From Octopus sinensis (lineage: Eukaryota), in assembly GCF_006345805.1 (NCBI RefSeq), contig NC_043025.1, forward strand, positions 6,448,001 through 6,512,000: 64,000 nucleotides of DNA, given 5' to 3'. The first letter of the stretch is position 1; every line of letters starts with the position of its first letter. The position numbers were made by a program, and so were the translations under genes. Below, piece after piece: positions 1 through 64,000 of the stretch. The notes below the pieces were generated by a model, which saw only the letters and a program-made list of their open reading frames with translations, did not search any database and was not told the origin of the DNA.

Positions 1-12811: not shown

Positions 12812-12870
12812 TGCCGCTGAAGAGGGGAAAATTTCTTGTGAATTAACCCCGAAATTGGACCAATACAGTA
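12812..12870 (+). ncRNA. Type I hammerhead ribozyme, near-canonical
   Basis: TGCCG-CTGAAGA-GGGG-loop-CCCC-GAAA-TTGG-a-CCAA-TA-CAGTA: stem II 4 bp, quasi-palindromic stem III ATTGGACCAAT, AUA triplet, stem I 4 of 5 pairs. Confidence 0.7.
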
Positions 12871-13064
12871 ATAACAAATTTTTTAGAGATTTCTATCGGT
12901 TTGTTTCGAGACGCATAAATTTAATAGTTATCGACAATTATTTTGTTTCGGCGTATCTGGCATTAGAATTTTTCTTCTGCCCTTATCTTGTAAATTATGT
13001 ACAAATTTTACCTTTAAAGGCATTTTTTGATATGCTGGCCATTTATCCTATATCAATTATCATC

Positions 13065-13317
13065 ATCATCATCGTTTAACGTCCGCTTTCCATGCTAGCA
13101 TGGGTTGGACGGTTCAACTGGGGTCTGGGGAGCCCGAAGGCTGCACCAGGCCAGTCAGATCTGGCAGTGTTTCTACAGCTGGATGCCCTTCCTAACGTCA
13201 ACCACTCCGAGAGTGTAGTGGGTGATTTTATGTGCCACCGACACAGGTGCCAGACGAGGCTGGCAGACGGCCACGCTCAGATGGTGTTTTTTTATGTGCC
13301 ACCGACACAGGTGCCAG

Positions 13318-13320
<3 letters not shown>
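13065..13320 (-). mobile_element. SINE body B / (GAT)n tail
   Basis: CATCATCGTTTAACGTCCGCTTTCCATGCTAGC...GGATGCCCTTCCTAACG; further copies at 21063, 27505(+), 37740(+), 44875, 53255, 54035. Confidence 0.85.
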
Positions 13321-13356
<36 letters not shown>

Positions 13357-13370
13357 TATGTAGATAGGGT

Positions 13371-13407
<37 letters not shown>

Positions 13408-13988
13408 ATAATATATAGCTCTCCCCCTCACACCTACTTCCTCCCACCCACCTCTCCTCTCTTGCTCCGACTCCTACTTCTTCTCTTCACTCCTACCCAC
13501 CTTCTCCTTCCCCCTTCATCATCACCCCTCCCTCGTAAGCCCACCCCCACCTCTACACATTCCACCCCCAGCTTATTAGATCATCATCATCAGTGTTTTC
13601 AATCTGGGTTTTGTCCTCGTTAAAGGGGGTGGCTGGATCTACCTCAATGCCATAGCAACTGAGGTCAGCAGGTGCAGCACACCCCAACCTTTGGGCTGGC
13701 TGGTGCCCATTCTCCTTTGCTATCATGAGACTTTTTTGGAGCTGGATTTTCTATGGGGAGCTTGCCCTTGCTTATCCCCCAACCTCAGTTTCTAGACATG
13801 AGTGGTCCCTAGAACAAGGCCTCTACCATGATTTTTAAGAAATGTGGTGGAAATTGACAGGGGAAAACTAACTCCAGAAGGTTGAACCCAGAACCATGTG
13901 GTTGGGAAGCAAGCTTCTTACCACACAGCCAAGCCTATCTCTACATACATACATACTCATGTATATATGCATGTGTTTATATATATAT

Positions 13989-14410
13989 AGGCGCAGGAGT
14001 GGCTGTGTGGTAAGTAGCTTGCTAACCAACTACATGGTTCCGGGTTCAGTCCCACTGCATGGCATCTTGGGCAAGTGTCTTCTGCTATAGCCCTGGGCCA
14101 ACCAATGCCTTGTGAATGGATTTAGTAGACGGAAACTGAAAGAAGCCTGTCGTATATATGTGTGTATATATATATACATATATATATATATGTGTGTGTG
14201 TGTATGTGTTTGTGTGTCTGTGTTTGTCCCCCTAGCATTGCTTGACAACCGATGCTGGTGTGTTTACGTCCCAGTTACTTAGCGGTTCAGCAAAAGAGAC
14301 CAATAGAATAAGTACTGGGCTTACAAAGAATAAGTCACGGGTCGATTTGCTCAACTAAAGGCGGTGCTCCAGCATGGCCGCAGTCAAATGACTGAAACTA
14401 GTAAAAGAGT
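13989..14410 (+). mobile_element. SINE group A, full length
   Basis: Same head, body and tail as 11622-12032. Confidence 0.9.
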
Positions 14411-14653
14411 ATATATTTGCGTGTGTGTATGAATGTTTCTATATAGAATTTTACGTATCTGTATAAGCATGAGCCAACATCTGCATCGTATGTAAACATG
14501 TTTGTCTGAAGGTTAAAACAACATGTGTGCACGTGTGTATATGCGTACGTGTACCTTGGCAACCAGGTGAATTCAACCCAGCACCTTGGGCGAGCGACTT
14601 CTACTATAACCCTAATGCAACTAATGCCTTGGTAGATAGAAACTATGTGGAAG

Positions 14654-14695
<42 letters not shown>

Positions 14696-14830
14696 ATATG
14701 TGTAGCTTAACGAGCATGTGATTTCAGGTTCATCCAACTGCCCAGCACCTAGGGCATATGGTCCCTACCATAACCCTGAAGCAACCAATGCCTTAGAAAT
14801 AAATTTAGTGGACAGAAACTGGGTAGAAGT

Positions 14831-14865
<35 letters not shown>

Positions 14866-15510
14866 ATTTATGTATGTCTTATGTATTTGTGTATGTGTGT
14901 GTGGTGTAGTGTGCATGTGTATACATGTGTGTATGTGCATATGTATGTCTTATGTATGTGTGTATGTGTGCGTGGTGTAGTGTGCATGTGTATTCATGTG
15001 TGTATGTGCGTGTGCATATGTGTGTGCATGCATGTATATCTTGTATATATATGTGTGTGTATGTGTGTCTTATGTGTATGATTGTATGTGTGTGCACGCC
15101 TGTCTTTGTGTTTTGTCCCCCTTCACCACCACTTGACAACCGGTGTTGGTTTGCTTACATCCCTGGGCCTTAGCAGTTTTTCAAAAGCGACCAATAGAAT
15201 AAATGCCAGGCTTTAAAAGAATGAGTTCTGGCGGTCCATTTGTTTGACTCAACCCTTCAAGGCAGTGCTCCAGCATGGCCGCAGTCAAAGCTGACTGAAA
15301 CACTTGCTTGGGTAGAAACCTTCCCCTGAAGAGTTCACCTGCTGACCACTTGCCCCATGCCAACCAAAGTCCTACGAGAGGATTTGGGAAATGGAAACTT
15401 AATGAAGCCCATTGTGTGTATGCGTTACTGTTTCCTTGCCTTAGCACCATGTGGTCCTTCACATTTTTTTGTCCTTATAGGAGCCCCTTTTTAAGTAGTT
15501 TTTATACATA

Positions 15511-15715
15511 GTGAAGGCGCATAGCTCAGTGGTTACAGCATTAGGCTAACAATAATGAGGCAGTGAGATCGATTCTGAGACCAGGCTGTGTGTTGTGTTC
15601 TTGAGCAAGACACTTTGTCACATTGTTCCAGTTCACAGTATCGGCCCCTTTGCCTTTCCCTTGGATAACATCAGTGGTGCTGAGAGGGGAGGCTGGTATG
15701 CATCGATGACTGTTT
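15511..15715 (+). mobile_element. SINE group C, 3'-truncated
   Basis: GTGAAGGCGCATAGCTCAGTGG head; TGTGTTCTTGAGCAAGACACTT core. Confidence 0.75.
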
Positions 15716-15939
15716 AAACCATGTTTGTTTTCTCCCAGTCAACAGCCTTATCATTACTTGTGCTTTAAACTCTTCGGTTGTATATTTGTGTGAATAAAAT
15801 CGTTTTTCTTTGGATAAGAAAAAAAAGTCTATCGTTATTTCTTCTTTTGCTGGTGTCTCAAATTTAGGTTAAATCAGTGTTTCTCAAAGGGGAGTCCTAT
15901 GGGATGGTCGGACAAGTTGTTTAGAGAAAATTTGGTTTA

Positions 15940-16065
15940 ACAACTCAGCAAACCTTAATCGACCCTGAAAGGATGAAAGGCAAAGTCGACCTCGGCGGAA
16001 TTTGAACTCAAAACATAACGGCAGACGAAATACCTATTTCTTTATTACCCACAAGGGGCTAAACA
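15940..16065 (-). mobile_element. SINE group M fragment with tail-head junction
   Basis: GAAAGGATGAAAGGCAAAGTCGACCTCGGCGGAATTTGAACTC...GAAATACCTATTTCTTT. Confidence 0.8.
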
Positions 16066-16373
16066 CGCAAATGTTTGACACTCAGCACCGTCCGTTGGAC
16101 GGGTGTGGGGTTATATATATATATATATAATAAGATTCTGCAGAATTAGGTACCTAAATTGAGGTACCTTCCTAGGTTGGTATAATCCGCACACCCAATG
16201 AATATCAAACCTCTGTGCAGCGGTGCTTGTACCTAATATTCTTGCCTTGTGTGTGGACAGTGCAACCGAGCTAAGTGAAGATATCTGGTCTTGGTAATTC
16301 AGACATGTACCTTTTATATAAAGGTATGTTCTAGTGTTTCTGAAGTGCAGACTCCAAGGTAGGTGAATAAAAT

Positions 16374-16775
16374 AGGAGTGGCTGTGTGGTAAGTAGCTTG
16401 CTTATCAACCACATGGCTCTAGGTTCAGTCCCACTGTGTGTCACCTTGGGCAAGTGTCTTCTACTATAGCCTCGGGCTGACCAAACCCTTGTGAGTGGAT
16501 TTGGTAAACGGAAACTGAAGGAAGCCCGTCGTATATGTATATGTGTATGTATGTATATATGTATGCATTTGTATGTTTGTGTGTCTGTTTGTTTCCTCAA
16601 CATAACTTGACAACCAATGCTGGTGTGCTTACGTATCCGTAACTTAGTGGCTCGGCAAAAGAGACCAATGGAATAAGTACTAGGCTTACAAAGTATAAGT
16701 CCTGGGGTCGTTTTGTTTGACTAAAGGTGGTGCTCTAGCATGGCCACAGTCTAATGACTGAAACAAGTAAAAGAA
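16374..16775 (+). mobile_element. SINE group A
   Basis: Head, body and tail match other group A copies. Confidence 0.85.
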
Positions 16776-17119
16776 TATATCTTATTCTTGTTAAGTTATT
16801 TGACTTCAACTATGCTAGAGCACCTGAGGTCAAACAAATCAACCCCAGGACCTATTCTAGTACTTACGTTATCAGTCTCTATAGCCAAACTGCTAAGTTA
16901 TGAAGACATAAACACACCAACATCGGTTTTCAAGCAACAGTGGAGGTGGGTGACAAACACAAACACACAAATACATAGATATATATGATGGGCTTCTTCC
17001 AGCATCCGTGTACCAAATCCACTCCAAAGGCTTCGGTCCGCCCAAGGTGCCACACAGTGTGACTGAACCCAGAACCATGTGGTTGGGAAGTAAACTTTTA
17101 ACACACAGCCACACCTGTG

Positions 17120-17166
<47 letters not shown>

Positions 17167-17436
17167 AAGAAAGAGTCCACATGTGGTCACTCTAACGCTA
17201 GATATAGATCCGCAAAGGGAATCCACCACTAAAGAATTGTTCTCAAGAATTAATTCAACACACCAAGAACGTAAGCGAGCAGGACAAATGAAAAATAACG
17301 AAAAAATAGATTAACTCTAAACTATTGTTTCATCGTTAATAGATTGTGTGATTTTACTTACATAATCATTTTCAAATCATCAGTAGAGTATGTCAAAAAT
17401 ATAATTTGCTGGACCGAATGGCAAAATCCACATACA

Positions 17437-17480
<44 letters not shown>

Positions 17481-17560
17481 TTGAAGGCTTCGAATGATTT
17501 GTCTGTGTTCCGTGTTTGTCCCTTCCTGTATTTCACGTTTCCTTATATATAAAATATTAT

Positions 17561-17630
<70 letters not shown>

Positions 17631-17671
17631 CACACACACACATATATATATATATACATATAATAAAAACG

Positions 17672-17917
17672 TAAATGCACCCTTTCAAAGCCTAGCCAGG
17701 CTCACGGGTCCGGTTTCTATAGCGTATGTGTTCCCCAGCTGGATGGGACACCAGTCCATCGCAGCATTACTCACTTTTGCCAGCTGAGTGGACTGGAGCA
17801 ACGTGAAATGAAGTTTTTTTGCTCAAGAACACAACGCGTCGCCCGGTCCAGGAATCGAAACCACAATCTTACGATCATGGTGCTGACACCCTAACCACTA
17901 AACCACGCACCTCCACT
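17672..17917 (-). mobile_element. SINE group C variant
   Basis: Near-identical to 18398-18645; tRNA head ends ...CCTAACCACTAAACCACGC. Confidence 0.8.
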
Positions 17918-17942
17918 TACATATATATATTTTTTATTTTTT

Positions 17943-18338
17943 TCTTTTACTTGTTTCAGTCATTTGACTGTGGCCATGCTGGAGCACCACCTTTAGTCGA
18001 GCAAATCGACCCCGGGACTTATTCTTAGTAAGCCCAGTACTTATTCTAAATGCCTCTTTTGCCGAACTGCTAAGTGACGGGGGACGTAAACACACCAGCA
18101 TCGGTTGTCAAGCAATGCTAGGGGAACAAACACAGACACACAAACACACACACAATATATATATATATATATATATACACATATTCGACAGGCTTCTTTC
18201 AGTTTCCGTCTACCAAATCCACTCACAAGGCATTGGTCGGTCCGGAGCTATAGCAGAAGACACTTGCCCAAGGTGCCACGCAGTGGGACTGAACCCGGAA
18301 CCATATGGTTGGTTAGCAAGCTACTTACCACACAGCCA

Positions 18339-18341
<3 letters not shown>
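17943..18341 (-). mobile_element. SINE group A
   Basis: Reverse complement of a full group A element. Confidence 0.9.
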
Positions 18342-18382
<41 letters not shown>

Positions 18383-18397
18383 CATATACATATAATA

Positions 18398-18645
18398 AAT
18401 AAATGCACCCTTTTAAAGCCTAGCCAGGCTCATGGACCCGGTTTCTATAGCGTATGTGTTCCCCAGCTGGATGGGACGCCAGTCTATCACAGCGTTACTC
18501 TTTTTTTTTGAGCTGAGTGGACTGGAGCAACGTGAAATGAAGTGCTTTTCTCAAGAACACAACGCGTCGCCCGCTCCAGGAATCGAAACCACAATCTTAC
18601 GATCATGGTGCTGACACCCTAACCACTAAGCCACGCTCCTCACTT
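18398..18645 (-). mobile_element. SINE group C variant
   Basis: Near-identical to 17672-17917. Confidence 0.8.
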
Positions 18646-19503
18646 ACATATATATATATATATAGCTTAGGTATAATGATACTAATAGGCTGGTGTTGGA
18701 ATTTGATATATGTATGCTTCAGAACAAAGTGTTGGGTGAGTGCAGAGCAGGAATAATAAATTAGATTAATGACAGCGAAACACAATTTACGTAATCAACT
18801 TGATTAACTAATGAGGTTAATTACATAATTCCTGTTCGCCCGTCATTTATTTTGTGTGTATATAAATATATATATATACACGCATACATACATACACACA
18901 TATACACACACATACACACACACACACATATACACACACACATATACACACACATATACACACACACATATACACACACATACACACGCACATACACACG
19001 CACATACACACGCACATATACACACACATATACACATACACACACACACATATACACACACCCACACACACACATACATAAATATACAGGCACACAAAAT
19101 ACACATACACACATATATACACATACACGCACATATATACATATATGTATGTGTGTGCATGTTAACCTTGTGAAGGGATGGTTGCATCCAAGGAAATACT
19201 GGTTCAATACCAACTATTTTGGAGGAATGAAATTCCCTGAAAACAATAGTTATCTATTAAGCATATAGTTTATATCCAGTTAGATGAAGAGGCAAACATG
19301 GAGAGAAGGAAATTAACAATTCTTTATTGCTTACAAATTGGTCATCTTCGCTTCTTACAACCGTTTCAAGTAATACTCAATAATTACAAATTTGTACATT
19401 AAATTTGCATTTATGTGACATAAGCATGATTTCATCAGAGGAAAAAAGATGTACCTTGGGACGTTATATGTGGACCTATCTATTCACTACAGCAGACTGT
19501 AAA

Positions 19504-19554
<51 letters not shown>

Positions 19555-19654
19555 TATATATATTATACATTATATACACATATATATATATATACATATA
19601 TATACACACATATATATATATACATATATATATACATATATATATATATACATA

Positions 19655-20161
19655 TATATATATAAAACTGAGAATGTGTCTGTCTGTCTGTGTGTTTCCC
19701 CAAAACTTGAGAACTACACAACCAATTTCATTCAAATTTTACACATGCCTTATTAGGGTCCGAGGAGTGTCATCGGCAAAAAGAATTTTGAACTTTTTGC
19801 CTAGGGCAAGCCCACAGCAATATCATATCTTCTCCACTATGATTCCCTAAAACTTGAGAACTACACAACCAATTCCATTCAAATTTTACACATGCCTTAC
19901 TTAGGGTCCGAGGTAGGCTGGATTGTAGCCACACTTCTATACAAGAGGGAGGACAAGAACAATTGATTGAAATTACAAGAGACGGGCTAACAATTCCAGT
20001 CTGTTATATATTTTGAGTATTGTTATCACTAGCGATATCAAGATATAACTTTGTATTTTGTATTTTATGTGTAGATGTATATATATAGATGTACATGTAA
20101 TATGTACACAATATACATGCACTAGCACTATGACCCGGCAACGATGGGTCTTTAATGCTAG
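19655..20161 (+). mobile_element. Non-autonomous Helitron, second subfamily
   Basis: 5' TATATAAAACTGAGAATGTGTCTGTCTG (start buried in TA tract), internal duplication, 3' ACTAGCAC..GACCC..GGGTC..TGCTAG|T hairpin. Confidence 0.65.
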
Positions 20162-20484
20162 TATATATATATATATGTATATATCTAGGGAGAGTTTACA
20201 AAAACAACAAAAGACGAAGACAGGTGGTGTACAAAACAAACAAATGTATTAGTATAATGCTCAGGAGTAGAAAAAGTCTTTTACGTTTCGAGCCTACGCT
20301 CTTCTACAGAAAGGGACACAGAAAAAACAAGGAGAAAAACAAGGAGAGAAAAAAAATGTGTGTAGTGGCTAACGATCTATCATGGCGTCTGTATATATAT
20401 AAATTGTTAAAGAGGCCAACAAACATTAAGGCAAGGCAAACATCTCAAGTTGTATACAATATTATTATTGAAAAAAAATTCAAA

Positions 20485-20523
20485 GTCTTACAGCTGTTTC
20501 TGGGATATTCTGTCATCAGAGAC
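20485..20523 (-). ncRNA. Type I hammerhead-like motif
   Basis: Minus strand GTCT-CTGATGA-cagaatatccca-GAAA-CAGCTG-TA-AGAC: perfect 4-bp stem I, palindromic stem III ACAGCTGT, GUA triplet, degenerate stem II. Confidence 0.6.
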
Positions 20524-20812
20524 AAATAGGGAAAATGAGAATGGCATATATTAATGAGATGGCGACATAGAGGAAGAGAGTCAAGGAATAAGGAGATGGA
20601 GAGAAAGAAGAAAAAAGAAGCATAAAAATTCATAGTTCAAATTTCTGAAGTTACAGTAACAAGAGCATGAGCCCTTAGGTGCAATCCTGCGTAGATCCAT
20701 GTGGGTTGAAATCTTGATATAGTAGACATCCATTGCAGCACCTACCTAGTGTACCTAATCGTTTAGATCACCCATGAACTCAACCTCCATATATTTATAT
20801 ATATATATATAT

Positions 20813-21044
20813 ATTTCTTTACTACCCACAAGGGGCTAAACACAGAGAGGACAAACAAGGACAGACAAACGGATTAAGTCGATTAAATCGACCCCAGTGC
20901 GTAACTGGTACTTAATTTATCGACCCCGAAAGGATGAAAGGCAAAGTCGACCTCGGCGGAATTTGAACTCAGAACGTAACTGCAGACGAAATACTGCTAA
21001 GCATTCCGTCCGGTGTGCTAACGATTCTGCCAGCTCGCCGCCTT
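20813..21044 (-). mobile_element. SINE group M, full length
   Basis: Head GGCGGCGAGCTGGCAGAATCGTTAGC, B box GAGTTCAAATTCC, central GCCTTTCATCCTTTCGGGGTCGATAAATTAAGTACC (from recall resembles the Meta/Sauria-SINE domain; unverified). Confidence 0.85.
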
Positions 21045-22019
21045 ATTTATATATTTATATATATCATCATCATCATCATTTAACGCCCGTTTTCCATGCT
21101 GGCATGGGTTGGACGGTGTACTGAGGTCTGGGGAGCCAGCAGCTGCATCAGGCTCCAATCTGGTCTGGCAATGTTTCTACAGCCGGATGCCTTTCCTAAT
21201 GCCAACCACTGTGAGAGTGTAGTGGGTGCTTTTTCTGTACACACACATATATATATCATCCAGACAGGTGATACAAAAAAGGGGACAACAAAACATCCAG
21301 ATAGACGATACAAAGAAAACAAGGACGGGTCATTCGGAGTTTTCTGTCCTCAGATGAGTTCCAGATTATCTTTGCAATTTTGGCTGGTTATACTCGAGAT
21401 TGATCCAATCTGGCCAGCCCCTAGTGAAAACTAAGCTAAGAGCATTAGATTCCTTGGAAGAAAGCAGTGAATGTATATGAAAACAATACAAATAACAGGA
21501 CATAACAACAGGTGTCTTTCGACTAAGGATGAATTAAATTAAGCTGGTGTGTGTGGAAGTAAAGCCTTAAGGCAGGGATACAAGATTTCACAGGCACCGG
21601 AAGGAATATAGATGTTGCACAGACAATGACCAAACCAAGAAAGAAAGGTCAGGCTTGACCGAAGAAAGAGAGGCAGAGGGAGAGAAGAAATAAGGAAGGG
21701 CAACAAAAAATGACAGGGACACAGTGAAGTGAAAAGAGGAGGGAAAGTGGGCATGAAGAGAAGGCAATGAAATACGGGAGAGGGGGAACAAAGAAAGAAG
21801 GAAAGAATAAAAGAAAGGAAGAATAGCCATATATATATATTTCTTTACTGCCTGCAAGGGGCCAAACATAGAGGGGACAAACAAGGACGGACAAAGGGAT
21901 TAAGTCGATTACATCGACCCCCATTGCGTAACTGGTACTTATTTAATCGACTCCGAAAGGATGAAAGGCAAAGTCGACCTCGGCGGAATTTGAACTCAGA
22001 ATATAGCGACACACATACA

Positions 22020-22235
22020 CACACATTTGGTCATTCAACTATTCATCAACACCTACATGCCTCCGGAAAAGTCAGCAAATTGGGTCAATGGGTCCCTCAC
22101 AAACTTTCCCAGTTTAATCACTCTTCTTTGGTGTCATGTCTCACGAAAGACCCTTTTTTGGACCGAATAGTGACTGGGGACAAGAAAGGGGTTCTCTATA
22201 AAAATGCCAAGCACCGAAGACAGTGGATGTTTTTC
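22020..22235 (+). pseudogene. Mariner transposase fragment
   Basis: FGHSTIHQHLHASGKVSKLGQWVPHKL...FLDRIVTGDKKGVLY contains the WVPHEL-like and first-catalytic-Asp (TGDEKW-like) motifs. Confidence 0.9.
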
Positions 22236-22241
22236 TAAGGC

Positions 22242-22545
22242 AATTCTTCATATGTTCCGACTTAAATTTCAAAATTCAGTCTGTGGTTACGTGAGGTTGA
22301 TGGGTGGTGCTTAGACTATTCCATCTTAAAATCTTGTGTTCTAATTCTTCATATGTTCCGACTTAAATTTCAAAATTCAGTCTGTGGTTACGTGAGGTTG
22401 ATGGGTGGTGCTTAGACTATTCCATCTTAAAATCTTGTGTTCTAATTCTTCATATGTTCCGACTTAAATTTCAAAATTCAGTCTGTGGTTACGTGAGGTT
22501 GATGGGTGGTGCTTAGACTATTCCATCTTAAAGTCTTGTGTTCTG
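22242..22545. repeat. 101-bp tandem repeat x3
   Basis: AATTCTTCATATGTTCCGAC at 22242, 22343 and 22444; copies essentially identical. Confidence 0.95.
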
Positions 22546-23114
22546 ATTTTAAGGCCATTTGTGATTCAGCCTTATATTTAGCTTTTTCACATTTGGCCTT
22601 CTGACCTGAGTGCATATATGTATGTATGTGTCTGTGTGTGTGGAGCCTGGTATTACTCTCCAGCTTCCCAGTTCCCATTGACCTATCCAACCCATGCCAG
22701 CATGGAAGGCAGATGCTAAATGATGATGATATATGCATCTGTGTGTGTCTGTGTATATATATATATATGTATGTGTATAGATATGAGTATATGTGCATGG
22801 ATTTATGTATGTGTATATAGATATGAGTATATATGCATGTATTTATATATGTATGTGTGTGTATATAGATATGAGTATATGTGCATGTATTTATATATGT
22901 ATGTGTATGTATATAGATATGAGTATATCTGCGTGTATTTATATATGTATGTGTATGTATATAGATATGAGTATATGTGCGAGTGTTTGTATGTGTGTAT
23001 ATGTTTGTACGTGTGTATACATCTATGCATGTGTATATATACATATGTTTGTGTGTATTGTATATATATATATATGTGTGTGTGTATACATATATGTATA
23101 CGTGTGTGTGTGTG

Positions 23115-23166
<52 letters not shown>

Positions 23167-24096
23167 GTTGATTTCAAGGAAGTGTTTATAGCAATCTGCA
23201 AGAAGAAAGAACTTAGAGAGTATAGGTTAGGACGTGTGTGTGTGTGTAGAAGATATTGGCTGTGTTCGTAGTTGGAGAGGGATCGGCTCCACCAATCCTA
23301 ACCTGCTCGAGACAAGCTAAATGTTAAATTGGTGCTCCTCTGACTCTATCAGGAGTTGAGCACCCTTCAGTGATGCGTTTTTGCATAGGTATATATATAT
23401 ATATGTACATGCAGGGCTATGTGTTTGTATGTATGTGTATAGAGAGAGAGAAATATGCTAATGAGTGTGTATATATATATATGTATGCGGTTATGTGTGT
23501 ATGTATGTGTATGTATATATATATATATATGTGATTATGTGGTATGTATATATATATATATATATGTATGTGATTATGTGGTATGTATGTGTATATATTA
23601 TATATATATATATACATATGTATGTGATTATGTGGTGTGTATGTATATATATATATATGTATGTGATTATGTGGTATGTATGTGTGTATATATATATGTG
23701 TGTGTGTCGCCATGTTGATTCGTTAGCTACTGCACACATTTTTTTTCTCTCCTTCTTTCTGTGTTTTTTTCTCTGTGTGTATCTTTCTGTTGAAGAGCGT
23801 AGGCTCGAAACGTTAAAGACTTGTTTTATTTATATTTCCTGAGGCGCCATACTAATACAATGTTCGTTTGTTTTCCACCACCTGCCTTCGTCTTTTGTCT
23901 ATTTTCATAAAGCTTCCCATTATATGTGTGTGTGTGTGTGTGTGATTGTGGTATATATGTATATATATATATTATATAATATATATATATATATATGATT
24001 GTATGTGTTATGTGGTATGTATGTATATATATATATATATGTATGTATGTGATTATGTATGTATATATATATGTATGTATGTGATTATGTGGTATG

Positions 24097-24127
<31 letters not shown>

Positions 24128-24617
24128 GTGATTATGTGTGTATGTATGGCTGAATATATACACCCGTTGTCTTGTGCACTTCAATTATCATACAGGTAAA
24201 ATAAAAAAGGTGAGGGGTGAATTGGAAGGCATAGTGAGGGGGTGAGTGTCTAAGACATGGAGTGACCTTTCTGGTTAACGGTATTATATTTCAGTACTAA
24301 CACCAAACTTTGGAGAGAGGGCATGTAGTTTATGGTTGGGGGGAGGGCAGGAATGGTGGTGGTGGTGGTGGTGGTGGTGGACATATAATGATAATATTGA
24401 ATGGGATGTCGTGGTGGGGGGTGGTTTGTAACGGAGGCAATTGAGGTGGTTATTGGTGCTGATGGGGGTTACTGCTGGTCGCAGTGGTTGGTTTGTGCGG
24501 TGAGGGCCATGGTAGGAATAATGGTAGTGCCCATGTTGTGAGGATGGTGATGGAGGTAGTTGAAAGAGCTGTGGTGGTAGTGGTACAGTTGCTGGTGGTG
24601 GTGGTGGTACAGTTGCT

Positions 24618-24830
24618 AAGGCGGTGAGCTGGCAGAATCGTTAGCACGTTAGTCGAAATGCTTATTGGTATTTCGTCTGCCGCTACGTTCTGAGTTCAAA
24701 TTCCGCTGAGGTCGACTTTGCCTTTCATCCTTTCGGGTCGATTAAATAAGTACCAGTTACGCACTGGGGTCAATGTAATCGACTTAATCCGTGTGTCTGT
24801 CCTTGTTTGTCTCCTCTATGTTTAGCCCCT
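24618..24830 (+). mobile_element. SINE group M
   Basis: Same head and central domain as 20813-21044. Confidence 0.85.
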
Positions 24831-25033
24831 TTTTTTTATTAACCAAAATGTATAAAAAAAGATAAATATAATACATATAACAAGAACAATGGAGAAAATG
24901 ACATCTTTAATTGATGAGTATTCCTTACTACATTGCCGACAATCATTTCGATTGTGCCAACATATTTATACAGAGAAAGGTGGAGAATAGCAGTGAAATT
25001 AATATATCCAAAAATATATCTTCAAACTCCACC

Positions 25034-26119
25034 CATCTAACACCCGTGGACATATTTACAAAGTAAGAAAACAGCACAGCTCCCATGACTTCAGGAAACA
25101 TTTTTTCACGCTGAGAGTTGCTGAAGCGTGGAACAAACTGCCGGCATCGGTTGTTCGTTGTCGGAGCACTACATCCTTCAAAACTTCCATGCTTCCTGAG
25201 ATTCGCCAACACTACACCTGATTTTCTCCCCTCCATACACACGCTGAAGCATGGAACAAACTGCCGGCATCGTTGTTAGTTGTCGGAGCCCTGCATCCTT
25301 CAAAACTTCCATGCTCTTGAAAGATTCGCCAACATACACCTGATTTTCTCCCCTCCATACACACGCTAACATGGAACAAACTGCCGGCATCGGTTGTTAG
25401 TTGTCGGAGCACTGCATCCTTCAAAACTTCCATGCTTCCTGAGATTCGCCAACACTACACCTGATTTTCTCCCCTCCTACACACGCTGAAGCATGGAACA
25501 AACTGCCGCAATCGGTTGTTAGTTGTCGGAGCACTGCATCCTTCAAAACTTCCATGCTTCTTGAAAGATTCGCAACACACAACCTGATTTTCTCCCCTCC
25601 ATACACACGCTGAAGCATGGAACAAACTGCCGGCATCGGTTGTTAGTTGTCGGAGCACTGCATCCTTCAAAACTTCCATGCTTCCTGAGATTCGCCAACA
25701 CTACACCTGATTTTCTCCCCTCCATACACACGCTGAAGCATGGAACAAACTGCCGGCATCGGTATTAGTTGTCGGAGCACTGCATCCTTCAAAACTTCCA
25801 TGCTTCCTGAGATTCGCCAACACCACACACTGATTTTCTCTCCTCCATACACACGCTGAAGCATGGAACAAACTGCCGGCATCGGTTGTTAGTTGTCGGA
25901 GCACTGCATCCCTCAAACCTCCCATGCTTCCTGAGATTCGCCAACCACTACACCTGATTTCTCCCCTCCATACACACACAAGCATGTATCTGACTCATAC
26001 ACTGTTGATCGCTTTCCGACATTTGTACATTACTGCATATGCTTTATACGCACTTTCTGACAAGTTGTGGTGCACTTGAGCACTGTATACAATAATTTCA
26101 TTATTATTATTATTATTAT
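25034..26119 (+). mobile_element. CR1-like LINE 3' end with ~123-bp segment amplified to 7 tandem copies
   Basis: KVRKQHSSHDFRKHFFTLRVAEAWNKLP (CR1-clade ORF2 C-terminal motif); GGAACAAACTGCC recurs at ~25130, 25253, 25373, 25495, 25619, 25742, 25865; ends in (ATT)n. Confidence 0.9.
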
Positions 26120-26311
26120 ATGGTAGCCCAATGGTGTCAAGGGAATCCAAAATTGGTTAAATTCAAAGTGAACTAAGAAAATATCTCCAATAGATGAAAA
26201 CATACAAAAAGAATACTGAGAAGAAATACAATATTCTAAGAAAAGTGAGATTAGTGTTTATTTTTTTGATGACGTCAGTAGATAACGAATGAAAAAAAAA
26301 AAAATAAAGGT

Positions 26312-26916
26312 AGGCACAGGAGTGGCTGTGTGGTAAGTAGCTTGTTTACCAACCACATGGTTCTGGGTTCAGTCCCACTGCAAGGCACCTTGGGCAAGTG
26401 TCTTCTACTATAGCTCCGGGCCGACCAATGCCTTGTGAGTGGATTTGGTAGACGGAAACTGAAAGAAGCCTGTCGTATATGTATGTGTATGTGTGTGTGT
26501 GTGTGTTTGTGTGTCTGTGTTTGTCCCCATCACTTAGCAGTTCGGCAAAGGAGACCAATAGAATTAGTACTGGGCTTACAAAAGAATAAGTCCCGAGGTC
26601 GATTTGCTCGACTAAAGGCAGTGCTGCAGCATGGCCGCAGTCAAATGACTGAAACAAGTAAAAGAGAGTAAAAGAGTAAAAGGATTTTAGAATTATAGAT
26701 GTGTGTTTGTGTGTCTGTGTTTGTCACCCTAGCATTGCTTAACAACCGATGCTGGTGTGTTTATGTCCCCGTCACTTAGCGGTTCGGCAAAAGAGACCGA
26801 TAGAATAAGTACTGGGCTTACAAAGAATAAGTCCTGGGGTCGATTTGTTCGACTGAAGGCGGTGCTCCAGCATGGCCGCAGTCAAATGACTGAAACAAGT
26901 AAAAGAGTAAAAGAGT
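26312..26916 (+). mobile_element. SINE group A with duplicated body/tail
   Basis: One head followed by two tail halves. Confidence 0.85.
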
Positions 26917-27273
26917 AGGAATTCTCTGTTATGACAATGAGAAACTTAAAAATTCTACGTCATGACAATTAGTTATCTAAGCTATATTTCAGTTTGCTTG
27001 TCATACATGAAGAATTACCTCGGATGTTTGTTCTATTCGCATTTATTGATATCTGATTGTGTTGATGTATAGTTAACCAAATTCTTTTAACACTGAGTGT
27101 TTCTTTATTGATATCTCCTTGGACGGTTCAACCGGGGTCTAGGAAGCCAGGAGGCTTCAGATGCTCAGGAAAGGAAGGAAAGAGGATTTAACGTTTTGAG
27201 CCTTGCTCTTCAGAAATAGAGGAGAGTCCAAATGAAGGGAGAGGGAGGAAGAAAATCAATCAATCAATAAATA

Positions 27274-27313
<40 letters not shown>

Positions 27314-27470
27314 TTTATTTAAAGCAGCAGAAAACTGTCTGATGAATGGCAACGGGAAACTCAGCGTAACAGGTTGTTGAATTTTCTGCTGCTTTTAAAT
27401 AAAGCATATTACTCTACCACTGGTATTTGAGTACTCTTTTTCCACCTGTTTCACATTTAGTGTTTACCCG
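27314..27470 (+). mobile_element. Internally deleted palindromic PLE-like element with hammerhead-like motif (27335-27372)
   Basis: IR TTTATTTAAAGCAGCAGAAAA / TTTTCTGCTGCTTTTAAATAAA enclosing CTGT-CTGATGA-atggcaacgg-GAAA-ctcagcg-TA-ACAG. Confidence 0.6.
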
Positions 27471-27690
27471 GTTATATATATAATATATATATATATATAT
27501 ACATATATATATAGAAACACTGCCAGATCAGACTGGGCCTGGTGCAGCCTCCTGGCTTCCCAGACCCCAGTTGAACCGTCCAACCCATGCTAGCATGGAA
27601 AGCGGACGCTAAATGACGATGATGATGAATTGCATACATATATACATTCACATATGCATACACATACATGCACATATAAACAGACATATG

Positions 27691-27741
<51 letters not shown>

Positions 27742-28045
27742 CCACACACATACAAACATGTATATGCATACACATATTCATACATACATATTTATGCACA
27801 CATACACATTTACATATGTACATACATATGTGGGTGGGTTAAGGTAGTGTTTGAGGGTCCTTTAAGTGTTGGCTTTCTTGGGGAAATGACAGCCTGTCTA
27901 GTGCTAGCACCCTGAAGAAAAAACTGCACCCATTACATTCTGTAAAAGGGTTGGCTTAAGGAAGAGCATCCAGCCATAGATATCAGGCCCAGCACATAAC
28001 ATAACAACCTATTCTTTCTTTGTATGTATTGTATGTATGTATGTA

Positions 28046-28076
<31 letters not shown>

Positions 28077-28081
28077 GTATA

Positions 28082-29333
28082 TATTGGGTCAACTCTTAAA
28101 TAATGTGGATTTTTTTATACTTTTATTTTTCAAAATTAAGGTAAACAAAGTTATTTTTTAATCCAAAATATACTTTTCTTTATAATAATATAATAATGAA
28201 ATTATTGTATACAGTGCTCAGGTGCACCACAACTTGTCAGAATATATGCAGTAATGTACAAATGTCTGGAAAGCGAACAGTGTATGAGTCAGTCTGGATA
28301 CATGCTTTGTTGTGTATATGGAGGGAGGGGAGAAAAATCAGGTGTAGTGTTGGCGAATCTCAGAAAGCATGGAAGTTTTGAAGGATCAGTGCTCCGACAA
28401 CTAACAACTGATGCCGGCAGTTTGTTCCATGCTTCAGCAACTCTCAGCATGAAAAAATGTTTCCAAAAGTCATGGGAGCTGTGCTGTTTTCTGACTTTGT
28501 AAATATGTCATTTTCTACAATGTTCTACCATCTATCTGGTAGACTTGCAAGGGCCCTCTTCCAAAAGTCACTTGTCTGTGATGAAAAATACTCCTCCAGT
28601 ACTGTTCTGACCTCATCTACAGAATTCATATTTTTTTCTGTCCAAATGATTTTGAAGATTGTGGAATAAATGATAATCAGATGGGGCAATGTCTGGCAAA
28701 TATGGTAGGTGGGGCATCGTTTCCTATTCAAACTGCTCCAGCCTTTGGAATGTCATCTTCACTGCATGTGGCAGAGCATCATCCTGATGGAAGAACACCT
28801 TTCCTCTTGAAACCTAAGATGGTTGTTTTCCTTCTAGCGCTGACTGAAATGACTGGTTGAATGACCAAATCCAAGCTTCTCTGCTTGTTCCTCAACAGTT
28901 ACAATGGGATTTTGTTCTACTAGGGTTTGCAGGAGTCCCTGTCGTACTCTACAAATCTTCCATGATGAGGCTTGTCTTCTAGGCTGTAGTTTCCAGCTCA
29001 GAATTTCAGGAACCACTGTTGACACAGGCTTATGCTTATTGTCCGATCCCCATATACTGCATTAATATTCCTCACACTTTTCATTTCGCTGTAGCCTTTA
29101 TTGAACTCATAAAGCAAAATATGCTGAATATGCTCCTTTGTCACTTCTTTTGTAGCTTTGAAAAAATAACTGTTAAAATCGAACTGCACTCTTCAAAACT
29201 TGCACTAAGAATAAGTCCAAGGTTCAATACCTGCCTTTTATAGTAAGTTGATGCAGGTAGTTTTTCCCCTCACCCTCTGACTTTTAGGTCATGCAATTAA
29301 AAAAAAACACATTATTTATGGGATGACCCAATA
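28082..29333 (-). mobile_element. Decayed mariner element with both TIRs, interrupted by a LINE fragment
   Basis: TA-TTGGGTCA..TAAATAATG TIRs at both ends; minus frames give EVTKEHIQHILLYEFNKG (N-terminal HTH), LAEKLGFGHST-like and SDFWKRALASLPDRW (C-terminus). Confidence 0.9.
28182..28509 (-). mobile_element. CR1-like LINE 3' end nested in the mariner
   Basis: Reverse complement of the 25034/26119 LINE end including the (ATT)-like tail. Confidence 0.9.
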
Positions 29334-29572
29334 TATGCATAATGCTATGGTGGTTTAGAAGTTAACTTTGTAATCCTGAGGTTTCAGGTTCAGTCCCACT
29401 TTGCAGCACCTTGGGCGAGTGTCTTCCATTGCAGCCTCAAAATTTAGAAGGTTCAGACCTTGAGAGGCTGTTTGATGTTAAAACAAGAATTTCTAGCTGG
29501 GCTTTTGTTAATACAGGGAGCGGCAGAAATACCTCCCACATTTGAAAGGTTGACAAAAGGAAAAAGAAACAA

Positions 29573-29806
29573 CTCTTTTACTTGTTTCAGTCATTTGACT
29601 GTGGCCATGCTGGAGCACCTCCTTTAGTCAAACAAATCAACCCCAGGACTTATTCTTTGTAAGCCTAGTAATTATTCTATTGGTCTCTTTTGCTGAACCA
29701 CTAAGTTACGGGGACATAAACACATCAGAATCGGTTGTCAAGCAATGCTAGGGGGGACAAACGCAGACACAAACATATACATACACACATACATATATAT
29801 ATATAT

Positions 29807-29838
<32 letters not shown>

Positions 29839-30027
29839 AAAGATATATATATATACATATATACAATGGGCTTCTTTCAGTTTCCATCTACCAAATCCAC
29901 TCACAAGGCTTTGGTCGGCCCAGGGCTATAGTAGAAGACACTTGCCCAAGGTACCACGCAGTGGGACTGAACCCGGAACCATGTGGTTGGTAAGCAAGCT
30001 ACTTACCACACAGCCACTCCTGCGCCT
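29573..30027 (-). mobile_element. SINE group A
   Basis: Full reverse-complement copy. Confidence 0.9.
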
Positions 30028-30275
30028 ATAGATATAGATATAAATGCTACACTTGTTTTCTACATTGATCCAGAGTAGCCATTTTAATATTTGCCCCTCA
30101 CACTCTAATTTTGGTCAGTCTAATATCAGCTCCCCCCTCTTAAATTTCAATCATTTTAATACCGGCCTCCTCCTCCTCCTCCTAAATTTTGGTCAGTTTA
30201 GTAGCAACTCTCTACTCCTAAATTTTAGCCATTTTAAAATAAGCACCCCTCCCCACCAGTTTTTGGTCTGTTTAA

Positions 30276-30604
30276 CCCCTTACCCAACAATTATTTTGAA
30301 AATAAATGTATTTTTTCAGACATATTTTATAATTGTTTTATTTTACTATGTTTTGAATGGTGATTTCGAGGTATATTTCAAACCTTATTTATTATGAATT
30401 TTAATTCAATAATATTGATTTTAAATTACCGCTTTGGGCAGAAACGAGTTATACTCGTATATGTCAAAAAAGAGTTTATAATAGACGAAGGAACTCGTTT
30501 GCTGTCGATTTTGGCAAGTCTATCTTTTGACGAGTTAACTCGCCAGAGATAGAAAAAAACGATTTCGGTCAAAACGCATATATTCGTTTCTGCCGGGTAA
30601 GGGG
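30276..30604. mobile_element. piggyBac-type MITE
   Basis: TTAA at 30272-30275 and 30605-30608; TIR CCCCTTACCC / GGGTAAGGGG. Confidence 0.85.
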
Positions 30605-30900
30605 TTAATATCAGCTCTCCTCACCCCAAACTGCCCCTCTACTTTTGGTTAGTTTAATATCAGCCAACACCAACCGCTCTCCTTTATTGGTCAGTTTAAT
30701 ATCAACCCCACACCCCATTCCACCCCAACTGCCCCCTACTTTTTGCTATTTCAGTATCAGCCCCTACATAACTGACCCTAATTTTTGGCCAGTTTAATAT
30801 CAGATTGCCCCTACTTCTGGTCACCACCACTACAACCCGTCTTCATCACAACTACCACCACTAAACAAATCTCTACCACCACCACCACCAGTTCCACAAC

Positions 30901-31528
30901 CTATTTTTTTACTACCCACAAGGGGCTAAACGCAGAGGAGACAAACAAGGACAGACAGACGGATTAAGTCGATTATATCGACCCCAGTGTGTAACTGTTA
31001 CTTAATTGTTGTTTGTTTGGTTGGGAGCTGACTCTTCTCCATCAGGTGATACCCATCTGTTAAGATTAAGGGCATCACCGTCAATGGATGCCCTTGGAGG
31101 TGCAACGTGATCAGAGACAGGACCTGGCAAAGCAGGGGCTGGACCTATATCCACAGGTATACCATTAGGTCTGGTTAATTGTAAATTCCATAATATTTTC
31201 AAATGGCTAATAATGAATGATGTTACTTAATTTATCGACCCCGAAAGGATGAAAGGCAAAGTCGACCTCAGCGGAATTTGAACTCAGAACGTAAGACACA
31301 CGAAATACCTATTTCTTTCCTACCCACAAGGGGCCAAACACAGAGAGGACAAACAAGGACAGACAAACGGATTAAGTTGATTAAATTGACCCCAGTATGT
31401 AACTGGTACTTAATTTATCGACCCCGAAAGGATGAAAGGCAAAGTTGACCTCGGCGGAATTTGAACTCAGAACGAAATACCACTAAGCATTTTGCCTGGC
31501 GTGCTAACGATTCTGCCAGCTTGCCGCC
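30901..31528 (-). mobile_element. SINE group M dimer interrupted by a 213-bp insertion
   Basis: Two body units joined at GAAATACCTATTTC; the first is split at TGTTACTTAATT. Confidence 0.85.
31008..31220 (-). pseudogene. Inserted coding-like fragment of unknown origin (71 open codons)
   Basis: 12-bp direct repeat TGTTACTTAATT at 30996-31007 and 31221-31232; minus frame SFIISHLKILWNLQLTRPNGIPVDIGPAPALPGPVSDHVAPPRASIDGDALNLNRWVSPDGEESAPNQTNN with no stop. Confidence 0.6.
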
Positions 31529-32010
31529 AGCTCCACAACCATCACGAACCTACCTTCGCCACTACCACAACCATCGCCACCACCACAACGGTCACCACCA
31601 GCACCATGGCCATTAACCTGATTCCATCAATGCCGTCGTCACCCCCCCCCCATTAATTACCAGTTTTACACTAAAATGTTTAGCAAAATCGTTGACCCAC
31701 TGGATTGATAGAGAGACAGCAACATAGACATCAGGTGTAAACTATAATGGTGATGCTCCAGCCTGGCCTTAATGGGATAGTAAAAGATGGTCAGAACGTG
31801 TGTGAGATAAAACCTACATTTATTTATGAGGACACACACGTATATACAAAAACACCTTTACACACACACACACACACATATACACACATACACACGTATA
31901 TACACACATACATATATATACATATATATATATACATATACACACACACACACATATACCTATATACATATGTCCAGACTTAGTTTTATATACACAGATA
32001 TGTGTATATA

Positions 32011-32050
<40 letters not shown>

Positions 32051-32636
32051 CACACAAACATATATACCTATATACATATGTCCACACTTTTATATATATA
32101 GTCACACATCCATACTTAGACATATATACATACATAAACATCCCCTTATATACACACACACATATATAAACATGTATGTATACATAAACATCTCATTATA
32201 CACACACACATATATACATTCCCAAACCTGCATACATACATACATACATACATACATACACATACATGCACATGTATGTATATGCATGCTCACACATGCA
32301 CAGATGTACACACACCTTCAGACACACATACACATACTTACATCAAAGATAAGCAAGAGTTCACCTCACATAATAGACAATGTCAGCTTTGTTTATCATC
32401 CTCTCTACAACGGGTGAACTGCCAGCCGCAGGAGAAAATAAAACAAAAAGTACACACACCACACACACACACACATTGTACAAGTGAGTTTTTCTACAGT
32501 GGGTATCTTAGATTAATTTTCACCTCTACTTTCAAAACTGGAGAAGTATTGTGAAAGAGAGAGACAGAGAGAAGCGGACTGATAGGATGTGCACATTCAG
32601 CATTATTATTATTATTATTATTTATTATTATTATTT

Positions 32637-33245
32637 AAGGCGGTGAGCTGGCAGAATCGTTAGCATGTCGAGCGAAATGCTTAGCGGTATTTCGGCTGCC
32701 GTTACGTTGTGAGTTCAAATTCCGCCGAGGTCGACTTTGCCTTTCATCCTTTCGGGGTCGATAAATTAAGTACCAGTTAAGCACTAGGGTCGATATAATC
32801 GACTTAATACCTATGTCTGTCCATGTTTGTCCCATCTATGTTTAGCCCCTTGTGGGTAATAAAGAAATAGGTATTTTGTCTGTCTTTATGTTCTGAGTTC
32901 AAATTCTGCCAAGGTCAACTTTACCTTTCATCGTTTTGGTGGGGTCGATAAATTAAGTACCAGTTACACACTGGGGTCGATGTAATCGACATAATCCCTT
33001 CCCCCAAATTTGAGACCTTTTGCTTCCAGTAGAAGGTTTTTTATTATTATTATATTATATTATTATTATTATTAAGGTGGTGAGCTGGCAGACTCGTTAG
33101 CACGCCGAGCGAAATGCTTAGCAGTATTTCACCCATCACTACATTCTGAGTTCAAATTCCTCCAAGGTCAACTTTGCCTTTCATCCTTTAAGGGTAAATA
33201 AAGTACCAGTTGTGTAATAGGGTTGATGTGATCGATTGTCCCCCT
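32637..33245 (+). mobile_element. SINE group M concatemer plus a second headed copy
   Basis: Head at 32637, junction AAAGAAATAGGTATTT at ~32860, new head at ~33073. Confidence 0.85.
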
Positions 33246-33389
33246 CTCCACAAAATATCTTTTCACTAGCCCGCTTTCAATTGCATGTATTTATGGAGTT
33301 TTTCTCGGTAGCTTTGTAATGTTTAGACATTCGTTCAGCATGGAGGAGAAAGGTCATGTTTTGACTTTTACCTTTAATATAATTATATA

Positions 33390-33935
33390 CTAGCACTATG
33401 TCCCAGCGTTGCCGGGTCATAGTGCTAGTGTATGCATATACAGCTGCGTGCGTGCGTGCGTGCGCACATACACGCGAGTACTGTCCAAATCTCCGACCAA
33501 TCACATACAACTAGCTGGCATTCAATTGGCGTATCAAGTTTTGGGCATTTTGATTGGGTTTTGGATAGAAAATTCACAAAAAAAAGTCACTCTCTATTGA
33601 TTTTTTAATGGCTTTGCGGGGTGACTGGGGAAATGTAAAGATGTGCACGACCACCCTTGGCGCGGTTTGAATGACCATAGAAAGTGTGAGCCCTCTAACT
33701 GAAAAATTATGGATTTGTATAAAGGATACACACACACAGACAGACATTTTGCCATTTATATATATATTTAATGGCTTTGCTGGGTGACTGGGGAAATGTA
33801 AAGATGTGCACGACCACCCTTGGACGGTTTTGAATGACCATAGAAAGTGTGAGCCCTCTAACTGAAAAATTGTGAATTTGTATAAAGGACACACACACAC
33901 ACACACAGACATTTTGCTGTTTATATATATATATA
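33390..33935 (-). mobile_element. Non-autonomous Helitron with 41-bp terminal hairpin and internal tandem duplication
   Basis: ACTAGCACTATG...CATAGTGCTAGT (33389-33429); 5' region has ACAGAC microsatellite and TTTATATA as in the other Helitrons. Confidence 0.7.
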
Positions 33936-34033
33936 TATATTAATATATAAATTGCTTATAAATTTTTATTCTATACTAACTACCTGATAATAATCACTAA
34001 TGTGATTTTAACCTAATTTTATGTATTTATGTA

Positions 34034-34210
34034 TATATATTTAAAATGGGGAAGGCTGGTTTACGGGATTACCTTAGGTTTCCCATCCATAAAGAGTTTA
34101 GCTTTATGGCAAACTGTCAGATCCCAAAAACCTGTTGGCCCATGACCTCATAAGAGGATGGGAAACCTAAGGTAATCCTATAAACCAGCTTTCCCCATTT
34201 TCAATATATA
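34034..34210. mobile_element. Long-TIR MITE in TA context
   Basis: AAAATGGGGAAGGCTGGTTTACGGGATTACCTTAGGTTTCCCATCC is inverted at 34156-34201. Confidence 0.85.
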
Positions 34211-34335
34211 CTGCTCTACATCTAAGAGTGTCCTTCTTCTTTCAGATTTATAAGACTCAAGGCTTATCAATGGGAAACCCAAAAAGTCTTAACGAAACAG
34301 CTGTAGCAACACTCGGATATCCAGTTGTTTTATTT

Positions 34336-34373
<38 letters not shown>

Positions 34374-35051
34374 GTATGTTTATCTATTACATACATGTAT
34401 ACATATTATATTTTGAGTGTTACATATATAAATATGTATGTGTGTGTGTATATATGTGTGTGTGTGTGTGTGTGTTTCCTCAGTTATTTATTTCTCTGTT
34501 GTCCTTGAATTCGCATGTTCAACTGTATCGGTGAGAGAACCTGAGAATAATAATTATAACAACAACAATAATAACAATAATAACAACAACAATAACAATA
34601 ATAATAACAGCAACACGCCATGAGATATGGCTGTAGCAGCAGCACCTTACCAAATGAATGATTGGCTTGTTTACTTGGCACTCTCTCTCTCTCTCACACA
34701 CCACACACACACACACACACACAACACACACACTCTATCATATATGCACACACAGTCACGTATGTGTGTCTTGTGTTCTTGTATGTTTGTTGAGGGTGGC
34801 AAGGCAGGATCGGTCCTTAACCCATGACTACCATTACCGCTGCTACTAATGCCTCCACTACCAATGCCATCATCATCATCATCATCATCATTGTCATCAT
34901 CTTTGTCATCACCACCATCGTTATTATTGTCATGTGAGTGGATTCGGTAGATGGAAACTGAAAGAATCCCATGCTACGTGTATGTGTGTTAGTCTCCTTC
35001 ACATCATGGAATAGTAGTTTGCAAGTGAGCGTATCATACAGACAGTGTGAT

Positions 35052-35472
35052 AGGCGCAGGAGTGGCTGTGTGGTAAGTAGCTTGCCTAACAACCACATGG
35101 TTCTGGGTTCAGTCCCACTGCGTGGCATCTTGGGCAAGTGTCTTCTGCTATAGCCTCGGGCCGACCAAAGCTTTGTGAGTGGATTTGGTAGACGGAAACT
35201 GATAGAAGCCTGTCGTATATATGTATATATATATGTATGTGTGTGTATATGTTTGTGTGTCAGTGTTTGTCCCTCTAGCATTGCTTGACAACCGATGCTG
35301 GTGTGTTTACGTCCCTGTCACTTAGCGGTTCGGCAAAAGAGACCGATAGAATAAGTACTGGGCTTACAAAAGAATAAGTCCCGGGGTCGAGTTGCTCGAT
35401 TAAAAAAGGCGGTGCTCCAGCATGGCCGCAGTCAAATGACTGAAACAACTAAAAGAGTAAAAGAGTAAGAGT
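35052..35472 (+). mobile_element. SINE group A
   Basis: Full copy. Confidence 0.9.
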
Positions 35473-35666
35473 TTCTGTTTTCAATTTTCTTGGGGGGAAA
35501 CAGGATCGGCCGTGGGGAAATATTTACCTTACTTGGAAATCATTGAGGGTAGGTGCCAGGAAGAGCGTCCAGCTGTAAGGGATCCACCTCAAACAAGTTC
35601 CATCTGGCCCATACAAGATTAGAAAATTGGATGTTGAAAATGGTTGTGTGGTAAGAAGCTTGCTCC

Positions 35667-35970
35667 TCAACCACATGGTTCTGGGTTCAGTCCCACGGCA
35701 GGGCACCTTGGGCAAGTGTCTTCCACTATAGCTTCAAACCAACCAAGCATTTTGAGTGGATTTATTAGATGGAAACTGAAAGAAGCCTGGCATAAATAAA
35801 AGAATATATATATATATATATAGATATATTATATTCTTTTTCATTTATGCCAGGCTTCTTTCAGTTTCCATCTAATAAATCCACTCAAAATGCTTGCTTG
35901 GTTTGAGGCTATAATGGAAGACACTTGCCCAAGGTGCCCTGCCGCGGGACTGAACCTGGAACCATGTAGT

Positions 35971-35973
<3 letters not shown>
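35667..35973. repeat. Local inverted duplication of a diverged SINE head (arms ~35667-35810 and 35830-35973)
   Basis: Both arms share private changes (AAGCATTTTGAGTGGATTTATTAGATGG; GCCTGGCATAAAT); (TA)n spacer. Confidence 0.9.
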
Positions 35974-36012
<39 letters not shown>

Positions 36013-36016
<4 letters not shown>

Positions 36017-36097
36017 GAAATGAAGAAAATGCTGACAAAATAATTTAACTCTTTCCCTTACTTAAATTATTTTGTCAGCATTTTCTTCATTTCCTTT
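36013..36097. repeat. Perfect 36-bp inverted repeat with 13-nt spacer
   Basis: AAAGGAAATGAAGAAAATGCTGACAAAATAATTTAA and its reverse complement at 36062-36097. Confidence 0.95.
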
Positions 36098-36365
36098 TTT
36101 TATATATCACAACTCGTGTTCCACATCTCCTTTTTTAAATAAATATATATATATATAGAGAGAGAGGGGGGGTTATGGTGTCAGGTAATGCTAAGTAAAT
36201 GCTATTGGCAGACCATAGTTAAGCTCCAGGTTAGGTGATTATGCGAATAAGGAGTCCAACGTAGGTCATATATCAGTATGTGTGCATATAAAAAAAATTT
36301 TTTTTTTTCAGAATGAGATAAAAAAATCAAGGCTGTGAAGATTTCAGAACATTTATAAATAGGGG

Positions 36366-36413
36366 GTCTTACAGCTGTTTCCAGGATATTTTTTATATCC
36401 CTTCATCGGAGAT
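36366..36413 (-). ncRNA. Type I hammerhead-like motif, CCGATGA variant
   Basis: Minus strand atct-CCGATGA-a-GGGATAT-aaaaa-ATATCCT-g-GAAA-CAGCTG-TA-AGAC; same family as 20485-20523. Confidence 0.55.
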
Positions 36414-36619
36414 GGTGTGAGAAAATGGTTAAGCAATAGTTAATTTAGATAAGATATGAAATAGGGAGTGAAGTGGAGAATAAGTCCCGGGGTCGAGTTA
36501 CTCGACTAAAGGCGGTGCTCCAGCATGGCCGCAGTCAAATGACTGAAACAAGTAAAAGAGTAAAGAGTATATAGGTATTTATGTATATCTATATATATAT
36601 ATATATATAAGTATTCAAA

Positions 36620-37057
36620 TGTGTGTGTATTTTATTTATTTTATATTTACATTTATTTATAACTTAACATTATGTACTTTATAATCTCTGACGAAGCCTA
36701 GAGATACACCCAAGTACCTCATTTTCATCTACCCATTACTTCACTCCACTTGAGTAATAAAGATAGAATGAGGTATTTTTACCTCTTGGCCGAAAGAGAG
36801 TAAAGAGTATGTGCAGATTTGTATGTTTTGTTTTATGTATATCTTCTCATGCATATAGTTGCATATCTAGACATGCTCATATATACTTAAATGCTAAACT
36901 TCTGGAAAGTTTTACAGATTTTTACAGTTCCAGTGATGGCCTGGATCTGTAGTCTTTGAATCAGCTTTCTCCTTTCTGGTTTTGGGAAGCCTAATTTCTC
37001 CAGATTGGTATTTGTATTTAGGCAGTGTGTTACATATCCCAGGGCCCCAATAATTAC
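36620..37057 (-). mobile_element. 3' end of an REL-endonuclease non-LTR retrotransposon (R4/NeSL-like)
   Basis: 37057-36887 translates VIIGALGYVTHCLNTNTNLEKLGFPKPERRKLIQRLQIQAITGTVKICKTFQKFSI*; IGALG plus the LQ..A..GT..I motif are typical of REL-type ORF ends. Confidence 0.7.
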
Positions 37058-37079
37058 AGTATGTATGTATGTATGTATA

Positions 37080-37298
37080 CTCTTTTACTCTATTCAGTCA
37101 TTTGACTGTGGCCATGCTGGAGCATCGCCTTTAGTCTAGCAAATCGACCTCAGGACTTATTGTTTGTAAGCCTAGTACTTATTCTATTGGTCTCTTTTGC
37201 CGAACCCGAACTGCTAAGTTACAGGGACGCAAACACATCACCATCAGTTGTCAAGCGATGTTGAGGGAACAAACACAAGCACACAAACATATACACAC

Positions 37299-37390
<92 letters not shown>

Positions 37391-37552
37391 TACGACGGGC
37401 TTCTTTCAGTTTCCGTCTACCAAATCCACTCACAAGGCATTGGTTGGACCGAGGCTATAGTAGAAGGCACTTGCCCAAGGTGCCACGCAGTGAGACTGAA
37501 CCCGGAACCATGTGGTTGGTAAGCTATTTACCACGCAGCCACTCCTATGCCC
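37080..37552 (-). mobile_element. SINE group A
   Basis: Full reverse-complement copy. Confidence 0.85.
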
Positions 37553-37984
37553 ATGTATGTATTTTTGTCTGTGTTTGTCCCCCACCCTTGCTTGACAACC
37601 AGTGTTGGTGTGTTCATGTGATACCAATAGAATAAATACTAGGCTTACAAAGACTAAGTCCTGGGGTCGATTTCTTCATTCAAAAAACCATTCAAGGCCG
37701 CAGTCAAAATCTTTGAAACAAATAAAATATATATAGTGTAGCCAATGCCAGTGCCGCCTGACTGACTCCCGTGCCAGTAGTATATAAAAAGCACCCACAA
37801 CACTCTCAGAGTGGTTGGCATTAGGAAGGGCATCCAGCTGTAGAAACCTTGCCAGATCAGACTGGAACCTGGTGCAGCGTCCCGGCTTGCCAGTCCTCAG
37901 TCAAACCATCCAACCCATGCCAGCATGGAAAGCAGACGTTAAATGATAACGACGATGATATATAATGTTTGTGTGCATATATAT

Positions 37985-38939
37985 ATTGAGACCCCCTTCA
38001 ATCATGACTGACCGTGGGATTGCACCTAGAAGGTTACCCTCCCAGGCACAAGTCCGGGCAAGGTTGTTTGTGGAAGGCCAGCAGTCGCCCATGTATACCG
38101 GCCTTCCCTCTCCATGCCACCAGTGTTATCCAAGAGAAAGGCAAAGGGGCCGATACAGCTTGGTACCTGTGACGTCACAACTCATTTCTACAGTTGAGTG
38201 AACTGGTGCAACGTGAAATAAAGTGTCTTGCTCAAGAACACGACACACATCCTGGTCCAGGAATACATACATACATATATATTATATATATTCTGAGACC
38301 CCCTTCAGTCACAACACAGACCATGGGATTGCACCTAGAAAGTTACCCTCCCAGGCACAAGTCCAGGCAAGGTTGTTTGTGGAAGGCCAGCAGTCGCCCA
38401 TGTATACCGGCCTTCCCTCTCCATGCCACCAGTGTTATCCAAGGGAAAGGCAAAGGGGCCGATACAGCTTGGTACCTGTGACGTCACAATTCATTTCTAC
38501 AGCTGAGTGAACTGGAGCAACGTGAAATAAAGTGTCTTGCTCAAGAACACGACACACATCCTGGTCCAGGAATACATACATGTATATTATATATATTCTG
38601 AGACCCCCTTCGGTCACAACACAGACCATGGGATTGCACCTAGAAAGTTACCCTCCCAGGCACAAGTCCAGGCAAGGTTGTTTGTGGAAGGCCAGCAGTC
38701 GCCCATGTATACCGGCCTTCCCTCTCCATGCCACCAGTGTTGTCCAAGGGAAAGGCAAAGGGGCTGATACAGCTTGGCACCTGTGACGTCGCAACTCATT
38801 TCTACAGCTGAGTGAACTGGAGCAACGCGAAATAAAGTGTCTTGTTCAAGAACACAACACGCAGCCCGGTCCGGGATTCGAACTCACAACCTCACGATCG
38901 TAAGCTCGACGCTCTAACCGCTGAGCCATGCGCCTTCAC
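37985..38939 (-). mobile_element. SINE group C with body tandemly triplicated (~290 bp units)
   Basis: Single tRNA head at 38939 (GGCTCAGCGG; loop CTTACGA, Arg-like ACG; B box GAGTTCGAATCC); three bodies starting near TGAGACCCCCTTC at ~37988, 38295 and 38600. Confidence 0.9.
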
Positions 38940-39542
38940 CAGTGCATATGTATGTATGTATGTATGTACATACACACACACACACACACACTCATGTAGG
39001 CATTCATATAAGTGTGTGTATGCCTTCCCATGTAAATAAATTAAACATGTGTTAACTCTGTTTATATATATGCCGCTTCACCCTATGACACAGTCCACCT
39101 AGCTGTAAAAGGGTAACACAGAGAAAGAAAAGCAGAAGGCCATATTTACAGTGCCCTCACCCAACAAGCTCTTTATGCTCTTGTCCGACTGGGTGAATAG
39201 CATTAGTTAATTAGCCAGTTAATTAATTCAGTAATTTATTCATAGATTAATTAAGGTTTCCGGTGTGTGTATGCATGTACGGTTTGCTTTTTTTTTTTTT
39301 TTTACGTTTTCCATGTGAAAATATCTGTATTATTCAGAGGATGGTAAACAAGGAACTCATCTGGGATTAATTATAAAACATGATAAATGATGTTATGAAT
39401 ATCTTAAAAATCATTTCTGTGTAGCTGAAAACATTTATAAATGAGCGTGTGTGTGTATGGTGTGCGTATACAAATATATAAAGATGTGTATTTATACATA
39501 AAAACACACATGCACTTATATATGTATGTGTGTGTGTATGTA

Positions 39543-39588
<46 letters not shown>

Positions 39589-39589
<1 letters not shown>

Positions 39590-39985
39590 GGCGCAGGAGT
39601 GGCTGTGTGGTAAGTAGCTTGCTTACCAACTACATGGTTCCGGGTTCAGTCCCACTGCGTGGCATCTTGGGCAAGTGTCTTCTGCTATAGCCTCGGGCCG
39701 ACCAATGCCTTGTGAGTGGATTTGGTAGACGGAAACTGAAAGAAGCCTGTCGTATATATGTATATATATATATATATGTATTTGTGTGTATGTTTGTGTG
39801 TCTGTGTTTGTCCCCCTAGCATTGCTTGACAACCGATGCTGGTGTGTTTATGTCCCCGTCACTTAGCAGTTCGGCAAAAAGAGACCAATAGAATAAGTAC
39901 TGGGCTTACAAAGAATAAGTCCTGGGGTTGGTCGATTTGCTCGACTAAAGGCGGTCAAAATGACTGAAACAAGTAAAAGTGTAAA
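39589..39985 (+). mobile_element. SINE group A
   Basis: Full copy. Confidence 0.9.
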
Positions 39986-40011
39986 GAGTATATACACACA
40001 TATATACACAA

Positions 40012-40145
40012 ATACAGGGTGTTCAAAAAGTCTCTCCGCAGTGAAATTTTTTCACCCTGACTCTCCGAGATGTATTTCAAAACGTGTAGAAGAGTCAACT
40101 TATATTTTGAAAACGAAGGACGACACTTCTCAACACCTCTTATAA
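40012..40145 (+). mobile_element. Tc1/mariner-type deleted element
   Basis: TACAGGGTGTTCAAAAAGTCTC TIR-like start followed by a RRVNLYFENEGRHF transposase-end-like peptide. Confidence 0.5.
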
Positions 40146-40213
40146 AGATTTTTTTAAAGTCTTGTAAAGCTAATATATTCTTTTGTAGTCTTATACCATC
40201 TTATAAATATTTT

Positions 40214-40701
40214 TCTTTATATATAAAAGTGAGGTTGTGTGGTGTCTGTCTCCTACGATTTAGATTCCTAACTACTCCCACATTTTGCGGTGCAGTTTAA
40301 CCAAAAGCGGGTATCTTATAGTCGTGATTCATATCGAGCCCTTCTGTGTATTAGCGCGCGTCTACGATTTAAAAAAAAAAATTACCATTTTTTTCCATTT
40401 TAATGCATTTTTTCGCTATTATATCAGGGAAGTAACTCTCTAAAATTGTCTACGATGAGTCAACAATTTAAAAAAAAATTTACCACCGTTTTTTTCCATT
40501 TTTATGCATTTTTTCGCTATTATATTGGGAAGTAACTCTCTAAAAATGTCTGTGATGAGTCAACGATTTAAAAAAAAATTTACCATTGTTTTTTTTCCAT
40601 TTTTAATGCATTTTCTTGCTATTTTTTGGCTATAACTCTCTAAAAATGCTTATATAGTTATTTCCCTTACAAACCCGAGCAACGCCGGGCGATACTGCTA
40701 G
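40214..40701 (+). mobile_element. Non-autonomous Helitron with internal tandem repeats
   Basis: 3' end CCCGAGCAACGCCGGGCGATACTGCTAG|T identical to 55133-55520, different 5' half. Confidence 0.8.
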
Positions 40702-40887
40702 TTTTGCAATAAAATACTTACTGCAGCTAGAGGCGATATAAAACGATAAAGGAAAGATTTAATGCTCAGTAAGTGTGACTAAGGTTACTGAGCAGCACCT
40801 ACATTGCTAGAAATAAGTGTTAAAACCCTTAAGGTTGCATGAAGCACACAATTTATATTTACTGACATACATACAAATATATGTCTA

Positions 40888-41162
40888 TGCGTAGGAGTGG
40901 CTGTGTGGTAAGTAGCTTGCTTACCAACCACATGGTACCGGGTTCAGTCCCACTGCATGGCACCTTGGGCAAGTGTCTTCTACTATAGCCTCGGGCCGAC
41001 CAATGCCTTGTGAGTGGATTTGGTAGACGGAAACTGAAAGAAGCCCATCGTATATATGTATGTATGTATGTATGTATGTACGCCACTAGCTGGCGTATAC
41101 AGGTGCTTACACTTATCAAGTATTCACCTTAAATTTGCAGCACCTACTTTATGTATGTAGTG

Positions 41163-41197
<35 letters not shown>

Positions 41198-41400
41198 ATG
41201 TTTGTTCCTCACCCCCAACATCGCTTGACAACCGGTGCTGGTGTGTTTACGTCCCCTTAACTTAGCGGTTCAGCAAAAGAGACCGATAGAATTAGTACTA
41301 GGCTTACAAAGAATAGGTCCTGGGGTCGATCTGCTCGACTAAAGGTGGTGCTCCAGCATGGCCACAGTCAAATGACTGAAGCAAGTAAAAGAGTAAAGAG
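40888..41400 (+). mobile_element. SINE group A, interrupted
   Basis: Head 40888-41055, tail 41190-41400. Confidence 0.8.
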
Positions 41401-41465
41401 TACAAACAAAGATGCGCAAAAATATGTATATACAAATATACAAATACACAAATACAAACATCCAC

Positions 41466-41975
41466 AGGCGCAGGAGTGGCTGTGTGGTAAGTAGCTTGCT
41501 TACCAACCACATGGTTCCGGGTTCAGTCCCACTGCGTGGCACCTTGGGCAAGTGTCTTCTACTATAGCCTCGGGCCGACCAAAGCCTTGTGCGTGGATTT
41601 GGTAGATGGAAACTGAAAGAAGCCAGTCGTGACTGGCTCTTGTGCTGGTGGCATGCAATAAGCACCATTCATTCGTGGGTCATTACCAGTGCCGCCTGAC
41701 TGGCTCCCCATACCTGTGGCACATAAAAAGCAGTATCCAAACGTGGTCAATGCCAGCCCCCACCCATCCTGATTGGCCCTCGTACCGGCGGCACATAAAA
41801 AGCACCCACTACACTCACGGAGTGGTTGGCATTAGGAAGAGCATCCAGCTGTAGAAACATTGCCTGATTAGATTGGACCCTGGTGGAGTCTCCTGGCTTG
41901 CCAGTCCTCAGTCAAACCGTCCAACCCATGCCAGCATGGAAAGCGGACGTTAAACGATGATGAAGATGATGATGA
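41466..41975 (+). mobile_element. SINE with group A head and body B / (GAT)n tail
   Basis: Head continues into repeated GGTGGCAC(G/A)TAAAAAGCAC motifs, AGGAAGAGCATCCAGCTGTAGAAAC and GATGATGAT. Confidence 0.85.
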
Positions 41976-41995
41976 TATATATGTATAAGATATAT

Positions 41996-43280
41996 AGGCG
42001 CAGGAGTTGCTGTGTGGTAAGTAGCTTGCTTACCAACCACATGGTTCCGGGTTCAGTCCCACTGCGTGGCATCTTGGGCAAGTGTCTTCTGCTATAGCCT
42101 CGGGCCGACCAATGCTTTGTGAGTGGATTTGGTAGACGGAAACTGAAAGAAGCCTGCGTATATGTATATATATATGTATATATATATATATATATATCTA
42201 TATATATATGTATATGTAGTGTGTGTATGTGTTTGTCCTCCTAACATTGCTTGTCAACCGATACTGGTGTGTTTACGTCCTCGTTACTTAGCGGTTCGGC
42301 AAAAAGAGACCGATAAAATAAGAACTGGGCTTACAAAGAATAAGTCCCTGGGTCGAGTTGCACGATTAAATGCGGTGCTCCAGCATGGCAGCAGTCAAAT
42401 GACTGGAAGAAGTAAAAGAGAGTAAAGAGTATATATATTGAGAGAGTAAAGTACAGTATAGTGTGGTAGAGAAAAAATGAAGAAAATGCTGCAAGTGCGA
42501 GGTGTGAGCCAGGTTGGTAGACCAATAGATAAACAGATGCATTCGGTTGGCCTTCAGATCGGTAGATACAGGGAGAGGAAGAGAGAGAGACGAGCCAACA
42601 GATAACGAGAGAGAAAGATGTGTTGTGACATAGTTTTATCTTCTTCTCCTCTCCTCCATGTAATTCCACACCGGTGACTTTCTTTTTTCGGTACGCATCG
42701 TACAATTCAATATTTGAGAGCAGCCGAGGAACAGTAGTATGTACCAAGGTTTGTGAGTGTGAGTATAGAAACGTTTGTGTGTGTGTGTGTACACACATAC
42801 ACTTGTATGTAGTGAAGGATGTCTATTGTGTAACTGTCGTAACTATAATTCGGTCATATATCTGTATATATATATATATACAGGCACAGGAGTGGCTGTG
42901 TGGTAAGTAGCTTGTTTACCAACTACATGGTTCTGGGTTCAGTCCCACTGTGTGGCACCTTGGGCAAGTGTCTTCTGCTATAGCCTCGGGCCGACCAAAG
43001 CCTTGTGAGTGGATTTGGTAGACGGAAACTGAAAGAAGCCAGTCGCATATATGTATATATATATATGCGTGTGTGTGTTTGTGTGTCTGTGTTTGTCCCT
43101 TAGCATTGCTTGACAACCGATGCTGGTGTGTTTATGTCCCCGTTACTTAGCGGTTCGGCAAAAGAGACCGATAGAATAAGTACTGGGCTTACAAAAGAAT
43201 AAGTCCCGGGGTCGAGTTGTTCGATTAAAGGCGGTGCTCCAGCATGGCCATGTCAAATGACTGAAACAAGTAAAAGAGTA
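41996..43280 (+). mobile_element. Two further SINE group A copies (41996-42430, 42882-43280)
   Basis: Full heads and tails. Confidence 0.9.
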
Positions 43281-43644
43281 CACGTATGTATGTATGTGTG
43301 TATACACACACAGAGACATAAGACTGCATTAACATCCTCAGAATCATTGGATCTTAAACTTCCCAATCCCTGCAACCACGGAAGATGGATGTTATGATAT
43401 ATATATACATAGATAGATATGTGTGTGTGTGTGTATATATGTATGTGTGTTGTAAGTCCAAAATGCTCATTTTTCCAGAAAACGAAAATAATAGTTTCAC
43501 CATTCCATAGCAAAACTGTTGTACTACACTTTGACGATTTTTGATATCTGCAACCATGGAACATGGATGTTAAGATATATATATATGTAGATAGATAGAT
43601 AGATAGATGTGTGTGTGATTATATATATATATATATATATATAC

Positions 43645-43850
43645 TTTATTTAAAACAGCAGAAAATTCAACAGAAGCTGTTACTCTGAGTTTCACGTTTC
43701 CGTTCGTCGGAAAGTTCTAGCAAAAACTGTCCGACGAATGGCAATGCGAAACTCAGAGTAACAGGTTTTGTTGAATTTTCTGCTGCTTTAAATAAAGCAT
43801 ATTACTCTACCACTGGTATTTGAGTACTATTCTTTCCACCTTGTTTCACA
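43645..43850. mobile_element. Palindromic PLE-like element with two divergent hammerhead-like motifs
   Basis: Arms 43645-43711 / 43730-43796; minus motif 43677-43714 cttt-CCGACGA-ACG-GAAA-CGT-GAAA-CT-cag-AG-TA-acag; plus motif 43727-43764 with perfect CTGT/ACAG stem I. Confidence 0.65.
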
Positions 43851-43971
43851 TTTGTGTTTACTCTGGTGTATATATATATATATATAATAATAATATTTAA
43901 TCTTTCTATAATATGTCATTTTCTAGATGGTGTAATTTAATTTTTCATTATTGAATGATAAAGGTGGGTTT

Positions 43972-44039
<68 letters not shown>

Positions 44040-44263
44040 CTATTATGCAAAAGTGTTGTAAGTCCAAAACGCTCATTTTTTCAGAAAACGAAAACGAAAA
44101 TAGTTCCCCATTCCATAGCAAAACCGTTGTATACACTTGGGCAATTTTTTATATCTTGGTGTCTGAAGCAGCTAGTGATACGATAGTTTGATCAGAATAA
44201 ATATTGAAAGATACCCAATTTGGACATACGACAGTTTAACATAATTGCAACTATATATATTAT

Positions 44264-44294
<31 letters not shown>

Positions 44295-44364
44295 GTGCTA
44301 GCACGGAAAACGGACCTTAAACGATGATGATGATATATATGTGTACACATGACCATACATATGA

Positions 44365-44830
44365 ACAGGGTGTGATGGGTAAACTATCGTCTTGTCATAT
44401 TCTTAATTTTGTTCCTGCATATTGTTTGTTTTTGATTTTGTCGACTACAGAGTATTGTAGGGTCAGTTGGGCACCATCTGTGAGAAAACCAGCACCATGA
44501 CACAATTCATTCTGCCAGAAATTTGGAAACGTGCTATACTGCTTGGCATTTGTGTCAGAAGCCCCAATACGAACACTCCTGAGTGTTTGGGTGTCAATCT
44601 GAGGACAGTGCGTGTACCAAGAGTGATAAAAATCAAACTTCCAGTTAACATCATTGTGTTTGGAGTGATCGCAAGTGATGGTGATGCTATGCCTCTGGTC
44701 ATCTTCCCACACAGCCTCAGACTCAATACCAAAGCCTATATCAAGTGTCTGGAGGAGGTAGTGCTGCCCTGGGTCTAGAGAGTGGCTGCTGGAAGACCCT
44801 GTGTCTGACAACATGACTCTGCACCACACA
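44365..44830 (+). pseudogene. Internally deleted maT (DD37D)-like transposase
   Basis: ACAGGGTG terminus; EIWKRAILLGI..LGVNLRTV fused to KLPVNIIVFGVIASDGDAMPLVIFPHSLRLNTKAYIKCLEEVVLPWV*RVAAGRPCV*QHDSAP (QQDSAP-like catalytic motif). Confidence 0.8.
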
Positions 44831-45229
44831 AGCAAGTAAAAGAGTAAAAAAGAGAGTATACATTTTGATCAGACGACATCATCATCATCATCGTTTAACG
44901 TCCGTTCTCCATGCTAGCATGGGTTGGACGGTTCGACCGGGGGTCTGTGAAGCCAGAAGGCTGCACCAGGCTCCAGTCTTATCTGGCAGTGTTTCTACAG
45001 CTGGATGCCCTTCCTAACGCCAACCACTCCGTAAGTGTAGTGGGTGCTTTTTACGTGCCACCTGCACAGGTGCCAGGCGAGGCTGGCAACGGCCACGGTC
45101 GGATTGGTGTATTTTATGTGCCACCGGCACGGAAGCCAGACGAGGCGGAGCTGGCATCGGCCACGAGTCGGATAGTGCTTTTTACGTACCACCAGACCAG
45201 GGATCTTGGCTGGTTCAATTTGTATGAAT

Positions 45230-45540
45230 AAAGACACTTTTCTGTCTAGAAAGTTCTCCTCCGAGGCACAAGTCCATCCAAGGTTGTTTATGGGAGAGCA
45301 GCAATTACCCATGCATACCAGCCTCTCCTCTCCATGCTACTGATGTTGTCCAAGGGAAAGGCAAAGGGGCTGATACAGCTTGGCACCAGTGACGTTGCAA
45401 CTCATTTCTATAGCTGAGTGAACTGGAGCAACGTGAAATAAAGTGTCTTGCTCAAGAACACAACACACAGCCCAGTCCAGAAATCAAACTCACAACCTCA
45501 TGATTGTGAGTCCGATGCTCTAATGATTTTTGCCATGCAC
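45230..45540 (-). mobile_element. SINE group C
   Basis: Homologous to the 37985-38939 unit. Confidence 0.8.
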
Positions 45541-45829
45541 TTTTATATTTATTTATTATAATATATATATATATATATATATTAATATATATATATATAT
45601 AGAATAAATCTGTTGTGTAAATATGAACAGAAACACCCACACACACACACAACACACACACACACACACAACACACATATATATATATATATATAGATAT
45701 ATAACTCACGTCTACACACACAAATTATTGGCTGATTCCCTGTGAAAATTTGGATTCGATGGAACTTTTATTTCAGAAGTAACCGTACAATAACCCAGCT
45801 ATTAAATCATGTGTGTGTGTGTGTGTGTT

Positions 45830-45863
<34 letters not shown>

Positions 45864-46564
45864 CAGTATATTATATATATATATTATATAGGTATATATA
45901 TACATTAGGTACATATACATACATCTAAGTTGTTTGTCATATCTCCAATTCAAACAAACGTAGATACGCTAGTAAATCTATTTCATATTTTTAACCACAG
46001 TTAATGTTATAACATCATAAAAATATATGCGTGTGTGAGTGCAAATATATATATAAACACACATATGTATACACAATATATATAAATAATACATACATAC
46101 ATACGTACATATATACATATCTTCTATCTTCTGTGCATCTTTATAACTATCGTAACTTTTTTTCCTCTTTCAGGTTTTTTTAAATACTACTACTTCACAC
46201 ATATGCTTCCCCACACCCTCTTCTCATACACATCCATGTGCACACACACACACATACACGCACACACACACATTCACATTCTTCTGCAGCAATACTGCAA
46301 TACCTCACACACATACACACACACACACACACCACTCACTTGCGCACATACTAACCTGTTAGACATTTTTCCAACACAAACCAAGATGTGTAGACCGTAG
46401 TAAACCTATTTCATTGTATAACTGCTTCTCAAAGACTGCCTTTTCTGTTCAGTGCCAGAAATTACTTCACCCTCACCGCCCTCTTCAAGAACTCGTAACT
46501 CATAACTTTCTATAAAATCTCAGGTGTGACCCAGAATGGATGGTGCGCCATTCCTACATCTAGG

Positions 46565-47820
46565 AGGGTTTTGGTTGCAACAAAGCAACATATAGAGACA
46601 TTGTTTCTCCTTGGTTTATCTGACAGGTAGTAATATACTTTACAGCACCCCAGAAAATAGAAATCCTACTTCTATAAACATCAGGTGTGATCCTGAAAGG
46701 ATGGAGTTCTGTTCCAACATTATCATCATTGGAGTAAAAATTTTTGCCAACATAACACGGTAGTCCTGGTTTAGGATGAATGTTGCTGTAATTTAGCCCC
46801 TGGAGACATCATCTCCAGCTGGCTATATGACATGATTTGCAACAAAACAACATATAGAGACATTGTTTCTCCTTGGTTTATCTGACAGGTAGTAATATAC
46901 TTTACAGCACCCCAGAAAATAGAAATCCTACTTCTATAAACCTCAGGTGTGATCCTGAAAGGATGGAGTTCTGTTCCAACATTATCATCATTGGAGTAAA
47001 AAATTTTGCCAACATAACATGGCAGTCCTGGTTTAGGATGAATGTTGCTGTAATTTAGCCCCAGGAGACATCCCATTCGAAATATATAGTTTTCAAAGTG
47101 ACAACTAGTCACTGATTTATAAATTAGAAAAATTTTTTTTTTAAATCTCACAATGTGCGATATTCAGCATCAGTACTTTGTAGTAAAGATTGTTTGCCAA
47201 CATAACATGGCAGTCCTGGTTTAGGACGAATGTTGCTGTAATTTAGCCCCAGGAGACATCGTCTACAGCTGGTTATTCGACACGATCTGTGTCCTTATAT
47301 TTTCGAACAAGGGAATCTAGCACCCCGACTCAGCTCAAAACAATATCTGTGTATCGTGATTTCCGGGTTATTTCCCTTCATCAGCACAGAATAACTGTTC
47401 GGCTAGAGGTGGCGCTGCCAAATTCCCATTCGAAATATATAGTTTTCAAAGTGACAACTAGTCACTGATTTATAAATTAGAAAAATTTTTTTTTTAAATC
47501 TCACAATGTGCGATATTCAGCATCAGTACTTTGTAGTAAAGATTGTTTGCCAACATAACATGGCAGTCCTGGTTTAGGACGAATGTTGCTGTAATTTAGC
47601 CCCAGGAGACATCATCTCCAGCTGGCTATATGACACGATTTGTGTCCTTATATTTTCGAACAAGGGAATCTAGCACCCCCACTCAGCTCAAAATATCTGT
47701 GTATTGCAATTTCCAGGTTATTTCCTCTCATCAGCACACAATTGTTCGGCTAGAGGTGGCACTGACAAATTCTGTGCTGATGAAGGGAAATGACCCGGAA
47801 ATCGCGATACACAGATGTTT
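46565..47820. mobile_element. PLE/retrozyme-like tandem array with three hammerheads
   Basis: Duplicated blocks at ~46577/46841 and 47072/47425 (353-bp period); hammerhead folds at 47346-47390(-), 47696-47740(-) and 47771-47815(+). Confidence 0.7.
47771..47815 (+). ncRNA. Type I hammerhead ribozyme (best-formed copy)
   Basis: TCTGTG-CTGATGA-a-GGG-aaatga-CCC-g-GAAA-TCGCGA-TA-CACAGA: 6-bp stem I, intact core, palindromic stem III ATCGCGAT, AUA triplet. Confidence 0.8.
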
Positions 47821-47942
47821 TGTAGGATTATGCTCAAGATGGTCCCGTCAGTCATCCGTACCCTCCTTGCGGAGGAGATAGTGTTAGTTGAAGGCTACCA
47901 AACCTGCCACACGCAGACAACTTCAGCTTTATATATCACTCT

Positions 47943-48157
47943 CTCTTTACTCTTTTTACTCTTTTACTTGTTTCAGTCATTTGACTGTGGCCATGCTAGA
48001 GCACCGCCTTTAATCGAGCAACTCGATCCCAGGACTTATTCTTTTGTAAGCCCAGTACTTATTTATCGGTCTCTTTTTGCCAAACCGCTAAGTTACGGGG
48101 ACGTAAACACACCAGCATCGGTTGTCAAGTGATGTTGTGGGGACAAACACAGACACA

Positions 48158-48231
<74 letters not shown>

Positions 48232-48410
48232 TACGACGGGCTTCTTTCAGTTTCCGTCTACCAAATCCACTCACAAGGTTTTGGTCGGCCCGAGGCTATA
48301 GTAGAAGACACTTGCCCAAGATGCCACGCAGTGGGACTGAACCCGGAACCATGTTGTTGGTAAGCAAGCTACTTACCACACAGCCACTCCTGTGCCTATA
48401 TATATATATA

Positions 48411-48449
<39 letters not shown>

Positions 48450-48592
48450 GACGGCTTCTTTCAGTTTCCGTCTACCAATTCCACTCACAAGGCTTTGGTC
48501 GGGCCGAGGCTATAGTAGAAGACACTTGCCCAAGATGCCACACAGTGGGACTGAACCCGGAACCATGTGGTTGGTAAGCAAGCTACTTACCA
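47943..48592 (-). mobile_element. SINE group A with duplicated head
   Basis: Tail 47943-48140; heads at 48235-48395 and 48450-48592. Confidence 0.9.
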
Positions 48593-48744
48593 ACCATGAG
48601 TATTACAAATTTTATTGGTAAAATATTTTTCAATTTATAACATTGCTATTATGGGAAATTGTTGCTCTGCTTTAAGTGTTCTCTTTACAGCAATCTCCAG
48701 GAACAAATTCACTTCTATGTCAAGGCCTTGCCATACATGTATAT

Positions 48745-49125
48745 ATGTTTGAGCCAGTGTGGGAAACCTCTACATGGTAGCTAGATCTGGTAGAAATTGT
48801 AGCCAAATCTCCTTCAAAATCACACCATTCTGTCTTTTGTATGTATGGGCCAATGAGGGAGACCTCTACATGGTAGTTAGTCTTGGTAGAAATAGCAGCC
48901 AAATCTCCCTCAAATCACATCCTACTGTCTTATGTATGTATGTATGTATATATGTATGTATGAGCCAATGAGGGAGACCTCTACATGGTAGATAGACCTG
49001 CTAGAAATAGCAACCAAATCTCACTCAAATCACACCGTCCTGTCTTATGTATGTATGTATGAGCCAATGTGGGAGACCTCTACATGGTAGATAGATCTGG
49101 TAGAAATAGCAGCCAAATCTCTCTT
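48745..49125. repeat. Four tandem ~90-120 bp units
   Basis: GAGCCAATG(A/T)GGGAGACCTCTACATGGTAG...AGAAATAGCAGCCAAATCTC recurring, separated by (TATG)n. Confidence 0.85.
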
Positions 49126-49441
49126 ACTTACTACATTTGCTTATGCATGAGCCAAATCTCATTCGTGAAACCTGTCTTTTTTTTGTTTTCTGCCTCAAAA
49201 TGAGGCTTGCAACGTGTCCATACGATTGCATATTATTTATAGTACTAAACGTACACAGAACTATAAATAATATCAAATCATATACATAAATATATATATA
49301 TATATATATAATATATATAATATATATTTCACACACACACACTATATACATATAGTTTACAAGTTTTTGTTCTTTTCTTCTTGTTTATTAGTCTTTAGCT
49401 ATTATAAATTTTTCTCTTTCAGTTTTTGTCCTACTTTTCAT

Positions 49442-49478
<37 letters not shown>

Positions 49479-49599
49479 ATGCATGTTAATTCACCAGGCA
49501 TATTTCCAATGCAAACATGTGTTTGGAACTCGCTTAAACTATTTAACTATACTTATATAACTAGATGCATGTCTGTACGTACGGATCTGTATCCATATG

Positions 49600-49636
<37 letters not shown>

Positions 49637-49784
49637 AATATTATGGAATAAATCCAAACTTACAGGGAAAAATCAGATTTAGGATTGAATCCAATTTTAT
49701 AGTAAAATATTATATTATATTAAATTAGAGACAAAACGACTATTAGGCAAATCATACAATGAAAAACTTGAGCCAATACATATG

Positions 49785-49990
49785 TATGTATATGTCTCTA
49801 ATATAATATGATATATGTATATATATATATGTATGTATGTATGTAGTATGTATGTATGTAGTATGTATGTATGTAGTATGTATGTATGAAGTATGTATGT
49901 ATGAAGTATGTATGTATGTAGTATGTATGTATATATGTATGTATGTATATATGTATGTATGTATGTATATATATATATATATGTATGTAT

Positions 49991-50024
<34 letters not shown>

Positions 50025-50165
50025 GTATATATATGCATGTATGTATGTATGTATATATATGTATGTATGTATATATATGCATGTATGTATGTATGTATAT
50101 ATATGTATGTATGTATATATAATGCATGTATGTATATAATATATATATATATATGTATATATATG

Positions 50166-50218
<53 letters not shown>

Positions 50219-50366
50219 TATGTATTATAATATGTATGTATTATAGTTAATGTATGTATGTTATATATGTATGTATATATAGTATGTATGTATATATGTA
50301 TGTATGTATCTATATGTATGTATATATATGCATGTATGTATGTTATAGTATGTATATATATATATG

Positions 50367-50397
<31 letters not shown>

Positions 50398-51450
50398 GCA
50401 TGTATGTATGTATATATGTATGTATGTAATATATATATATGTATGTTATATATATGTATGTATGTATATTATTATGTATGTAAGTATATATATGTATGTA
50501 TGTATATATATATGTATGTATGTATGTATATATGTATGTATTATGTATTATATATGTATGTATTATATATATGCATGTATGTATGTATATATATGTATGT
50601 TATATATGTATGTATATATATGCATGTATGTATGTATATCTGTAGTATATATATGTATGTATATATATGCATGTATGTATGTATATATATGTATGTATAA
50701 TATATGCATGTATGTATGTATATATATGTTATATATATATGTATGTATATATATGCATGTATGTATGTATATATATGTATGTATGTATATATATATATGT
50801 ATGTATATATCTGTATGTATGTATAATATATGGTATGTTGTATATATATGTATGTATGTATATATATATGTAGGTATGTATATATATATTATGTATGTAT
50901 GTATTATATATGTATGTATGTATGTATATATATATTATGTAGTATATATATGCATGTATGTATGTGATGTATATTATATATATGTATTTTGTATGTATAT
51001 ATATGTATGTATGTATATATATATATATGTATGTGTATGTATGTGTATATATATATATATATGTATGTGTATATATATATATATGTATGTGTATGTATGT
51101 ATATATATATATATGTATGTATGTGTATGTATGTATATATATATATGTATGTATGTGTATGTATGTATATATATATATATGTATGTATGTGTATGTATGT
51201 ATATATATATATATGTATGTTGTGTATGTATGTATATATATATATATGTATGTATGTGTATGTATGTATATATGTATGTGTATGTATGTATATATATATA
51301 TGTATGTATGTATGTGTATGTATGTATATATGTATGTGTATGTATGTATATATATATATGTATGTATGTATGTGTATGTATGTATGTATATGTATGTGTA
51401 TGTATATATACATATATGTATGTGTATGTATGTATGTATGTATATATGTA
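49785..51450. repeat. ~1.7-kb (TATG)n/(TA)n compound microsatellite
   Basis: Direct reading; source of the 416-aa M/Y/V/C/I ORF. Confidence 0.95.
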
Positions 51451-51475
51451 TGGATCTCTGGATCTTTCCTTCTAT

Positions 51476-51510
51476 GTTTCCGACGAAGAGCTCTGCTCGA
51501 AACGTTAAAC
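51476..51510 (+). ncRNA. Hammerhead-like motif, CCGACGA variant
   Basis: GTTT-CCGACGA-a-GAGC-tct-GCTC-GAAAC-GTT-AAAC with fully paired stems I and II. Confidence 0.55.

Positions 51511-64000: not shown

What the first reader, a model, noticed from the sequence alone, without database searches (positions are those of the whole stretch)
30996..31232. 213-bp fully open coding-like insertion with 12-bp TSD inside a SINE
The insert splits a group M SINE. Both flanks carry TGTTACTTAATT, including a G>T change relative to the TGGTACTTAATT seen in sister copies, so the duplication arose at insertion. The insert is exactly 71 codons, stop-free on the minus strand, and compositionally complex (…WNLQLTRPNGIPVDIGPAPALPGPVSDHVAPPRASIDGDALNLNRW…). 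It is the most protein-like non-transposon sequence in the window. There is no poly(A); the minus-strand 3' end is CCAACCAAACAAACAAC. Candidate origins (inference): an endogenous RNA-virus fragment, a truncated retrocopy of a host mRNA, or the end of an unrecognised retroelement.
Basis: partly seen in the sequence, partly recalled or inferred. Interest (0 to 1): 0.75.

Follow-up and report, generated by a model that had tools for sequence, protein, structure and literature searches.

The report
Truncated octopus LINE fragment inside SINE
The 213-bp "coding-like" insert is a dead, doubly truncated piece from near the 5' end of a known kind of octopus jumping gene (an RTE-like LINE). It is neither a viral relic nor a host-gene copy, and its only unusual trait is that it carries a clean 12-bp target-site duplication while lacking the element's 3' end.

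Summary
An exact 12-bp duplication (TGTTACTTAATT) flanks a 213-bp insert (31008-31220) that splits a SINE unit. Nine sister SINE copies in the window carry the site once, with G where both flanks have T. The minus strand is open for 71 codons.

The peptide matches the N-terminal leader, upstream of the endonuclease domain, of an Octopus sinensis non-LTR retrotransposon (E 3.5e-24). At DNA level it is 95-96% identical to ~3.3-kb copies, and about 93% identical at protein level. Those copies encode an endonuclease plus a reverse transcriptase and all end in the same (ATG)n tail. NCBI names some of their products "craniofacial development protein 2-like".

The insert covers only element positions ~152-383: the end of the 5'UTR, the start codon and the leader. 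It is truncated on both sides, lacks the tail, and carries one frameshifting deletion. About 56 of the 71 open codons are the true LINE frame; the rest are open by luck.

The best mechanism is aberrant target-primed reverse transcription with internal priming. It probably follows the twin-priming variant in which only a stub of the tail is copied: five filler bases plus two TSD bases read AATGATG, the start of the family's tail (chance ~0.007). No viral or host-gene origin is supported. It is ordinary and of low interest.

The parts
30899..31007 (-). Left piece of the interrupted SINE unit. The SINE is in sense on the minus strand, and this unit lacks the tRNA-like head.
   Evidence: 89% identical to sister copy 31307-31415 (family D6); alignment.
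30996..31007 (.). Target-site duplication, copy 1 (TGTTACTTAATT).
   Evidence: Exact match to 31221-31232. Nine sister copies have it once, as TGGTACTTAATT.
31008..31220 (-). Fragment of an RTE-like LINE covering element positions ~152-383 of ~3320: the end of the 5'UTR, the start codon and the N-terminal leader upstream of the endonuclease domain. It is truncated at both ends, has no tail, and its reading frame is broken once by a frameshifting deletion.
   Evidence: phmmer E 3.5e-24 to an O. sinensis LINE product. blastn to L001:5223-5460. 95-96% identity over insert bases 6-208/213. tblastn 93% over 56 aa. Element coordinates.
31216..31220 (+). Five filler bases (AATGA on the + strand) with no counterpart at this point in the LINE copies compared. 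With the next two bases (TG of the duplication) they read AATGATG, the start of the family's 3' tail.
   Evidence: Homology to the LINE stops at 31215. AATGATG is present in the 3' termini of all four O. sinensis copies. Chance of a 5-nt filler completing a 7-mer of the family's 3' terminus is about 0.007.
31221..31232 (.). Target-site duplication, copy 2 (TGTTACTTAATT).
31221..31297 (-). Right piece of the interrupted SINE unit.
   Evidence: 94% identical to 31404-31480 (family D8); alignment.
31293..31528 (-). Adjacent uninterrupted sister SINE copy with its head, showing the empty-site sequence CTGGTACTTAATTTATCG.
   Evidence: (I1, I8).

Best explanation
The insert is a dead-on-arrival fragment of an RTE-like non-LTR retrotransposon (LINE) of octopus. 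It was pasted into a SINE by the LINE's own machinery in an aberrant round of target-primed reverse transcription.

**Shown**
- The sequence is the stretch from the end of the 5'UTR through the first ~70 codons of the LINE's single endonuclease-plus-reverse-transcriptase ORF.
- It lacks both the first ~150 nt and the last ~2.9 kb of the element, including the (ATG)n tail.
- It is flanked by a perfect 12-bp target-site duplication.
- It carries one frameshifting deletion.

**Inferred**
- The element's endonuclease made staggered nicks 12 bp apart in the SINE.
- The 3'-OH ending ...CTTAATT annealed to an internal A/C-rich stretch about 385 nt from the RNA's 5' end, not to the RNA's tail.
- Reverse transcriptase copied about 235 nt toward the 5' end and stopped.

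**Most likely variant (roughly 45% of the total)**
- This is the 'twin priming with a very short non-inverted part' described for primate L1 (PMC2837659).
- The first nick primed normally on the tail but copied only about 5 nt. That stub survives as the AATGA filler on the + strand, next to TG of the duplication.
- The second nick primed internally and produced the body.

The fragment has no function. It cannot encode endonuclease or reverse transcriptase.
For: **Identity**
- phmmer hit of E 3.5e-24 and 89% identity to an O. sinensis protein. Nine more relatives start MEFTINCTRVPIP... and run into an IDIIAVQEHR endonuclease motif.
- NCBI names the relatives 'craniofacial development protein 2-like', and they carry PF03372/PF14529.
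- A near-intact copy in L002 has Exo_endo_phos at aa 88-319 and RVT_1. L001 also has RVT_1.
- DNA identity is 95-96%.

**Family behaves as a LINE**
- Four O. sinensis copies are 96-97% alike, share one 3' end (...GGTCGAACAATGATGATGAT) and have different 5' truncation points.

**Truncation on both sides**
- The 5'UTR upstream of the insert's start is conserved in eight other loci.
- The ORF continues past the insert's end in L001, L002 and L005.

**Insertion signature**
- The 12-bp duplication and the single-copy sister sites.

**Twin-priming variant**
- Filler plus TG reads AATGATG, found in every family tail; chance about 0.007.
- A published precedent has the same architecture.

**Background**
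- RTE LINEs are known and recently active in Octopus (PMC9115989; PMC13282606).
Against: - The tail-derived reading rests on 5 bases. They could equally be a local slippage product: on the + strand the filler begins with AATG, repeating the four bases just before it.
- Microhomology at the inferred internal priming site is only about 2 nt.
- The internal deletion implied by the twin-priming reading (about 2.9 kb) is very large.
- RTE-type elements are generally thought to recognise their own 3' end (my own knowledge). That makes internal initiation atypical for this clade.
- I could not search an octopus genome, so I cannot exclude a family of copies with these same boundaries.
- Clade assignment to RTE rests on architecture, size, tail type and NCBI naming, not on a phylogeny.
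Confidence: 0.8

Rival explanations
1. It is one member of an unrecognised short non-autonomous retroelement family built from the LINE's 5'UTR and leader. Such a family would be copied many times with the same two boundaries by the LINE machinery acting in trans.
For: Clean boundaries and a clean duplication. The frameshifting deletion is absent from all the other loci compared and could be a subfamily marker.
Against: - There is no second copy in the 64-kb window or in about 90 kb of fetched octopus loci.
- It lacks the family's 3' tail, the part a LINE-dependent element would normally need.
- The one metagenome hit to the deletion junction was an unrelated chance 23-mer.
- No octopus genome could be searched.
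Confidence: 0.07
2. A LINE cDNA or RNA fragment was captured as filler during repair of a staggered double-strand break. This would be non-classical insertion rather than completed target-primed reverse transcription.
For: Truncation at both ends, no tail, and short unmatched filler at one junction. These features are typical of repair-associated captures (my own knowledge of non-classical L1/Alu insertions).
Against: Non-classical insertions typically lack target-site duplications and often delete target DNA. Here the duplication is a perfect 12 bp with no loss of SINE sequence. The filler matches the family tail.
Confidence: 0.08
3. A longer, ordinary 5'-truncated LINE insertion was later reduced by an internal deletion that removed everything from about position 385 to the tail.
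For: Deletions inside TEs are common. The region at the 3' boundary is A/C-rich low-complexity sequence that expands into a microsatellite in one relative (L011).
Against: The deletion would have to end exactly at the last base of the element to leave the duplication intact, with not one tail base on that side. It also does not explain the filler at the other junction.
Confidence: 0.04
4. It is an endogenous RNA-virus fragment or a retrocopy of a host mRNA. These were the first reader's leading candidates.
For: Weak PDB matches to norovirus VP1 over 28 residues (E 0.026). Coding-like composition.
Against: - The LINE match is 22 orders of magnitude better and extends at DNA level into the LINE's non-coding 5'UTR.
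- There is no Pfam hit and no poly(A).
- The only named relatives are TE-derived gene models.
Confidence: 0.01

Closest known systems
RTE-clade LINEs of Octopus (for example RTE-2_OV of O. vulgaris, PMC9115989; 13 recently active RTE families in O. vulgaris, PMC13282606)
   Same: Relatives of the insert have a single ORF with an N-terminal APE-type endonuclease followed by a reverse transcriptase. They are about 3.3 kb long, have almost no 3'UTR, end in a trinucleotide-repeat tail, and show variable 5' truncation.
   Different: RTE-2_OV is described with a 3327-nt ORF, UTRs of about 600 nt and a C2H2 zinc finger. The copies seen here have a shorter ORF region of about 3.1 kb, a 5'UTR of roughly 180-220 nt, and no zinc-finger Pfam hit. 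This is probably a different RTE-like family. No phylogeny was run.
[quoted passage not shown] 2010, Mob DNA 1:7, PMC2837659)
   Same: A 3'-truncated LINE body bounded by target-site duplications, with an inverted remnant of the tail at the body's 5' end. Here that remnant is CATCATT, the inverse of AATGATG.
   Different: Those loci are primate L1 with long poly(T) stretches. Here the element is RTE-like with an (ATG)n tail, the remnant is only 5-7 nt, and the body comes from the extreme 5' region, implying about 2.9 kb skipped.
Ordinary 5'-truncated LINE insertion
   Same: Made by the same machinery, flanked by a target-site duplication, and non-functional on arrival.
   Different: Ordinary copies keep the 3' end and tail (L001, L002, L007, L008). 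This one lacks them.

Membership tests
Non-LTR retrotransposon, RTE-like | The insert is homologous to an element encoding an APE-type endonuclease followed by a reverse transcriptase in one ORF | tested here: met
   Searches show the homology. Searches show Exo_endo_phos, Exo_endo_phos_2 and RVT_1 in relatives.
Non-LTR retrotransposon, RTE-like | Copies share one 3' end with a very short 3'UTR and a short simple-repeat tail, and differ in 5' truncation | tested here: met
   Four O. sinensis copies end ...GGTCGAACAATGAT(G/A)ATGATGAT. Their 5' ends fall at four different points.
Non-LTR retrotransposon, RTE-like | No separate ORF1 upstream of the endonuclease/RT ORF | tested here: met
   Only about 180-220 nt of conserved 5'UTR precede the start codon.
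Non-LTR retrotransposon, RTE-like | The reverse transcriptase groups with the RTE clade in a phylogeny | not testable with these tools
   No named reference LINE set is available. The RT search returned unnamed proteins. The only pointer is NCBI's 'craniofacial development protein 2-like' naming of the endonuclease part. That this gene is RTE-derived is my own knowledge; two literature searches found no paper to cite.
Canonical TPRT insertion | Target-site duplication | tested here: met
   12/12 identical; sister copies have the site once.
Canonical TPRT insertion | The element's 3' end and tail abut the downstream duplication | tested here: not met
   In the LINE-sense orientation the insert ends at element position ~383 of ~3320, with no (ATG)n on that side.
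Twin-priming variant with very short non-inverted part | Inverted tail remnant at the 5' end of a 3'-truncated body, within the duplications | tested here: inconclusive
   5 filler nt plus 2 duplication nt read AATGATG on the + strand, which is present in all four family tails. Chance is about 0.007, but the stretch is very short.
Twin-priming variant with very short non-inverted part | Microhomology between the target 3' end and the internal priming site | tested here: inconclusive
   At most about 2 nt (AA/TT). The alignment at the boundary is ambiguous because of an internal A/C-rich repeat.
Endogenous viral element | Significant similarity to a viral protein that is better than to any cellular or TE protein | tested here: not met
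   The best viral match is norovirus VP1 at E 0.026 over 28 aa, against the LINE at E 3.5e-24. No Pfam family matched.
Processed retrocopy of a host mRNA | A poly(A) tail and homology to a host gene's mature mRNA | tested here: not met
   There is no poly(A). The homologues are LINE copies, including their non-coding 5'UTR.
Non-autonomous (SINE-like) family | Multiple dispersed copies sharing both boundaries | not testable with these tools
   None in the window or the fetched loci. No octopus genome was available to search.

The most novel reading that the evidence does not exclude
The fragment would be a product of twin priming by an RTE-like LINE with a trinucleotide-repeat tail. That would show that the 'tail-stub plus internally primed body' pathway, described for primate L1, also operates in a stringent-type LINE clade of a mollusc. 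If it recurs, this pathway would scatter promoter- and start-codon-bearing 5' leader fragments through the octopus genome. Such recurrence might be helped by the family's 5'UTR motif CATTATTAGCC, which resembles the inverse of the family's own 3' end.
Probability: 0.35. Interest if true: 0.3.

Novelty: new member of a known kind. Interest (0 to 1): 0.15.

Why it matters
It matters mostly as a correction. A sequence flagged as a possible endogenous virus or novel coding insert is an ordinary LINE fragment. Its coding-like look is inherited from the LINE's ORF.

There is one minor point of interest for transposon biology. A tail-less piece from the 5' region with a perfect target-site duplication is an uncommon insertion architecture. 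It hints that internal or twin priming occurs in RTE-like LINEs of cephalopods, whose activity in the octopus brain is currently debated.

For annotation, the case shows that NCBI gene models named 'craniofacial development protein 2-like' or 'uncharacterized protein' in Octopus sinensis can be LINE copies.

Tried and rejected
- **Pfam scan of the 71-aa peptide.** No family at E ≤ 10.
- **PDB sequence search.** Only weak norovirus VP1 and Prp6 matches (E ≥ 0.026). Rejected as noise once the LINE match was found.
- **Rfam scan of 30000-33500.** Only microsatellite-driven sub-threshold miRNA noise, and nothing in the insert. ARAGORN found no tRNA.
- **Word-indexed protein search with the peptide.** One hit only. 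The exhaustive HMMER search was what found the family.
- **Metagenome scan for the 22-nt sequence spanning the insert's deletion.** One hit (L006), an unrelated chance 23-mer.
- **RT-domain protein search to get clade names.** 1374 hits, essentially all unnamed.
- **Shared boundaries in short ENA contigs.** I checked whether leader-only ORFs in L009, L010 and L011 share the insert's boundaries. L010 and L011 are diverged copies whose 5'UTR still aligns. L009 breaks at a different point. No shared boundary was found.
- **Codon-level comparison of the leader among copies.** pN/pS was about 0.4-0.8 among the LINE copies, and 1.3 for the L003/L004 versus L005 pairs. It is noisy, the window rows include misaligned flank codons, and it shows only weak constraint on the leader.
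- **Literature link CFDP2-RTE/BovB.** No paper found in the library.
- **PDB search with the endonuclease-bearing part of a relative.** No hit at E ≤ 0.001.

Full report
**1. The observation**

Window bases 30996-31007 and 31221-31232 are both TGTTACTTAATT. A one-mismatch search finds nine further sites in the window, all TGGTACTTAATT and all inside copies of the same SINE, against about one match expected by chance.

The left piece of the interrupted SINE unit (30899-31007) is 89% identical to 31307-31415. The right piece (31221-31297) is 94% identical to 31404-31480. The two matches overlap on exactly the 12 bp in the sister copy (families D6 and D8; alignment). The 12-bp target-site duplication is therefore real. 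The G>T change shared by both copies shows that the duplication was made from this particular SINE copy.

The 213 bases between them (31008-31220) translate without a stop on the minus strand (71 codons). The frame is closed on each side by the TAA inside the duplication. GC content by codon position is 53%, 48% and 30%, a coding-like periodicity.

Openness by itself is weak evidence. 2.7% of shuffles of the insert are fully open in some frame, and so are 18.7% of all 213-bp windows of this repeat-rich 64 kb. There is no second copy of the insert in the window.

**2. What the sequence is**

Pfam found nothing. The PDB search gave only weak matches, the best being a norovirus capsid protein at E 0.026 over 28 residues.

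An exhaustive HMMER search of 1.84 billion representative proteins gave 14 hits.
- The best is P0001 (E 3.5e-24, 89% identity).
- Nine more are short proteins that begin MEFTINCTRVPIP..., align to the peptide from about residue 16 to 69, and where long enough continue into ...IDIIAVQEHR....
- The remaining four are unrelated repetitive proteins.

P0001 is NCBI's 'uncharacterized protein LOC115227321, partial [Octopus sinensis]'. Its relatives are named 'craniofacial development protein 2-like [Octopus sinensis]' and carry the endonuclease families PF03372 and PF14529.

The contig encoding P0001 (L001) holds a ~3.3-kb element. The insert aligns to L001:5223-5460 only, and a reverse-transcriptase domain lies about 1.6 kb downstream (RVT_1, E 2e-29).

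Three further O. sinensis copies (in L002, L007 and L008) are 96-97% identical to it. The L002 copy has two long open stretches of 525 and 468 codons, so at least one break. Exo_endo_phos lies at residues 88-319 of the first stretch and RVT_1 in the second. The L001 copy is interrupted at least five times.

All four copies end in the same sequence...GGTCGAACAATGAT(G/A)ATGATGAT, followed by unrelated flanks. They begin at four different points. That is the classic picture of a LINE: common 3' end, variable 5' truncation.

A single endonuclease-plus-RT ORF, no room for an ORF1, a length of about 3.3 kb, almost no 3'UTR and a trinucleotide-repeat tail are the features of the RTE clade (my own knowledge of Malik and Eickbush's description). 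RTE LINEs are documented and recently active in Octopus (PMC9115989; PMC13282606). I did not run a phylogeny, so 'RTE-like' is an architectural assignment.

**3. Which part of the element, and in what state**

In the LINE's sense orientation (window minus strand), insert bases 6 to 208-213 align to L001 and L002 at 95-96% identity. At protein level, residues 14-69 of the L002 ORF match at 93%.

In element coordinates the insert spans about 152-383 of about 3320. That is the last ~25 nt of the 5'UTR, the start codon and the N-terminal leader that precedes the endonuclease domain.

The 5'UTR upstream of the insert's first base is conserved in L001-L005 and L009-L011. The ORF continues beyond the insert's last base in L001, L002 and L005. 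The insert is therefore truncated at both ends.

No other piece of this LINE is present in the window, by blastn or tblastn.

Relative to every copy compared, the insert carries one deletion whose length is not a multiple of three. As a result the LINE's own start codon is in a different frame from the 71-codon open frame. Only about 56 of the 71 codons are the true LINE frame, and the remainder are open by chance.

It is not a tail.

**4. How it got there**

A canonical LINE insertion keeps the 3' end and tail. This one does not, yet it has a perfect 12-bp duplication with no loss of SINE sequence. That argues for staggered endonuclease nicks rather than random break repair.

Whatever the details, a target DNA 3'-OH (+ strand ...CTTAATT-3') must have primed cDNA synthesis at an internal site about 385 nt from the RNA's 5' end. 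Synthesis then stopped about 150 nt short of that end.

At the other junction, five bases (31216-31220, AATGA on the + strand) have no counterpart at that point in any LINE copy compared. Together with the first two bases of the duplication they read AATGATG. That is exactly the start of the family's tail and is present in all four O. sinensis 3' termini. The chance that a random 5-nt filler completes any 7-mer of those termini is about 0.007.

This is the architecture that Meyer et al. (2010, PMC2837659) described for 39 primate L1 loci. They attributed it to twin priming in which the first reverse transcriptase copies only part of the tail while a second, internally primed cDNA forms the body. 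Read in the sense orientation, such a locus is a 3'-truncated LINE with an inverted tail remnant at its 5' end, inside target-site duplications.

I therefore favour this variant (about 45%). Plain internal initiation with slippage-derived filler is next (about 30%). The filler begins with AATG, repeating the four preceding bases, so slippage is a real alternative. The lesser rivals are:
- capture at a staggered break (about 8%);
- an unrecognised non-autonomous family (about 7%);
- later deletion of a longer copy (about 4%);
- a viral or host-mRNA origin (about 1%).

The steps from nicking to priming are inferred. Only the end product is observed.

**5. Comparison with the known, and novelty**

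The fragment belongs to a known kind of element, an octopus RTE-like LINE. Its architecture has a published precedent in primate L1. It fails one defining feature of a canonical TPRT insertion (3' end adjacent to the duplication). It meets, inconclusively, the features of the twin-priming variant.

It is not an endogenous viral element and not a host-gene retrocopy. I rate it 'new member of a known kind', with interest 0.15. The only mildly novel reading is that twin priming operates in a non-L1, microsatellite-tailed LINE clade of a mollusc.

**6. Limits**

No octopus genome could be searched, so copy number and empty-site alleles are untested. The species of the window was not determined. 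Its SINE and LINE sequences are 88-96% identical to O. sinensis copies. The one metagenome scan returned a chance match.

Noticed in passing
window 57034-60326: A 3.3-kb minisatellite of a 26-bp unit (GTGATGGTGCCACGTAAGAAGCACTG), about 127 copies at 91% match. It is G+C-rich (about 53%) with strong G skew. It produces artefactual ORFs of 823-1101 codons in three minus-strand frames.
   Followed up: partly
window 61758-62503; also 30899-31528 and 11252-11803: SINE bodies occur as head-less tandem arrays with a 184-bp period (4 units at 61758-62503). The SINE unit hit by the LINE fragment is itself a head-less unit abutting the next copy. A different SINE-like 184-bp unit is repeated 3 times at 11252-11803. 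The same 184-bp arrays occur in O. sinensis locus L001 (2254-3783).
   Followed up: partly
window 49781-51452 and 62860-64000: Long microsatellites: (TATG)n-like over 1.6 kb, and (TA)n of more than 1.1 kb running off the window end. They account for the AT-rich troughs in the composition profile.
   Followed up: no
window 9484-10379; 25120-25977; 37977-38876: Further tandem arrays: a 15-bp unit x61, a 122/246-bp unit x7/x3.5, and a 305-bp unit x2.9. Their nature was not examined.
   Followed up: no
L001:8224-8633: In one O. sinensis copy of the LINE, the last ~137 bp of the element (the 3' end of the ORF plus the start of the tail) is tandemly triplicated. The L002 copy has it once.
   Followed up: partly
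L002:9700-9720 versus L002:12860-12884 (also L001, L003, L005): The family's conserved 5'UTR motif CATTATTAGCC, where the window fragment begins, resembles the inverse of the family's own 3' end (CATTGTTCGACC; about 9 of 12). This may be coincidence, or a microhomology that favours joining at that point.
   Followed up: no
L003, L004, L005, L009-L011 (ENA marine and TARA metagenome contigs): Cephalopod-type LINE fragments turn up as short contigs in ocean metagenome assemblies, and one related protein is labelled as a bacterial MAG protein (P0173, 'Gammaproteobacteria bacterium'). This is probably eukaryotic DNA in metagenome bins.
   Followed up: no
window 31008-31220, minus-strand peptide: There are weak sequence matches of residues ~9-36 to the P domain of norovirus VP1 (best E 0.026). 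Several PDB entries hit, but all belong to one family, and I judged it noise.
   Followed up: yes
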